A stretch of 64,000 bases of DNA from IMG/VR virus record IMGVR_UViG_3300034171_000062, positions 96,001 through 160,000 of that record; one strand, given 5' to 3'. Below the pieces are notes generated by a model. The model worked only from the letters and a program-made list of their open reading frames with translations. It was not told where the DNA came from and searched no databases. The position numbers were made by a program, and so were the translations under genes. The DNA comes from a virus (Duplodnaviria; Caudoviricetes). Shown piece by piece: positions 1-64,000 of the stretch (position 1 is its first letter; each line of letters begins with the position of its first letter).

Positions 1-1
1 T

Positions 2-1210
2 GAGAAACTCAAAGTAGTATCCGGACAATACGACGAGCGGGCTGCCACGGCTGAGAAAGCCTATAAGGAAGCGTATGTGCTGAGGGAGGCAATCCAAAAC
101 TACGCGCATCAATTCGGGCGCTTACGTACTCTGGCCCACAGCTACCCGAAAGCCCGTAATTTGTTTGACTGGCTGATGGATGACGATCGCATCTACCACA
201 ACCCGTCGCAATACACCACGGTCATAGACCGCTGGTTAAACGATTTATACCTAGGAGCAGAACTCTCCCGCCAGGAGAAGGAACTGCGCATGGTCGAAGA
301 GACAGTGACTAAGGCTAAGATGCTCAGCGACACCAACGCCGATCACATAGGCGACAGTCTGGCGGGCCTGCACAAGCAGATTCAGGCGACGTCGGACGAA
401 GTGCGATTGGCTAAAGACGATCTGACTAAGTTAGAACGTCGGGCCACACATGCCACGCGGGCCGAGAACTGGGGGCGTGAATTGGATCAGTTGTACGTCA
501 AGATCGAGCAGGACTACCAACTCATGCAAGAGTGTCTGAAGTCCGACACTTTGGCTGGGTTGATTCGAGAGCACCAGTCCGACTTGGCTATCAAGTCTCA
601 GAAGCTGAACGAAAAGAGTTCCATGGAAGGGATCATCCGCGATTTGGAGCGGTCTCTCGTCGACGTTGATCAGACCCATGAGACGCATAAGTTGTTGTGT
701 AAGGCTTTGTCTCCGACCGATGGGGTCATCGCTGAACAGATGACGGCGTTCATTAATTGTTTAACCGAACAGATGAACGAGATCTTGGAACAGCTGTACA
801 GTTACCCGTTGAAGATCCTACCTTGTGGGATTGAGTCGAACGAGTTGGATTACAAGTTTCCGTTAGTGGCGGGTAACGATCAGGTCCATGCGTACGACGT
901 CAAAGACGGATCGGAAGGACAACAGGAGATCGTTGACTTTGCGTTTAAGTTGGTGGCGTCCTTGTACTTGGGGTTCAACGATTATCCGCTGTACGTGGAT
1001 GAAGTGGGGCAGAACCAAGACGAGACACACTTGGCAAATGTGATGTCGTACATCAAACTTCTGATCGATGCGAATCGACACAATCAGTTATTTATGATCT
1101 CGCACCACGCTGCCGGCCACGGAAGCTTTACCAATGCGGATTACTTGGTGCTTCATGGGGCCAACATCAGCACCCCTCAGAAACACAACGGACACGTTGA
1201 GATGGCGTAA
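2..1210 (+). CDS. sbcC: SbcC/Rad50-like SMC ATPase, C-terminal part (5' truncated by window; phiKZ gp165-like)
   Basis: Frame is open from position 2. Long coiled coil, then ABC signature-like GSEGQQ, Walker B PLYVDE and H-loop FMISH. Confidence 0.9.
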   Translation, partial: EKLKVVSGQYDERAATAEKAYKEAYVLREAIQNYAHQFGRLRTLAHSYPKARNLFDWLMDDDRIYHNPSQYTTVIDRWLNDLYLGAELSRQEKELRMVEETVTKAKMLSDTNADHIGDSLAGLHKQIQATSDEVRLAKDDLTKLERRATHATRAENWGRELDQLYVKIEQDYQLMQECLKSDTLAGLIREHQSDLAIKSQKLNEKSSMEGIIRDLERSLVDVDQTHETHKLLCKALSPTDGVIAEQMTAFINCLTEQMNEILEQLYSYPLKILPCGIESNELDYKFPLVAGNDQVHAYDVKDGSEGQQEIVDFAFKLVASLYLGFNDYPLYVDEVGQNQDETHLANVMSYIKLLIDANRHNQLFMISHHAAGHGSFTNADYLVLHGANISTPQKHNGHVEMA

Positions 1211-1212
1211 CA

Positions 1213-1241
1213 GGGAGACCTACGGGTCTCCCTTTATGCCG
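1213..1241 (+). terminator. Hairpin GGGAGACC-TACG-GGTCTCCC followed by TTTATGCCG
   Basis: Perfect 8-bp stem immediately after the sbcC stop codon. Confidence 0.8.
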
Positions 1242-1274
1242 CTTCTATTCCTCGATTCAATGGAATTATAGACC

Positions 1275-1290
1275 TATATCACAGAGGTGA
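1275..1290 (+). promoter_or_regulatory. Putative early (virion RNAP) promoter TATATCAC-AG-AGGT
   Basis: Motif recurs six times upstream of + strand genes and resembles the phiKZ early consensus TATATTAC. Confidence 0.7.
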
Positions 1291-1340
1291 GTTGGTTACA
1301 TTAACCACGTTACCCATACCCTATATAAAGGAATTACCTC

Positions 1341-1562
1341 ATGAAAAACTATTTGCTAGAACGTCCGTTGATCGTCATGTCTGTGTTCATTGCACTCAAC
1401 CTCATAATTGGTGCTTGGTTGTACAGCAACGGTTCTCAGGCAATGGGTCTGATGTGTTTTATGACCGCTGCTATTAACGTCGTTGGAGTGATTGCAGGGC
1501 AACTAACTCTTGTTGCAATCCACTTAATTCAGCGTCGCATTGACTCAGACGTTATTGCTTAA
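1341..1562 (+). CDS. Small membrane protein (probable early gene)
   Basis: AAGGA RBS; two hydrophobic segments. Confidence 0.7.
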   Translation: MKNYLLERPLIVMSVFIALNLIIGAWLYSNGSQAMGLMCFMTAAINVVGVIAGQLTLVAIHLIQRRIDSDVIA

Positions 1563-1690
1563 ATTACCTTTAGGAGATTGCCCTTAAGAACTCGGCGGAA
1601 ATGCACGAGGTTCAAATCCCGCCCGCAGACATACTCGATAAATACCCCCATTGTTGAATTACCCCATAACCTATAGAAAGGAACATTATC

Positions 1691-2002
1691 ATGAACTCAC
1701 AAATCCGCACCGAAACCACAGTTGTCTTAGACCGCGAAGTTGATCTACATATCCTCGCGTTGCTGAAAATCAGACAGAAAGCGACCAAGACCGAGCACGA
1801 CGGACTGTTGATCAAGCGCATTACCAGCGTGACTGATAGCGTGAATGCCGAACGCAATGGCGATCGTGAACTGGCATTGAAGTTTGAAGTGTATGGCGAT
1901 GAGGTTGTATCCCGTATGATCGCAACCAAGCGCGACCTCGATAAGTTGAACGTTGCACTTAAAGAAGTTCAATCGCGCCTGAACATGTATTCTAACGATT
2001 AA
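1691..2002 (+). CDS. Hypothetical coiled-coil protein
   Basis: AAGGA RBS, ATG start, amphipathic helical sequence. Confidence 0.75.
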   Translation: MNSQIRTETTVVLDREVDLHILALLKIRQKATKTEHDGLLIKRITSVTDSVNAERNGDRELALKFEVYGDEVVSRMIATKRDLDKLNVALKEVQSRLNMYSND

Positions 2003-2031
2003 TAACTCCCATAACCTTTAAGGAAACTGAC

Positions 2032-2379
2032 ATGATCTTAAACACCGCCGTCGATGTCAACATCTTACTCGAGGACCTCGGGGGGAAGTTGACTCCTGTG
2101 CCAAGTACACTACATGTATCCAGTAGCGTTTCAGAAACTCGCAATCAATTCCGCGAACGACTAATGACGTTGGTTGAAGAACACTACCAAGAAGAAGCGT
2201 TGGTTGTGTCTATGATTGTTATTGAACAAGGTGAACTGGGCAAACGAGTCGTCGCGTTGAAACGCCCGTTAAACGAGTCAGACTCGTTAGAATGCTGTGA
2301 GGCAACGAGTCTCGAGATACCTTTTCGAACAGGCGGCAACATACTGCGCCTGATTCCAGAATCTGCACCCCTTCATTAA
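2032..2379 (+). CDS. Hypothetical protein
   Basis: TAAGGA RBS; packed in an operon. Confidence 0.7.
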   Translation: MILNTAVDVNILLEDLGGKLTPVPSTLHVSSSVSETRNQFRERLMTLVEEHYQEEALVVSMIVIEQGELGKRVVALKRPLNESDSLECCEATSLEIPFRTGGNILRLIPESAPLH

Positions 2380-2394
2380 GGGAGAGCGTACGCT

Positions 2395-3003
2395 ATGAAT
2401 GACATCGCTGGAGAACACGAAGTCTATCGGATTTTCACCCAGAAGTCAGAAGAGTTGGACAAGGTGGCGATACATCGAAATTCAATTGTTGGGAGACTGA
2501 TACACCATCCACACATCAAACGTTTTGATGTCACCGACTTAGCGGTAGGTGACTGGAACTTCCAGTGGGTGGCGACCATGGGACACGAGAACCACGGGGT
2601 TCTGATCCTAAAGCCCACCAATCGCCGGACAAAACAGTTAGTGGTAGTGGGGCGTGCCATGTACTTAATCACCAACTTCGGAGTAGAACCCGAGGTGGCG
2701 ATGGGACTGGTCCAAGCGTCTTGGGGCGTCAGACATGCGTCCAACGACGACGTCCTGGGACTGATCGTAGACAGCCTGACACCGGAAGCATGGGACGGCT
2801 ATGAAGACCAACCTCGAGAGTGGGTCAAAGCAAGGCTGGAACGGACCGACAGTGGGTGGGATCGGATGCGCAGTTTGCATCTGAACAAAATCGGTTCGGC
2901 GTACGACGTGGTTCGACATTACCATGAGATCCGGGGTGACAAGCGCAAGGCTCCGCCCTTCCCTGAAAAGCTGCTGCGGCTGGCCATTGCTGGGGAAATC
3001 TAA
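2395..3003 (+). CDS. Hypothetical protein, paralog of 3735..4301
   Basis: GGAG RBS; shares the DWxFxW...NxG...P...GRA...DV pattern with 3735..4301. Confidence 0.75.
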   Translation: MNDIAGEHEVYRIFTQKSEELDKVAIHRNSIVGRLIHHPHIKRFDVTDLAVGDWNFQWVATMGHENHGVLILKPTNRRTKQLVVVGRAMYLITNFGVEPEVAMGLVQASWGVRHASNDDVLGLIVDSLTPEAWDGYEDQPREWVKARLERTDSGWDRMRSLHLNKIGSAYDVVRHYHEIRGDKRKAPPFPEKLLRLAIAGEI

Positions 3004-3006
3004 TCT

Positions 3007-3034
3007 GGAGGACCTTCGGGTCCTCTTATTTTTT
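3007..3034 (+). terminator. Intrinsic terminator (UUCG hairpin plus U-tract)
   Basis: GAGGACC-TTCG-GGTCCTC then TTATTTTTT. Confidence 0.85.
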
Positions 3035-3078
3035 GTCGAGACTGTCTTAAGGTATGAGACTATTTCGAGGAATTCATT

Positions 3079-3702
3079 ATGTTACGCAACACAGCGATCG
3101 TTCGCCAGATGGCCGAAGGCCTTAAAATCAAGGCGTCTTACAAGCAAGAAGACAAGAACGACGAGATTGAACGGGTGTACTTTGCCAAGCTCAGCGACTT
3201 TGACCAGCTGAGTAGTGCCCCCCATACCGAAGAACACGAACAGTGGGAATATCGCTTGTTCGAAGACGAGCGGCCCATCGGTACTCTAAGGTCCAGATCC
3301 ATCGACCAAGGCGATCGATACGAACTGACCATCAAGACCTACCGAAAGAACGACGTGGGTTCGGTGGAGTGTAACCTAGGCAGTACTGTGGAAATGCACG
3401 AGGTCATCTCCGCGTTGGCCAACCGAGTGCTCCGTAAGGTCCGTTACGTCTACCCAGTGCCCGTGACCTACCGTGGGGAAGAGATCACTCTTAAATGGGA
3501 GATCGACGTGTTCAAGTTGGCAGATGGGAGTTTTTACCCTTGGGTGAAGGTGGACTTAGAAGTACCCGATCCAGAGGTCAATGCCCCTAAGTTTCCGTTC
3601 CGCGCCGACGAGATCATCGACACCAGCTTTGGCCGCAGCCTCACCGACGACGAACGCCAGACGGTCGACGCTTTGTTTGCCGCCGTTAAATCCAACCGTT
3701 AA
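3079..3702 (+). CDS. CYTH (triphosphate tunnel metalloenzyme) domain protein
   Basis: EIER (ExExK-like) near the N-terminus, then LRSR, LTIK, RKVRY, WEIDVF and DLEV in the usual CYTH order. Confidence 0.75.
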   Translation: MLRNTAIVRQMAEGLKIKASYKQEDKNDEIERVYFAKLSDFDQLSSAPHTEEHEQWEYRLFEDERPIGTLRSRSIDQGDRYELTIKTYRKNDVGSVECNLGSTVEMHEVISALANRVLRKVRYVYPVPVTYRGEEITLKWEIDVFKLADGSFYPWVKVDLEVPDPEVNAPKFPFRADEIIDTSFGRSLTDDERQTVDALFAAVKSNR

Positions 3703-3734
3703 CCTTACAGCAACGAACCGCCAGGAGCAGTACC

Positions 3735-4301
3735 ATGAGTATTCGTCTGACCGCCGATACCTTGACGGCAGAGACACTGTCTAAGGTGGCTGTAGAAAAA
3801 GCTGGTCTTTTGGGCATGTATCAGAGAACTGAGTTCGAAGCTTTGACCGTAATGCATTTAGATGACTGGGCATTCGATTGGTTGCCGTCGAACTTGGACG
3901 TCAATGTGGGACGAGTTAAAATGCGCCCCATGACACAAGAAGCCGTTAAACTGTTAGATCGGGGGCGGGCATTGCGTATCACCGAGCGTCACTCGGAGGT
4001 AGGACTGGCCAGAGGCATTGCTTTAATCAAAGCTCTTAAGCGCCACCGACTGGGTATGCACGGCGACGTTCAAGACGTCTTGATCCGCTGTTGGAACAGT
4101 CCAGGAGTAGACACAGCTATGGAAGACGTGTCTAGGTTTCATCGCTGGGTAAAGAAAAACAGTTCAGTGGGCCTGCGCCCAGAACATCGAGTGGCCATCT
4201 ACGAACTATTACCTAAGATCACTCGAGTCATGCAAAGGGACTTCTCGAACGATTATCGAAAAGCCAGAAACAAACGTAAGGTCGAGGCCGTTCAAGGTTA
4301 A
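3735..4301 (+). CDS. Hypothetical protein, paralog of 2395..3003
   Basis: AGGAG RBS; motif pattern shared with 2395..3003. Confidence 0.75.
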   Translation: MSIRLTADTLTAETLSKVAVEKAGLLGMYQRTEFEALTVMHLDDWAFDWLPSNLDVNVGRVKMRPMTQEAVKLLDRGRALRITERHSEVGLARGIALIKALKRHRLGMHGDVQDVLIRCWNSPGVDTAMEDVSRFHRWVKKNSSVGLRPEHRVAIYELLPKITRVMQRDFSNDYRKARNKRKVEAVQG

Positions 4302-4323
4302 TGGAAACCGTTGTCCCTATAGA

Positions 4324-4361
4324 CGGCATAGGAGGAGGCCGTAGCCTCCTCCTTATTTTTT
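4324..4361. terminator. Bidirectional terminator between convergent genes
   Basis: CGGCATA-GGAGGAGGC-CGTA-GCCTCCTCC-TTATTTTT. Confidence 0.85.
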
Positions 4362-4370
4362 GCTTTGACT

Positions 4371-4991
4371 TTACTCCGGGGGGTCTAGTAGACCGTTGGC
4401 GATGATGATCTGTTCAAGGGTTTTGATACGCTCCGCAAGGTCGTTGTTCATTCTGACTTGCTCGACGTATTTGGCGTAGTCGGTGGTTTGGAATTCGATG
4501 TTTGACAGTCGAGAGGCTTCCAGTATTTGATGTTGCTCTGGCGTGACCACTCCACTGGTGGGGGCCACGGCCTCGTGTACATCGGGCAACTTACCGATCA
4601 CCTTGCTGCCTACCGTGGCCATTTCTTGCTTGATGTAATCCAAGTCCAAGAAGTCAGGCAGTAAACCAAAGTCCACCGACATCACCACACGTTGATAACT
4701 GACGATTCCCATGTCGGGGTAAGCCACAATGTAGGTGTCTGGCACATACACGATGTCGAAGTCGTCGGAGATCAGAGTGATGATGGCTGCGTTATCGTCG
4801 TCGTCGGCATTGAAGGCACTGCGAGAAACACCGAACGGTTCGTAGTACTGACCGAACACGTCCTGACCCAACTCGTAGATGTCCTTAAATGATCGAATCG
4901 CGTAACAGCTGTAAACCTTTGAGGACGAGACTTCCCAAGGTTGCCGCAGTTGATAAATGCCCCGTGCAGCTAGAGGGGGAGTTTTCTTCAT
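4371..4991 (-). CDS. Conserved phiKZ-like protein, probably virion-associated
   Basis: 206-aa ORF co-transcribed with 5015..6376, in the block between sbcC and RNase H typical of these phages. Confidence 0.65.
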   Translation of the reverse strand: MKKTPPLAARGIYQLRQPWEVSSSKVYSCYAIRSFKDIYELGQDVFGQYYEPFGVSRSAFNADDDDNAAIITLISDDFDIVYVPDTYIVAYPDMGIVSYQRVVMSVDFGLLPDFLDLDYIKQEMATVGSKVIGKLPDVHEAVAPTSGVVTPEQHQILEASRLSNIEFQTTDYAKYVEQVRMNNDLAERIKTLEQIIIANGLLDPPE

Positions 4992-5014
4992 ATTAGCGCC
5001 TCATTGGTGCCGGG

Positions 5015-6376
5015 TTAAACGGGCTCGCCTTCTGGACTGGTCTCTGGGGCGATTTCCCCAAACAGATCTTCATACGACAATCGAGAAACCACCAGATACT
5101 GGAACTCCTCGTGCGACGAGACCAGATACATCACGTTGTCTCGGATCAACCGAGTCATCCCCGAAGGCAGATTGGAGTATTCTGTCATCTCGTCTGCGAC
5201 CTTCAACATCTTAGACAACAGAACCGTCCACTCTTGCGTGCGCGGTGACATGCGGCCGAACTCGGATGAGTTGGTTGGGATGGCTATGTAGTCTGGGAAC
5301 TGATCCGACAACACCATGACCCCGTCTCGATTGTCAGGACCGCCCACTGCCAAAAATGACATGGACCGCCAGTTAGCCACAGACGTCACTACAACGTCAT
5401 CCACGTGTAGGTTCTCGTAACGGGTAGCTGTGGCGCGGGCGACGTCTAAAACGTCCTTGTGACGCACCGTAGGGCTGTACAGTCCCTTTACGACCGTCTC
5501 GTTCGGGATACTGAAATTAGCCCACAGAGGGGTGATGACAAATTCCGTAGCTTTGAACAAGTCGGGGATGTATTCTTCCCACTCTTCTCGGGTGTGGGCG
5601 CTGTTGTCGAGGATGTACTTGGTCAGGACGGCTTTGATGTTGTCTATGCTGTTGCCAGCCGGGCCGTAGATCACCAACGTCCAAGGTGTTGAGAGTTCGT
5701 ACTCCGGTTCGATCGGATTGGACCAGGTGTAGATGTCTGTTCGTAGAATGGTTTCTGGGTAACCGTCTTTGGCTTCTTGTACTCTCAGCATCCGCTCGGA
5801 GGCATCGTACTGATCGATCAAAGCTTTGACTTCCACCGCGGTCTTAAAGAAGTCGTCTAGCGTGTCAAACGGCGGCACTACGGTGATGGCGTACTCATCG
5901 TACTGGGCTCGGAACGCCGCATCGCTCAGCCAGATGCGAATGCTGTTCTCAGTCGCAACACCAACACCGATCACGGTAAACTGTAGGTACTGTGGCATCC
6001 AGATGTTTGAGGACGGGTCCTGAACCATCTGACCTACTTCCAATCCAGTCATGCGGTCTGAAAATTCACTCAGCAACGCAGATGCCAGATCGCTCTCACT
6101 GTCGGTAAAGTCTCCGGCCACCGACTTGGTGTACAGCCACTGCCCCAGTTCCAAGATTGGGTCGCTGTACCCAGGCGCCACTTCCACTTGCGGGCCATTG
6201 TCGGTACGGCTGTGAAACGCCATCAGATCCACGGCGGATTGCGTCGAACTGCTGTAGTGACCCACGTCTTTACTGAAGGTTTTGGCGTAAGTAGACAATT
6301 CGCCAATAGGGGAAATGGCCCCCGGTGTGTTGTCGGCCAATGGTTGGATCACCATAAAACCTTTCAAGATGTACAT
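5015..6376 (-). CDS. Putative virion structural protein (phiKZ gp157-like)
   Basis: About 453 aa starting MYILKGF with AGGAG RBS; size and position match the phiKZ-like structural gene beside RNase H (from memory). Confidence 0.6.
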   Translation of the reverse strand: MYILKGFMVIQPLADNTPGAISPIGELSTYAKTFSKDVGHYSSSTQSAVDLMAFHSRTDNGPQVEVAPGYSDPILELGQWLYTKSVAGDFTDSESDLASALLSEFSDRMTGLEVGQMVQDPSSNIWMPQYLQFTVIGVGVATENSIRIWLSDAAFRAQYDEYAITVVPPFDTLDDFFKTAVEVKALIDQYDASERMLRVQEAKDGYPETILRTDIYTWSNPIEPEYELSTPWTLVIYGPAGNSIDNIKAVLTKYILDNSAHTREEWEEYIPDLFKATEFVITPLWANFSIPNETVVKGLYSPTVRHKDVLDVARATATRYENLHVDDVVVTSVANWRSMSFLAVGGPDNRDGVMVLSDQFPDYIAIPTNSSEFGRMSPRTQEWTVLLSKMLKVADEMTEYSNLPSGMTRLIRDNVMYLVSSHEEFQYLVVSRLSYEDLFGEIAPETSPEGEPV

Positions 6377-6545
6377 ACGCAAGCTCCTAAATACTAATTC
6401 TATGGCTATTGACGCAGACCTGACTGTGTGCTATCGTGGACACACCGTCCAGGAGCACCTGCAAACGGCTGCGTATTATGGGAGAAAAACAACCATACCA
6501 TGTTGATCGGTCACTGTCGATTCTCCCTCCAGACATAGGAGTGTC

Positions 6546-7034
6546 ATGGATTTAACCAAGCTCTTTAAGGTCATTGAATTTACGTGGCCGTTTATAAAAG
6601 AGATCGTGCTTGATAAAGATGCTCCCAAAGCTGACCGACGTAAGAAAGGCATCGTGTTTACGTTGCTGACCACGCTGGTGTTATTTGGAGCTGGCGCATG
6701 GGGAACGGTGCAGACATATGTCCAACCCTTCTTACCGCCCAGTCAAACTAGCGCGCCTTCTCAATACGACCGCACCCGCTGGGTTCGGTTTTTAGAAGAC
6801 CAGATGACCGAAAAAGCTGCAGAGGTGATTGAACTTCAAGTGCAATTGGAGGCAACCTCGATGCAGTTAAAGACTGAGAGGAACCGTGTTGAAGATCTGG
6901 CCCAACGACTTGAAGTGTTGGAATCCAAGTTAACGGAAGACACTCAGTCGCCTATCGTCCCACTCGTAGATCCGCCTCCTACCTCAGGAATGGATTTGTT
7001 TGATCAACTTAACGCACTAAGGACCAATTCATGA
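6546..7034 (+). CDS. Putative inner-membrane spanin (i-spanin)
   Basis: Basic stretch, one transmembrane helix (GIVFTLLTTLVLFGAGAWG) and a coiled coil; overlaps a lipoprotein gene by 4 nt. Confidence 0.65.
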   Translation: MDLTKLFKVIEFTWPFIKEIVLDKDAPKADRRKKGIVFTLLTTLVLFGAGAWGTVQTYVQPFLPPSQTSAPSQYDRTRWVRFLEDQMTEKAAEVIELQVQLEATSMQLKTERNRVEDLAQRLEVLESKLTEDTQSPIVPLVDPPPTSGMDLFDQLNALRTNS

Positions 7035-7453
7035 AAGTATTAGTCCGCAGCGGTATTCTTGGGATACTGCTGTTGTTTGGGGGGTGTGGTACAGCGCCCA
7101 TTAACATCACTCAAAGTACCGTGCCTGAGTCGATTACAGTAAAAAAGGAACCCGTCGTTTCACCGTACATTGAGCGGTGGACCGTTACTTACGAACGTCA
7201 AGGACCGGAGGCACCCATCGCCGTCGCTGAGAGCGTTCCACAGCACCCGGAGTGCCCTCAGTTTGACATGCCTGCCGTTGGTAACCCTCCCGGCATACCC
7301 GAGTTAGATCGCGGCAGACGGGGCGACTACGAATACATCGCCGAGTCGTTGTTGAATCACGTTCGGGAGTTGATGGAGTATAATCAAGGCGTGCAACACG
7401 AATTTGCCTTGGCGTATAAACGATATGTGGCACAATGTAAACGTGTGGATTAA
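7031..7453 (+). CDS. Putative outer-membrane lipoprotein spanin (o-spanin)
   Basis: Signal peptide ending LLLFGG-C, Pro-rich body, two further Cys residues. Confidence 0.65.
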   Translation: MKVLVRSGILGILLLFGGCGTAPINITQSTVPESITVKKEPVVSPYIERWTVTYERQGPEAPIAVAESVPQHPECPQFDMPAVGNPPGIPELDRGRRGDYEYIAESLLNHVRELMEYNQGVQHEFALAYKRYVAQCKRVD

Positions 7454-7528
7454 ACCCAACAGAGTTGTCTCATCAGATGGTGAGAGGCTCTGTTGGGCCA
7501 TATATGAATTTAAACGTCGGGTGTAGAC

Positions 7529-9034
7529 ATGACCGAAGAAACCAAAAAACCAGAGACCGAAATTCCGGAAAAAGAGTCGCTTGACTTTATCGTGTATACC
7601 GACGGCGGGGCTAAACCTTCTCGAGGTCGTGCCGGTTACGGCTTCCACGGTTACCTGTATCGAGACTCAGTACCAAAGCAAGGGTCTGGGGCTAAAGCCA
7701 CCCCAACCAACGAAGGTTATGTGGCCTCGGCGCCTAAGGACAAGGCAGTAGAAGTGGTTACCTACGTGGACATGTACGCGTCCATGGAAGCAAACGAAAC
7801 CAACAACGCCATGGAGCTGATCGCGGCTTGTGAAGCGTTAGAGTACGCGTCTGAGAAAAACGTAAAGTCTATCTTGGTCTATGTGGACAGTAAGTACGTG
7901 GGCGACGGCTTGACGGATTGGGTTGCTGGCTGGATGGCCAACGATTGGAAGAAGTCAGACGGTGGTGACGTCGTCAACCGAGAGCTCTGGGAACGTCTAC
8001 TGTTGGCGAAAGGTGCCTTGGAGAAGAAACAGATCAGCGTAAACATCCAATGGGTCCGCGGACACAGTGGCGATCTGGGTAACACCATGGCCGACTTCCA
8101 CGCCTCACGAGGAGTGCTGTTGGCTGAAAAGCGGGTCGTTGATCGTCAACGTTGGGAAAGTGAATCAAAAGGGTATTGGAATCTGAAGAGTGCGTACAAC
8201 CGCATGCTGTCCAAATCCTGCTGGTACTTCAACACCAATACAGGCGATACCTTTAAAACTGCGGATGGCCGTTGGGTCTACCATTTGGGCAAACACGGCG
8301 ACAACGATGGGATGTTAGGTAAACGCATGTCAGATGCCAGCTTCTCGGTAGTGTACTTGAAAGAGCCCAGTGCGGTCCTGGAGATCCTTAGGACATATCA
8401 AGACGAAGTCAGCGATGGAACGTCGCAACGCGTCATCGTCGGGCGTCTGGACGCCATTCATCAACCGCGCAATCACCTCGATCTTCAAGAGAACAAGGAC
8501 CGCTTCTTATCTCGGGGCAGTCGTCATCTGGACTTGACGAACATAGAAGATGTGCAACTGACCAAAGAAATGCGGCCTGCCCGTTTGGCATATCGAGCCA
8601 TTGAGACTCTGGTAAGTTTGGAAGCGATGTTGGAAGACTACGTCTTCGGGAAAGATGGCGATCCGCAACGCTTGAACTTTGTGGTGACCGACATCACCGA
8701 CCTGCTGTTCGAGAAAGAAGAAACCAGCAAGGGTAAAGTCAAGTGTAAACTCAAGAAAGAACTGGGTACTGGCGTTCGTTCCATTGACGCAGACATCGAA
8801 TACGACACCGGAAAACATAAAGGCACGACTACCACCACTTTAGTATTGGACATGGACCTCCCTAATCGGAACGCTCTGTCAGCCCTGGCTGACCGGAACC
8901 CGACGGTGAAGGTCCTGACCGTGCGAGAGTCGGATGGATCTTTTCGATTCGCCTCAGTAATGGAAGCGGGCGACGACATCGGCATTTGGTCGTCGATATA
9001 TTCGAACTTGAAACTCATCTCTGGGTCGGAGTGA
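7529..9034 (+). CDS. rnhA: Ribonuclease HI with C-terminal extension (phiKZ gp155-like)
   Basis: YTDGG, TNNAMELIA, VDSKYV, NRELWERL and WVRGHSGDLGNTMAD motifs. Confidence 0.93.
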   Translation: MTEETKKPETEIPEKESLDFIVYTDGGAKPSRGRAGYGFHGYLYRDSVPKQGSGAKATPTNEGYVASAPKDKAVEVVTYVDMYASMEANETNNAMELIAACEALEYASEKNVKSILVYVDSKYVGDGLTDWVAGWMANDWKKSDGGDVVNRELWERLLLAKGALEKKQISVNIQWVRGHSGDLGNTMADFHASRGVLLAEKRVVDRQRWESESKGYWNLKSAYNRMLSKSCWYFNTNTGDTFKTADGRWVYHLGKHGDNDGMLGKRMSDASFSVVYLKEPSAVLEILRTYQDEVSDGTSQRVIVGRLDAIHQPRNHLDLQENKDRFLSRGSRHLDLTNIEDVQLTKEMRPARLAYRAIETLVSLEAMLEDYVFGKDGDPQRLNFVVTDITDLLFEKEETSKGKVKCKLKKELGTGVRSIDADIEYDTGKHKGTTTTTLVLDMDLPNRNALSALADRNPTVKVLTVRESDGSFRFASVMEAGDDIGIWSSIYSNLKLISGSE

Positions 9035-9072
9035 CCTCTGATCTACTGTGAGTTCTATGTACAGGTGGCGGG

Positions 9073-9519
9073 ATGGCTGGCGTACGTACAATACTGTTAA
9101 CACTACTCAAACCCTTCAGTGTGATCTTAGCAACCCTCACGGGGTTGCTTCTGACCAACCGCGGTAAACGGATTCTGTTCGCAGCGTCCCTTTACACGTA
9201 TTTGAATCGCGTCGACCCAAGCGAATTGGACACCGACACGATGAACGAATACATGGAGGAGATCAACCGGTTGTTTCAATTGACCGGCCGAGAACACCGA
9301 GCGTTGCTGATGCCCTTAATGTTGCACGAGTTCATTTGGGGAAACATCGAATTGCCAGACGATGAATGTTTGACAAAACGCACGGTGCAGAGTAATTGTG
9401 AATTCTTGCTGAAACGCATACCGCACTGGTTGCGTTATGATTCAAAGGTGATGAAAGACGACGCCATGGTAATCGTACGTCGCTCGGCAGGACGGTATCT
9501 ACAACTGCAACACCGGTGA
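9073..9519 (+). CDS. Hypothetical protein with hydrophobic N-terminus
   Basis: 148-aa ORF preceded by AGTTCTATG, a late-type motif. Confidence 0.65.
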   Translation: MAGVRTILLTLLKPFSVILATLTGLLLTNRGKRILFAASLYTYLNRVDPSELDTDTMNEYMEEINRLFQLTGREHRALLMPLMLHEFIWGNIELPDDECLTKRTVQSNCEFLLKRIPHWLRYDSKVMKDDAMVIVRRSAGRYLQLQHR

Positions 9520-9558
9520 AGCGCTGTATTAACTATCAATAAAGAAAAAAGGTTCGGC

Positions 9559-10014
9559 ATGAGTATTTTAATGGATTTGTTCGGCATTCGGCCGCGCATC
9601 AAATTCTTCGACGGCGAGTTGGAATTTCTATCGAATACCTATCGCCATCGCAAGCCCATACAAGAGATCGTAGGGTGCGTGACACTGAGTTACCCCACGG
9701 TGGCCCATGCAATCCGTGGGGTACATCAATCGGAATTTACCGACAAATTCACCATCATGCAGATCGCCGACGTGGCGAGTCTCCCGCCTGTCATTAAGGC
9801 GAACCCGGGGATCGTTGAGGGGTGTCTGCGCCAGAAGTTTGGATGTGTGGAACTGATCAATAAGTTGAAAGCTACTGGCAACGCTAAGTTGCAAGGCGCT
9901 GATGCGTTGACCTGTTCCATATTGGAAACTCTACGCGAGGAGGCCTTCGCCAAATGCTCTACGATCCAAAACTCGAATCTGTGTTTGGGTATCGAGGCGA
10001 GTATTACTTCCTAA
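9559..10014 (+). CDS. Degenerate NADAR-like protein
   Basis: FLSNTY, YPTVAHA, QKF and LKATG align with the downstream NADAR, but EH is AH and the WG and GxNxLG motifs are missing. Confidence 0.65.
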   Translation: MSILMDLFGIRPRIKFFDGELEFLSNTYRHRKPIQEIVGCVTLSYPTVAHAIRGVHQSEFTDKFTIMQIADVASLPPVIKANPGIVEGCLRQKFGCVELINKLKATGNAKLQGADALTCSILETLREEAFAKCSTIQNSNLCLGIEASITS

Positions 10015-10430
10015 GTAACTTTTACCCTCAAATGGACCCGGTAAGTGAAATCTTCAAAGGGGTGTATATCGAATACCCTACTGTGGAACACGCGTATCAA
10101 GCTTCCAAAAGTTTGGATGCGAGGGTCCGGATGAGCATTGCAAGTCAAACGACGCCCGGGGGGTCTAAGCGCCAAGGCCGTTCTATTTCCTGTCGCTCTG
10201 ACTGGGAATCGATCAAAGACGATGTGATGTTACATTGGGTACGGGAGAAGTTCGCTCAAGCACACGCACAAAGACTTTTACTCGCCACCGGTCGACGACA
10301 GTTGATAGAGGCTAACAATCACGGCGACACGTATTGGGGCACCGACCAGTTTGGTGACGGACGAAACCAGTTGGGAGAGACCCACATGCAGGTTCGATAC
10401 GAGATCGCTTTAGACATAGGGGTCTGGTAA
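9954..10430 (+). CDS. NADAR (YbiA-like) family protein
   Basis: FLSNFY, YPTVEHAYQASK, DWESIK, KFAQ, LLATG, LIEAN, DTYWG and GRNQLG motifs. Confidence 0.92.
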   Translation: MLYDPKLESVFGYRGEYYFLSNFYPQMDPVSEIFKGVYIEYPTVEHAYQASKSLDARVRMSIASQTTPGGSKRQGRSISCRSDWESIKDDVMLHWVREKFAQAHAQRLLLATGRRQLIEANNHGDTYWGTDQFGDGRNQLGETHMQVRYEIALDIGVW

Positions 10431-10452
10431 CCTACCGATCCAGGGATGTGGC

Positions 10453-10860
10453 ATGGGACACTTTGAACAACTGCTCGCGCATTTGATTGGCGATTACATA
10501 TTGCAAACGGACCGTATGGCCCGACGGAAGACCTCGGATGACTTGTATGCAGTATTGCACGTGTTGTTGTACTGTGTGCCGTTCCTGGTTCTAGGGGCCT
10601 CTTTAAAGGCGTTAGTGGTCATAGGGGGTACACACTACCTGATTGATCGGTATCGCCTTGCCTTGTACGTGGTGAAGCTTAAGACGGTCATTGACTACAG
10701 CACAGCTGGGTGTCATGAGATACGAACTCAGCTGTGCAACCTCAACGAACACGGTTTCCCACAAGGAACGCCGGCTTACTTGGGGTTTTGGATTGTGGTC
10801 ATTGTGGACAACACTCTCCACATCGCCATCAACGCGTGGGCCATTACTAAATTTGGCTAA
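10453..10860 (+). CDS. DUF3307-family membrane protein
   Basis: AHLIGDYILQT, HYLID and DNTLH motifs with hydrophobic helices. Confidence 0.8.
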   Translation: MGHFEQLLAHLIGDYILQTDRMARRKTSDDLYAVLHVLLYCVPFLVLGASLKALVVIGGTHYLIDRYRLALYVVKLKTVIDYSTAGCHEIRTQLCNLNEHGFPQGTPAYLGFWIVVIVDNTLHIAINAWAITKFG

Positions 10861-10900
10861 CGGCATAGGAGGAGGCCACTGGCCTCCTCCTGTTATTCCG
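10861..10900. terminator. Bidirectional hairpin terminator
   Basis: CGGCATA-GGAGGAGGCC-ACT-GGCCTCCTCC-TGTTATTCCG between convergent genes. Confidence 0.8.
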
Positions 10901-11980
10901 TTAGACGAAGTTTGGCTTATTGGACTCGAATATGGGTGTTCCTTCAGCGAACTGTGAGTAGTAAAGTACATTACTCACGTCCCAGCCTGAGATGTTTTCA
11001 TTAAACGACTCAGCAAATCGGAACATGGCGCCCATATCTACAACGCTTGAAACGTCCCATTTAGACATGTCTTTGCGGTATGTTTCGGCGTCGTAAAACA
11101 TGGATTTCATGGTGGCGACGTTACTGACGTTCCAATTACCAATGTATTGATCAAATGCGAACGCGCTCTTGAATGTGTCTTCCATATTGACAACGCCGGA
11201 CACGTCCCAGTTATCCAAGGGTTGGTTGAATACCGAATTGCCTTTAAAACACCGTCTGATTGAAACGACGTTACTCATGTCCCAATGACTTACGTTGGAA
11301 TTGAAGTCGGCAGCGTTCTCAAACATCGCCGCGGCTGAAGCGTTTGGTAAAAACCTTGGCGAATCGGACGCACTGATCACAAACCCGGCCCGATCTCTGA
11401 ACATGAATGTCGTTGATTGAAACTCCACCGTGCCCCATTGCATCACGTCTTTGATCTGACGGCGACTATTGACCAGTGGGGCGGTAAATCCGTTAACCAA
11501 ACCGATCACGATCACTTCGTACTGCCCTGGGGCGCCGTAGTCGTGAGACGCGCTTCCGCTGTAGGTCACGCGCGCGCTTCCATCACCCCAGTCGACGGTG
11601 ACATCCGAACCGACATCAAACGGTAAGATCACATGGGTGGCTCCTTCGAGGTTGCCTTCGGTGTCCACCAGTAATTTCATACCAGCACCAAAGAAGCTCC
11701 CGGTAGTCATGATAACAGCGATGTCATCCCGCACCAGGGCGTTCATACGCCCTGGGTTGGAGAACAACTGATCGTCGTTGGTCACGACTGGGTCGTCCTT
11801 CTTGACCTGGGCGATCAACACGGCGTACTCGTCGCCTGTTAAAATCGCCAGTTCCTTAGCGTCGTCCAAGTCTTGCTGAGTGATGGCGGCAGCGGCGAAA
11901 TCGACGACTGCCTGTTTGTAGTCGTCGATGGCTGAATTGAGTTCAACGCGTTTCAAGTCCAAGTCAGAAAGAGTGGCCAT
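10901..11980 (-). CDS. BspA/DUF285-repeat protein with PKD-like domain, paralog 1 (5 repeats)
   Basis: VDWGDG...HDYGAPGQY PKD-like motif; about 25-aa FNxxxxxWDVSxVxxMxxMF repeats. Confidence 0.85.
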   Translation of the reverse strand: MATLSDLDLKRVELNSAIDDYKQAVVDFAAAAITQQDLDDAKELAILTGDEYAVLIAQVKKDDPVVTNDDQLFSNPGRMNALVRDDIAVIMTTGSFFGAGMKLLVDTEGNLEGATHVILPFDVGSDVTVDWGDGSARVTYSGSASHDYGAPGQYEVIVIGLVNGFTAPLVNSRRQIKDVMQWGTVEFQSTTFMFRDRAGFVISASDSPRFLPNASAAAMFENAADFNSNVSHWDMSNVVSIRRCFKGNSVFNQPLDNWDVSGVVNMEDTFKSAFAFDQYIGNWNVSNVATMKSMFYDAETYRKDMSKWDVSSVVDMGAMFRFAESFNENISGWDVSNVLYYSQFAEGTPIFESNKPNFV

Positions 11981-12036
11981 ATTTTACTCCAAAAAAAGTA
12001 ATGATACGTCGGGAGATAGACTCTCGACGTGTTGAT

Positions 12037-12867
12037 TCAGTCGTATCCGCGTACCAAATCGGACGCAGCTTCGATCGACGCTTGCAGTTGCTCCACCATG
12101 AACGCTTGAGTGGCGTAGAACTCCACCTCTTCAGCCATCACAAAGCTCACTTTGGCCAACTCACTGATTTTCAGTCCACTGGCTTCGTAGGTTTCTGGGT
12201 CGGTCTCCATGCGTTCGATGAGTTTGTTCAAATGTCCGCTGATCGTCTCCACCAGACTCAACACTTCTTTACGAGAGATTCGTGCCATGCGCTCAACCAG
12301 ATCGTTGAACTCCCCAGCGATCTTTGGCCAGTCGCTTTGACGACCGACCAGATCGCCGTAGGACCGACGTTCTGCGGAGTCTTTATTGAAGTCCTTCGCC
12401 ATTTCCGTGCGCAGCGACTCAATGTCGTGGGTGACCACTTTGTCAATGATCTTAGAGTCCCGCTGTGACTTCAGAGTCTCTGGGTTACTGAGTAGGGTGG
12501 CTAAGTGCCGCTCAAACGGTCTCAGAGTCTCTGTAAGCAACTCATCAAGGGCATCCTGATTACGGTTCAACGAAGTCAAGTGTTTCAGGTAACTGACCTG
12601 TAGGCCCTTAGGGACCATGACGTTACGACGACGCAATGTCATGTAATCGCCTTTCTTGGACAACTTGGCGTACTTGCGTTGGTTGAATAGATCGAGCTGT
12701 AACTCTTCGTTGGGTAATAGACCATTGACAAACCCTGTAAGTTTGTCAAAGAATCCCGGCAGCTTCTCGCGCAAGCTATCGAAGGACCCGCGTAGGTTAA
12801 TGGCTTCGGTGGACAATACTAGGGTGGCTTCTTCAAGAACGCCTAGGCTGACGGTCTGCTCAGACAT
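12037..12867 (-). CDS. Virion head protein (phiKZ gp153-like)
   Basis: Divergent from uvsX as in phiKZ-like phages; start MSEQTV with GGAG RBS; STE|A possible protease site near the N-terminus. Confidence 0.6.
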   Translation of the reverse strand: MSEQTVSLGVLEEATLVLSTEAINLRGSFDSLREKLPGFFDKLTGFVNGLLPNEELQLDLFNQRKYAKLSKKGDYMTLRRRNVMVPKGLQVSYLKHLTSLNRNQDALDELLTETLRPFERHLATLLSNPETLKSQRDSKIIDKVVTHDIESLRTEMAKDFNKDSAERRSYGDLVGRQSDWPKIAGEFNDLVERMARISRKEVLSLVETISGHLNKLIERMETDPETYEASGLKISELAKVSFVMAEEVEFYATQAFMVEQLQASIEAASDLVRGYD

Positions 12868-12987
12868 GATGTTTCTCCGACGGTATGCGAAAGATGGAAT
12901 GCGGTTCATAAAATTTAACGGCACTCGGCGATAGTTTGACCAGAGCACACGACTCACATACTACATACACGCTTCTAGGAGTCTTAC

Positions 12988-14445
12988 ATGACAGGCTTTA
13001 CTCCTGCTCCCCACATTCGTCCACGGCCTTGCGTCGGTGCTCTCATGGATATTCCATGTGGCCGCTACCATAAAGGCAAGTATGGCGACATGATCCTAAA
13101 CGGAGGATTCAGTAATTTCATTGGTTTTGGGGGTCGTGGCAACACGTTTAAAACCGCCTTGGCTTTGGCTAACTCGCTGCGGGTCCTTGACCGGTATGAC
13201 ACCGCCCGATTGACAGTCTATGACACCGAGATCACCTTCTCAATCGATCGCATCGAAGACATGTCGTCTCGGTTTAAGAATCTGGATTACATCACTGCCG
13301 TTGAAAGCGGCCGCATCATGCTAACGTCGGCGGCGGAACACAGCGGTAACGCTTGGTGGAAGATTGTTCGAACCCATGCGGAAGAACGCATGAAGAACGC
13401 CAAGAAGCTGAAGACGGATACGCCCTTCCTTGACCTGAATAAAGTACCGATCAAAGCCTTCCCTCCAGAGATCCATTTCCTGGACTCCATGAGTCAACTA
13501 CAGACCGACGCGGTGGAAGAGATCTACGCTAAGCATGAAATCGATGCGGGGGCAGCCAACACAGACGCCTTGCGCGGCGCTGCCATCAAGACACGTCTGG
13601 TCATGCAAGTACCTCAGGTGACAGCTGGGGGTGGCATGACCCTCATTGCAACCGCACACGTGGGCGATGAGATGAAACTCGATCCCTACGCGCCGTACAA
13701 GCAGCAGTTGTCTTTTTTGAAGAAAGGACTGAAGTTCAAGAACACCCCAGAGAAGTTCACTTTCTTAACGTCGAACTGTTGGGTGGTGACTGACGCGCAT
13801 CCGTTGATGAACAAGTCAACCAAGTCACCTGAGTATCCGTTACCTGGGTTTAACGACGCAGTGGGCGATACCGACTTGCAAGAACTGAATCTGATCAACG
13901 TGCGTTCCAAGTCTGGACCCACCGGGCACGCGTTTAAGTTGATCATCTCCCAGACTGAAGGCCTACTTCCAAGTCTCAGCGAGTACCATTATCTGAAGGA
14001 ACGTAAGGATAAGTTCGGCCTGGTAGGTCCTGAGGGGATTCAGAAAAGCTATCGATTAGCGTTGTACCCTGAGACACTGCTCAAGCGGACAACCGTCCGG
14101 GACACGATCGACGAAGACGAGAGACTGCAACGGGCGTTGGAGTTTACCTCAGAGTTGTGTCAGATCTATGAATACTGGCCAGACTTCGAACGTAAAGACA
14201 TTGTCCATCCGCAAGAACTATACGACAAGTTAATTGAACTGGGTTACGATTGGAACATAATACTTGACACTCGTGGGTATTGGACATTCGATCATTACGA
14301 AAACAAGGTACAACCTCTGTCTACCATGGACTTGATCAACATGTACCACGAGCGGTACATCCCGTTCTGGTATCCTGATAAAGACAAGTTGAAAGTCAAA
14401 TTGAAAGACCAGAGTGGTGATACAGATGGCAACAGTACTGCGTGA
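12988..14445 (+). CDS. uvsX: UvsX/RecA-like recombinase (phiKZ gp152-like)
   Basis: Walker A GRGNTFKT, YDTE, Walker B HFLDSMS. Confidence 0.88.
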   Translation: MTGFTPAPHIRPRPCVGALMDIPCGRYHKGKYGDMILNGGFSNFIGFGGRGNTFKTALALANSLRVLDRYDTARLTVYDTEITFSIDRIEDMSSRFKNLDYITAVESGRIMLTSAAEHSGNAWWKIVRTHAEERMKNAKKLKTDTPFLDLNKVPIKAFPPEIHFLDSMSQLQTDAVEEIYAKHEIDAGAANTDALRGAAIKTRLVMQVPQVTAGGGMTLIATAHVGDEMKLDPYAPYKQQLSFLKKGLKFKNTPEKFTFLTSNCWVVTDAHPLMNKSTKSPEYPLPGFNDAVGDTDLQELNLINVRSKSGPTGHAFKLIISQTEGLLPSLSEYHYLKERKDKFGLVGPEGIQKSYRLALYPETLLKRTTVRDTIDEDERLQRALEFTSELCQIYEYWPDFERKDIVHPQELYDKLIELGYDWNIILDTRGYWTFDHYENKVQPLSTMDLINMYHERYIPFWYPDKDKLKVKLKDQSGDTDGNSTA

Positions 14446-14761
14446 TATTGCGGGTGAGCTCTTTGCTCGCTTACAATCACGCTCGCCGAATCATGCGGAG
14501 CGTTGGAAAGCGCTCTTCATCAATCAGCATCGAGCATGGACCCACGGTCCATTGCCGTCGGTGAATGTGCAGATCCGTGAGATCAATGAATTCTGGCGCG
14601 TACAGTTGGGGATGTTAACCTCTGACACCATGTACGCTCGGAGTTGCATCATGGACAACCTCGATCCAGACATCTGGTTGAGGAACTTTGAACGCTACGT
14701 AATGGAGGTTGTCTTGTACGAGCCCATTCCAACACAACAGTGGAACGTCCGTTGCGCGTAA
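14426..14761 (+). CDS. Hypothetical protein
   Basis: Overlaps the end of uvsX; packed in an operon. Confidence 0.65.
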   Translation: MATVLRDIAGELFARLQSRSPNHAERWKALFINQHRAWTHGPLPSVNVQIREINEFWRVQLGMLTSDTMYARSCIMDNLDPDIWLRNFERYVMEVVLYEPIPTQQWNVRCA

Positions 14762-15168
14762 TCGTAGCAGGCTCCCGAACGGTTATAGACTACATGATCG
14801 TTCGAGAGATGCTGCTATCCTTCATGCGAGATCATCCAGACGTTAAAATCACATGGATCTCAGGACGGGCAGCGGAAGGCCCGGACGACATGGCGTATCA
14901 CTTTGCGAAGTGGGACGTGGAAAGCGACGTGATTGAAATGAAGGCGAAGTGGGATGAGAACGGTCGGGGGGCCGGCTTCATCCGCAACGCGGAGATGGCG
15001 GAGATCGGCGACGAGCTGATCTTGGCGTGGGACGGACGCTCACACGGGTCCAAACACATGCGAGACACCATGCGGAAACTGAGTAAAACCATTCATGCCC
15101 GCGTGGTGAATGTTGAAGATCAGGCTGGACAATTTGAGGTCTTTGACTTTACTAGAATCGCGACGTAA
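14740..15168 (+). CDS. SLOG-superfamily (YspA/DUF2493-like) protein
   Basis: VIVAGSR, ISGRAAEGPD, AGFIRNAEMA and AWDGRSHGS motifs. Confidence 0.85.
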   Translation: MERPLRVIVAGSRTVIDYMIVREMLLSFMRDHPDVKITWISGRAAEGPDDMAYHFAKWDVESDVIEMKAKWDENGRGAGFIRNAEMAEIGDELILAWDGRSHGSKHMRDTMRKLSKTIHARVVNVEDQAGQFEVFDFTRIAT

Positions 15169-15198
15169 ACCCTTCGGGGTTTGCGTCGTTTTATGCCG
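15161..15198 (+). terminator. Hairpin followed by TTTTATGCCG
   Basis: CGACGTAAACC-CTTCGG-GGTTTGCGTCG-TTTTATGCCG. Confidence 0.8.
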
Positions 15199-15269
15199 CG
15201 GTGTCGATCGCTATCCTATGCGAATTTCCATACACATACTGCGCGCACGGCAACCTAGGGTAAAGTTAT

Positions 15270-16427
15270 ATGAGCGAATTATCGGAACTTAACATCAAAC
15301 GCAGTGAACTAAACACATCTATTGAAACCTACAAACAAGCGGTGGCGGATTTCAACGATGGGACGATTACTCAAGGCGCCCTAGACGACGCCCGCACAAA
15401 CACTCAAGTCGTAGGTGATGAATTTGCCAGACTTATGGCGCAGGTGAAGAAAGACGATCCTAACGTCACGAACGACGACCAGTTGTTTTCTAATCCATCG
15501 CTTATGAATGCACTGGTCCGGGATGACATAGCCACCATCATGACCACTGGACTATTCTTTGGTGGGGCCATGAAACTCCTGATCGATACGGAAGGGACAA
15601 CCGCAGGGGCGACCAACGTCGTTATCTCGTTTGATGCAGGGTCAGATGTCCGTATAGACTGGGGCGATGAGTCTAAGGTTCAAACGTATACTGGCGCCGC
15701 GTCTCACGACTACGCTTCGCCTGGGCAATACGAAGTCCAAGTCATCGGTACCGTGAACGGCTTCACCACAGCCAGTGTCGCCAATAGACAACAACTCAAA
15801 GACCTCAGTCAGTGGGGCACGGTGGAATTCGCTTCGGCAGAAAGCATGTTCCGGTACCGTACTGGGTTCACCGTTTCAGCAAGCGACCGTCCCACTTTCC
15901 TTCCAGAGTGTTCATGCGCACTCATGTTCTCGTCGGCAGCCGACTTCAACTCTCCCGTTGGCCACTGGGATATGAGCAATGTGGTCAATGTACGAGCAAT
16001 GTTTTCATCCGCTATCTTGTTCAACCAACCCCTGAACCCTTGGGACGTGAGCAATGTGACGAATATGGAATCTATGTTCCAAGGCGCCAGCACCTTCAAT
16101 CAGCCCTTGTTTAATTGGAATGTTTCGAAGGTAACGGATTTCTCATCCATGTTTTATAGTGCGGTACTATTCAATCAGGGATTGAACCCTTGGGACGTTA
16201 CTTCAGCGGTGGATATGTCGACCATGTTCTTCCGCGCCGGTGACTTCAATCAACCGTTGAATGCCTGGGATGTAAGTGGTGTCACGTTGATGTTTCGCAT
16301 GTTCTACAACGCCACATGGTTCAACCGGAACATCTCCAATTGGACCGTGAGTAATGTTACAGATACTAATAGTTTCAACGATTTTGCGTCTCAATCGAAC
16401 TTGGCCGCTGGTAATTCGCCGTTTTAA
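15270..16427 (+). CDS. BspA/DUF285-repeat protein with PKD-like domain, paralog 2 (6 repeats)
   Basis: Same N-terminal domain, PKD-like motif and repeats as 10901..11980. Confidence 0.85.
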   Translation: MSELSELNIKRSELNTSIETYKQAVADFNDGTITQGALDDARTNTQVVGDEFARLMAQVKKDDPNVTNDDQLFSNPSLMNALVRDDIATIMTTGLFFGGAMKLLIDTEGTTAGATNVVISFDAGSDVRIDWGDESKVQTYTGAASHDYASPGQYEVQVIGTVNGFTTASVANRQQLKDLSQWGTVEFASAESMFRYRTGFTVSASDRPTFLPECSCALMFSSAADFNSPVGHWDMSNVVNVRAMFSSAILFNQPLNPWDVSNVTNMESMFQGASTFNQPLFNWNVSKVTDFSSMFYSAVLFNQGLNPWDVTSAVDMSTMFFRAGDFNQPLNAWDVSGVTLMFRMFYNATWFNRNISNWTVSNVTDTNSFNDFASQSNLAAGNSPF

Positions 16428-16456
16428 CGCACGATGATTAGACGCACCGGACGCCA

Positions 16457-16485
16457 GGGAGACCTTCGGGTCTCCTTTTATTCCG
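16457..16485 (+). terminator. UUCG hairpin terminator
   Basis: GGAGACC-TTCG-GGTCTCC-TTTTATTCCG. Confidence 0.8.
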
Positions 16486-16536
16486 TAACGACACTGACCA
16501 ATAAGGTGAGACAACCCCACATTCTTGGAGAGCACT

Positions 16537-17205
16537 ATGAATCCTGCGCGTAAAGAGGCGACCGACTACGCCCTTAAGTTGCTCAGTAAATTTGCCGGGA
16601 AGAACTCCTCAGTTACCGAATTGGAGAACATGCTCAACGGATTGACCGACGAGCAGTTCGACAACTACATGCAAAAGATGATTGAGGACGACGAGGTGTT
16701 GCCGTACATCGTTCCAAACCTGGGCGACATCCGATTGAGTGTTGAAAAGAACTTGAAGATCGCCGAAGAACTCAAGCATGAGTTTTTTGAGCGGTTGTGG
16801 TTAACCGATCCGGCGACTAACGAAACCTATCTGACCCCAGAGAAATATTTGGTCATCGACCTACCGCTGAAGCGATTGCAGCAACACTTGCACAAGAAGA
16901 TCGCCATCCCAGACGACAACGCCCACGTCGATGAATTGACTGGGCAACCAACAGGCGTCTCCAAGGGCAGTGCGATCTCCTTCCCGGAGTTGCAGATACT
17001 GTATTCTCAAAATCTTGAGTCGACCATTAAAGAACTCTTTAAGTTCCGAGGGGGGGACGAAGAAGCGTATAAGGCCCTCAGTCGAGAAATCTTGGCTGGC
17101 GGTCTACCGAGCATGGACGCTGTGGATACCGGCGACACCCGAGCTCGGTCTACGGACGTGCTTCAGATCTTACTGAAGTCTGCCCATTTAGACAACAACT
17201 TATAA
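16537..17205 (+). CDS. Virion RNA polymerase subunit, beta C-terminal part (phiKZ gp149-like)
   Basis: VDELTGQPTGVSKGSAISFPE resembles the RpoB C-terminal TQQP.GG...G..FGEME region; position downstream of uvsX. Confidence 0.82.
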   Translation: MNPARKEATDYALKLLSKFAGKNSSVTELENMLNGLTDEQFDNYMQKMIEDDEVLPYIVPNLGDIRLSVEKNLKIAEELKHEFFERLWLTDPATNETYLTPEKYLVIDLPLKRLQQHLHKKIAIPDDNAHVDELTGQPTGVSKGSAISFPELQILYSQNLESTIKELFKFRGGDEEAYKALSREILAGGLPSMDAVDTGDTRARSTDVLQILLKSAHLDNNL

Positions 17206-17218
17206 TAGGAACTAGGCG

Positions 17219-17770
17219 ATGCTTAACATAGACAGAATACACCACATCAAAGACGTAGCCCGAGTTTTGTTTTGTGACACCCAGTTAATTTCAACGCCCA
17301 CTGGGAATCAAGGCGCCTACTCGTTCGCGGTGCAGAATGAGCAGTTGGTGGAAAAGATCATGAGTACGCTGGGCGACAGCGGACTTCTGTACATAGCTAC
17401 CTGGGAGAACATGACGGAACTTTGGGCCGACATTCGAGCATTGGACGATTATGGTCTTGCTCAATGGCTGTTGCAGTCTGCCTCAACGTTTCGTGTCTTA
17501 GGGTTTGAGAGTCAAGACGAATACGTTAAGTGGATTGAACAGCTGAGTATTGGGTACTGTGGACACGTCGAATCCAGTGGTGCCGATGTGGAACGCTCAT
17601 TGGCTCTAGACGATGAATACGCCGACCGACTGCCCCGAATGGAAGAGTATAGAAACCTGCTGCGTTGTAACCCTTGGTTCGTTTACTTGCTCAGTCTTCA
17701 ATTGAGTTACCACGAGATCTATCGGGAACTCATTGGGTCGGAATACGAGATCAGTAACATCAAACGGTAA
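17219..17770 (+). CDS. Hypothetical protein
   Basis: 183-aa ORF with RBS, in the gp149-like operon. Confidence 0.7.
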   Translation: MLNIDRIHHIKDVARVLFCDTQLISTPTGNQGAYSFAVQNEQLVEKIMSTLGDSGLLYIATWENMTELWADIRALDDYGLAQWLLQSASTFRVLGFESQDEYVKWIEQLSIGYCGHVESSGADVERSLALDDEYADRLPRMEEYRNLLRCNPWFVYLLSLQLSYHEIYRELIGSEYEISNIKR

Positions 17771-17814
17771 ACAGACACCTTACCACTCACCTTCCGACAC
17801 ATGGACCTTGCGAT

Positions 17815-18528
17815 ATGAAACGTCGTATCTATGTAGAACTGGATGGGTTGCTTGACACGCGTCTGGGAACCTTAATCCTACTGAACGAAGCCGAGGCTCA
17901 ACGGGCCTTGGAACTGAACTACCACGACCGGAAGACGGACGATTGGATGGCGATGGGCATTGAGATTGCTCAACCGAAGTACCTGGACCGCTACCTCAAT
18001 CGAGATGAGACCACCCTCATGACCTCTCGATGTACGGGACTGATCCCCATGATTCACCGTATGACCCACGGGTTGGAAGAGATGGGGACTAAGACGCCGT
18101 TTGTTAAAGAGATAGTGGTGGACGTTAACTTTTGGCCCTACCGTCTCAGCGACGACGTGCGGTCGGAGATACTGGCGGCGGTCCGCACCATGGTCAGTCC
18201 TACGGTGTTGGTGGCCGACGTGTGGTTCTCACCGGAAGAGATGACACCTGGTCTCATCGATCGATCTTGGGATGGGGTGATGATGTACGACTTCAATACC
18301 TGGCTGGTGAAACAGGAGGAGCGTCTGAAAACGACTCAGATCCCAACGATCCCATTCATTGTTCCAGCGCTGTACGCCAATGCAGTACCCACTCCTGAAG
18401 AGACGGTGGTTGAGGATCTAGGGGAAGTCGATCCCTTCGCCGCCTTGGAGATGGTGTTGGCGGAATACGTGATGTTACACATGGTTGAACCCAAGTTCTT
18501 CAGTCTGGTTGATTTGAATGCAGCATAA
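17815..18528 (+). CDS. Conserved phiKZ-like protein (gp147-like) with HAD-like N-terminal motif
   Basis: IYVELDGLLDTRLG N-terminus; synteny. Confidence 0.6.
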   Translation: MKRRIYVELDGLLDTRLGTLILLNEAEAQRALELNYHDRKTDDWMAMGIEIAQPKYLDRYLNRDETTLMTSRCTGLIPMIHRMTHGLEEMGTKTPFVKEIVVDVNFWPYRLSDDVRSEILAAVRTMVSPTVLVADVWFSPEEMTPGLIDRSWDGVMMYDFNTWLVKQEERLKTTQIPTIPFIVPALYANAVPTPEETVVEDLGEVDPFAALEMVLAEYVMLHMVEPKFFSLVDLNAA

Positions 18529-18557
18529 GGGGAGGGGCATTGCCCCTCCCTCTATGT
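18523..18557. terminator. Bidirectional hairpin terminator
   Basis: GCATAA-GGGGAGGGGC-ATT-GCCCCTCCC-TCTATGT between convergent genes. Confidence 0.75.
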
Positions 18558-18599
18558 CCATTGCTGTAACGTCTTACAGGGTACGTCGATCTTATAGTA

Positions 18600-19064
18600 C
18601 TATTTTGTTTCCATGCGTTCGAGGAAGTCTTTCGACGATTCTTGACGCAAACCAATCTCGGTTTCCCCGTCTTCCATGTCAATGTCTGGAATGTCTCGGG
18701 TGTCTGGTAGAGGCAAGCGATCGACTTCGTAACCTGGTGCAACGGCCAACCCTCGTGGGTTAATGCTGAACATGCGCTCAACGATCTCTTGCACGGCTTT
18801 GCCGCTGGCTGCTGCGTCTTTATCTACATCGAGCTTCATGCGATTCACGGACGTTTGATCCATGTCTCTCAAAGCTTGTAGTAGTTGCATGCGTTCGTCT
18901 TTGTCAACCGGCATGCCCCGGTGGGTCACGTCTTTAACAAAGTTCTTACGGATGCCTTGAGAATACCGAAGAAGACCTTCAGCACTCAGGTCCTCGTCTT
19001 CCTCAATCAGATCCCCTGGGGGGCGCTGCTCAAGGTATTCACCTTCGATGGCGTCATCACTCAT
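18600..19064 (-). CDS. Acidic hypothetical protein
   Basis: GGAGGT RBS; 154 aa. Confidence 0.75.
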   Translation of the reverse strand: MSDDAIEGEYLEQRPPGDLIEEDEDLSAEGLLRYSQGIRKNFVKDVTHRGMPVDKDERMQLLQALRDMDQTSVNRMKLDVDKDAAASGKAVQEIVERMFSINPRGLAVAPGYEVDRLPLPDTRDIPDIDMEDGETEIGLRQESSKDFLERMETK

Positions 19065-19090
19065 AGGTGACCTCCAAATAGTTTCAAGAA

Positions 19091-19104
19091 TATATCATCC
19101 AGGT
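19091..19104 (+). promoter_or_regulatory. Putative early promoter TATATCAT-CC-AGGT
   Basis: Matches the recurrent motif; upstream of the 19140 operon. Confidence 0.65.
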
Positions 19105-19139
19105 ATAGCTTCTGGGATTAGTCCAATGGATTAGAACTA

Positions 19140-19682
19140 ATGTTGAAAGAATTCTATTGCCGACATCGCTATAAACGGTTGCTAGTATTCGACTTCGATC
19201 CGACCATCGGATACCTACAGTTGTTCGAGCGCTACCACCGCTTGTGCCGTATAGTGTCATTTAATAAGGCAGACTACCGCACTCGTATACGGTATTCAGT
19301 CTCCACCAAATGCGATCATTTAGGAGTACTCTTCGATTTATTAACCACCACAAAACAACACATAGAGGCAGGGTCGATTGATCTTGACTCCATTGACGTA
19401 CGTCGCGTAGGACGGGTTAAACGCCCGTTAGACGCTTGGCTGGTCAATGTCGATAAAGTACCTTACAGAGAAGACGAGGCCGCCGCTCAACTGCTCGCGA
19501 TGACGGATATCATCGTACAGTTATTGCAGGCACTAAAAACAAAGAACCCCGCCCTGTACGCGTACTATAATCAAAACATGCAATTTGTCCTCTACGACGT
19601 TGTCGAGGTGTTGGACGCTTTGCTTGCGATGCAACTGTCAGTTAACCGGGTGTTTGATATAAAAAAACCGATAGGTACCTGA
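19140..19682 (+). CDS. Hypothetical protein
   Basis: 180-aa ORF downstream of the promoter motif. Confidence 0.7.
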   Translation: MLKEFYCRHRYKRLLVFDFDPTIGYLQLFERYHRLCRIVSFNKADYRTRIRYSVSTKCDHLGVLFDLLTTTKQHIEAGSIDLDSIDVRRVGRVKRPLDAWLVNVDKVPYREDEAAAQLLAMTDIIVQLLQALKTKNPALYAYYNQNMQFVLYDVVEVLDALLAMQLSVNRVFDIKKPIGT

Positions 19683-19705
19683 CCCTGAACCTTTAGGAGT
19701 TAACG

Positions 19706-20398
19706 ATGTCGGAGGAGATACATGAGATCCTCTCACTGGATGACCGCGGGATATCGAGCGCCAGCGACGCCCCGTCCAAGTTATTCAGAAGCATCCTGTT
19801 CGATCTACAGATCAATCGGATGACGTGGGATCGTTTGATGCGCGATTTCTTAACCAACCCTCGCAGCGGCGTGGACAACACACCTACCAAACGTTCGTCT
19901 GAACGCAGTAACCTGAACCGTGCCTTAGCTCGTGAACGCGTAACTTGGAAGATGTTTCGAAAAGCGTTGCAGGTCATGAACCCCAAAGTCGTTTCCTATG
20001 AGTTGGAGTTGTCGTGGCAGAAAGATTATATCTTTCCGAACAAAACGCCCAATACTCTGAACTACAGTCCCATGGCTCGAGAGAACGAACTGGCTCAGAT
20101 GTTTCGCATGTTACTGCGAGACGTTGGGGTCAGTCCAGAGATCTGGCAGCGGCTGGTTGAACGGTACTTGGATTCCACCAACATCAAACTGCGTGAGAAC
20201 CCACCGGATCGTTCTACCTATCGGGGCAACCTGCGAAAAGCCTTGATCGAAAAACGCGAGTACACGTGGCCGACGTTCTGTAAAGGGCTGGGAATTCTAG
20301 GTGTGAAGGAAGCGACTATGACCGTGGCTTTAGAATGGCCGCGCAAAACCACACGCCACAGTCACCATTTTAAAACCGGAATTGGAACTAAAGAATGA
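19706..20398 (+). CDS. Basic protein with two tandem copies of a helical domain, possibly DNA-binding
   Basis: Internal duplication: FRxxL...WxRL...RS...NLxxAL...TWxxFxKxL...LxW occurs twice. Confidence 0.75.
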   Translation: MSEEIHEILSLDDRGISSASDAPSKLFRSILFDLQINRMTWDRLMRDFLTNPRSGVDNTPTKRSSERSNLNRALARERVTWKMFRKALQVMNPKVVSYELELSWQKDYIFPNKTPNTLNYSPMARENELAQMFRMLLRDVGVSPEIWQRLVERYLDSTNIKLRENPPDRSTYRGNLRKALIEKREYTWPTFCKGLGILGVKEATMTVALEWPRKTTRHSHHFKTGIGTKE

Positions 20399-20853
20399 CT
20401 CAGATAGACCACTTGCAGGATGGGGTCTCGCACATCAACGTGGCCCCCAGCGGGAAGACCGAACTTGGTCGGCTTCTTTATATCGGTGCTCTTCGACCGT
20501 TCGTTGATTCGCAGCATGGCTACTTTGCCAGCGTCGTGGCCTTCTGGGTCTGGTACGACAGCGGTCAAAACGATTCGTTGCGAGAGATCCATCACGACAA
20601 CATGATCCGATCCAGCTTCAGCGGATTACCGGATCGCCCAGGTAACCGAAGCGAAGTCATTGAAGTGCTTCGTCGCAGTATTGACCAAGACGTAAAGGTA
20701 CGAGAGCTGCTCGTATCCTCGACGTTACCGTTCGTGGCGTATGAGACGATAAGTTACGGCCACCGGTCTACCCCCGTTAATTATGAGTTGACGGATCGAC
20801 GTTGGTACGTGGACGCACTTGAGTCTATTCGACAGCAATTGTTGTCAGCGTGA
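20395..20853 (+). CDS. Conserved phage protein, distantly NADAR/T4 gp30.3-like
   Basis: DGVSHINV...GKTELGRLL...PF...GYFASV pattern. Confidence 0.55.
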   Translation: MTQIDHLQDGVSHINVAPSGKTELGRLLYIGALRPFVDSQHGYFASVVAFWVWYDSGQNDSLREIHHDNMIRSSFSGLPDRPGNRSEVIEVLRRSIDQDVKVRELLVSSTLPFVAYETISYGHRSTPVNYELTDRRWYVDALESIRQQLLSA

Positions 20854-20858
20854 GGTCT

Positions 20859-20886
20859 AGGGGAGGCTTCGGCCTCCCTTATGCCG
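20859..20886 (+). terminator. UUCG hairpin followed by TTATGCCG
   Basis: GGGAGGC-TTCG-GCCTCCC-TTATGCCG. Confidence 0.8.
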
Positions 20887-20953
20887 CCGCTATTTTATGA
20901 GACACATTATTTTTTGTCCAACCGCAAGCTGGATGTAATCAACGAGGTGAGCT

Positions 20954-22207
20954 ATGATTCGGGTTAACAGTCAAGGCGCCCGGGCACTGGGTACGGGTAA
21001 GAACGTCAGTGGGGCGGCAAGTACGTTTGTCAGTGAAGGACCGAAAGACAAACTGGCTGCTGTGGACGCGTATCAGGGTCCCTTACCGAGCGACGCGCCG
21101 TACAATCCATCGTCGGGAGAATGTAGAGACTGCACAGCGACTGAAGAAGCGTCCTCAGGCCGCGTTGGTGGCGGTAACGAGAACGTTACTAGCGATGGTA
21201 TCACTTCTAGACTAAATGCCTCTGGTGGCACCTCAGACCGGGTAACGGCGACCCTCTGGGAAGCGTTGCTTTGTGGCAGTTTAGATCCCAACGCCGAATC
21301 GGGTGGTGTCAGACGTTCGCGCATGGGGCGTACTGCGCTTTGGATGCGATCGACTGGCTGTGGGGCGGAAGATCTGGTGGACTTGTTGGCGGTCCGCGGT
21401 GGGCGCGCGGGTATTGATCGAGTCGAATTGAAACGTCGAATGGACGCGGCCTTGGATAACTCCATCGCTGTCTTAGACGAAGAAGAGCGCGACAACCTGA
21501 TCGACATGCTTGCAGAAACCACGGGCAGCGACGCGGACGTAATTCGTGCGTCTATGAACGCGGGCGAGTCGGTAACCGAGATCTCAGGAGACCGCCAAAC
21601 TGAGGTTCGGAGTTTCTCCGAGTTCGTCAGTCAATACACTGGGGTACCAGAACTGATCCAGGTCTTTGACTTGGGGGCCGAGACTGCGATCCTAGATTCT
21701 TTGTTAAGTAAATCTATCGATTTGGGTCTTCCGCAAGCCTGGCAAGCGATCATAGACCAGATCGACGACGATAAGATCAAGACCACACGGGCACTGAGGA
21801 GTTTGCGGCAAGCGGCGATACTCAGCGACCTTACGACGGTGCGCAGCATCGTTGACCGCGCCGGCGCGTCCCGGTCGTTAGCAGAAGTGCCGGAGCTGGT
21901 GCCACTCATCAATCGGTTTTACACTTGGGGGTCGAAAACACCGACCAGCGAGTACGGCAAGAAGCGGGATGAACTGATCTCCACTCTGGACAGCATCAAT
22001 CCGAATTGGGCCAGAAAGCGCCGCGGGGACGATTGGGTCGACGATCTGGAACCGTTCAACAGTGCCAGTGGTCAAGCATTGACTTTGTTAAAGCAGTCGG
22101 ACTACGCCGTGCAAGCAATGATCGCCCAACCTTACCCTAAAAGCAATTACCAAACCGTGGCTCGAAAGTACAACCCGTGGGCCATTGATTTCTCCACAAC
22201 GGCATAA
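20954..22207 (+). CDS. Putative virion/tail-associated protein
   Basis: GAGGT RBS, upstream ATTTTATG late-type motif, convergent with the gp182-like gene. Confidence 0.6.
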   Translation: MIRVNSQGARALGTGKNVSGAASTFVSEGPKDKLAAVDAYQGPLPSDAPYNPSSGECRDCTATEEASSGRVGGGNENVTSDGITSRLNASGGTSDRVTATLWEALLCGSLDPNAESGGVRRSRMGRTALWMRSTGCGAEDLVDLLAVRGGRAGIDRVELKRRMDAALDNSIAVLDEEERDNLIDMLAETTGSDADVIRASMNAGESVTEISGDRQTEVRSFSEFVSQYTGVPELIQVFDLGAETAILDSLLSKSIDLGLPQAWQAIIDQIDDDKIKTTRALRSLRQAAILSDLTTVRSIVDRAGASRSLAEVPELVPLINRFYTWGSKTPTSEYGKKRDELISTLDSINPNWARKRRGDDWVDDLEPFNSASGQALTLLKQSDYAVQAMIAQPYPKSNYQTVARKYNPWAIDFSTTA

Positions 22208-22247
22208 GAGAGAGAGGGGCAGTGCCCCTCTCTCTTACTTTTTTTTT
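22200..22247. terminator. Bidirectional terminator
   Basis: CGGCATA, then a long GA/TC stem around GGGGC-AGT-GCCCC, then a long T-tract. Confidence 0.85.
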
Positions 22248-22256
22248 GCCTTTGGA

Positions 22257-24227
22257 TTATCGAGACGTCTCACGGGCGAATGCACTAATGACCTGACCAG
22301 GCATGGTGTTTGCTGCCCACATGCCATACTTCGCGGGGCTAGTCCAGGACTTCCACTCCGCCATCTTCCTAGTCATCGACAACCTTAACCGTGAGCCTAC
22401 GTACAACTGATCCGACAACGACAAGCTACCCAACACGGCCAAGTAGTCCCCGTAAGCAGTGTCTTCGTCGAAGATTCCAGGCGATGCGTTGAGCGGCATG
22501 TGTAGGATACTGGAGAGATCCATCACACTGAACGTAACGTCGATGCCTAGAGGTTCTTGATTGCGGGTCCAACCGAGGTTACCGACCCCACGAGTGATCT
22601 GCAACGAATCGATGATCCCTAAGCGAACCTGCTGACGACCTTTATCGTAAATCTCCACCAAGAACGGCGAGTCATACGAATGTTTGCCTACCGACTTCGG
22701 TAAGGCACCGGCCAGAATCATACTCAAGGGAACGTATAGATTCATGTACCGAGACATCTTGTTACCGTACGGACTGCGCAGGTGCATGGTGTACGTGGAT
22801 TTAGGTAGTTCGGCACTAGAGTCCTTCCATTCCTGAGGGATGTCGACAAACGCATTGCCCATCAAGGCACCCAATCCACTGATCGACAGAGACTCCGCCG
22901 CCCCCTCGGCAAACGCCTTGGCGGAATTCAATACTCCACCGACCAGATCGCCTACAACACCGCCCCCAAGATTCCCGTTGGCGAAACTAAACCGGGCAGC
23001 ACGGGCGCCGGATGAGACACCGTTCAACTTTCCAGCCAACTGAGATTCACCGGCTGAGTTACTGAACGATTCACCCACGTCGCCTGTGTGGTTGACTCGG
23101 AACGTCGCAAACTGACCACCGTCTCGAATCTCTGCAATGGCAAAGTCAACAAAGCTAGACCACCAGCCACCTTCGGCGTTGTTAGACTCCTCGTCGAATA
23201 CCCCTTTCTCCATCCCAGACTCAGAGTCACCTTTTGGAGGCGTGGCCAGTTCCTGATTCGCCCAATGAGCTAAGTAGGTTTGAATGCCTGGCTGTAGGGA
23301 CTTTCCTGGTACATTGGGAAAGGCGGACCCTGGGGTACTCACCGACTCTTCGGTGTAATCGACCATAGCTTGACGCAATTCTTCTGCTGTCCCGGCCGCC
23401 TCCGCTACGGCAATGGCTCGTTCCCGGGCTCTGTCGGCCAGACGTTGTCCTCGGTTGGCCACGGCGTAGATGTCGATGCCTCCGTCTTCTCGGAAGATGT
23501 CTGGGAGCATGTCGTGATACCGACGAATGTCTTCAGGTCCGTACTCTGGACTGTCGTTGACGATCTCACCGGCGTTGTACACCTTCGCTTTCTCACCGTC
23601 CTTCACTTCGGGTCGTTCGGGATCGGATTGGTTTGCGTTGGTCGCGAACACTCGAGGTATGATGCCCATGTTCACCGCGATGCCGTTGGCGATGGTGTTG
23701 ACGGCGTTCCAATACAGCGGCATCGTCGGTTTCATGTAATAGAACTTGCTGGATGGCTTACGAGCCAAGTACCGATAGATTCGCCCCGCCATCAATAGCG
23801 GCATCATCGGTAAGGTCACGACAAACCCAGCCGTGCGACCTAGGTTGTAGAAGAACCCGGGAGAACGACCCGTGCGAGACAAGATAGACGCACTGGAGTC
23901 GTAGAAGCCGGTGAAGAATGAGGTCAGTGAGTTAAACTGAGGTACGCCGAAGCGCATGTGAATAAGTTGACCGTTGTCGTCGATCATTTCGCTGTACTTA
24001 CGTCCCATACCTTTTGACTGGGCATATTTACCTCGGACTTTAAGGTCCGCGGTGCTGGTAAATTGGGGGGGTGGATTAATGGCAAAGTTGCCACCTAACG
24101 TGGTGTCGGTAAACTTACGTGCCGCGCTGGTTAGCTGACCGCGCTGCGCTGCTAGTAGATCCGCCGCGTGAGTTGGGATCATGAAACTGGTCTTGACCCA
24201 CTGTCGGTCTTCGTTGATCTCTGCCAT
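22257..24227 (-). CDS. Tail/baseplate structural protein (phiKZ gp182-like)
   Basis: FTDTTLGGNFAINPPPQFT N-terminal motif; immediately downstream of the gp181-like gene. Confidence 0.75.
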   Translation of the reverse strand: MAEINEDRQWVKTSFMIPTHAADLLAAQRGQLTSAARKFTDTTLGGNFAINPPPQFTSTADLKVRGKYAQSKGMGRKYSEMIDDNGQLIHMRFGVPQFNSLTSFFTGFYDSSASILSRTGRSPGFFYNLGRTAGFVVTLPMMPLLMAGRIYRYLARKPSSKFYYMKPTMPLYWNAVNTIANGIAVNMGIIPRVFATNANQSDPERPEVKDGEKAKVYNAGEIVNDSPEYGPEDIRRYHDMLPDIFREDGGIDIYAVANRGQRLADRARERAIAVAEAAGTAEELRQAMVDYTEESVSTPGSAFPNVPGKSLQPGIQTYLAHWANQELATPPKGDSESGMEKGVFDEESNNAEGGWWSSFVDFAIAEIRDGGQFATFRVNHTGDVGESFSNSAGESQLAGKLNGVSSGARAARFSFANGNLGGGVVGDLVGGVLNSAKAFAEGAAESLSISGLGALMGNAFVDIPQEWKDSSAELPKSTYTMHLRSPYGNKMSRYMNLYVPLSMILAGALPKSVGKHSYDSPFLVEIYDKGRQQVRLGIIDSLQITRGVGNLGWTRNQEPLGIDVTFSVMDLSSILHMPLNASPGIFDEDTAYGDYLAVLGSLSLSDQLYVGSRLRLSMTRKMAEWKSWTSPAKYGMWAANTMPGQVISAFARETSR

Positions 24228-24279
24228 GCTTTACTCCCGATGGAAAAAAGGCTGTGGGCCCGAAGACCCACAACTTCGC

Positions 24280-27200
24280 TTAATTGCGACGCAACCTGAG
24301 ACCCGCTGGGGGAATCGTTTTCCGGTCTCCGTCACCCCCAGTCCAATTGCTAGAAGAACGGTCGCTGGCCGTGGTTCCTCGACGTTGACGATCTTCTTCG
24401 TCTTCACGCAACTTCGAGAAATACGCGTCTATGTTCTTTAACGATGTATCCATACTGACTTGGGTTGTGTGACTGGCCGACAGAATCGACGCCACTCGTT
24501 GCATCTCAGACACCATCCGTGTGGACGCCGCCGCTGACTGCACTGCCGTTTGACGGGCAACCTTTTCCTGTTTTACTCGTTGCGATTCAACTCGATCCGT
24601 CGCCTCCTGAGCCCCGGGCGTTTGACGCCCTTGTATCACCGCCGCACTTTCCGCTGCCAGACGCTGTTCCTCCGTCGGGATCTCCGACATAGACACAGGT
24701 CCGGTTGACCGATTAATAGCGCCGGATTGGACGCTGTTTATCGCCACAGCACTGCCGTTAGCGGCCAGCAAGGAGGGCCTCTGCGGTGAACGCATGGGTC
24801 GACCATTTAAGGCTTGCTGAGAAGTCACCGACATGACCTTCTGAGTCTGAGATGGGTTTGGACCGGTGCTGACATCGGGCAATATACTTGGGGTTCTCCC
24901 ATTGGATCGCTCAATCTCAGCCTCAGCGGCTTCGTCCATCTGCTGTCCCTTAGTAGCCGGTGGCAACGTCTTCAATGCTTTAGTCAGTTCCATTTCGACT
25001 TTAGCATCGCCTGGCAGGGCGTCCATATCCTCGAATGGGGAAACACTGCCGTACGGCTTTTGATTGCCTTTGAACTGGGTCCGACGAAGGTAGGTGCGCT
25101 TTAACGCATCGTCCATGTCCTCGGTGTCTGTCAGGTCAGACGAGTCGATCATGTCTTTGGCCACAACTGCGTGACTCAGATAGACCGGCTTGAACCTTTC
25201 TTGAAACCAGGTTAACCACCGACTAACCGCAACTTCGTCGTCGGTATCAACGCCAAAGTCATCGATGGCTTCCTCAAGATCAATTCCGCTACCCAAACTG
25301 GCCAGGCGCTTTCCATCGAATTGAACTTGATCGCCCATGGCTTCTTCGAGACCTGATATTTTCCCAACGTGATCCTTGTTGTCGGGGTCCGCGCCGTATT
25401 GGGCTAAGCGCACTCTGTGTAAGGGCCCGTCTGGCTTCCGCGCAAAGTGTTGGTACGCAAAGTACGCACCGACACCTACAGCTGCTACGGCCGCTCCAGC
25501 CAAAAGCACAGGAGCACTAACTATGCCTGCAATGGCAGTCCCCAGCCCAGCCAAAAGGCCTCCAGCAGCACTGGCGGCTGTTCCAGCAGCTGCCGCAATA
25601 CCCGGTATCGCCGCAGCAGCGGTTGGAATCGCAAAACGAGCAGCGGTTCCTAGGCCACGAATGGCCTTACCTCCCATCGACTTGATGCCCTGAAACATCC
25701 GACCCATCCGACCTCTAGGTCTCCGCCGCGGCCGCGGTCCCCGACGCTCACCGCCGCCGATGTCTATATCGGCGCCCACGTCAAGTCCAAGACCTCCTCC
25801 TTCGCCTTCACCGCCGCCCAGACCAAACATCTTCTTCAACATCCCACCCAGACCGCCTCCGGCAGCCGCCAAGGCCCCTTTACCAGCGATGCCACCCGAT
25901 GGGGCAGGTAATGCCTTAGGGGTGTCTCCGTAGAGCTGTGAGCGCCAGCCGCCTTTACGCAATGGTTTCTTTAAGCGGTCGTCGAGCAGGTCACGGATCT
26001 CCTGTAGCAACTGTGTCTGCTTTTTACCGCCGCCACCGCCGCTTTCGCCCTTCTTCCCAACTCCGGGAATCAAACTTGCCGCGCCTTTCAATACCCGTCC
26101 GGTGGCTTTCCAAGTTCCAGTGACGTATTTGGAAACGCCTTTCACGGTTCCAGTGGCCAACCGTCCTGCTCCTTTCAACAGACCTTTAATCGCCCGACCC
26201 CGATTGTCCGTGAGGCCCAACCGCATGTCTTCTAAGGTCAGTACCACGTTCCCTTGGCGATCCACCACGGCACCATCAATGTCTTTAATGGAGCGAATGA
26301 CTTTCCCAGCGGCCTGAGACAGGTACCCGTTGTTCTTCATCACCACGGCCATCAAACGCGGAGTCTGCTCACCCTTTACATACACGTCTCGGGGTTTGTT
26401 CATCCAGTTCTTACCGATGTCAAGGACCTTCTTTGCCCCGCCGAAAGCCAATCGATACGGCGACGTCATGTAACTGGTCAGGCCTCCAACAACGCTGCCC
26501 AACCGATCCATTACAGACTTTCCTTCGCCGTTGACCAGCAGTCCTTCGTCGATGTCGTATTCGCTGATGACCACATCACCGTTACTATCTACGACGGGTC
26601 CTGTGATTTCATCGAGGCGTTGGACCACGTCTCCCGACTCTTGATCGAAGTAACGACCGGCCCTCAGGTCACGAGCCAACATGGCTGGGCGCTTGTGTCC
26701 CTTGATGTAGATGTCCATGATACCATCGCCTTGCTGTCCCTTTCCTTGGAACATCTTCCCAGCGAGGTTACGCAACATCCCCGTTCCACCGGCGGCCAAG
26801 TTTCCAGCCGACTTCCAGATCCCGCCGTAGAAACTCATGATGCCACCCAAACCACTGGCGGCTCCCCGACCCAATCGTTTCAACATCCCAGGATCGTTAC
26901 TGTCCCCTGCCATCTGAGCCAAGGTCAAGTTTTCCAGGGTTTCTTGCAGCTGTTCGGTCTTGCGGTCCATGTGCGTTAAGATTTCCTGGACCAGCCCACG
27001 AGCCCGAGTCCAATAGTCGTCACCACCGCCTGACTCATCCACGTCGCCTGCTGCCCCGCCCGTTGGGGCAGATTCAACCGTAGTGGCCAATCGGTCACGT
27101 ACCCGATCAACGACCTTGCCAAGGAAGTCCTGACTCAGGGTTGACGTCTGCTCTGTCTTGTCGCTGAGTTGAGTCATCATATCAGCGGACCGAGACCGTA

Positions 27201-30200
27201 CTCTCTCTCCAAGGTCTTGCGTGCGTCCTAACATGTCGCTTAGAGTAGATTGGGTTCGATCGCTGAGGTTTCCTGCCCCGGCCTTTAAGGCAGACAACTT
27301 ACCGCCCACCGAACTTTGAACCGACCCTGCGTCGGGTAACTTGCCTTCAAGGTAGGTCACCACATCGCGAACGGCTTGACTGTAGCGTGGGTCGTTGATG
27401 GCTTCTCGTCCTTGTGGGAGAGAAGATCGAACGTCGTCCGATTCAATCCGATTAGATCGAGTCATGCTGTCACCCAGACTTGACAGTCGGTTCGACAGAT
27501 CGTCACCTACCCCTTGACGGCGATCGGACATGCTGCTGACTGAACTGCGGGTACTTTCTGTAAACTGAGTCCCAAGAGTACCGCTGTCGCCTCCGTTGCC
27601 GGTGAATCCATCACCCGAGGCCATCTGAAGACCGAGACTACCTTCTTGTGCTCGGGTTCTCTGAGTCTCCATCCGTTGGCGATACGCCGCCATGGAAGTC
27701 ACGCCGTTTTCTTTTAACTCGGACATGGACTCCCGTAGCGACCCACTCTGATTACGATTCCACCGTGACTTGCGTTGAGTGGACTGTTGATTGAACTGGG
27801 GGATGGGGCGTGCCCACCGAGACTTAGAGAAGTCTTTTGGTGGACCGTCCTGAGGTCCGGAGGGACCGCCTGAAGGTCCGTCTGGACCACCCAAAGCGTT
27901 GCGCAAGAGTTCGTAGATGTCTTTCAACCACTGCCCGTTCAATTCCAAATGTTTCAAGGGATTGATTTTAGCAATGGCGTCTAGGACATTGGCGAACTGT
28001 CGTCTGGGGTCGACGCTTTGTTGAACATCCACAAATCGTTCCAGAATCCCCACAACTCGATCGAGCCCCCCAGAATCAACGCCAGCGTCGCCACCAGTAC
28101 GGTCACGCCCAGCCGACATATCCGATTGAGTCGTATCTGGGCCGAACGCACGACGTGGGTCAGATACTGCATCGGATGACCCTCCTTCCTCTGAAGTCGG
28201 CGATGGTGACTCGCCTGTATTAATGTAGTCCAAAATGTTGGACACGTTAGCGCGGGTTTCACCGGCCCGGTCTTCTTGCTCTATCAGCCCCGCTTCTCGA
28301 AGGGTTCTGGCGCCGTACAACGGCATCAGTTTCCCTATGGTTTCTTGATAACTGGGGATGTCATCTTTCGCAGAGTTGTACACTCTGGCCGAGGCGTTCC
28401 TAGCCGATGTGGCTTTCGTATCGTGCTTGCGGAACTTGCCGTCTTCCCGCAGGAACCGTCCTTTGATCAGATTCCGAATCGCAACCAGGTCTTCTTCGTC
28501 TTCCACTTCGGACAGACCTTGAGGACTGAAGTAACGTTCCGGATCAAACCGGCGGTTCTTTGAGGCGTCGGTCAACAACTGCCGCGTAAACGCCAGTCGT
28601 GCACTTTCAGGCAATTCGTCCTGGGTGTCAAGTTTATCCACAATCGATGTCAGATCGTCCCGGATGCTGGCCATGCGACCCGCGGGCAAAGTCCGCTCAA
28701 CCAACTTCTTTTGCACCTCGGATTGACGCCGAACTTCCCCAGACTCGTAATCGTACACTCGACGATCCAAGGTAGGGTCCTGAGTCCGCATCATCTCAGT
28801 TTCGTGCAAGAGGTCCGTCAACAGCCCTGGGATGATTTCAGTGATGGACTTATCGGCCAGGCTGGTGTAGACCCCTGCTTCTTCCGCTAAGTCACTGGCG
28901 TCCCGACCATAGGTAGCTTCTGGCGATTGACCTGGCATCAAACCCAAGGCCATTTCTGCTAGAGACGCTTTGATTGAATCGCCTACGGTGGAGGTACCGT
29001 CTTCTCGATACTCTCGGTCTTTGAGATTGGTTAACCAGTCTCGGGCCATTTCCGATTTGTTGTCGGAATAGTACTCCAAGTTGTTACCTAACCGAGACAC
29101 GGACTCGTTCTTCCCAAGTCGCATCCCCAACTTCTTGGCCAAGGCCGACATGCCATTCTCGGCAACCAACCCGCCGGCCACATCGCCGCCCAATTCGGCT
29201 CTGTCGATGGGGACGTCGCTCACCATGTCCAACGTATCGCTGGCACCGCGAACGCCCTCAGCGAAGTTTTGAGTCACCCCACTTAACTTATCTTTCAGTT
29301 TCTGCTGGAAGCCACCGGTTTTCTTTTCAACGAACCCACCGATTCGACCCAACGCCCGCTGGCGCAACATCGATGAGGCCGTCTCCGATGTCCGAATCTT
29401 CAAGAAGTCTGGTAAGGCCGAGTTCTTGGTGATCGCATCCAGTTGCTCATCGGTCTGCTTCACGTAACTTTGAAATAAGCTGTAATGATCCCGTGCAACG
29501 AAGAACTGTCTGTATTGAAGTTCTAAAGATTTGCGTTGATAGGATGCCGTGATACGATCCTGGTAATCTACCAGACGTTCCACGCCTGAGCGCATCATGT
29601 TCAACAGATTGGTTTCGGTGCGGTACCGAGCCTCTCCAGTGGCCTCTTGACGGAGCTTGGTTTGTTCCTCCCGTTGGTCTCGGCGATACTGCAAGTCCAA
29701 CTGCGCGCCTAAAATGTTCCGACCGCGAACCTCGCCCTTTAATCGGGCTTCCTGACTCGACCGGTTGCGTTCCGACTGTTCGGTCATGAAGTCGCCGAAG
29801 ACTTCTTGCACGGCGGCGTTCATGGTTAACTTGTCGCGATCGACCTTTTCCAACACATCAGTGCTGGAGTCTTCCGGCTTCGTCAGCTCTTCAAGTTTCT
29901 TTTGAATGGCTTCCGGAAGGATACTTTCCGTTTTACTGGCGACGTATCGCCCAATTTTCTTCAGGTCCCGCTTAACTGGGACGATGTTTTCCTTGGCCGT
30001 ATCGTATAGCTCTTGACCGAGGTCAACCGACGACAGTGCATCCCCATACGCTTTACCGTAACCTTTGGGAAGCGCCCGATCAATCACTTGCCGGCGAGTA
30101 TTGGAATTCAACGCGGTGCGTTTGACGCCCTCGTAAAAACCGCCGGTTATCCGTTCAATTGGTTTTCTGTCTTTACCAGGATTCCCGTCGAGCATCGAAT

Positions 30201-30270
30201 CATCAAAATCCGGTAGATCGAGCTCGTCGTCCAATTCTGACTTACTGAGATTTGGGTCTTTATCAGCCAT
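24280..30270 (-). CDS. Tape-measure-like giant tail protein (phiKZ gp181-like), about 1996 aa
   Basis: Ala/Gly-rich helical protein with YQRKSLELQYR, SITEIIPGLL, two DxYxKG...VVD..G.VV repeats, a transmembrane-like segment and RLAQYG; divergent from the gp180-like gene. Confidence 0.82.
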   Translation of the reverse strand: MADKDPNLSKSELDDELDLPDFDDSMLDGNPGKDRKPIERITGGFYEGVKRTALNSNTRRQVIDRALPKGYGKAYGDALSSVDLGQELYDTAKENIVPVKRDLKKIGRYVASKTESILPEAIQKKLEELTKPEDSSTDVLEKVDRDKLTMNAAVQEVFGDFMTEQSERNRSSQEARLKGEVRGRNILGAQLDLQYRRDQREEQTKLRQEATGEARYRTETNLLNMMRSGVERLVDYQDRITASYQRKSLELQYRQFFVARDHYSLFQSYVKQTDEQLDAITKNSALPDFLKIRTSETASSMLRQRALGRIGGFVEKKTGGFQQKLKDKLSGVTQNFAEGVRGASDTLDMVSDVPIDRAELGGDVAGGLVAENGMSALAKKLGMRLGKNESVSRLGNNLEYYSDNKSEMARDWLTNLKDREYREDGTSTVGDSIKASLAEMALGLMPGQSPEATYGRDASDLAEEAGVYTSLADKSITEIIPGLLTDLLHETEMMRTQDPTLDRRVYDYESGEVRRQSEVQKKLVERTLPAGRMASIRDDLTSIVDKLDTQDELPESARLAFTRQLLTDASKNRRFDPERYFSPQGLSEVEDEEDLVAIRNLIKGRFLREDGKFRKHDTKATSARNASARVYNSAKDDIPSYQETIGKLMPLYGARTLREAGLIEQEDRAGETRANVSNILDYINTGESPSPTSEEGGSSDAVSDPRRAFGPDTTQSDMSAGRDRTGGDAGVDSGGLDRVVGILERFVDVQQSVDPRRQFANVLDAIAKINPLKHLELNGQWLKDIYELLRNALGGPDGPSGGPSGPQDGPPKDFSKSRWARPIPQFNQQSTQRKSRWNRNQSGSLRESMSELKENGVTSMAAYRQRMETQRTRAQEGSLGLQMASGDGFTGNGGDSGTLGTQFTESTRSSVSSMSDRRQGVGDDLSNRLSSLGDSMTRSNRIESDDVRSSLPQGREAINDPRYSQAVRDVVTYLEGKLPDAGSVQSSVGGKLSALKAGAGNLSDRTQSTLSDMLGRTQDLGERVRSRSADMMTQLSDKTEQTSTLSQDFLGKVVDRVRDRLATTVESAPTGGAAGDVDESGGGDDYWTRARGLVQEILTHMDRKTEQLQETLENLTLAQMAGDSNDPGMLKRLGRGAASGLGGIMSFYGGIWKSAGNLAAGGTGMLRNLAGKMFQGKGQQGDGIMDIYIKGHKRPAMLARDLRAGRYFDQESGDVVQRLDEITGPVVDSNGDVVISEYDIDEGLLVNGEGKSVMDRLGSVVGGLTSYMTSPYRLAFGGAKKVLDIGKNWMNKPRDVYVKGEQTPRLMAVVMKNNGYLSQAAGKVIRSIKDIDGAVVDRQGNVVLTLEDMRLGLTDNRGRAIKGLLKGAGRLATGTVKGVSKYVTGTWKATGRVLKGAASLIPGVGKKGESGGGGGKKQTQLLQEIRDLLDDRLKKPLRKGGWRSQLYGDTPKALPAPSGGIAGKGALAAAGGGLGGMLKKMFGLGGGEGEGGGLGLDVGADIDIGGGERRGPRPRRRPRGRMGRMFQGIKSMGGKAIRGLGTAARFAIPTAAAAIPGIAAAAGTAASAAGGLLAGLGTAIAGIVSAPVLLAGAAVAAVGVGAYFAYQHFARKPDGPLHRVRLAQYGADPDNKDHVGKISGLEEAMGDQVQFDGKRLASLGSGIDLEEAIDDFGVDTDDEVAVSRWLTWFQERFKPVYLSHAVVAKDMIDSSDLTDTEDMDDALKRTYLRRTQFKGNQKPYGSVSPFEDMDALPGDAKVEMELTKALKTLPPATKGQQMDEAAEAEIERSNGRTPSILPDVSTGPNPSQTQKVMSVTSQQALNGRPMRSPQRPSLLAANGSAVAINSVQSGAINRSTGPVSMSEIPTEEQRLAAESAAVIQGRQTPGAQEATDRVESQRVKQEKVARQTAVQSAAASTRMVSEMQRVASILSASHTTQVSMDTSLKNIDAYFSKLREDEEDRQRRGTTASDRSSSNWTGGDGDRKTIPPAGLRLRRN

Positions 30271-30320
30271 GATCCCGCTCCTTTTAACTTGTCTCATAGG
30301 ATTCCGAAGTGGTGACCACG

Positions 30321-31949
30321 ATGGAAGAGAAACGCGCACCGTTTAATATCAAACTTTTAAAGCTAGACCCCTCTCAACTCCGCCTCCTTAAACCTATCTC
30401 CAGTTTGGATCGGTTCGACGGCGCGGGGTCGAGTAACTTTCACGAGTCGGGTTTGTTCTCGACTGAAATCTTTGGGCGAGTCGGAGACGACGCCCGAGAC
30501 AACACCTTTGCCTACATTCCGCTTAAAACCAGTATCTTGCATCCCGTTGTATATCAGCGCCTCGAACGATTGAAGCGATTGTACATTGGCATTCTGTCTG
30601 GGAAAGAATACGCGGTCTGGGACGATGTGAAGAAAGACTTCTTTCGCTCAGACGAGTTGGATGGGGAAACCGGTTACCAGTTCTTTATGGAACATTGGAA
30701 CGATCTGGTGTTCACCAAAGGCGATTCTGAAATCCGTAAACAGCGCGTGGCGTTATTGGATATGTTCCGAGGCGAATCGGTGTTGTCCAACGTGTTGGTT
30801 ATGCCAGCCGGACTTAGAGACGCTGAAATCGACAACCTGGGCCGCACTCGTGAGGATGAAATCAATTCTCACTATCAACGGTTGATTGGGATCTCTAATA
30901 CCATCGCCAAGTCAACCAAGGCGGACAGCGAGGTACTCAACACCCCAAGATACGCGTTGCAGCAAGCGTTCAACTTGGTGTACGAGACTATCGAGAACAT
31001 GCTCTCTGGTAAGAAAGGCTTCTTACAGGATAAGTGGGGCGCCCGGAAGATCTTTGATGGTACTCGAAATGTCATCTCCTCAATGGACATCTCAGCGCCG
31101 GATCTGAACTCGGACAACTACCCAGGACCGGACGACACCGTGATGGGGTTGTGGCAGGTCTCTCGGGGTGCCTTACCGGTGACCATCGCTCGACTGCGCC
31201 AGAATATCCTCAGCAACATTTTTGGGGACGCCGAAGGCAGTGTGCGTCTTGTCGACACTAAGACGTTGGAACCTGAGTTCGTTCAGATATCTCCGCAAAC
31301 GTACGACCGGTGGACCACGACTGAAGGGTTGGAGAAGGTCATCGGAATGCAGTCGATGGTCGGTATCCGGGCTAAACCTGTGTTGGTGGAAGGACGGTAC
31401 TTGACGTTGGTGTACAAACCTAAGGACAGGTTGGTCTTCAAGTTGTTCAACGACATCAACGAATTACCTAAAGGCGCTGAGAAGAAAGACGTGCATCCCA
31501 TCACGTACGAAGAGTTGATCTACTTGTGTAACTATCAAGGATGGAACGACTTGCGGGTGGTCACAACACGGTACCCGGTTACTGGGGAAGGCAGTACGTA
31601 TCCGTCTCGGGTGTTCGTTCGTACTACGGTTAAGACCGAGGCGCGTGTGGAACTGGGGATGGACTGGGAAGAGATGGACGCTGAAGACAATACGGCACAC
31701 GTCTACCCGGTGTTCGATCCCGAGTCCTACATAGATTCGTCTATGGTTCATCCATATCGTCTCAGCGGTTTGAGTGGCGATTACGATGGGGACATGGTGT
31801 CCAACAACATTCTGTACACACAAGAAGCCATCGAAGAAACAGACAACTACCTTAATTCCCCAGGGGCCCACATCGATCCAGCCGGTGGCTTAAGAGCCAG
31901 TGCGGCGATAGATACGACTAATCTCGTAATGTACAACATGACAGGGTAA
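30321..31949 (+). CDS. Virion RNA polymerase beta'-like catalytic subunit (phiKZ gp180-like)
   Basis: GLFSTEIFG, LSGKKG, RYP and the catalytic DxDGD motif (SGDYDGD). Confidence 0.92.
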   Translation: MEEKRAPFNIKLLKLDPSQLRLLKPISSLDRFDGAGSSNFHESGLFSTEIFGRVGDDARDNTFAYIPLKTSILHPVVYQRLERLKRLYIGILSGKEYAVWDDVKKDFFRSDELDGETGYQFFMEHWNDLVFTKGDSEIRKQRVALLDMFRGESVLSNVLVMPAGLRDAEIDNLGRTREDEINSHYQRLIGISNTIAKSTKADSEVLNTPRYALQQAFNLVYETIENMLSGKKGFLQDKWGARKIFDGTRNVISSMDISAPDLNSDNYPGPDDTVMGLWQVSRGALPVTIARLRQNILSNIFGDAEGSVRLVDTKTLEPEFVQISPQTYDRWTTTEGLEKVIGMQSMVGIRAKPVLVEGRYLTLVYKPKDRLVFKLFNDINELPKGAEKKDVHPITYEELIYLCNYQGWNDLRVVTTRYPVTGEGSTYPSRVFVRTTVKTEARVELGMDWEEMDAEDNTAHVYPVFDPESYIDSSMVHPYRLSGLSGDYDGDMVSNNILYTQEAIEETDNYLNSPGAHIDPAGGLRASAAIDTTNLVMYNMTG

Positions 31950-31984
31950 TATCCCACCTTGGCTTAAACCGTTCGGAGTGTGTT

Positions 31985-34900
31985 ATGCAACCGTATGCAA
32001 CTTTTTACCGCCAGCACGGGGTGAGACTGAAAGATCACGTGGTCTCACCGCCGTTTGCGGACCTGAATCAACTGGTACTGCCAAAAGACAGCCTGATCCA
32101 TCATCTGAGTATGGATGACGTGGCCCTAGGTCCCGAGCCAGACGATGCGTTGTTTAAGTATCACGACGGTCGGGTCTTGGTTGAACACATCCAAGAACTG
32201 GCTCAGCCCATAGGCGGCCCTCGGGCAGATCGGTCTACCCCCGCCAGTGCTCTGAACAGAAACTATCACCGCCGTTATCGGACCATGAGACCACTGCACG
32301 ACTTCGACAAGTCTCTGCGCGACCCTCGGTCTCTGATCGTTGAGAACTACGCCCACTTGAACCACCTGTGGCAGTACATGCGATCGATTTACGCTGGGTA
32401 TTACAAGTGGCGCAACATCGTCAGCACTATGATCAACGTCATGAACCTCCGGTGTGAGAACAACGACCGACAGCACTTTGTCATGGTTACGTTACCCAAC
32501 CGTCTTCCAAATCTGGCCATGTTGAAAAAGGCCAGCGCTGGTTACAAAGGCATGCCTAAAGCAATGCTGGAAGTCTTTGCCAGACCCGAACAGTTATTGT
32601 TGATGGAGTTGTGGACCTGGCTGGGAGAAACCAAAGATCAATCTCTCTTCAGTGCCCTCAAGGCGGAGAACTACAAGAAGATCAACTTGGTCTACGTGGA
32701 AAGTGGACAGTGGTTTGCTCTGAACATCGGTACCTTGTTGGAACTCTTCGGAGAAGAAGCTGAGGGCGAAAGCGATGGTTCAACCCAACTCCAGCGGTAC
32801 TTCTTACGAATGATGATCGCGGTCTTTGAACGGCGCACACAGATCGTTCAAGCCGATAACGAGGACGAGGGAGAAGTGGGTAATCCAGCAGACGGGGTAG
32901 ACGCCACTCAACCTAAGACCAATCCTCAAGACATAGACGACGAGTCGATCGATGCCGATTTGGCGCAGTTGGATAAGTTGTCGGAAAATATCCCCGAAGG
33001 CGACGAACGGCGTCCGGCGGACACGCGACCGTTAGATCCGAACGAAGCCATTCTGGCCCGGGTTACCCAGATGACGGAAGAAGGACGTCTCTCCCCGGCA
33101 CAGCAACGACGTTTCAACACCCTGGTGGAGAAATCCAAGAACCTACCCAACCCCTACGGCGAAGGGTCCTTGGACGAGTATCGAGAGGTCAGTGTAAAAG
33201 ACCTACAGCTCGATCCCAAGATGATCAAGATGCCGAAGATGGCGGGTGTCACAGACGAGTCCATGTTGGAAAGTACCTTGTTGGCGTTCGACAGTCAGTA
33301 TTTGACCAGCGTCTTCAATAAAGACGTGATCAACTCGGCGATGGCGGTTCAGCAAGCGGGCGTTATTGTAACCGACTACGACGTAGAGACCATCGAAGAC
33401 GCAGCGAACCATTATCAACTGGTGACCATGCGTTTAACCCCGGTGGATGGGGAGCCCTCGACAATCCGATTCCGAGTACCGGTGGTGGATGCGACGGGTG
33501 TGTTTGTGGCTAATAACGTCAAGTATCGCCTGCGCAAACAACGGGGCGACAAGCCCATTCGTAAGACTTCCCCCTCGGAAGTGTCGCTGACGTCTTACTA
33601 CGCCACGGCGTTTGTAGAACGGTCACAGAAGAGTGTAGTTAACTATCCTAAGTGGCTGTGTAAGCAGATTGAAGTAAAGGGAATGGACGACGAAGATTCC
33701 ATGGTTCAAAATCTGAAGCACATCAGGACGTTTGTTTCGGACGTTAAGTTGCCGCGTATTTACACCATCTTGGCTCAATCGTTCCGGGAGTTTACTGTGG
33801 GTGGGAAACACCGCATCTACTTGGACCATCAACGCCGGATCAAGGAATTTGGGGAGGACACGGTCACGTCGGTCGAGAAGGATGGATTTGTCATGGTGGG
33901 TACCTCCGACGGTAAACCGATGGTGGTGGATGAGTCCAACACGTTCTACGTGGTTAATGGGAAGGAGTATGTGGTCCTAGGACGGATTGAAGACCTGATG
34001 GAGTTAGACGCCACTAAAGCGCCTACGGAGATTGCGGAGTTTCGTCTGTTCAAAAAGACCCTGCCCGTAGGGATAATGTTGGGTCACCGTATTGGTCTCA
34101 CTCGTCTGATGGCGTTGTTAGAAGTAGAGCCCCGCCGGGTGTCGGTCGGTCAACGGGTGTCTGTCTCAGCCGACGAGTACGCCCTACGGTTTGCCGATGA
34201 GACCTTGATCTTTAATCGGGAAGACCAAAAGGCTCAGCTGGTATTGGCGGGGTTTAATCGGTACCATCGTAGTATCAAGCGATACAACGTGGACACCTTC
34301 GACGACCCTGACGTGTATGTGAACGTCATGGAAGACAACGGCATCCGAGTAGGCTTTAGTCGGGAACTGGAATTGGCGATGGACATGTTTGTCGATCCCA
34401 TCACGAAAGACTTACTGGTGGAGATGGGGGAACCTACCACGCTGGAAGGACTGTTGGTGCGGTCGTGCGAGCTGTTGATGATCGATTGGCATCCGGATGA
34501 AACCGATCTGAACTTCATGCGCATTCGTGGGTATGAGCGGATGGCTGGTGCGGTGTACAACGAGTTGCTGAAAGGCGTTCGTCGTTATCGGTCTCGGGGT
34601 GTGGGCAGTGCGGCTAAGATTGACATCAATCCGGAAGCGGTGTGGATGGCGATCAATCAAGACGCCAGTATCTCTCAGATCGAGGAATCCAACCCTATCC
34701 AGAACCTGAAGGAAAAGGAACTGGTTACCTACTTGGGGACCGGTGGACGTTCCACGCGCAGCATGGTCAAACACACTCGAGCCTTTCACGAAAGTGACAT
34801 GGGTGTGATCTCCGAAGCCACGGTGGATTCTGGGGCCGTGGGGGTGAACGCGTACCTGAGTGCTAATCCACAATTTCAAAATCTGCGAGGCACCACCGAC

Positions 34901-36487
34901 AAGTACGAAAAAGGTAAGACCGGCAGCAGCTCTATGATCAGCACCTCGGCCTTATTGGCACCGGCGGCCGACGTCGACGATCCAAAGCGTGTTAACCTTA
35001 GCACCTTCGCGAGGTAACTCGCGTCGAATAACTTCCCTAAAACGGGGAACCCTCTTAACAGAGACAATCCGTTGCGAAGTCCCTCACGAGGGATGCGCTC
35101 AACGGCCATCGAAAGCTGCGGCCCGCTGGTGGGTTCAGTGACATCCGTATAGAACCGGGTGGTCGCCTTAGGGCGATTAAAGCAAGTAGAGTACAGCCCA
35201 AGCGATTGGGGTTCAGGTCTGGGGTAATCACCCACTAATGCCTGATTAAATGGAAACGGGAAGCTTCCTGATACACTCAGGAAGATGAGATGGTCTGACC
35301 CTTACGGTAACGTAGGGCGGGTGCCTAAGCGCACCGGCTTCGAGTAGCGATCGAAGTGGACATAGTGTAATTTTATCTCAATTCAAAACACTCACGTGAT
35401 CCCAGCGGAAGGGTATCGCCCGAGTCCTCTGCGCACTGGGTACGAACGGATGATCCCCCATCGAGTGGACGATCTGTTTGCGTACACGGCTAAACAAGAC
35501 GGGGAGATCACTAAGAAGGACAAATACCACGTCACCGTGACCTACAAGGACGGGTCGGAAGTAAAGGTCGAACTAGGGCGCCGTTATGGCACAGTGCCTG
35601 GTACCACCATTCCACACGACGTCGTGTGCGATTTGAACGTTGGGGCGAAGGTAAAGGAAGGCGATGCCATCTCTTACAACGCTGGGTTCTTTGAAACCGA
35701 TCCCTTGAATCCAAATCAGGTACTGATGCGAACAGGCATCATGGCCAAGACCGCGATTGTGGAACGGTCCCACACCTGGGAGGACGCCTCGGTGATCTCT
35801 GAGAAATTGGCGGAGAAACTGGGCACTAAGATAACGAAGATTAGGACGATCTTTGTGCGCTTCGATCAGACGATTCGAAACCTAGTGTCTCCTGGGACCA
35901 ACGTCGATTTGGAAACTATCCTATGTACGATTGAGGACGCCGTTACTGCAAACAACGATTTGTTCGATGAAGAAAGTCTTGACAGCCTGCGTATGATGTC
36001 GTCTAACACGCCGAAAGCCAAAATCTCGGGCGCCGTGGAACGAGTGGAAGTTTTCTACCACGGCGATTACGAAGACATGTCTGAGTCTTTGTTGACCATT
36101 GCTAAAGTGGCCGATAAAGAACGCATCAAGCGACTGAAGGCTTTGGGTAAAACTCAAACGTCTGGACAAGTGGACGGCAACGTGCGGGTCGAAAAAGATC
36201 CGTTGGAGTTGGACAGCATGGCGATTCGAGTGTACATCACTCAGCGTCTTGGGGCAGGTGTAGGCGACAAAGGCGTTTTGGGTAATCAGATGAAGACGGT
36301 CTTCAGTAATGTGATGACCGGCGAAAACCAAACCGAGAGTGGGGTGGAGTTGGATGCGATGTTCAGTTATTTGTCGATAAGTAACCGTATCATTCTCAGT
36401 CCGGAAGTAATGGGTACTACTAACACACTTCTTCGAATTATGTCTAAGAAAGTGGCCGAACGCTATTTCTCCAAGAAGGGGCAATGA
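31985..36487 (+). CDS. Virion RNA polymerase beta-like subunit (phiKZ gp178-like), spliced join(31985..34992,35368..36487), 1375 aa
   Basis: Removing 34993-35367 gives in-frame DDPKRV|NFISIQNTHVIP; exon 2 carries RpoB-like TWEDA and GVGDK...NQMK motifs. Confidence 0.92.
34993..35367 (+). mobile_element. Group I self-splicing intron (IA-like), no homing endonuclease ORF
   Basis: Exon ends in U paired with G in P1 (GUGU-UAA/UUA-GCAC); intron ends in G; P3 CUUCCC/GGGAAG, P4 AACGG/CCGUU, P7 GGCCA/UGGUC; S-like GAUGAGAUGGUCU. Confidence 0.9.
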
Positions 36488-36490
36488 TCA

Positions 36491-36706
36491 ATGAGTAACA
36501 CTGAAGAAATGAAAACGCGGGAATACGAGACCGCTGCGGTCTTGTCGAACGCGGTGCAGGCCGGGGCAAACGTCATCCGTCGAGTAGCGGGTAACGACAT
36601 CGCGGATGGCTTTAACGGGGAGCAAATCAGCGGGGACGAACTCCACGCCACACTGACTGCTAAACTCAACAGCTACCTGAAGAACTCGACCGGAGGTCAG
36701 AAATGA
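36491..36706 (+). CDS. Small hypothetical protein
   Basis: Packed between the RNAP gene and 36703; overlaps the next start codon. Confidence 0.7.
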   Translation: MSNTEEMKTREYETAAVLSNAVQAGANVIRRVAGNDIADGFNGEQISGDELHATLTAKLNSYLKNSTGGQK

Positions 36707-38151
36707 TTACCGAGAAAGCATTGATGGCGATCTCTCCCCTGGCTCGGCAACTTTCGGACGCCGGTCAGAACCTCTCAGCGGCAGCCGGAACTCCGCTTGG
36801 CGGATTGGTTGCAGCGAATCTGTCGGCAGCGGCGTACGCGCTGGCTGGGTCACCAGACTCACCCATTCCCACCGGGATGTTGTTGGACGATTCTAAACGC
36901 CGGGGACCGTCTGGGGACATCGAACACGACGAAGCCATGAAGGAACTGGTAGGACTGGCCTCTGAGGCAGTCTTGGGTAACTTCCACACTGCACGTAACG
37001 TGGTGATCCCTACGGTAAAATCGGTACACACCGCGTACACCGATGTTCTGCGCGGAATGGAAATTGACGCCAAGCAACCGGTCTCCATTATCCCCAACGT
37101 TTACCACGACGTCTGGAACAGCCCGCAACTTCAAGGGTTGGTTGATCGATTTGAGAACGTGGCCCTGAACGACGCGAAGGTAACGGTTTCTCTGCCAATG
37201 ATCGACGGCGCCTCTTTGATGGAGATGCTGAAGACCGGGATCGATTCGTTTGATTCTCAGATAGAGGATTGGTTCGAGAACCAACCGGTCGATAAGCCGT
37301 TGGCCACGTACCGCAAAGTCTTCATTGACGGTGCTCCAGTGGGTCGTCAGACCAATGCCATACACATAACTCCAGTGGGCGAGTTGGATCGCAACGACCT
37401 GCTGTTGGTGTTCCTCATCGCCAGTAACTTCGAAGAGCATCTCCCTGAAGGGATTACGGTGGATCTAAGCAGTCTGCGGTTGGTGTTGGCGCGGGTGCGT
37501 GAGCAAGCGGGTCGAGCGATTGGCGCTGAGTTCAAACGTCGCGATCGGGATCGTCAGATTAAGAACCTGGTGTACCGAGTAGCAAAGTACGACTGGGAAT
37601 ACACCAACGACGGCCGCACTACAGTGATGGTCAACAACGACGTGTACAAAGCGTTCTTGGAAGAAGGTGGGTCTCCGGAAGCGATTTACGGAGCCGTTGT
37701 CTCGGGTGGGTCGACTGAGTACCACTCATTGGTGGAGAACAAAGACCTCAACGAACGGCGTTGGGCTAAGAGTGCGGCCATGCATGCGCAAAAGGTGGCG
37801 GCTCAAATTTACACCAGTCAGCGCGAAGCGGTTCGGGTGGCGATGACAAAGCACATCAACGCTCAAGCCGATGAAGACCTGCCCATGGGTAAAACGGAAC
37901 TGCATCAGCGGGTGTTGACTGTCCTGGGGAAAATGAACCCAAAGGACTTCAGCGACGACCTGACCGCGGTTCGTTGGGTGGTGTGTGATGTGCTGTTTGC
38001 TCACACCAACGTGAAGATGGTCCTGGACGCTATGGACACCGCTGAGATTGAAAACCCAGACATGTCAGCGCGCGAATGCGCTTTGATGTCGGTGATCGAT
38101 TTGGTTGCTCGGTGGATGGCGGCTCAAATTAACGTTAAATACGGTAAATGA
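36703..38151 (+). CDS. Conserved phiKZ-like protein (gp177-like)
   Basis: 482 aa, GGAGG RBS, gp178-177-176-175 gene order. Confidence 0.65.
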   Translation: MITEKALMAISPLARQLSDAGQNLSAAAGTPLGGLVAANLSAAAYALAGSPDSPIPTGMLLDDSKRRGPSGDIEHDEAMKELVGLASEAVLGNFHTARNVVIPTVKSVHTAYTDVLRGMEIDAKQPVSIIPNVYHDVWNSPQLQGLVDRFENVALNDAKVTVSLPMIDGASLMEMLKTGIDSFDSQIEDWFENQPVDKPLATYRKVFIDGAPVGRQTNAIHITPVGELDRNDLLLVFLIASNFEEHLPEGITVDLSSLRLVLARVREQAGRAIGAEFKRRDRDRQIKNLVYRVAKYDWEYTNDGRTTVMVNNDVYKAFLEEGGSPEAIYGAVVSGGSTEYHSLVENKDLNERRWAKSAAMHAQKVAAQIYTSQREAVRVAMTKHINAQADEDLPMGKTELHQRVLTVLGKMNPKDFSDDLTAVRWVVCDVLFAHTNVKMVLDAMDTAEIENPDMSARECALMSVIDLVARWMAAQINVKYGK

Positions 38152-38159
38152 GGTGAGAC

Positions 38160-38876
38160 ATGAACCTGACTGAGTTGGAACGTGACCCAGTACGGGTTCA
38201 GTCGCATCTGCGTGAAGTCGATGACGGGTCGGTGGTGGCTAAGAAACCCATCAAGTTGTATATACCGACCCGCTTTCGAGATAAGCACCTGGCAACTATG
38301 GGTAACGAAACCTACGTACTGGGTATCTTCATGCTGACGGTGGAAGACCGCTACTACGCGGTCAACAACATCAACGCCATGATGCGCATTGAACCGTCCT
38401 CCGTAAACACCGTTGTCTTGAACGAGAAAGACCATTACGAGTTTGTCTTCGAAGCGGGTGACGTGGTCTTCGCGTCTACTCAATTGGTCAATAACGATAA
38501 GTTGCTTTACTACATCTTTGATGAGATCGTAGCGAAAGGTAACGTGCCGGTCTATTTGGACTACTTGGACTTAGGGCGCCTGTTCGATTCGGCTCCCAAA
38601 CACGCTGGTGTGACCTTGGCCAGCACACCAACCATCTTGCACATGCTGTTGTCAGTGGTGGCCCGTGATCCGGATAACTTAAGTCAGTTCTTCCGTCAGG
38701 TCACTAACGGTAAAGACTTTGCAAGGGCGAAGTTTGTGCAGTTGCGCTCCAGTACACACGGGGCCAATAACACCACCGCTCGTTTATTGGGTTCTCACTT
38801 CTCGGACAACTTAACCAGTGCGTTGATCAATCCGGCCGACCGTGAGGAAAACATCGAACGCATTCTACGTATGTAA
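38160..38876 (+). CDS. Conserved phiKZ-like protein (gp176-like)
   Basis: 238 aa, immediately upstream of the protease gene. Confidence 0.65.
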   Translation: MNLTELERDPVRVQSHLREVDDGSVVAKKPIKLYIPTRFRDKHLATMGNETYVLGIFMLTVEDRYYAVNNINAMMRIEPSSVNTVVLNEKDHYEFVFEAGDVVFASTQLVNNDKLLYYIFDEIVAKGNVPVYLDYLDLGRLFDSAPKHAGVTLASTPTILHMLLSVVARDPDNLSQFFRQVTNGKDFARAKFVQLRSSTHGANNTTARLLGSHFSDNLTSALINPADREENIERILRM

Positions 38877-38888
38877 GGAACAGGTATT

Positions 38889-39650
38889 ATGGCCGAACGT
38901 GTCATGTTCAATAACACGATCCTGAAAGGGATCAACAAAGGCGGCATTCTCAAGCCAGACGAGAACGGCTATTACGACATGGTACTGGGTGCGCTGGGCG
39001 TGATGAACAGCGCTGGGGAACAGTACGTCAACACTGCCACTGCACGTAGTACCTTCGAACAGAACGGTACCTTGATGCGCCGGATCAATCAAGGATTGCT
39101 GCGCGGGGAATACGGACATCCAGACCCAGCCGACAGCCCCAACTTCTTGGCGTTCGAATCCCGCGTGCGGAAGATCAAAGAAGACCGCATCTCACACCAC
39201 ATCTCAAAAGTGTGGTTGGAGGAGATTGAGTACAAGGGTAAGAAGGTACTGGGAATCTTGGGAAAGGTCAAACCGTGCGGGCCTCATGGGAAGGCATTGG
39301 AAGACTCCATCACCAACCCAGAAGAGAACGTGACTTTCTCGGGCCGGTACTATTCCAACGTCGGTAATGTCAGTGGCATTCGACAGCGTGAGATCCACAC
39401 CGTGGCCACGTGGGACTTCGTCTCTGAGCCGGGCATTGAGTGTGCGAACAAGTACGCCTCGCCGTCGCTGGAGTCTATGGGTGACATGCTCATCGATGTT
39501 GAGCACATGCAGGCCGCGGTGGCTCACGAAGAAGCCAATCGCGAACTGGCGATGTCGATGGAGTCGTCTGGGATCACCGCTAAGGATCTGATGAAGGACT
39601 TGGGCTTCCAACCTAAGATGCGCAGCAACCACAGTTACATGGAGTGGTAA
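38889..39650 (+). CDS. Prohead maturation protease (phiKZ gp175-like)
   Basis: GEYGHP, ISHHI, TFSGR and TWDFVSEPG motifs of T4 gp21-type proteases; C-terminal SLE and SME possible autocleavage sites. Confidence 0.88.
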   Translation: MAERVMFNNTILKGINKGGILKPDENGYYDMVLGALGVMNSAGEQYVNTATARSTFEQNGTLMRRINQGLLRGEYGHPDPADSPNFLAFESRVRKIKEDRISHHISKVWLEEIEYKGKKVLGILGKVKPCGPHGKALEDSITNPEENVTFSGRYYSNVGNVSGIRQREIHTVATWDFVSEPGIECANKYASPSLESMGDMLIDVEHMQAAVAHEEANRELAMSMESSGITAKDLMKDLGFQPKMRSNHSYMEW

Positions 39651-39651
39651 C

Positions 39652-40362
39652 ATGTCTCTTGAAGAAGAGGTTCTATCTCGGATTCCAGAGCGGCTACGCA
39701 AACACGTAGAAGTAATGACGACTGAAACCCTCGGTCAGGACATGGTGTATCACGTCAGCGACAACAAGCGATTGAAAGTCTTTCACCCAAACGTCTCAAA
39801 TCGACAATTGGGCAGTGAGGATCGATCGATTCCACGCATCTCTACGTCTGAGTATTTGACTGGATGCATTGCTGGACACGACGCGACAGACTACATGTTC
39901 CAATGTTCTGATTTTGATGGACTCTTCAAGGTGTATGGGATTCCCTTTGAAATTGCGGTGAAGCCAAAGGCTGCTCTGGTGGCCGATGGTCCGCAAACGG
40001 GGGAACGGTGGTTGATTACTTATGACCAAAAAACCGAAGAGTACCCGGCCGTTGAAGTGGCTGAGTTCACTTACATCAAAGTCAGCTACGTGCGACAGAA
40101 GTCGACGATGGAGGCTGAGTTTCTATTGAAAGTCACTCATCCAGACGGACTGCGTCTTAGTAAGAAACAGCATCTAGGGATTGGGTTCTATCGCATCGTA
40201 GGTACCTCGCCGCGGGTCTACAAGAAACGCAGTTCGACGCGTGCGCCCATGGCGATCGATTCTGTAGAACCCCTAACTGCCGCCGAGTACCGAAAGGAAA
40301 AGTCGGAAAAGGGTGTTGTCTCCATGGAGACAAAGAGTCCGTGCAACTGGCTTACTTGGTGA
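39652..40362 (+). CDS. Conserved protein (phiKZ gp174-like)
   Basis: YHVS, EDRSIPRIST and TGERWL motifs; synteny. Confidence 0.65.
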   Translation: MSLEEEVLSRIPERLRKHVEVMTTETLGQDMVYHVSDNKRLKVFHPNVSNRQLGSEDRSIPRISTSEYLTGCIAGHDATDYMFQCSDFDGLFKVYGIPFEIAVKPKAALVADGPQTGERWLITYDQKTEEYPAVEVAEFTYIKVSYVRQKSTMEAEFLLKVTHPDGLRLSKKQHLGIGFYRIVGTSPRVYKKRSSTRAPMAIDSVEPLTAAEYRKEKSEKGVVSMETKSPCNWLTW

Positions 40363-40364
40363 GC

Positions 40365-40403
40365 CGGCATAGGGGAAGGGCAAGTGCCCTTCCCTTTTAT
40401 GCC
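40365..40403. terminator. Bidirectional hairpin with TATGCC on both strands
   Basis: CGGCATA-GGGGAAGGGC-AAGT-GCCCTTCCC-TTTTATGCC between convergent genes. Confidence 0.8.
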
Positions 40404-40645
40404 CTCTTTGCTGAATGCACAAACTTCTTGTGAAACTGGTCGGCGGTCAAGTAGTCCTCCGAACCGTTGTGGTGTCGTAAGAAATACCCACCTAAGACAG
40501 GCTGTTGTTTCTGAATGTATTTGGAGGAAGTTATCGCCGTGTAGGTAACTCCGTCGCGCTTCCCAGTTAGGCGTGCTCCGCCGTTGGGTAACGAGGTCAT
40601 GGTGTCGATGCGAAGGGCCTCCACGGGGCGCTCAGGGTGTGTCAT
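40397..40645 (-). CDS. Small phage protein with PVxGGY motif
   Basis: AGGAG RBS; QPVLGGYFLRHHNGSEDYL...F resembles a common small phage protein family. Confidence 0.7.
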   Translation of the reverse strand: MTHPERPVEALRIDTMTSLPNGGARLTGKRDGVTYTAITSSKYIQKQQPVLGGYFLRHHNGSEDYLTADQFHKKFVHSAKRA

Positions 40646-40728
40646 AAACCGTCTCCTATCGTTAGGTCGTTGTTTCTATTATTGTTAACGTTAATTCGTC
40701 TATACGATGACAAAGTTAGGAGAACCCA

Positions 40729-41295
40729 ATGAGCGAGAATCATGTGAAAGACGATTACAGTTATCTAAAAATAGATCTTACTAGGCCCGTGTTATTTCTG
40801 GATTTGTGTGGGGTGTTAAACAATTGCCTGAGCAGTACTTTCTCATGGTATCCAGATAAGGTAGAACGCCGCTGGTTACGACATGACCACGTGGAAGGCC
40901 ATAAGGCTGACTTGCTGTTTGCGTTGCTGAAGCATCGGAATGTGCAAGTGATCATGGTGTCGTCTTGGGTCTCGGCCCATCTGAGACACGACGCCAAAGG
41001 CATTGATGAACTTCGAACGTTCTTTGGGTACGAGGACATCATGGGTAGTGTCTCCACCGGTGGAGGTCCTGAACGTGGTCGGAGTGTGTTGGCTTGCGTC
41101 GAATGGCACGGTCTTCACCGTTGGGGTGTACTCGACGATTCCGAACAGATGTACGATCTGGCAGCGTTGGGTCTCGGGCGGCTGTTCTCACCGCATGGTC
41201 GCTACGGATTGACCGACCAACTTCTAGAGCGCCTCGACACCGAGGCCTTCTTAGAGGACCCTGAGGAGGCGTTTGTACCACCCACGACTCGTTAG
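40729..41295 (+). CDS. HAD-superfamily protein (HAD_SAK_2 / RNA-repair-like type)
   Basis: LFLDLCGVLN, VSSW, VLDD and GLT motifs. Confidence 0.8.
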   Translation: MSENHVKDDYSYLKIDLTRPVLFLDLCGVLNNCLSSTFSWYPDKVERRWLRHDHVEGHKADLLFALLKHRNVQVIMVSSWVSAHLRHDAKGIDELRTFFGYEDIMGSVSTGGGPERGRSVLACVEWHGLHRWGVLDDSEQMYDLAALGLGRLFSPHGRYGLTDQLLERLDTEAFLEDPEEAFVPPTTR

Positions 41296-41368
41296 TCATC
41301 TGAGATGTGATCGTTCGATGTGGTACGCCTGAGGGCGTTCTACAGGTCACTCCAGATTATTTCAACGA

Positions 41369-41383
41369 TATATCATCGAGGTG
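41369..41383 (+). promoter_or_regulatory. Putative early promoter TATATCAT-CG-AGGT
   Basis: Matches the recurrent motif. Confidence 0.7.
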
Positions 41384-41499
41384 CCTTAGACATACCGCCT
41401 TAAGTTGCGTAATTCGTAACAGGCGAGGTAGCTTGTATGTCAACAGCGCAACACGCGTGTACACCGTAAATCACCAACACGAATTAAGGATATCCTTTT

Positions 41500-41970
41500 A
41501 TGTCTGAGATTAAACCCTACGTCACCGCTCTTGCGACTGAACTAAAAGCCGGCTTGAAACTGGGAGAAGGCGGCGTCATCAACGCAGATAAAGATCTGTA
41601 TGAGAAGACCCTTCCCGACGATCTGGACATGGAGACTGTAAAGAAAGTTTACGGTCACACCGAAGATCTGGTTGCGAGTCTGACGCTGGCGACTGCACAG
41701 ATTGGCGAAGAAGCCATGAAGAAGAATAAGAAGCTGGACTCGGTTTCTTCTGAACTGAAGATAGGTAAGCATGTTGAAATCAACGTGGGTTACCTGCGCA
41801 GTCAGAACCAGACCATCCGCAACATGCAAAACCCAACTGAAGCACCGCGCGAAGTGACCAAGTACGGCGTCAGCACTGCCCGTATCAAAACTTTCGGTCA
41901 GAAGAACCGAGGCGAACTGAAGAAAGTTCGTGCGCACAACGCCGCCGTTGGCGAAAAGCTCTTCAAGTAA
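41500..41970 (+). CDS. Lys-rich hypothetical protein, monocistronic
   Basis: TAAGGA RBS; has its own promoter motif and terminator. Confidence 0.8.
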   Translation: MSEIKPYVTALATELKAGLKLGEGGVINADKDLYEKTLPDDLDMETVKKVYGHTEDLVASLTLATAQIGEEAMKKNKKLDSVSSELKIGKHVEINVGYLRSQNQTIRNMQNPTEAPREVTKYGVSTARIKTFGQKNRGELKKVRAHNAAVGEKLFK

Positions 41971-41989
41971 ATACACTTGAAGTTCAATG

Positions 41990-42026
41990 TGAGGAGGGGC
42001 TAAGGCTCCTCCTTATCTTTTTTTTT
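41990..42026 (+). terminator. Intrinsic terminator
   Basis: GGAGGGGC-TAAG-GCTCCTCC followed by a long T-tract. Confidence 0.85.
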
Positions 42027-42132
42027 GTTTTGGATGCGCCGTTGTCGATGAATCTTATGAAACGACAGGTCGGGATCGCCCGACGATCATACGCGGCGAA
42101 GGTACATTGACACTTCGTCTGGAGGCATACCC

Positions 42133-42801
42133 ATGATTAATCCACGCATCAAGTTGTTGCTTGATCCCCACTTTATTCGGTTCGCAGCCGATAGTTATCA
42201 GTGGGCGTTAGATGCCGATGAAGAATGTCGGGCGTTGTCTACGAGTAAACAAAAGGAGGTCAACGTCTACCGGCGCGGGGTCAGTTACGAACAAACCGCG
42301 ACCGATTTGATCAACGCGGAATTCAAAGACGTGTGCAGCGGTGCCGGATTGGGGTCCATTGACCTGGATGACGCCAAGCGGTCGTGGCGCATTGTCAATC
42401 GTCGGCAATCGGAAGACCCTCTTGGGTTAGCGTACGTGTGGTTCATAACCCGCATTTCCTTGTACGTGCCGGATCGTAAAGGCCACACCCACCACAAGTT
42501 AGATGCTAAGTTAACCCGAAACGAGATTGTATCGTCTCTGTTTCGTCAGTTTCTGAACTGGGCAGAAGCAAGTAATCAATTAGGAATGTTAAGTCCCACT
42601 CCTGAAAACCCGGCGTTTATCGACGAGATTGAAGGTCTGTTCGTAGCGACGATCGACGTGTTGACTGAGAGTAACCCATACGTCCAACAGATCTTTAAAG
42701 GCACCCCCATGGCTGAGGCGATGACCCCGACCGTACTTGCCAGTGAATCTATCGAAACCGAAACCAATCCGATAATAGTCGGACAAACTAAGGCTAACTG
42801 A
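42133..42801 (+). CDS. Hypothetical protein
   Basis: GGAGG RBS; AATCTTATG upstream. Confidence 0.75.
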   Translation: MINPRIKLLLDPHFIRFAADSYQWALDADEECRALSTSKQKEVNVYRRGVSYEQTATDLINAEFKDVCSGAGLGSIDLDDAKRSWRIVNRRQSEDPLGLAYVWFITRISLYVPDRKGHTHHKLDAKLTRNEIVSSLFRQFLNWAEASNQLGMLSPTPENPAFIDEIEGLFVATIDVLTESNPYVQQIFKGTPMAEAMTPTVLASESIETETNPIIVGQTKAN

Positions 42802-42836
42802 GGACACGCAGGGCCACCAACGACGAAGGATCTCTG

Positions 42837-43304
42837 ATGAAAATACTAGATGCGTTGGGGAACGTATTGGAAGAGAAAGTGTCCGTTGTGAAAGTTGACA
42901 TCGTACTAGGTATTCAGTTTGTCAATGAGGTTATACAGAACTGCGGTCTTGACTCACTGATACTCAGGTACAAACAAGATTACAACGTTGAAATTTACGA
43001 CCACGACTTTGACCGCGCAGAACACATACAGCATCTACATCAATTGCACGTCTTCGATCACGAAAACAACATGACCCTACCGATCAATTATAATCGCGAC
43101 ACCTTGTCGGTGATCTATGAGTGGGTTGGCCGCCATCGGACGATATTTTCATCGACACATCGAGTAGACGCCCATCAGCTCTTTATCTTACTGTGTCACA
43201 GCTATTCGTGCAAAAGCATATTGGAGATGAATCGAAGCGATTGCGACTTTCTGTTTAACTATATCTACCTGCGAGATTTCATAGACCACACCAATCTAAT
43301 TTAG
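42837..43304 (+). CDS. Hypothetical protein
   Basis: AAGGA RBS; 155 aa. Confidence 0.65.
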   Translation: MKILDALGNVLEEKVSVVKVDIVLGIQFVNEVIQNCGLDSLILRYKQDYNVEIYDHDFDRAEHIQHLHQLHVFDHENNMTLPINYNRDTLSVIYEWVGRHRTIFSSTHRVDAHQLFILLCHSYSCKSILEMNRSDCDFLFNYIYLRDFIDHTNLI

Positions 43305-43315
43305 TGGAGTACTCT

Positions 43316-43687
43316 ATGAGTCACGTGATCTACACAGTGCAGATGAACAACGTGCGGGTGGCACATGCGGAAGAGATTCCGGTCGTTGACATCACCGTCA
43401 AGTCGGGCAGTAAAGTCTTTGCTCCGACTTGGGAGATGGTCATGGCCCTGAAAAGCGGCGAGATCGGTGAGGACGTGTATACTGCTTACTACGACCAGAT
43501 GATGAAGATGAGTCAGTCCAACGCGCCAGCCGCATGGGGGGCGGTACTCGCCATGGATAAGGTGGCTCTGGTTTGCTACTGTAAGCCCGGGGTGTTCTGT
43601 CATCGACACTTACTTAAAGAAAAACTTACCAGTCTCCATCATCAATTAGGAAATGAAATCCTAGATGGGGGTGAACTCTTACCTTAA
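43316..43687 (+). CDS. DUF488-family protein
   Basis: FAPTW...Y...Y...M...LVCYCKPGVFCHRHLL. Confidence 0.75.
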   Translation: MSHVIYTVQMNNVRVAHAEEIPVVDITVKSGSKVFAPTWEMVMALKSGEIGEDVYTAYYDQMMKMSQSNAPAAWGAVLAMDKVALVCYCKPGVFCHRHLLKEKLTSLHHQLGNEILDGGELLP

Positions 43688-43698
43688 AGGACAAACTC

Positions 43699-44097
43699 AT
43701 GTTACGTTCCAATCTCTTTACCGAAACCGATCAGGGCGACGACGTGCGGACATTAAGTATTGAACAGATCTCTGAGGCTGTCCACGAAGCCAACCGCGCC
43801 TACTGTTTGGGTCAAGGTGACCATAGTCAGCCGGTCTGGTCTGAGGGCGGTGAGGACGTTCAGAAGGGCACTGTCGATGGTGTGATCTTTCACCTAGACA
43901 ATCCAGATGCGGCGGCAGGTGCTTCACACGAAAATTGGATGAAGTATAAGACAGACGAAGGTTGGGTGTATGGCGAGACTAAGTCGGAAGCCGACAAGAC
44001 ACATCCCTCACTAGTGGCGTTCAATGACCTGCCTGAAAAGGAAAAGGTCAAAGACTACTTGTTCGAGTGCTTGGTTCGAAAATTGAGTAGCTTTTAG
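43699..44097 (+). CDS. RyR-domain protein
   Basis: HENWM...GWVYG...KTHPSLVAFNDLPEKEKVKD matches the RyR repeat signature. Confidence 0.85.
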   Translation: MLRSNLFTETDQGDDVRTLSIEQISEAVHEANRAYCLGQGDHSQPVWSEGGEDVQKGTVDGVIFHLDNPDAAAGASHENWMKYKTDEGWVYGETKSEADKTHPSLVAFNDLPEKEKVKDYLFECLVRKLSSF

Positions 44098-44104
44098 TGG
44101 CATC

Positions 44105-44143
44105 GACATAAGGGAGAGGCCTGAGCCTCTCCTTTTATTTTTT
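44105..44143. terminator. Hairpin terminator
   Basis: CGACATAA-GGGAGAGGC-CTGA-GCCTCTCC-TTTTATTTTTT. Confidence 0.8.
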
Positions 44144-44248
44144 GCCTTTCGAATAAAAATGGGGGGGTGGAAACAAAGAAAGGACTTCGGTCTCTTCCTA
44201 CCTAGGCCGAATAAAGGAGGACCCGAAGGTCCTCCCTCATTGACGGTC

Positions 44249-45121
44249 TTAGCCTTCCTCACCAATGCCGCTTTGTGAAGCAGCCTTGAGGTCTTCAGCG
44301 TAACCACTTTCGGCCGCACGGATGTCCTCATCGATCTGATTGACAAACGCCGGACGCTGCATTGGGCCTGCGTTGACGTAGTTCAGTTCGTCGAGGATTG
44401 ACTGTGCGAAACGACGGGTACCTTGGCTCACAACCGGCATCCCACGATACTCAATAGAGAGTTCGGGGACTTCCGCACCAGTGGTTGGGTCCATTTGGGA
44501 CTCAAGTACACCGGAGGTTGTTGGGAACATGTTGGTCACCAGCCACGCTTCTACTACGTGACGACGCAGAGGATCTGGTTCGATGTACAGCATGGTGAAG
44601 CTGTAGATGTCGGCCAGTTGGTCTGTGGGTGGGTTATCCAGAGTCATGATCGCAGGCTGCTTGGTGATCGGCTCTGCAATCAAGTTCCGGATGTACGCTT
44701 GCCAGAAGTTGTGAATCGGACGACCGTAACGCTCATCCCACACGTGCGTTGGCTGAGACATCTCTTCCGTGACGTTGGTTGGGTCGGACTGCATGTGACC
44801 CGCACCACCCACTGGACGCTCAGACGCTTCCACGGTGATTCCCGTACGAAGACCGGTGATATTCTTCGATTGGTTTTCCATCAGGCTTTTCAGAACCGCA
44901 ACCCACTTCTGTGGATTAGGTAGGTTCTGGAAGCCCCGAGGGGCCTCAACCAGAATGGGAATCAAGTTGCGGGGGGTGTAACCCGTATTGGACGGGTAAG
45001 CCGCAAAATCTGGCTGATAACCGTACTGACCCCCAAGCGACAGATCAATCTGAGGCGACTGTCCGTCACGCCCCCGATTGTACGCCTGCGCATCGATCAG
45101 GGTACCCTTGAGTCTTGACAT
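44249..45121 (-). CDS. Tail tube protein (phiKZ gp30-like)
   Basis: 290 aa directly downstream of the sheath gene; LYIEPDP...AWLVTNMFP. Confidence 0.85.
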   Translation of the reverse strand: MSRLKGTLIDAQAYNRGRDGQSPQIDLSLGGQYGYQPDFAAYPSNTGYTPRNLIPILVEAPRGFQNLPNPQKWVAVLKSLMENQSKNITGLRTGITVEASERPVGGAGHMQSDPTNVTEEMSQPTHVWDERYGRPIHNFWQAYIRNLIAEPITKQPAIMTLDNPPTDQLADIYSFTMLYIEPDPLRRHVVEAWLVTNMFPTTSGVLESQMDPTTGAEVPELSIEYRGMPVVSQGTRRFAQSILDELNYVNAGPMQRPAFVNQIDEDIRAAESGYAEDLKAASQSGIGEEG

Positions 45122-45146
45122 AATTCAATACTCCGTAAGCGATGGA

Positions 45147-47213
45147 TTAACCGGCGAAGTCGCTGCGGCGACGTGCGACGATGGTGTATGTGCCGACGGT
45201 CATCATGTTGTTCAGATACAACTCGATGTCGCAGCTCCAGGAGTAGCCCAGCGCTTGATCGAAGTCGGTGAAATAGGTGTTAGGCACCACAATCACACGG
45301 TCGTCGAACCGGCCTTGAGTCTTCTCAGAAATCAGCGTGTTGCTGCGCTCGATGAACTGACCACGAGTCAACTTGCTGGTTCCGGTGAGTTCCCGCCATG
45401 AGCGTTCAGCCACCTTTTCGATTTCTACGATAATCATCGCATTGATCGCGGAGTTCAACACAGACGTGGAATCGTCGTATACGGTCTGAACTGCTGGGAA
45501 GAACAGCGACCGACGGTCAAAGTTCTGTACCCACACCAAACCGGAATCCCAGTCTTTGTCGTAAACGTTCTGCGGCTTGTACGTGCAGTTGACGTCTTTG
45601 AACATGTTGATCTGGTTGTACGGCGCGGTGTCGAAACCACGGTCGCGAGACCAGATACCGTTACCAGCACCCATGAAGCGAGACATCTTATCCGCCAGCT
45701 CAATGGTCAGAGGCATGAGACTTTTGTACTGACTGTTAAGCAAGTGACCGGAATGTCCTACGACCAGTGCCCGACACACAGGTGTGCCAAAGACTTCAGA
45801 CTCTGGATACAACCGAGCCGAAGCACGGAGTGCAATCGCAACGGACGATTCTTCTTCGGCGGTGTTCTGCCGGAAGCCTGGGCTGGTGACGTCCTGTGTT
45901 GACAGAACAATCATCATGTCCTTACGGCGCCCGATCGGCGTCAGTAGCTTCTTCTTTGTCTCCAACGTGAAGCCGGTGTCGTAGATGATGGACTGCGGCC
46001 ACATGGCGCTGTCCATGAAACTGTATTCCAGATCCCCGTAATTGGCGGCCTGGTTTGCAACCAAAGCGTCGAACGTTACGTTATCGATGGTGCCGTCGCT
46101 ACCACCGTTGGCGTAATGATTGCTGTTCGGAGTCAGTTCAATGCCACCTTCCGATTTGCCTAGTACCTGGATGGTGTGGTAGTGAGCACCGGAAACGGAC
46201 TTACCACCAACCAAGTTAACCAAATGACGTCCTTCTTCTACGTCGGTTGGCCAATCTGGTTGGAACGCTTGCTCGCCTGCGTAAACCATATCCAATACAG
46301 TTTGCAGGTTGTCGTGATACACGTGCAGATCGTTGAACGGTCCGAATTGCTTCGGCTGAATGTCCAGATCCCGATAGGCATCCAACAGCACTTGTTCAAT
46401 AAACAATTCGCTGTCGACACGCGTGTTGATCGCGCCTTCTTTGAACGAGAACTCGATGCTCTGAGAACCGGCCACGGTTTCGATCACGTTGGGCTGTGTT
46501 TTACTGTCCGGACGCTGAATCATCTGAATGCGATACAAGAACGTGTTCTGATCGTAGATGACTTCTTCGCTTGCCGGGCTGCTGGCCGAGGCCGTGGTCG
46601 GTGCCCAAAGGCGAATGCCCTTCAGGTTACCATGAGAACCGAAGTCTGAAACTTGCAGATCAACGATCGGGTAAATGGTAGATTGTTGATCCGCCGCGCC
46701 GGTCATTGACCCCGCCATACTGGCACCGCCACCGATGGCGCCATCCGGAACCTCACGCAGTACCCAGCGCATCTTGTGACCCGGAGTGGTATCAGCAGTC
46801 GCTATCGGTTCTCCAGATTGATCAAGAGATAGGCTGTCATCGCTTTCCCGCTCATAAACAGGAAGTTCGTCGGCCACTACTTCCAGGCCCAGGGCCAGGG
46901 TTGCAGGTGCCTTAGCGTCATCGGGCTTGAGTCGTTGAACAACCATCGCGTTGCCGTTGCCGTTAACCACGTTCGCCAGAACGGTTTGGTGGTTGGCATA
47001 CTTGCTGCGAAGGTCAAATGACTTAGCGCCGAACATCCGAGTGGCAGAACCACCAGATACTAATTGTGGCTCAAGTGGTCCCTTTTCTGTAAACAGAAAA
47101 ATGTGTGGAAGGTGTGTTGGGATCTGTTCCGGAACGACCGGTAAGGTCCCTCCAGACTCGTCCTTAACCCCCTGGAGAATCGCCTTGGGGGCGGCATTCA
47201 GAATGGTGCTCAT
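45147..47213 (-). CDS. Contractile tail sheath protein (phiKZ gp29-like)
   Basis: 688 aa; NAAP...GVKDES, PTHLPH, YDTGFTLETK and PESEVFGTPVCR motifs. Confidence 0.88.
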   Translation of the reverse strand: MSTILNAAPKAILQGVKDESGGTLPVVPEQIPTHLPHIFLFTEKGPLEPQLVSGGSATRMFGAKSFDLRSKYANHQTVLANVVNGNGNAMVVQRLKPDDAKAPATLALGLEVVADELPVYERESDDSLSLDQSGEPIATADTTPGHKMRWVLREVPDGAIGGGASMAGSMTGAADQQSTIYPIVDLQVSDFGSHGNLKGIRLWAPTTASASSPASEEVIYDQNTFLYRIQMIQRPDSKTQPNVIETVAGSQSIEFSFKEGAINTRVDSELFIEQVLLDAYRDLDIQPKQFGPFNDLHVYHDNLQTVLDMVYAGEQAFQPDWPTDVEEGRHLVNLVGGKSVSGAHYHTIQVLGKSEGGIELTPNSNHYANGGSDGTIDNVTFDALVANQAANYGDLEYSFMDSAMWPQSIIYDTGFTLETKKKLLTPIGRRKDMMIVLSTQDVTSPGFRQNTAEEESSVAIALRASARLYPESEVFGTPVCRALVVGHSGHLLNSQYKSLMPLTIELADKMSRFMGAGNGIWSRDRGFDTAPYNQINMFKDVNCTYKPQNVYDKDWDSGLVWVQNFDRRSLFFPAVQTVYDDSTSVLNSAINAMIIVEIEKVAERSWRELTGTSKLTRGQFIERSNTLISEKTQGRFDDRVIVVPNTYFTDFDQALGYSWSCDIELYLNNMMTVGTYTIVARRRSDFAG

Positions 47214-47248
47214 TCGAGCCTCCTTTTAACTAACCATGGTCAGAGTCA

Positions 47249-47285
47249 AATTCTATGATCGATGCCGTCGCATCTTCATAGAATT
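47249..47285. promoter_or_regulatory. Two face-to-face late-promoter-like motifs AATTCTATG (+ 47249-47257, - 47285-47277)
   Basis: Identical 9-mers on opposite strands between the divergent sheath and gp28-like operons; phiKZ late promoters have TATG at the start site. Confidence 0.6.
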
Positions 47286-47349
47286 ACAGACGCATTTGAC
47301 CGGAATGTGAAATTTAACAGGTCATACAAACACACATCGGAGTGTAGAT

Positions 47350-48246
47350 ATGTTTCTCTCGCCTTATGAAACCACCGTTTGCCGCAACCACCGCATGGAC
47401 GATATCCGTCTGGAACTCGTGCACATGTTCCTGGAGGGCGAACTGCGCCCCGATCAAGGACGTGTCTGGTTGGTCGGGGATGAAGCCACACAATTGAAGC
47501 CGTTTGCTCACCCCGTGATCTTGGATCACCCTCACGAACGAGGACAACTCATTATCGTGGGCGACGCCCGATCTTCCAGTCGCGTGAATCGAGAAACCAG
47601 TGAATTGCGTGGTGGCTCGGATTTTGAATACCTGAAGCTTCGTTGTCGTTTAATGGACTTGGCTTGGGTCGATGGTCGTGAGACCGATCTACTGAATGCC
47701 GGAGACTTTCAAGTCCGCGTATTTGCACGACTGATGTCTGAGAACCTGGGTCGCCGAATGAACCTGTCGATGGACACTCAGGTACGTGTCCAAGTCATCA
47801 GTGCTCACTATTACATCGGCTTGTTTTACGACGAGGTTCCGGAGGATGAAGAGTACGTACTAAAAATATCGAAACGGATCAGTCGTTCGGTGGGCGTACC
47901 TGTACCCGATGTTCTGTCGATCATTGAAGAGGTGCCACAAATGAAGTCCACTGGGGACTTTACCACGGTACTTTCTGAACATGGCAACAGCGTTCGGTTG
48001 GAAAAACTCAAGCCAGGATTCTTGTACACTATGTTGGGTGGAATTTGGTTCGGTGCCAACAACGTCGAAAACGTCGCGGTGGCGTTGGAACACCCTCCGA
48101 CCTTCTGTGCTATGTTGCAATTGGTCTTGAGCGATCGCAGTTATCGCAAAAGCATTCTAGGTCAACTCATTCAACGCATCGACCGGCGCGGCGAACTGGG
48201 TGAGACCTTTTCATACCATCTGCAAAGGATGGTTTCCGTATCTTAA
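47350..48246 (+). CDS. Virion structural protein (phiKZ gp28-like)
   Basis: Divergent from the sheath gene; VALEHPPTF motif; synteny. Confidence 0.7.
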   Translation: MFLSPYETTVCRNHRMDDIRLELVHMFLEGELRPDQGRVWLVGDEATQLKPFAHPVILDHPHERGQLIIVGDARSSSRVNRETSELRGGSDFEYLKLRCRLMDLAWVDGRETDLLNAGDFQVRVFARLMSENLGRRMNLSMDTQVRVQVISAHYYIGLFYDEVPEDEEYVLKISKRISRSVGVPVPDVLSIIEEVPQMKSTGDFTTVLSEHGNSVRLEKLKPGFLYTMLGGIWFGANNVENVAVALEHPPTFCAMLQLVLSDRSYRKSILGQLIQRIDRRGELGETFSYHLQRMVSVS

Positions 48247-48264
48247 CCGATGTAGGAACGTGGT

Positions 48265-50835
48265 ATGTTAGATTATCTTGTTAAACACGCAGTGGACAAC
48301 GTCTGGTGCTCGCCAGAACAGGACCGTCAAGTCATCATTCAACCGAAGAGATTGAGTCGACGGTTGGGCGCTTTGAGTCATCAGACGGTCATGTGGGAAC
48401 GCGTTCTCCTGCCAACGAAAACCGATTACTACCACGTCTTCCAAATCGGTCACGTTTACCCTAAGCTCTTAGGTCTCATGCCGGTAACGGATGCGTGGAT
48501 GAGACTGTCCGACGTCATTAACACCACCACCTTGATGGCCGAAGTGTACTTCAGTGACGGGTTGGTGATACCACGTCGCGAGTGTTGGTTTCGCTACGAC
48601 CGCCATAAAAACTTGATCCTGGCAATTGAAGACAGTCGGCTGTTTCCTCAATTGCGAGACGCCATCATTTACCTGCGGGTGTACTCCAACGCGTTTTTTG
48701 AATCGGGACGTGCCAACGCTACTGAGAACGGGACCTATGTGGAAGGTCTGACGGTGGCTACTGAGCAAGATGTGTTGGGGCTCCAACAGAAATACCACCA
48801 GTCTCTGGAAAAAGTTGGAGAAACTTACGCCTATCACAACGGTTGGTTGGTCAATGACCTGCGACCCAGTCGAGTGTCTCCTGGCGACGTGATCGAATAC
48901 GTTTACGACAGTTCGGTTTATCGAGTGGTGGACTTCGCTGTAAAGGATTTGGAGACGTACGAAAGTACCCTCGACAGTAAACGTAAGTATCTGTTAAATT
49001 ACCCTGAGTTTAACAACGCCACCATAGATTTCGAAGACGACATTGATTTCTATCTGTTCAAGCGAGAAGACGACGGGCGGATGCGGGGGGTATACTACCA
49101 TCGCAACCGTAAAGACGCCATCCGGATGTTGTCGCACAAGGATTACGGCGTACCGGTGGCCTACGTTGAAGCGTTTCAAGAGTCGCACAACGACCACTGG
49201 CTGGACATGAACGACTTGACGCTCCGATTGTACGTACGTAGGGCCGGGTTTAAGCGACCTTTGGTGCAAGAGCACCATCGCCTCTTTGAACTATATCGCC
49301 TACCGCCAGAGGACGTTAGAAACGCCATGGTGGGCATTGATTCGTTGGTGGACGTGTGGAAAGCGGACAACCTGGAGAACAGTCCGTACGTCAAGTTGAT
49401 GCGGGCCCCTAATAACGCCATCGATCCGTTGTTGGTGCAGCAAGCGTACGGCTACAACGCGGTGTCTCGTCTGGTGGGCGATACGCCCCAACGGGTACGC
49501 TCAACAGTATCCGGGCCGGTAGTGGATTTGTTGCCAGCACATCGCACTCAGTCGACGATGTACGAATACGACGGTCAAGGGCGGTTGCTGGGGTACTACT
49601 ACCACGAAGTCGGGATGACGTACGACTGCGTGCACTCGCAAACGCAGTTGGTGGAAATTGTAGTCGGGCAGGTGGCCGAATCTCTAGACGCAGTGTTTGG
49701 GGAAACCTTGGTCAACACCGATCCGCGTTACAACTACCGAGCGTACATCAGCACTCGGTTAGGCGATACCTTGGTGTGGGATTGGGTTGACGTTAGCAAT
49801 TCGGAACTGATCAGTCTGGGGAACAACCAGATCGGATTCGACATCAACGACAGCATCGATTACCCAGCGGTTGTCAGCGATAAGAAATTCCTAGGGTATC
49901 AGATCACGGTGCCCATCGCCAACGGTGTTCTCAAGTTCAGTGTCAACAACTTTGAGACGCACCTGGGTGACACGCAGAGACGACTGTCTACGATTCCCCC
50001 ACGCCGGATAGACGTGTGGGTCAATACGCACCCATTGATCGAAGGGTTGGACTATTACGTCAATTGGCCGGAAGTCGTGGTGGTCAACAAGCAGTACTTA
50101 ACCGCCGATGAAGATCAGATCATCGACATTCGCTGCCAGGGATTCTGTCGACCAGAGATGACCCCCGATGCCCCTAGGGAATTTGGGTTTGTCGAACATG
50201 GGTACCTCAGTGCAAACCGTCGATACAACATCCGTGACGATAAGGTTCTGTCCATCATCGTGGGTGGGAAACTGCTCAGTCGGGATGGCTTGGCGTTTGC
50301 TGAAACCAGCAGTGGTGTAATGGTAGACAACGTGGCCAATGGGACACCATATTCGCTTCGGGAAACGATCGTCCCCATGCGAGGGGAAACTTATCTCGAC
50401 ACGTACATGTTCCGAGCCCAGTCGCAAGCTGTAGACTTGGCAATCGAAGACTATCTGTCTTTGAAATACCCAGAGCCGGTGGTACCAGGACCCAGTCCCA
50501 TCACGGATTTGTACATGGTGTACAGTCCGTTCATGAGTCGAATCATCAACGACCTGCAAGAAGGGTACATCGACGAAGAGCCATTGACCAAACAGTACTC
50601 GAACGGCGACGTTTATGCGTGGGCCAACGAATACGAACATTTGCTGGACTACGACCCGCTCAAGAAGAACGTGGACGAACGGTACGTAAAGGTGCATCCG
50701 CATCGGTACCTGAACACGGTGGCCCTGAGCATTTATCAATACAACTTCATCCAACGAATCAACCAACTCTACTTCAACAGTAGGTTGCCGTTGAGTCAGT
50801 TCATCGAAGTTACACTCCCTCAAACTCAGGAGTAA
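48265..50835 (+). CDS. Virion structural (baseplate-like) protein (phiKZ gp27-like)
   Basis: 856 aa starting NVWCSPEQDRQ; synteny. Confidence 0.75.
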   Translation: MLDYLVKHAVDNVWCSPEQDRQVIIQPKRLSRRLGALSHQTVMWERVLLPTKTDYYHVFQIGHVYPKLLGLMPVTDAWMRLSDVINTTTLMAEVYFSDGLVIPRRECWFRYDRHKNLILAIEDSRLFPQLRDAIIYLRVYSNAFFESGRANATENGTYVEGLTVATEQDVLGLQQKYHQSLEKVGETYAYHNGWLVNDLRPSRVSPGDVIEYVYDSSVYRVVDFAVKDLETYESTLDSKRKYLLNYPEFNNATIDFEDDIDFYLFKREDDGRMRGVYYHRNRKDAIRMLSHKDYGVPVAYVEAFQESHNDHWLDMNDLTLRLYVRRAGFKRPLVQEHHRLFELYRLPPEDVRNAMVGIDSLVDVWKADNLENSPYVKLMRAPNNAIDPLLVQQAYGYNAVSRLVGDTPQRVRSTVSGPVVDLLPAHRTQSTMYEYDGQGRLLGYYYHEVGMTYDCVHSQTQLVEIVVGQVAESLDAVFGETLVNTDPRYNYRAYISTRLGDTLVWDWVDVSNSELISLGNNQIGFDINDSIDYPAVVSDKKFLGYQITVPIANGVLKFSVNNFETHLGDTQRRLSTIPPRRIDVWVNTHPLIEGLDYYVNWPEVVVVNKQYLTADEDQIIDIRCQGFCRPEMTPDAPREFGFVEHGYLSANRRYNIRDDKVLSIIVGGKLLSRDGLAFAETSSGVMVDNVANGTPYSLRETIVPMRGETYLDTYMFRAQSQAVDLAIEDYLSLKYPEPVVPGPSPITDLYMVYSPFMSRIINDLQEGYIDEEPLTKQYSNGDVYAWANEYEHLLDYDPLKKNVDERYVKVHPHRYLNTVALSIYQYNFIQRINQLYFNSRLPLSQFIEVTLPQTQE

Positions 50836-50838
50836 GAC

Positions 50839-52509
50839 ATGGCAACATCTACTATTGTGCCGATCTCGGACCCGAATCGTGGGTTCCAGACGTGGCACAT
50901 CAGCGAACTCTTTACCGGTGACGACGACGGTGGGCGATACGTTCCGAATAAAGACGACATGGTGATCTCGTACCTTGTGGGACTGCAGATTTATCGTGTA
51001 AAAGCGGTGGACTACACGACTGGGTTGAGTGAGTTGGACGCCATCGACTTACTAAACATCGTCGGCGCCGACGACGTTGACGGTAACCTTCTGGGTGCCG
51101 GGCCTGGAAAGATCAGTGAGTCCTATCGGGCGTATCTGGACACGTCGGTCATTCCTCACACTTTGGCGTTTGATGCACGATTGAAGTTATACGGAACAAC
51201 GGCTAAGTACGTTAAGGTGATCCGGGGGACGTTACTCGAAACTGGGGACGTCGTTTCCAGGCAGTACGATCAACAAGGTCAGTTGTTGGGTAACTCAATA
51301 CCGATGGAGTTGGTGTTGACCGATTCTGGGACTAACTTGGCCATCAAGACGCCGAAGGTTGGACACTGTTCGATGTCTTTACCCGATGGGGAAGTGGTCA
51401 CGGCAATTGTTTACGACGACCTTGGGTCGGAAGTCTCCACCAACGTGTTGTTGATTAAGAACACAGGGTTCATTCGCAACCTGAACGCGGCGGTGAAATA
51501 CGTCACTAGCATCGAACTTGAGTCTCCGTTCCTTTCTGGTGCTGACAACCGATTGTTAGAATGTCCTATCAACATCCCTGTGGATGCAATCACCCGGCGG
51601 GGCATTGTACGTTATTCAGACGGCTCGAAGAAAACACTACCCATCGATGGCACCAAGTTTGCGTTGTTTGGGTTGCAGCGATTCATCTCGACGATATTGG
51701 GTCAAGAACAACCATTGTCTCTGATCTACTACCTATCGCCCGATGAAGTGTCGTACGGCGCCGTCTCGGGCGACACGCTACACATCACCGAGAAGTACCT
51801 AGCCACAACCGTGAACGTCGATGGCGCGTACAGTGTTAAATTGTTCAGTTACCCAGTGTGGATCGACGCCGTCAACGGCTATCGTTTGGAACACTTCCTG
51901 TACAACCTGGAACGAGACGAAGTCTTTAATGTCACTTCGCTGATTCAAGTAGCGGCGAATTCGCCGGCGTTTGATCCGTTGGCGTACGGCATGGCGCAAG
52001 ACATCACGTTTGCGTTGGATCTGGCCAAGGTCGCTACTCGGTTCAAGAACTACCGTCATCTGCAAACCACGCGGGTCACCCTCTTACGACCAGGGTTGGA
52101 TTCAGGCACCAACTGGACCATTACCTATGATAAGACCAAGCCGGCGTACGGAGTCAGTACCGACAATGTGGGACTGAAGGCCAGAGTTGAATTCATCAAT
52201 TCCAACCTTTGGAAACTGACGCTTGACAACGGGTTTGGAAGCATGGAAGAGTGGCTTCGAGAAGTCTATGAGAAGACCTTGCCGCTGTTTGATGCTACTG
52301 CTGAGGCTACGGCTCCGGTACCAAACTACTTCAAGTTAATTGCAGGATCGTACGTACTCGAGGCTCCCGTCAGCATGTGGAATCGGGAGTTTACTGTCAA
52401 CAACCTACTGGACTCTGGCGACAACGTTTATCTGCAATTCTTCAGACGGACGTCCACCACCGACCTCCAGTTGAGTACTGCGGCGTTGATTATGCGACAG
52501 GACAACTAA
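50839..52509 (+). CDS. Virion structural protein (phiKZ gp26-like)
   Basis: 556 aa immediately upstream of the terminase; synteny. Confidence 0.72.
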   Translation: MATSTIVPISDPNRGFQTWHISELFTGDDDGGRYVPNKDDMVISYLVGLQIYRVKAVDYTTGLSELDAIDLLNIVGADDVDGNLLGAGPGKISESYRAYLDTSVIPHTLAFDARLKLYGTTAKYVKVIRGTLLETGDVVSRQYDQQGQLLGNSIPMELVLTDSGTNLAIKTPKVGHCSMSLPDGEVVTAIVYDDLGSEVSTNVLLIKNTGFIRNLNAAVKYVTSIELESPFLSGADNRLLECPINIPVDAITRRGIVRYSDGSKKTLPIDGTKFALFGLQRFISTILGQEQPLSLIYYLSPDEVSYGAVSGDTLHITEKYLATTVNVDGAYSVKLFSYPVWIDAVNGYRLEHFLYNLERDEVFNVTSLIQVAANSPAFDPLAYGMAQDITFALDLAKVATRFKNYRHLQTTRVTLLRPGLDSGTNWTITYDKTKPAYGVSTDNVGLKARVEFINSNLWKLTLDNGFGSMEEWLREVYEKTLPLFDATAEATAPVPNYFKLIAGSYVLEAPVSMWNREFTVNNLLDSGDNVYLQFFRRTSTTDLQLSTAALIMRQDN

Positions 52510-52579
52510 GTCCTTGCATCTGGGGGGAGTACGATCTCCCCCCAACTCATCCGACGTCGCCTAACAGGACATGTGCATT

Positions 52580-54730
52580 ATGATTGTCTTTAAAAGTGAC
52601 TGGCGAAGGTTCACATCGGCGATCGTCGACACCAAATCTCCAAACAAGACGTTTTTACGCCTGGCGGCGGTGTATAAAGCCATGGGGGTAGATCACTACT
52701 ACTTCCATTTAGCCTTACTTCAACCGGCCTTGCAGGGAGTGGACCCTCACGACGAGAACAACCTCACCCTCGAACAAAAGGCCATGATTCTGTACGAGTG
52801 CGATAACAACCCTTGGTATTACCTACGGGAAATCGTACTTGATAAAGGCGCGGGACTGACGGTCGACGATTGTCGGTTTCGAGCCAACCGTTCAAACATT
52901 GCGGCCATGTGGTTGTTGTTGGCGTGTGTCGATTACATACAGGTGCAACCTCGTCAGACCGGCAAATCCTTCGGTACCGATAATAACGCTTTGTGGTTGA
53001 TGTACTTCTGCTATCGCAACACGGCGTTGAATCTGATCACCAAGGATGAGTCTCTGCGCAAATCGAACATTTCCAGACTGAAGAAACTTCGGGACATGTG
53101 GCCAGACTACATCAACCGGAACACGTCAAAGGACGACAACAACCAGATTTCATTGAGTTGTAACTCGCTGGAAAACAAGTACTACACCCACGTGTCGCAA
53201 AGTTCCGAGAAAGCGGCGAACAATCTGGGTCGAGGGATGACCAGTCCGTTCATTCATGTGGATGAGGGCCCCTTCATTAACCACATTGAAACCACTGTGT
53301 CGGCGGCCATGGGTTCGACCAACACGGCGAGGGACATCGCCAAGCGTAAAGGCAAGCCCTATTGCACGGTGTTCACCACCACCGCAGGCAACCAAGAGGA
53401 TCGCGACGGCCGCTACGTGTTCAACATGATGGCAGGCTCGGCGATTTGGTCGGAACGGTTCCTGGACTGTAAGGATCGGGAAGAACTGGTCAATTACATT
53501 AAGACCAATTCTAATGGCCGGGCCACTATGGTGAATCTGACCATGTCACATCGACAGTTGGGTCTGTCCGACGAGTGGTTGTACGAGGCCCTGGCCAACG
53601 CGCGTTCAGAGAGCGACAACATCGATCGAGATTACTTTAATCGATGGACCAACTCCTCCAGCGGGTCGTTGATCCCAGATCACTTGGCTAAGGCCATGCG
53701 GGGGTCTGAGAAAGAGCCGGTGGACAATTGGATCTCTTCGGAGAACTACATCTTCCGCTGGCATCAGCATCTTGACCCAGACGCGCAATACGTACTCTTG
53801 GTAGATACCTCAGACGCCATCGGACGAGACGACATCGGCATCGTGCTGTTGGACACGCGCAGTGGCGCGACCGCAGGGGCAGCGGCCTTTAACGAGACCA
53901 ACCTGATTCGATTCGCGCAGTGGCTGAAAGAGTTCATGGTCACCTACCGCAATACGACTCTGGTGATCGAACGTCGATACAACGCGCAGACGATCATTGA
54001 CTACTTGCTCTTGAAGTTGCCGGAGATTGGAATCGATCCCTTTAAACGCATCTTTAACCAGCTGGTGCAGAAACGAGAAGAGCGTCAGAAAGAATACGAC
54101 AAGGTCATGGGTCCTGGACTGAATCGACCCAGACAGTTGTATGAGATCCATCGTCGTGACTTTGGCTTCCTCACAGACGCTGACAGTCGGAAGTTGTTGT
54201 ACTCCAACGTGTTGATGAACGCAGCTAAAGATGCAGGCGATAGGGTCCACGACAAACAGTTGATTCAGCAAGTCTTGTCTCTGGTTATCAAGAACGGGCG
54301 TATCGATCACAGCGCCTCGGGACATGACGACATGGTCATTGCTTGGTTGATTGGTCATTGGTTCTTGAACTATGGCATCAACTTGCAGCAGTACGGCATC
54401 AATCCCACTCGGGTCATGACCGATCGTAGTAAAAGCGGTAGAGAAATCACTCCGCAAGAGGCGTTGGAGAAAGAAGAGCAACAAGGACTTCTGAACAGCA
54501 TTGAGTTGATTCACGATCGACTTAAATCTTCGAGCAGTCAGATGGAGATAATGCGTTTAGAAAGTGAGTTGACCAGCATGATGAGTCGTCTCAAGCAAGA
54601 CGATTCTGAAGGCATGACTTTAGACGCACTGATCCAAGAGGCTCGAGACAGTCGGAGTCGTAGATTCAATGGCAACGATGGTGGCGGAAGTCAAACTAAG
54701 TTGTTGCTGGCCAGGTTCGGAGGGAGGTAG
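52580..54730 (+). CDS. terL: Terminase large subunit (phiKZ gp25-like)
   Basis: Walker A QPRQTGKS, Walker B IHVDE, TTTAG, and nuclease motifs LLVDTSDAIGRD and HDDMVIAW. Confidence 0.93.
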   Translation: MIVFKSDWRRFTSAIVDTKSPNKTFLRLAAVYKAMGVDHYYFHLALLQPALQGVDPHDENNLTLEQKAMILYECDNNPWYYLREIVLDKGAGLTVDDCRFRANRSNIAAMWLLLACVDYIQVQPRQTGKSFGTDNNALWLMYFCYRNTALNLITKDESLRKSNISRLKKLRDMWPDYINRNTSKDDNNQISLSCNSLENKYYTHVSQSSEKAANNLGRGMTSPFIHVDEGPFINHIETTVSAAMGSTNTARDIAKRKGKPYCTVFTTTAGNQEDRDGRYVFNMMAGSAIWSERFLDCKDREELVNYIKTNSNGRATMVNLTMSHRQLGLSDEWLYEALANARSESDNIDRDYFNRWTNSSSGSLIPDHLAKAMRGSEKEPVDNWISSENYIFRWHQHLDPDAQYVLLVDTSDAIGRDDIGIVLLDTRSGATAGAAAFNETNLIRFAQWLKEFMVTYRNTTLVIERRYNAQTIIDYLLLKLPEIGIDPFKRIFNQLVQKREERQKEYDKVMGPGLNRPRQLYEIHRRDFGFLTDADSRKLLYSNVLMNAAKDAGDRVHDKQLIQQVLSLVIKNGRIDHSASGHDDMVIAWLIGHWFLNYGINLQQYGINPTRVMTDRSKSGREITPQEALEKEEQQGLLNSIELIHDRLKSSSSQMEIMRLESELTSMMSRLKQDDSEGMTLDALIQEARDSRSRRFNGNDGGGSQTKLLLARFGGR

Positions 54731-55158
54731 TGCATTTTAAGATACAGAGTTTGAGGATACGTAATCGATGGAACTTATGGTTGTGTGCGTTGTTGGAGCA
54801 CATCGCGGTAGAGACTTGCGTCACAGTCTGGACCGATCATTACGTGGCCCCGGTAGCGGTGTGGGAACCCCCTGGACTGTTGTACGTTGAAGTGGTATCG
54901 AGACTCAATCGTTATCAGTTTATGCGAGGATTGGTGGGCTTTAGAGTATCTATGTCGGTGACCGATCTGGTCATCGTTCGATATTCTCTCACCGATTGCA
55001 TGCGGGTGACGAAACACAGCGTGCAATACGTGGGACTCAGTCGACAGAATCTACTCACCTTGTTACGGGCCGACGCCCCCTGGATGACAGCACTCCCAAA
55101 CGGCCGTCCAGGGGAAAGTCGATACTACGACCGGCGAGCACCAAAGTACATCGTGTAA
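54730..55158 (+). CDS. Hypothetical protein
   Basis: GTG start coupled to the terL stop; GGAGG RBS. Confidence 0.5.
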   Translation: MHFKIQSLRIRNRWNLWLCALLEHIAVETCVTVWTDHYVAPVAVWEPPGLLYVEVVSRLNRYQFMRGLVGFRVSMSVTDLVIVRYSLTDCMRVTKHSVQYVGLSRQNLLTLLRADAPWMTALPNGRPGESRYYDRRAPKYIV

Positions 55159-55179
55159 TTTCTTAATAAGGACCCTTGA

Positions 55180-56616
55180 ATGAGTCGTTTGAGACGGATA
55201 ATAGATAAGCTCCTCGGAGTTAAATCAATGGAACTGAGTAAAGACGTTGATGAAATTCCTTGGGTTGAGGTCCCGTATCCATTATACGGGTACCTTGAGT
55301 GTCCGAGGTTCATTCCAGTAACTTTAGAGAACTACCAACATTATCCGAAGTTGAAGATGGCTCAGTTGAGTCGCGACGGAGAACCCTGTCAGGTAGTCTT
55401 TCGAGAAGACGGGATGCTTGACTTGGATCAACTCATGCACCGGACTAGCAAACGGTCTCGACGTATGTCAAAAATACAGTATCGTCGGGTGCTGACTAAA
55501 GTCGGATTGAATCTGGTACCACCCATACCCAGTCTGACCGGACACGAGACGTGGGTTGACATCCACGTCGATAACTTGGATCACGCGTTGATCGATGTGA
55601 CCGGAAATCGAGAGTATCTACTTGTTACCCGTGAGCAGATCCAAGGTTGGCTGGCAGGTCATCCTCGAGTCGATGTATGTATGTTGGTACAGGAGTTCGA
55701 TCCACATCAAGGCATCATCTCCAACGACCAAGACCAGATCAACGCGTCGATACGGAAATTTACTAAGTTGCGGATTGAGCGGCGACTTAAAGACACGTTG
55801 GACCTCCCTCCGCTGCCGTCTGTGGTACGTAAGATCATTAGTCTACGTAGCAATCCCAACGCGACGGTGAATGAGTTAGTGGCGATACTTGAATGCGACC
55901 CTACATTGGCCGCCAACGTGATGCGTTGGTCCAACTCGTCGTACTACTCCATGAGTGGCAACGTCAATTCGCTTCACGACGCAGTAAATCGGGTCTTGGG
56001 GTATGACATGGTAATGAACTTGTGTATGGGGTTGGTACTAGGCAACGTCATGAATGTACCTAAGCATGAAACTACACATGTCCTGAACTTTTGGGAACAG
56101 GCGACGTGGATGGCTCACGGTATGGCACATCTCAGTGAACAGCTTCCGCCCGACAAGCGGATCTCAAAAGGTCTGGCGTATCTGGCTGGGCTGTTACACA
56201 ACTTTGGGTATCTGATCTTAAGTCACACGTTTCCACCCCACTTTCGAATCATCACTGAATCCACCGACATCAATCGACATCTGGACGTCAGTTTGATCGA
56301 CGCTCACATTCTAGGGATTACCCGAGAGCAGGTGGCGGCGTGTTTGATGGACAATTGGATGATCCCAAAAGAAGTGGTTAATGGCATCCGCTATCAGAAA
56401 CAATGCACGTTCAACGACGAACATTGGGTATTTGCTAATCTACTGTACCTGACACGAGCCAAGTTGATCGAACACGGAGTTGCGCTGGGAGCGCCTATGA
56501 CTCAACCTGATTTCTTATTCGAACGCCTTGGGTTGACGAGTGAGGGGGTAGATAGTCATATTGATGACCTACTAAAACGAGAGGAGCAAATTCTCAACAT
56601 AGCGCGGATGATGTGA
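55180..56616 (+). CDS. HDOD-domain protein with degenerate YbaK-like N-terminus, probably host-derived
   Basis: LPPLP, DPTLAANVMRWSNS, SLHDAVNRVLG, AYLAGLLHNFG and W.IP.EV are HDOD hallmarks. Confidence 0.9.
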   Translation: MSRLRRIIDKLLGVKSMELSKDVDEIPWVEVPYPLYGYLECPRFIPVTLENYQHYPKLKMAQLSRDGEPCQVVFREDGMLDLDQLMHRTSKRSRRMSKIQYRRVLTKVGLNLVPPIPSLTGHETWVDIHVDNLDHALIDVTGNREYLLVTREQIQGWLAGHPRVDVCMLVQEFDPHQGIISNDQDQINASIRKFTKLRIERRLKDTLDLPPLPSVVRKIISLRSNPNATVNELVAILECDPTLAANVMRWSNSSYYSMSGNVNSLHDAVNRVLGYDMVMNLCMGLVLGNVMNVPKHETTHVLNFWEQATWMAHGMAHLSEQLPPDKRISKGLAYLAGLLHNFGYLILSHTFPPHFRIITESTDINRHLDVSLIDAHILGITREQVAACLMDNWMIPKEVVNGIRYQKQCTFNDEHWVFANLLYLTRAKLIEHGVALGAPMTQPDFLFERLGLTSEGVDSHIDDLLKREEQILNIARMM

Positions 56617-56684
56617 TCGTCTGAATCGCAGTGTGTTAAGAAAAGCTCCATAGTCGCCCTCAGAAAGACGTGTAGTCGCTATGC

Positions 56685-56721
56685 GGCATAAGGGAGGGGC
56701 AATGCCCCTCCCTCTATTTTG
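56685..56721. terminator. Bidirectional hairpin terminator
   Basis: CGGCATAA-GGGAGGGGC-AAT-GCCCCTCCC-TCTATTTTG. Confidence 0.8.
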
Positions 56722-56737
56722 TTTCGATCCCAGGCGC

Positions 56738-58024
56738 TTAGAGAACGGCCGCTACTAACGACAACTCGGGGGTGTGAGATCGCTCTTCGGTGGACCCACC
56801 TTGACTGTAGTAGTTCATCGTGAAAGTTCTCAGCACTATGTACACCATACATCCCGTTCGCACAGCCGCTAACAAGGACTTGTTGTTAGACTTTACTGCA
56901 CGTTTGGTGATGGCTAGACTGAGGTCTCGCATTTTTAACAAAGACGGATCGGTCGATCGTGACGACATGTACAGACTGCGGAGCCGTCCAATCAATGTGG
57001 CCAAGTCGATGCTGTTTCGGAACTCCTGTCGATTCTCCCCAATGTACTCAAACGCATGCAATAACGTCTCGTCGATCAAGGCTTGGATCTTTGGGTCACC
57101 TCGACGACCGTAGTTATCGGCCATGTATTCCAGGGCGCTGGTCAAATGACGTTCTGGCATGGTGTGCATGACGTCCCCTACAATGCCCACCAGCTCGCTT
57201 CGAATGAACGTGGACCTATCGGATAGGGTGGTGTTGATGTAGCGCTTGTAGCGGCTGTTCTGGCGCGTCAGGTCACGGACGTGCATCTGTCCGTCCAAAT
57301 CCACTAGGGAAGAACGCGTCTGAACCCGAGTTGGACTCTTCTGCACTTCGTAGAAGACGTGCACCATCTTCTTTACAATCTCCCGGATGCGGCCTTGGAT
57401 GTCTCCGACCATATACTGCACTTGCTGATCGTCGTCGAATCGTTCAATGGTTTCTGAGTGTATGGAGTTGCGAGACAGAATGTCTTCACACCGAGCCTCG
57501 ATCAATGCTGCCCAACTGCCTTTCTGCTTCAGCGCAAATTTGTAACTCAACGCCGCGTAAGTAGCTTCAGCCAAGGTCCGATCTGGTTCGTATTTGAAGT
57601 TGTGCGCCATTAAGGAACTTAAGAACCGATAGTGCATGGCTCTGAGTGCGTCCATCATTCCCTGTTCTTTCTGTCGTGCAGAGAGATTGCTGGTGGTGTG
57701 AATGGCGTGTACCAACCACACACAGCTCAGATTGTAAACGTCGGTTCGCACCCGCTGCGTCGGATCGACGCTGGGAAGGGCGTGCAGTTCGTTCTTAAGA
57801 ACCACGTCATCGACACGTAGGACTTCATCAAACCAATTGTTACGGTCGGAACTGTGGAACCTCAATGGTGGGGTACCCAGTAGGTTGCCGCCTAAGAAGG
57901 CGATGTGGTCTTCGCTCTTATTCACGAAGTACCGTTCAAATTGACCGATTGCCTTTACCAGTTTAAGATCGATTTTCAGGTGTTTGAGTTCTTCAGCGAA
58001 GACCTCTTTAATGGTTCGTGCCAT
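56738..58024 (-). CDS. Conserved virion protein (phiKZ gp32-like)
   Basis: About 428 aa starting MARTIK with GAGG RBS; FLGGNLLG and YAALSYKFALKQKGSW motifs. Confidence 0.7.
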   Translation of the reverse strand: MARTIKEVFAEELKHLKIDLKLVKAIGQFERYFVNKSEDHIAFLGGNLLGTPPLRFHSSDRNNWFDEVLRVDDVVLKNELHALPSVDPTQRVRTDVYNLSCVWLVHAIHTTSNLSARQKEQGMMDALRAMHYRFLSSLMAHNFKYEPDRTLAEATYAALSYKFALKQKGSWAALIEARCEDILSRNSIHSETIERFDDDQQVQYMVGDIQGRIREIVKKMVHVFYEVQKSPTRVQTRSSLVDLDGQMHVRDLTRQNSRYKRYINTTLSDRSTFIRSELVGIVGDVMHTMPERHLTSALEYMADNYGRRGDPKIQALIDETLLHAFEYIGENRQEFRNSIDLATLIGRLRSLYMSSRSTDPSLLKMRDLSLAITKRAVKSNNKSLLAAVRTGCMVYIVLRTFTMNYYSQGGSTEERSHTPELSLVAAVL

Positions 58025-58522
58025 GACACGCCTCTCACGGTTGGTTCGTTGTCTATATAATCCGCCGCCGACCCGCCGCGGGGGGAGCGCGCGCCTGTTC
58101 AACTTGTATAGATGCTGACGACGTCCAGGGGGGTGTGTATTTTGTTTTGAAGACTGTGTATGGATTGGTCTTTATTGCATCCGATGCCTCTGTTGCTGTT
58201 AGCCTCCATCAAAAAACCCCAATCCATACTTTCCTCCTTCTCTTCACATCTCAAGTAACCCTTGCAGGGTTTTCACTTGAATATGTAATTCCTTACAGGA
58301 CGGATTTATTATTTGCCAGAAAGAGGAGCGACAGCGACCATCCTTTCGAGCTTACCGTAGTTCGGTAAGCGTTCGGAGTAGAATGGTTAGAAGGGGGTAG
58401 CGATAGTCTGCGCCGTTGCTGTATTGGGTTGTTTTCAAGGGTTTGTAGGGGCTTTTTAAATTACCCTAAAATCTGCGGCAAATCAAAACCCCCTCCGCAA
58501 AAAACTCTGGCGGTAAAGGTAC

Positions 58523-58797
58523 TATGGTATAGCACTACAGCAGTGCTAAAGGCTTGGCCACCGGTGTTGGGGTGTTACAGGTTGCACCATCGGCCTAGTT
58601 GTTGGCGTTGTCGAGGGGAGTTGGGTGTGTAGGAAGGTTTGTACGGGTTCCTTCCTGGCGCTATCTTGTTCGGTTGTGTTTGCGCATGTCTGTCGCGCTT
58701 GCGCTATTTACACCGACTCCCCTTGACTGGGCTAGTGTTATTTCCTTGTGATGTGTGAGATGAACCGGGGGGCTTCGGCTTCTCGGTTTATTTTGTT
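58523..58797 (+). ncRNA. Candidate structured non-coding RNA
   Basis: Nested long-range helices rich in G-U pairs, between a TATG and an intrinsic terminator; no credible ORF. Confidence 0.5.
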
Positions 58798-58799
58798 TT
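58763..58799 (+). terminator. Intrinsic terminator with no upstream coding gene
   Basis: AACCGGGGGGC-TTCG-GCTTCTCGGTT followed by TATTTTGTTTT. Confidence 0.8.
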
Positions 58800-58882
58800 A
58801 ACTGTATTTGAAGCACATATTACTTATGAGAGCAGCCGTTGTTGTTCACCAATTAGCTTACCTAACCTTTAGGACACTACCC

Positions 58883-59203
58883 ATGCAAGAACTGACTCTG
58901 GACAACCTACCCCAATACGCCGAAGCCGAACCAAAGTTGATCACCGCACTCTTCTCCTTGGGGACCGTAGCGAAACGTTTCGACGAAGCCGTGGCGCCTA
59001 AGAGCATCGACGTGTGGATTGCCCGCGATATGATGGAAGTTAATGCCTTCTCCGATCGGATCATTCCTGTGGGCGAGATGGAAGACCTGCCCTACCACTT
59101 GTACATAGCCACCACCGAGATCACCCAGAGTTACGTCCTGGTGCCCAGCAGCCATCGGTTGCAGATAGTTCGAGGTCAGGTGAACCCAGGCATTTGTTTA
59201 TAA
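58883..59203 (+). CDS. Hypothetical protein
   Basis: AACCTTTAGGA leader before ATG 58883; terminator follows. Confidence 0.7.
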   Translation: MQELTLDNLPQYAEAEPKLITALFSLGTVAKRFDEAVAPKSIDVWIARDMMEVNAFSDRIIPVGEMEDLPYHLYIATTEITQSYVLVPSSHRLQIVRGQVNPGICL

Positions 59204-59207
59204 TCAG

Positions 59208-59235
59208 CGGGAGGCTACGGCCTCCCCTTATGCCG
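59208..59235 (+). terminator. Hairpin followed by CTTATGCCG
   Basis: GGGAGGC-TACG-GCCTCCC-CTTATGCCG. Confidence 0.8.
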
Positions 59236-59267
59236 TCTCGTTAATCGATCCCAACGAATCTTGGGCC

Positions 59268-59283
59268 TATATCACTGAGATGA
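59268..59283 (+). promoter_or_regulatory. Putative early promoter TATATCAC-TG-AGAT
   Basis: Matches the recurrent motif. Confidence 0.65.
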
Positions 59284-59324
59284 GCACCTACAACCCACAA
59301 CCTTTAACCAAGTGAGAAACCATT

Positions 59325-59903
59325 ATGTCTACCATCACCCTACCTTCGTTCAGCAATCTTCTAGGTTTTGATTTCACCAACCCTAAGGTCCTCGTCTTAG
59401 ACGGCATTCAGTTCCGTACTGGAATATTTGACGACCATGCAAAAGTAAAGCAACGCATCTATACCCTGAGGGCCTTGTTGTCTGACGACGATGTTGAACT
59501 GATGCGTGAGTCGGGCATCGACTTCTTGATCCACGAAAGCATTACCGAAGCCAAGCGGCATGGAGACGTTTCCATCCACTACGAAAATAAAACCATCGTC
59601 CTCACCATTGAACCCAAAGCAATCGCTATCGAAGCAATGCTCAAGGGCAAACGGTACCACGCCGCCATAAGCGCTCAAATCGAGGCATTGGTGAACCTGA
59701 ATCTGTACACCAAAGAAGCGATTGACTCCCCCACCCGGAACGAGTCGATTCTTGAAGTCATCGCGACGGCGTACTTGAAACACGGCATCATTACCAACAA
59801 AGAAAAGTTCATCGCAGCCCGCACCATCAGTATCAACGCGATAGGGTGTATTGAAAGCGCCGCGAAGCTCGTCGGATCAGTCGTCAACTTCTTCCGCAAG
59901 TAG
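59325..59903 (+). CDS. Hypothetical protein (probable early gene)
   Basis: 192 aa, lying between the promoter motif and a terminator. Confidence 0.75.
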   Translation: MSTITLPSFSNLLGFDFTNPKVLVLDGIQFRTGIFDDHAKVKQRIYTLRALLSDDDVELMRESGIDFLIHESITEAKRHGDVSIHYENKTIVLTIEPKAIAIEAMLKGKRYHAAISAQIEALVNLNLYTKEAIDSPTRNESILEVIATAYLKHGIITNKEKFIAARTISINAIGCIESAAKLVGSVVNFFRK

Positions 59904-59943
59904 CGGCATACAGGAGGGGTATTCGCCCCTCCTATTATTTTTT
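59904..59943 (+). terminator. Intrinsic terminator
   Basis: CGGCATAC-AGGAGGGG-TATTCG-CCCCTCCT-ATTATTTTTT. Confidence 0.8.
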
Positions 59944-60020
59944 GTCATCGACCCCAGTGATTTATTTTTTAGCCTAATGGTATGTCTATCCACCACGGAT
60001 TACTTACAGGAAATCGAAAC

Positions 60021-61175
60021 ATGGCTACTTTATCAGACTTGGACTTGAAACGCGTTGAGATGAATTCAGCCGTCAATGATTATAAACAGACGGTCTTGGA
60101 CTTCCACGCCAACACGGCGACCCAAGGCGACGTCGACACGACGAAAGCACTGGCTGTGGCCAAGGGTGACGAGTACGCTAAGCTGACGGCTCAGGTCAAA
60201 CAAGACGACCCTAACGTCACCAACGACGATCAGTTGTTCAGCCGCCCTGCGGCCATGAACGCCCTGGTGCGGGATGACATCGCGACCATCGTCCGCACCG
60301 GACGCCTGTTTGGCGACGGCATGAAGTTGTTGATCGACACCGAAGGCACCACGGTGGGTGCCACGAATGTGATCTTGTCCTTTGCCGAAGGTGCTGTTAT
60401 CGACATCGACTGGGGCGATGGCAGCAACCTCCAGTCGTTCACCGCCGCGGCGTCGCACGACTACGCCGTCCCAGGACAATACACGGTAGAAGTGCATGGT
60501 ACGATCAACGGCTTTACTAACCCTTTAGTCGAATCACAACAGCAACTCAAAGACGTCATGCAATGGGGTGAGGTGGAGTTTGCTTCGGCTCAGTCGATGT
60601 TCGCTCGGAGGGGAGGGTTTGTAATCAGCGCCGCTGACGGCCCCACCTTCTTACCGGGCGCCAGTTGCACTCAGATGTTCTACGGGGCGAGTGACTTTAA
60701 CTCCCCCATCAATCACTGGGACATGAGCAACGTGGTGGATATACGAGCAATGTTCTTACTTGCTTACGCGTTCAACCAGCCGTTGGCGGATTGGGATGTC
60801 AGTGGTGTGTTGGATATGGCGTACACGTTCAAGTCAGCCACCACCTTCAACCAAGACTTGAGCTCGTGGAACGTGGGTAGCGTCTTAACTATGACGGATA
60901 TGTTTAGACAAGCAGATGCATTTAATGGTGCCATCGGCGGTTGGAACGTCAGTCAGGTTATTAACATGGAGGGTATGTTCAACAGAGCCGTTGTCTTCAA
61001 CCAACCTCTGAACAACTGGGACGTCGGTAGCGTAACGAACATGAGGCAAATGTTCTACTTCGCCAGCGTCTTCAACCAAAACTTGAACAGTTGGAACGTC
61101 AGTCAAGTGACTGATTATTCAACCTTCAGCACCTCCAGCAGCTTGGTCGCTGGTAACTTCCCTAACTTCACATAA
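60021..61175 (+). CDS. BspA/DUF285-repeat protein with PKD-like domain, paralog 3 (6 repeats)
   Basis: Starts MATLSDLDLKRVE like paralog 1 (AGGA RBS); same architecture. Confidence 0.85.
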   Translation: MATLSDLDLKRVEMNSAVNDYKQTVLDFHANTATQGDVDTTKALAVAKGDEYAKLTAQVKQDDPNVTNDDQLFSRPAAMNALVRDDIATIVRTGRLFGDGMKLLIDTEGTTVGATNVILSFAEGAVIDIDWGDGSNLQSFTAAASHDYAVPGQYTVEVHGTINGFTNPLVESQQQLKDVMQWGEVEFASAQSMFARRGGFVISAADGPTFLPGASCTQMFYGASDFNSPINHWDMSNVVDIRAMFLLAYAFNQPLADWDVSGVLDMAYTFKSATTFNQDLSSWNVGSVLTMTDMFRQADAFNGAIGGWNVSQVINMEGMFNRAVVFNQPLNNWDVGSVTNMRQMFYFASVFNQNLNSWNVSQVTDYSTFSTSSSLVAGNFPNFT

Positions 61176-61183
61176 ACCGTAGA

Positions 61184-61224
61184 CCGCATAAGGGAGAGGC
61201 CAAATGGCCTCTCCCTGTATTTTG
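61184..61224. terminator. Bidirectional terminator
   Basis: CCGCATAA-GGGAGAGGCC-AAAT-GGCCTCTCCC-TGTATTTTG. Confidence 0.8.
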
Positions 61225-61242
61225 CTTTAACGTTCAGTTGCT

Positions 61243-62061
61243 TTATTTACCACGCCCGATCATAGAGGCAATGAACGTGTTCATGCGGGGTCTATCGTTG
61301 GTAAAACTGGCTTTGGCCCAGTTCTGCGCGTAAAACTCTTGATACATCTCGTTGGCGTCAGCGTACCCATCAATCATCTCCCGAATGCGCCCCAACGGCA
61401 CACCGCCGTTCAGCACCCCTTGATCCATGGCGATGTTGGTGTTCACGTAGATGTACGCCTTGGTCGCCAACTCAACCAACCGTGCGTAGGTGGGGTAGAC
61501 TCCAGGGTTGAGGTTGTTCATCCCCTGATCGTTCTCCACCAGGCAGGTCATCCCCAACTGATCGCTGAGGTGTTGAATGTCGTCGCGTACCATCACTGTG
61601 TTGTCACCGATGATTTGGCAGTTAGCGGTGGACACAATGGGCATGGAGGAAATGGCTTTCATGAGATCGTTAGCCGCAGACAGCAACTGACTGCTCTGTC
61701 CTTGGTGTTGTGTGGGTATGCCGTGGTAGGTTAAATAGTTCAAGGTACGCACCGACACGATGCGTCTGCCACCGGTGGCTTCGTACGGAAGACGAAACAC
61801 GCGGGTAGCCATGTCAAACTGCTCATACGCACAGCCAGACAAGTCCACCGCAATCACGGTACCTCCCGTGAGGTTACAATCTATGTTTACTCGGTTTTCA
61901 ATAACTTTATCGCGAATCGCTGAATCGATTGAGATTGCGTCCTGATTCCCCCGCCAGCGTGCACCAAATCCGGTGATGGCTTGCGGTGAAAAGGCCAGTT
62001 GCAGTACCGACTCAGGGATCATGTGTCGTACGTTGTTAATGGCGTAAGTAATGGCATTCAT
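61243..62061 (-). CDS. Conserved phiKZ-like virion protein, possibly a neck/head-tail adaptor
   Basis: AAGGAG RBS before MNAITY; upstream ATCTTATG; C-terminal LNGGVPLGRIREMI recalls T4 gp13-type neck proteins. Confidence 0.55.
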   Translation of the reverse strand: MNAITYAINNVRHMIPESVLQLAFSPQAITGFGARWRGNQDAISIDSAIRDKVIENRVNIDCNLTGGTVIAVDLSGCAYEQFDMATRVFRLPYEATGGRRIVSVRTLNYLTYHGIPTQHQGQSSQLLSAANDLMKAISSMPIVSTANCQIIGDNTVMVRDDIQHLSDQLGMTCLVENDQGMNNLNPGVYPTYARLVELATKAYIYVNTNIAMDQGVLNGGVPLGRIREMIDGYADANEMYQEFYAQNWAKASFTNDRPRMNTFIASMIGRGK

Positions 62062-62126
62062 CGTTAGACTCCTTAGTCCGATCATAAGATGCTGCGTGGT
62101 TTGTCGAACCCTCAGAATCTGAAAGA

Positions 62127-62140
62127 TATATCATAGAAGG
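62127..62140 (+). promoter_or_regulatory. Putative early promoter of phuZ, TATATCAT-AG-AAGG
   Basis: Variant of the recurrent motif. Confidence 0.6.
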
Positions 62141-62232
62141 GCTAGTGCGTGTTGCGATCTTTCTCAACCGGCGCTGGCCAATAGAATGTAGGTATTGCGC
62201 AATACTTCCAAATGAAACTTTAGGAGCACAAA

Positions 62233-63189
62233 ATGAGTAAGACATTACGAGTGTATGGCGCGGGTGGTGCGGGCATCAATCTGGTCAGTCATTACTTCGG
62301 TCGTGAAAGCGGCGCTGGTACTGCACAGTTGGCCCCGGCTCTGATAGACACCAGTCGATCCAATCTCAAAGGTCACCACATCGACAACGACGCCACCTAC
62401 CTGGTGGAAGGTCTGGACGGCTCGGGCAAGATTCGGTCCGAGAACTACGACGAGATCAACAAGACCATCAAACAGATCCTGGTGCAAATACCAGCGGGCG
62501 ATTTCAACCTCGTGGTGTTCAGTGCCTCAGGCGGTTCGGGTTCGGTGCTGGGTCCGTTGTTGATCAAGCAACTCAATGAAAAGAAACTGCCAGTCATTGC
62601 CATCGTTATCGGTACCGATGAATCCACCATCGCCGCTGAAAACACACTCAAGACCATCAAGTCCTTGGAACTGGTTGCTAAGAACAGCAACGTGCCAGTG
62701 ATCATGTCGTTCCACAAGAACGATCTGACCGGCCGTCGTTCAGAAACCGACCGGGCCGTTTGGTCGGTGATCTCTTGCCTGAGTATCCTAACGTCGGGCG
62801 AGAACGTGGAGATGGACTACCGCGACCTGGTGCATTGGGTTCAATACACTAAGGTGAACGGCGGGCGTGCCCAGTTAGCCACCATGCACATAGCCACGTC
62901 CGCCGAGCACATGAAACGCATCACCGGGCCGTTGTCGGTAGCCAGCTTGTATTCCAATCCCGATCAGGAACACTTGGCCACCTCAGCGGATTACCAATCG
63001 GTAGGCTACGCCGACCTCTCAGGCACCGACTTTGAACAGGTCCACTTTGTCATCGGCGTCAACGATCTTGGTCGAATCGGCCAAGACTTGAAGGCTCAGG
63101 TGAATGGCATGCTTGAAGAACGCAACGCGCGGGTTGACGTTGCGTCTCTTCTGGAAGAAAACGAATCGGGTGGGGACCTGGTTCTTTGA
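62233..63189 (+). CDS. phuZ: Tubulin-like protein PhuZ
   Basis: RVYGAGGAGIN, IDTS, GSGKIR, tubulin signature-like SGGSGS, T7-like EMDYRD and an acidic C-terminal tail. Confidence 0.93.
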   Translation: MSKTLRVYGAGGAGINLVSHYFGRESGAGTAQLAPALIDTSRSNLKGHHIDNDATYLVEGLDGSGKIRSENYDEINKTIKQILVQIPAGDFNLVVFSASGGSGSVLGPLLIKQLNEKKLPVIAIVIGTDESTIAAENTLKTIKSLELVAKNSNVPVIMSFHKNDLTGRRSETDRAVWSVISCLSILTSGENVEMDYRDLVHWVQYTKVNGGRAQLATMHIATSAEHMKRITGPLSVASLYSNPDQEHLATSADYQSVGYADLSGTDFEQVHFVIGVNDLGRIGQDLKAQVNGMLEERNARVDVASLLEENESGGDLVL

Positions 63190-63413
63190 TCTTACCGTTC
63201 CTCTACGTTGGTTGGGCGCTGTCGAATCTCATTGTGTGGATGAGTCTTACGTTAAGACTTTCAATGAGACGCTTCAAAGCACCTACAGTATCTCCAACTG
63301 ACGTTAAACCCGGCCGTGTCGCTTTGACTGGCCATTCGGTTGAGGGTTGTCCACAGTGGTCGCCGACTTGTGGGGTCGGTAGGATCTCGGACATAGACTC
63401 ACTTACTGAATGA
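63186..63413 (+). CDS. Possible small membrane protein
   Basis: TTG start overlapping the phuZ stop; hydrophobic N-terminus. Confidence 0.4.
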   Translation: MILPFLYVGWALSNLIVWMSLTLRLSMRRFKAPTVSPTDVKPGRVALTGHSVEGCPQWSPTCGVGRISDIDSLTE

Positions 63414-63420
63414 GGTCAGT

Positions 63421-63627
63421 ATGAGACGACTGATGATACTGAGCGACGGAGCTCGCCTTGCAAACGCGGTACTCTGGATGTTACGTCCAGTACTCACGTA
63501 TGGCGCGATGCTTCCGTTAGCGGCAGACGAAGACAGTGAGGTTGTTCGAGACGAGACGATTGAGGTAGAGACTGCCGACTTCACCAGTGAAGATGGGAGT
63601 GATGCCGCACCGCCGTGGTCGGTGTAA
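63421..63627 (+). CDS. Small protein with hydrophobic N-half and acidic C-half
   Basis: GAGGT RBS and ATG start. Confidence 0.5.
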   Translation: MRRLMILSDGARLANAVLWMLRPVLTYGAMLPLAADEDSEVVRDETIEVETADFTSEDGSDAAPPWSV

Positions 63628-63705
63628 TCGACTCTGTGAACAACCAAGTGCATAGGTAGTACCTAAAGGGCGGCACATTTGTCGACCTAACCGCGAATGC
63701 GGTAC

Positions 63706-63790
63706 GGGAGAACGGACTGGACGACGGACACTGGAGTGAGTCATTCACCCCCTCCGTATCGCCATCCGTTCTCCCACCTTCTTTTTTTTT
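63706..63790 (+). terminator. Long irregular hairpin followed by U-tract (terminator or small RNA 3' end)
   Basis: GGGAGAACGGA pairs with TCCGTTCTCCC (11 bp) with nested pairing inside, then a T9 run. Confidence 0.6.
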
Positions 63791-63905
63791 GTCTTTGTTA
63801 TACAGCGTCTCAGATCGTCTACAGCCCCCCCTATGTGTGAATTGGTACATAACTGCCCCTTCCTATGTAATGGTCCTTACAGACCACTCCAGACGATTTC
63901 AGGGA

Positions 63906-63920
63906 TATATTATCAAGGTG
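63906..63920 (+). promoter_or_regulatory. Putative early promoter TATATTAT-CA-AGGT
   Basis: Matches the recurrent motif; the target gene lies beyond the window. Confidence 0.6.
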
Positions 63921-64000
63921 ATAGACATATTCCCTAGTCGAAGCGAGACAACCCGTGATATTAATCTTCAACGTCGATGAGCACTTGCACGACTTAAAGC

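Follow-up and report, generated by a model that had tools for sequence, protein, structure and literature searches.

The plus-strand stretch at positions 58523–58797 of the window (the 64,000-nt piece of phage DNA analysed here as a whole) lies in a long gene-free gap, and it raises the question of whether an RNA is encoded there in its own right and, if so, on what that RNA acts. The first-pass annotation had proposed an undescribed, plus-strand structured ncRNA of 210–270 nt with its own start and stop, from a phiKZ-like jumbo phage, and this proposal was borne out by homologues, covariation, G-U bias and TATG-bounded conservation. The RNA of ~270 nt is structured, conserved and non-coding, is read from the plus strand, and carries a segment complementary to the leader of chmA. 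It represents a new structured ncRNA family outside Rfam, harboured by uncultured nucleus-forming jumbo phages (chimalliviruses, phiKZ-like). We regard 58526–58799 (+) as very probably a genuine structured ncRNA gene, and we assign a probability of roughly 0.4 to the complete statement, mechanism included, that it is an independent trans-acting ncRNA gene regulating chmA through a seed.

Homologues, coding potential and strand

Homologues of the ncRNA were found in five further uncultured chimallivirus lineages (six in all), at a constant position within a long gene-free gap upstream of a gene resembling gp32 of phiKZ. In the window, this divergent neighbour, a core chimallivirus gene, occupies 56738–58024 (−) and matches phrog_2921 with an E value of 4e-137. 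It served as the positional anchor of the ncRNA locus, and its tblastn matches fell in 289 phage records, all of them phiKZ-like. The gap upstream of it measures 440–860 nt in every uncultured relative fetched, and the gp32–gp33 gap of phiKZ is only 90 nt long and is devoid of the ncRNA. A covariance model, R1, built from one lineage only, matched the homologues with E values of 1e-9 to 1e-88 and recovered every other lineage (1e-9 to 1e-55). Across the lineages, 94.9% of cells were paired, compared with 32–52% with slid partners, and 38 of the 58 pairs displayed compensatory changes, compared with 5–8 in the slid-partner controls; covariation in homologues, named as a check at first pass, was observed.

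The ncRNA is present in one copy in its own genome. Neither the ncRNA gap nor the chmA leader had a blastn match among 50,697 phage records, and model R1 did not find the ncRNA around the gp32 homologues of phiKZ, Xoo-sp14, FLC9 or RP31. The locus was additionally inspected by eye in LucasX, FLC9, RP31 and Xoo-sp14, and none of the cultured phages searched carried the ncRNA. The proteins flanking the locus are 46% identical to those of Xoo-sp14, the closest cultured phage. Five DNA-pattern scans (four of IMG/VR and one of GTDB genomes) yielded three known relatives or unrelated coding matches and no further lineage, and a metagenome scan with the pattern of a conserved block upstream of the ncRNA yielded two copies of known relatives (L025 and L026) together with five chance matches in coding regions.

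As had been noted, the stretch contains no credible ORF: no ORF is conserved across the six lineages, those present (25–86 aa) agree neither in frame nor in start or length, and no plus-strand ORF begins with ATG. The predicted transcript (58526–58799, +) comprises ~274 nt, namely a body of ~237 nt and a terminator. Its minimum free energy (MFE) was −111.9 kcal/mol, compared with −90.7 ± 4.6 kcal/mol for 200 dinucleotide shuffles (z −4.63), and the minus strand likewise folded better than its shuffles (z −5.13), so that the fold surpassed shuffled sequence on both strands and energy alone does not tell which strand is used. The consensus helices of the six lineages contained 65 G-U cells compared with 7 A-C cells, and the conserved entity is therefore an RNA on the plus strand, just as the earlier reading had argued from the G-U pairs of the window.

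The absence of any known RNA family, also claimed previously, was upheld by both Rfam scans. With Rfam 15 (4227 models) at the gathering threshold, the sole match in the whole window was a group I intron at 34983–35317; in a permissive scan (E up to 10) of 57900–59100, three chance-level matches (E 0.76–9.9) appeared, none of them inside 58523–58797 (+). ARAGORN found neither tRNA nor tmRNA. A group I or other self-splicing intron was rejected as an identity for the RNA, which lies between divergent genes without exons, the Intron_gpI model matching 34983–35317 only.

It is also very improbable, in our judgement, that the conserved entity is a DNA-level element, such as an origin, a packaging site or an array of protein-binding sites, or else an origin-priming or R-loop transcript. 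The stretch does lie in the largest non-coding gap of the window, within the head/packaging module and not far from the terminase gene, it has perfect inverted repeats in its vicinity, and its transcript would be G-rich, which favours R-loops. Cruciforms or protein sites, however, leave the excess of G-U over A-C in the covarying helices unexplained; the locus shows no GC-skew switch, which speaks against a replication origin, and the unit ends in a strong unidirectional terminator.

Secondary structure, transcript limits and neighbouring elements

The 5' end of the ncRNA forms the local hairpin P1 (GCACU/AGUGC, 58532–58546, +), which was paired in 100% of cells and in which A-U is replaced by G-C, and U-A by G-C or G-U, in L029, L004 and L053. 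Two conformations had been envisaged for this end. The local one, TAGCACT with AGTGCTA, was supported; the alternative, in which TAGCACTA (58530–37) pairs with TAGTGTTA (58733–40) and closes the whole domain, was not conserved, 53% of its cells being paired, no better than with shuffled partners. The long hairpin P2/P3 (58551–58600, +), with 14–16 bp formed by 58551–66 and 58585–600, was paired in 93% of cells and changed on both sides in 14 of its 16 pairs, and its apical loop (58567–58584) contains the conserved elements YUGGGGUG and GKUUUG. A previously proposed helix between GCCTAGTT (58593–600) and GACTGGGC (58725–32) competes with this covarying hairpin and was abandoned, since 63% of its cells paired, no better than with shuffled partners. 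The proposed side arm is in reality the top of the long hairpin, in a slightly shifted register (GGTG 58563–66 with CACC 58585–88).

The P4 domain (58604–58733, +) encloses a three-way junction and consists of a short outer helix (GGC 58604–06 with GCU 58731–33) and a long helix, 58610–58629/58709–58727, G-rich on its 5' side and C-rich on its 3' side, which supports in relatives the pairing initially read as 58611–28/58710–26. In these two helices 94% and 86% of cells are paired, and changes on both sides are seen in 12 pairs, as exemplified by GUCGAGGGGAG/CUCCCCUUGAC in the window versus GUCCAGAGAAC/GUUCUCUGGAC in L004. Two inner pairings of the original drawing, AGGAAGG/CCTTCCT (58631–37/58650–56) and TGGCGC/GCGCTA (58656–61/58701–06), also hold in relatives, as P5 and P6. 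The stem of P5 (58631–58656, +) differs by lineage (AGGAAGG, GGGAAGG, GAGAGG, AAGCGAG or ACACAAG), and its 12-nt loop UUUGUACGGGUU (58638–58649) is near-invariant, with G/U at position 4 as the sole variation and a predicted unpaired probability of ~0.9 in six of six lineages. P6 (58657–61 with 58701–05, within 58657–58706, +) was paired in 100% of cells, with five of its five pairs changed on both sides, and surrounds both a G/U-rich strand that is conserved and a small hairpin, P7 (GCGC 58682–85 with GCGC 58695–98), in which variation is one-sided only, via G-U. The invariant J6 motif GGUUGUGUUUGCGCA (58672–58686, +), a candidate seed for the chmA mRNA leader, has a moderate predicted unpaired probability (0.2–0.65) and occurs as two tandem copies in L029. 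Altogether, the scaffold exposes three near-invariant G/U-rich single-stranded segments. At ~270 nt, it is far more elaborate than a seed-carrying sRNA requires.

Marine relatives display some of these elements. In L063, the J6 motif recurs as an exact 14-mer inside a hairpin loop, and a P5-like hairpin, CAGG-UUUUUAGGGGUU-CCUG, is present; L055 and L065 carry the J6 variant UUGGUUGUGCAAC. Against R1, the P5 hairpin alone scores (E 0.013, in L063), with no full-length homology, and the marine RNAs are linked to the family as counterparts on the grounds of their position, TATGG start, P5-like loop and common GUUGUG(UUUGCGCA) motif.

As for the transcript limits, both signals annotated at first, the TATG at 58523–58526 (+) and the UUCG hairpin at 58763–58788 followed by a U-tract at 58789–58799 (UAUUUUGUUUU), are present. 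YTATGGTATAGC is invariant in six of six lineages, and conservation begins exactly at YTATGG/TATG after ~60–105 nt that could not be aligned; TATGG also occurs in the marine relatives L063 and L065. Late promoters of phiKZ consist of TATG with the G as +1 (PMC4666361, PMC12809450), and the motif is predicted to be the core of a late-type (non-virion RNA polymerase) promoter, at whose G, G58526, transcription would most likely start; the late timing is inferred solely from the phiKZ rule that equates TATG with a late promoter (PMC4666361). Transcription would stop at the intrinsic terminator (58763–58799, +), which was recognised by its fold and covariation and comprises an 11-bp stem, a UUCG loop and three G-U pairs (a ~17-bp hairpin in the MFE structure). 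The G-U pairs render it specific to the plus strand. Its stem covaries in L002, L028 and L053, and the corresponding region of L029 and L004 contains a different GC hairpin and then UUAUGCC. As befits an independent gene, the locus possesses a conserved TATG start motif with a predicted promoter, its own terminator, no coding sequence, and conservation apart from its neighbours.

Conservation also extends to a block further upstream (58293–58420, tentatively +), composed of TTAC (58293–96), 19 nt, G58315, GCCAGAAAGAGGAGCGACAGCGACCAUCC, a hairpin (58350–57/58363–70) and a purine-rich tract. Over 64 nt it is 92% identical to L004, the most distant lineage; its hairpin covaries (GCUUACCG/CGGUAAGC versus GCCCUGCG/CGCAGGGC), and variants of the block are present in Burkholderia phage FLC9 and in the marine relatives. 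In its TTAC-N19-G geometry it agrees with the middle promoters of phiKZ, whose motif AAanTTACc is centred near −24 (PMC4666361), and the block may be a second, earlier start, yielding a form of ~485 nt, or a separate element; a longer form of the ncRNA from a middle-type start near 58315 would be possible. The geometry equally suits the more radical reading that a single RNA of 485–700 nt begins at or before the block (~58315, or near 58100) and ends at the 58763–58799 terminator, with the 274 nt as its 3' domain and TATGGTATAGC conserved for RNA reasons and not as a promoter. Conserved elements do recur throughout the 860-nt gap, among them this block with its covarying hairpin and a covarying inverted repeat of 10–11 bp (58158–68/58219–29), and in the window lineage the interval 58315–58526 contains no convincing terminator. 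We nevertheless hold such a larger unit to be distinctly unlikely, as the spacer 58421–58520 is unalignable and variable in length (~60–105 nt) and conservation resumes exactly at TATG. In the marine relatives and FLC9, moreover, the block is followed by a hairpin and a U/A-rich tail of its own, like a separate small unit, and the upstream helices are Watson–Crick only and hence reveal neither strand nor RNA nature.

On the downstream side, a gene of 106 aa (58883–59203, +) with its own RBS region and promoter-like box follows 84 nt after the terminator. Its product matched neither Pfam nor PHROG and had only 6 relatives among 5.8 billion proteins. The succession of promoter, structured RNA, terminator and same-strand gene is the classic layout of a riboswitch, and five lineages retain the 106-aa gene at this place, as would suit a cis-acting leader (riboswitch, attenuator or thermosensor) governing read-through into it. 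The gene downstream, however, is different or convergent in relatives: an additional 57-aa gene is inserted behind the ncRNA in L029, an unrelated 179-aa gene follows in L055, and a convergent DUF7484 gene in L065 and L058. It is because the next gene is convergent in marine relatives that we do not take the ncRNA for a leader. Furthermore, the conserved promoter-like box CACATATTAC (58814–58823, +; yAyATAtnAC in all lineages) lies outside the ncRNA, between terminator and gene; it resembles the TATATAGAC boxes preceding the gp32-like gene and chmA, and is probably akin to the AT-rich early promoter class of phiKZ (PMC8244752). No antiterminator pairing is conserved, the only one proposed being the unconserved 58530–37/58733–40, and no riboswitch family of Rfam matched. 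A cis-acting leader thus appears highly unlikely.

Complementarity to the chmA leader and proposed regulation

The J6 motif was found to be a perfect 15-nt Watson–Crick complement of UGCGCAAACACAACC, situated at −40 to −26 of chmA, the gene for chimallin, the shell protein of the phage nucleus (identified by PF25677 and phrog_4795). This site (G000:C1:167149–167163, beyond the window) is C/A-rich, contains ACA and lies 11 nt upstream of the chmA Shine–Dalgarno (SD) sequence. Among 197 leaders, that of chmA ranked top for the J6 seed (dG −27.9, z −5.5), and 10 of 2000 dinucleotide shuffles of the ncRNA reached 15 nt against any leader (p about 0.005), the 15-mer complementarity having come from a post-hoc search with five motifs. 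The identical seed–leader pairing occurs in the L002/L071 and L003/L070 lineages, and because seed and target are both invariant there is no compensatory covariation between them; in L004/L072, where seed and leader have both changed in a non-compensatory manner, the pairing comprises 10 bp without interruption, or 12 bp if one bulge is allowed (dG −16.9). Duplexes predicted between the whole RNA and every leader ran over the full length and were meaningless, so that only the seed-level searches were kept. Targets in the phage genome for the apical loop, the P5 loop and the 5' end were no better than chance. Two further candidates were rejected, namely a second ncRNA–leader contact, GUCGAGGG/CCCUCGAC, an 8-mer at chance level, and the leader palindrome TGTTTGCGCAAACACAA as a widespread motif, as in IMG/VR it occurs only in the three relatives and in unrelated matches.

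Judged from sequence, this complementarity suggests that the ncRNA regulates chmA, and action in trans is supposed because the predicted target lies 12.6 kb away. Of the roles suggested by the first-pass annotation, regulation has thereby acquired a computational lead, while packaging and decoy functions found no specific support. In the proposed mechanism, the invariant motif would act as a seed that pairs with its complement upstream of the chimallin start codon and invades the 3' arm of a conserved leader hairpin via an AACC toehold; such pairing would presumably take place in vivo with a regulatory effect, and from the onset of late transcription the ncRNA would tune or shut off the translation of chimallin or the stability of its mRNA, much as GcvB does at C/A-rich enhancers upstream of SD sequences. 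That it is a late-made riboregulator with a GcvB-like seed, which switches off or tunes chimallin late or silences the chmA message of a co-infecting relative sharing the site, is possible, although we remain rather doubtful of it. For the marine relatives, the pairing model predicts the leader complements GUUGCACAACCAA (L055, L065) and UGCGCAAACAC (L063).

The leader site itself is far more conserved than its flanks and is half of a palindrome, forming the 3' arm of the leader hairpin. Since it is a half-palindrome, complementarity to one arm is close to identity to the other, and the J6 motif is indeed identical to the 5' arm over 11–12 nt; a shared protein-binding motif accounts for the seed and leader data nearly as well. 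phiKZ has a comparable chmA leader hairpin, yet lacks the ncRNA, which points to a function of the hairpin itself. The ncRNA might accordingly be a protein-binding scaffold, sponge or decoy that imitates, with UGUGUUUGCGC, the 5' arm of the hairpin in the chmA leader and competes for the same factor, as CsrB/RsmZ, 6S or Y RNAs do. Three invariant single-stranded segments on covarying stems exceed the needs of a single seed, the P5 loop is ~90% unpaired and has no complementary target, the tandem duplication of the motif in L029 is typical of sponges, and both size and structure go beyond usual sRNAs. GGA-type or other known sponge motifs, however, are absent from the 274-nt RNA. Moreover, the match to the 3' arm by complementarity covers 15 nt, GGUU/AACC beyond the palindrome among them, and so exceeds the 11–12 nt shared with the 5' arm by identity, for which reason pairing fits slightly better than arm mimicry. 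We therefore consider the scaffold reading unlikely and proceed with seed pairing as the preferred one.

Nucleus-forming jumbo phages serve as a major model in the study of how viruses compartmentalise and how they evade bacterial immunity. To our knowledge, almost nothing is known of the post-transcriptional control of chimallin, and the short sRNAs mapped so far in cultured members are few. The comparative evidence for the present ncRNA family is unusually clear, its genomic location upstream of the gp32 homologue is fixed, and its signature motifs lend themselves to searches. Should the pairing prove real, it would offer a testable handle on the timing of shell production and would show that a virus employs a GcvB-type seed, whether by convergence or by capture; the ncRNA would then be the first regulator to act on phage-nucleus formation at the RNA level, and would do naturally what antisense oligomers have done in chmA knock-down experiments. 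If the pairing is wrong, the ncRNA is an unexplained but strongly constrained scaffold with three invariant loops.

Comparison with known systems

Like the pRNA of phi29 (RF00044), the ncRNA is a phage-encoded structured RNA in or near the head/packaging module with its own promoter, a predicted one in the case of the ncRNA. A phi29-type pRNA was nevertheless rejected: there was no Rfam match, and a ring built on loop–loop contacts is ruled out because none of the conserved, G/U-rich loops UUGGGGUG, UUUGUACGGGUU and GGUUGUGUUUGC is complementary to another. L002, L003 and L028 read UUAC in place of the GUAC palindrome of the P5 loop. Close relatives such as phiKZ, moreover, package their DNA without the ncRNA.

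The sRNAs mapped in cultured chimalliviruses include sRNA005 of 201phi2-1 and the phiKZ sRNA upstream of gp182 (PMC11512511, PMC10914365). They share with the ncRNA their origin in nucleus-forming jumbo phages, a phage promoter with a nearby terminator, and a position conserved across genera. They differ in being shorter than 250 nt, mostly derived from 5' UTRs and located upstream of a tail gene (gp182/gp277), whereas the ncRNA is intergenic, lies upstream of the gp32 homologue, and has its own terminator, with a separate predicted promoter for the next gene.

The likeness to GcvB (RF00022) resides in the seed, in the target site and in the manner of termination. GcvB is assisted by Hfq in pairing with C/A-rich sites located at ribosome-binding sites or before them. 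It silences C/A-rich (ACA-rich) enhancers just upstream of the SD sequence (PMC3879156), and the predicted target of the phage RNA, a C/A-rich element upstream of the SD sequence, belongs to the same class of site. Both RNAs have a G/U-rich single-stranded seed, the phage motif containing ACGGUUGUG and the 11-nt GUUGUGUUUGC of R1 of E. coli GcvB (gcvB, L080:197–402), and an intrinsic terminator with a U-tail forms the 3' end of each, at sizes of 206 nt (GcvB) and ~274 nt (phage RNA). Beyond the seed there is no likeness: the GcvB covariance model did not match the ncRNA locus at E values up to 10, and the phage RNA has helices of 14–20 bp and a three-way junction. It is also phage-encoded with a phage gene as its predicted target, whereas GcvB targets amino-acid transporter genes.

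Control of specific phage or host messages by base pairing is exerted by several phage RNAs, namely OOP of lambda, sar of P22, c4 of P1 and AgvB of an EHEC prophage. The scheme proposed for the ncRNA resembles theirs in that an earlier function is switched off by an RNA expressed later. Of these, OOP and sar are antisense RNAs encoded in cis, opposite their targets, whereas the predicted target of the ncRNA is 12.6 kb off; AgvB mimics a GcvB target, and the phage ncRNA mimics the GcvB seed.

Genomic setting of the gap

The source contig (IMG/VR, viral) spans 170.6 kb, with an estimated completeness of 62%; the window covers its bases 96001-160000. The left neighbour gene (56738-58024, - strand; phrog_2921) gave tblastn relatives in 289 phage records, every one of them phiKZ-like, and its phiKZ counterpart was identified as gp32 by position, size, and strand. 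Together with the tubulin (PhuZ) gene found a few kb downstream in relatives and the chimallin gene located 12.6 kb downstream on the same contig, this demonstrated that the phage is an uncultured chimallivirus, i.e., a nucleus-forming jumbo phage. Between the gp32-like gene and the following + strand gene (ATG at 58883) lies a gap of about 860 nt, the largest of the region, at which no GC-skew switch was detected. Most relatives inspected (L053-L058, L063, L065-L068), including the cultured phages FLC9 (719 nt), RP31 (627 nt), and LucasX (434 nt), likewise had 430-860 nt free of genes near their gp32 homologue, with differing sequence content.

A conserved structured RNA within the gap

Homologous gaps were gathered via the flanking proteins and represented five further lineages besides the window, in which the flanking protein was 86% (L053), 79% (L002, L003, L038, and L039), 73% (L028), 78% (L029 and L031), or, over the tblastn match, about 75% (L004) identical. 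The RNA region itself, present in a single copy in the genome, showed an identity of only about 72-74% when the window was compared with L002/L003, and those of L029 and L004 were barely alignable to it by blastn; the same helices were nonetheless kept in every lineage, built from differing sequences. A covariance model (R1) was trained on the four nearly identical sequences of the L002 group, using a structure worked out by hand (224 positions, 58 pairs). It matched the window (131 bits, E 9e-39), L053, L028, L004, and L029, and the 184 kb of loci searched yielded no other match. Standard pairs occupied 94.9% of pair cells, compared with 32-52% when the 3' partners were slid by 1-3 columns, and 38 of the 58 pairs had changed on both sides (5-8 with slid partners, 15.9 +/- 2.7 after shuffling), these counts being somewhat inflated since the alignment was fitted to the model itself. 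The clearest case, readable straight from the raw sequences, is P5 (58631-56), of which the stem reads AGGAAGG, GGGAAGG, GGAAGG, GAGAGG, AAGCGAG, or ACACAAG in the six lineages, while the 12-nt loop, UUU(G/U)UACGGGUU, is constant throughout. Between the near-identical contigs L031 (121-349) and L029 (1983-2212), one base was deleted in the C-run on the 3' side of the long helix (CCCC to CCC), which reflects either misassembly or natural variation that costs one pair.

On the + strand, the RNA comprises a P1 hairpin (58532-36 with 58542-46), a long hairpin (58551-66 with 58585-600) having a conserved apical loop UUGGGGUG ... GGUUG, a short outer helix (58604-06 with 58731-33), and a long helix (58610-29 with 58709-27) whose 5' strand is rich in G and whose 3' strand is rich in C. 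Within the long helix, a three-way junction bears P5 and P6 (58657-61 with 58701-05). Inside P6 lie an invariant strand rich in G and U (58662-58686) and a small hairpin, GCGC/GCGC. Among the helices drawn by hand in the first-pass annotation, the long helix, the AGGAAGG hairpin, the TGGCGC/GCGCTA pairing, and the local 5' hairpin that had been offered as an alternative fold were retained, whereas the closing helix (58530-37 with 58733-40; 53% of cells paired) and the helix GCCTAGTT/GACTGGGC (63%) performed no better than shuffles and were discarded.

For 58523-58799 the minimum free energy was -111.9 kcal/mol, whereas dinucleotide shuffles gave -90.7 +/- 4.6 (z -4.63). Since the reverse strand also surpassed its own shuffles (z -5.13), energy by itself assigns no strand; the consensus helices, however, contain 65 G-U cells versus 7 A-C cells, in agreement with the earlier G-U argument that the RNA is read from the + strand. 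ORFs across the region varied in frame, start codon, and length from lineage to lineage, and the region is therefore non-coding, as first proposed. Neither a tRNA nor a tmRNA was present. The initial impression that no known RNA family is matched also held, in that Rfam returned nothing for the region, whether the whole window was scanned at gathering thresholds or 57900-59100 was scanned permissively (E up to 10). We consider it very probable (about 0.9) that 58523-58799 is a real, new, and conserved structured non-coding RNA gene. Elsewhere, the window's sole Rfam match was a group I intron (RF00028; 34983-35317, + strand; 57.2 bits, E 7e-12).

The RNA is absent from cultured phages: the gp32-gp33 gap of phiKZ measures only 90 nt, no match was found in the gaps of FLC9, RP31, LucasX, and Xoo-sp14, and blastn against all phage records found nothing. 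Three marine relatives (L055, L063, and L065; flanking protein 66% identical) carry at this position 290-330 nt of structured, G/U-rich sequence that begins at (A/T)ATGGTATTGGGC or TATCTTATTGAG and finishes at a hairpin followed by a T-run. These regions are linked to the RNA by a covarying long G-rich/C-rich helix (GGCCGGGGGAU/AUCCCCCGGCC in L055 versus GGUCGGAGGAC/GUCCUCCGACC in L065), a P5-like hairpin in L063 (CAGG-UUUUUAGGGGUU-CCUG), and the G/U motif, found as an exact 14-mer GUUGUGUUUGCGCA in a hairpin loop of L063 and as UUGGUUGUG in a loop of L055 and L065. As the model, run with filters off, recognised only the L063 P5 hairpin (E 0.013), the relationship is regarded as probable rather than proven.

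Predicted transcript ends and neighbouring elements

The first-pass annotation had assigned the RNA its own start and stop signals, and the comparison bore out both as predictions. Conservation resumes exactly at YTATGGTATAGC after an unalignable spacer of variable length. TATG, its G being +1, defines the phiKZ late promoters, which the non-virion RNA polymerase uses (PMC4666361), and on this rule the 5' end would lie at G58526. Because the enrichment of TATG in the region 20-60 nt before start codons of this genome, often as hairpin-YTTATGCC, is only about two-fold, the motif by itself is weak evidence, and the conservation boundary provides the stronger argument. At the predicted 3' end (58763-58799, + strand), a UUCG loop caps an 11-bp stem that includes three G-U pairs, and UAUUUUGUUUU comes next. 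Covariation of this stem was seen in L002, L028, and L053; L029 and L004 have a different GC-rich hairpin-YTTATGCCG module in its place. Such a GC-rich hairpin running directly into YTTATGCCG also occurs at 59203-59240 and genome-wide at gene ends and starts (CCCTTATGCCGC twice, CCCTTATGCCGT, and CCTTTATGCCGA among upstream regions), and looks like a terminator and a TATG late promoter joined in one module.

The possibility that the RNA is merely the leader of the next gene was rejected. Between the terminator and that gene lies a box (58814-23, + strand; CACATATTAC), conserved as yAyATAtnAC in all lineages and resembling the TATATAGAC boxes preceding the gp32-like gene and chmA, the chimallin gene; the downstream gene therefore seems to have a promoter of its own. 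Moreover, an extra 57-aa gene is inserted between the two in L029, and in distant marine relatives the gene that follows is an unrelated one (L055) or runs convergently (L065 and L058). The box, as TATATAGAC or CATATTAC, recurs before the gp32-like gene (box at 58050-58059, - strand), the 106-aa downstream gene (box at 58814-58823, + strand), and chmA (box at about 166975-166986, + strand, in whole-contig coordinates, G000:C1), and by analogy with the AT-rich early promoter of phiKZ it probably represents the early, virion RNA polymerase promoter class.

Further upstream, a block at 58293-58420 (possibly + strand), 92% identical even to L004 over 64 nt, contains TTAC, 19 nt on a G (58315), and then GCCAGAAAGAGGAGCGACAGCGACCAUCC, together with a hairpin that covaries (58350-57 paired to 58363-70) and a tract rich in purines. 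The spacing agrees with that of the middle-promoter motif of phiKZ, AAanTTACc, which is centred near -24 (PMC4666361), so that a longer RNA form of about 485 nt is possible. The TTAC-N19-G is followed by GCCAGAAAGAGGAGCGACAGCGACCATCC (an SD-like purine run with tandem AGCGNN-AGCGAC); the block also holds GGGGGTAGCGATAGT, and its conservation exceeds that of the RNA. Variants occur in the marine lineages and, on the minus strand at about 800-900 of L066, in the Burkholderia phage FLC9, where TATG precedes and a terminator-like hairpin follows; they look like small TATG-to-hairpin units, that of FLC9 resembling a separate sRNA of about 80 nt. A perfect 11-bp inverted repeat (58158-68 with 58219-29; GTATGGATTGG/CCAATCCATAC) covaries over 10-11 bp (GAATGGATTG/CAATCCATTC in L002 and ATGGATGAGT/ACTCATCCAT in L029). 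As this repeat and the 58350-70 hairpin contain Watson-Crick pairs only, they may act on either strand, as RNA or DNA. A terminator-like hairpin with a T-run (CCAGGGGGGTGTGTATTTTGTTTT; 58121-58145, + strand), conserved in relatives, lies just upstream of the promoter box of the gp32-like gene with no + strand gene to terminate, and is adjoined by a GC-rich block (58062-58095).

Possible pairing with the chimallin leader

The phage genome was searched post hoc for complements of the invariant single-stranded segments of the RNA (five motifs). The sole outstanding match, and a striking one, was that of the G/U-rich strand: GGUUGUGUUUGCGCA (58672-58686) can form 15 uninterrupted Watson-Crick pairs with UGCGCAAACACAACC (G000:C1:167149-167163), a site positioned at -40 to -26 from the ATG of a 624-aa ORF, with the Shine-Dalgarno (SD) sequence AAGGAG 11 nt downstream. 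This ORF encodes chimallin (PF25677, E 4e-55; phrog_4795 'nuclear shell protein', E 6e-97). Among 197 ORF leaders, chmA ranked first (dG -27.9 kcal/mol, z -5.5; 18-nt seed, 120-nt windows), the runners-up relying on many G-U pairs, and when the whole RNA was dinucleotide-shuffled 2000 times, a perfect 15-nt complement to any leader arose in only 10 of the shuffles. The P5 loop, of higher predicted accessibility (0.9) than the seed (moderate, 0.2-0.65), yielded no target in the phage genome.

The same leader element was present in the chmA leaders of the three relatives examined, far better conserved than the stretch separating it from the SD sequence; the L002 and L003 lineages carry it unchanged, so that the 15-bp duplex is predicted there too, and in L004 a duplex of 12 bp with one bulge was predicted (dG -16.9). 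Because seed and leader site are both invariant, the L004 changes on the two sides being non-compensatory, compensatory changes lend the pairing no support.

Outside the window, at G000:C1:166980-167188 (L069:1381-1589), the conserved chmA leader extends over about 200 nt. It begins after a TATATAGACACC box and includes a CCUCGACGGAGG hairpin, a covarying hairpin (AGCUC...GAGCU versus AGUUC...GAACU), and, about 25 nt before the ATG, the palindrome GUGUUUGCGCAAACAC. The target site forms the 3' arm of the palindromic hairpin GUGUUUGC|GCAAACAC, and complementarity to the RNA runs 4-5 nt past it (AACC) in a toehold-like manner. The RNA motif is in turn near-identical (11-12 nt) to the other arm; a protein binding the motif shared by both RNAs, with the non-coding RNA serving as scaffold or decoy, would thus explain the data almost as well, and is the main rival to direct pairing. 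The phiKZ gp54 leader carries at the same distance from the start a near-palindromic hairpin of other sequence, GGUUCUUCUUGAUCAAGAAACC, likewise ending in AACC; since phiKZ has no such RNA, the hairpin has a function of its own.

Direct pairing with the chimallin leader is nevertheless the mechanism we favour, as a tentative computational lead held at somewhat less than even odds. An RNA from a late promoter pairing with the leader of the early, abundantly expressed chmA would constitute a coherent temporal switch. Such a mechanism would be similar to that of the enterobacterial sRNA GcvB (RF00022), which masks ACA-rich enhancers just upstream of SD sequences and thereby represses translation (PMC3879156): the chmA target is C/A-rich with ACA motifs, and the R1 seed of E. 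coli GcvB shares 11 contiguous nt (GUUGUGUUUGC) and ACGGUUGUG with the phage seed.
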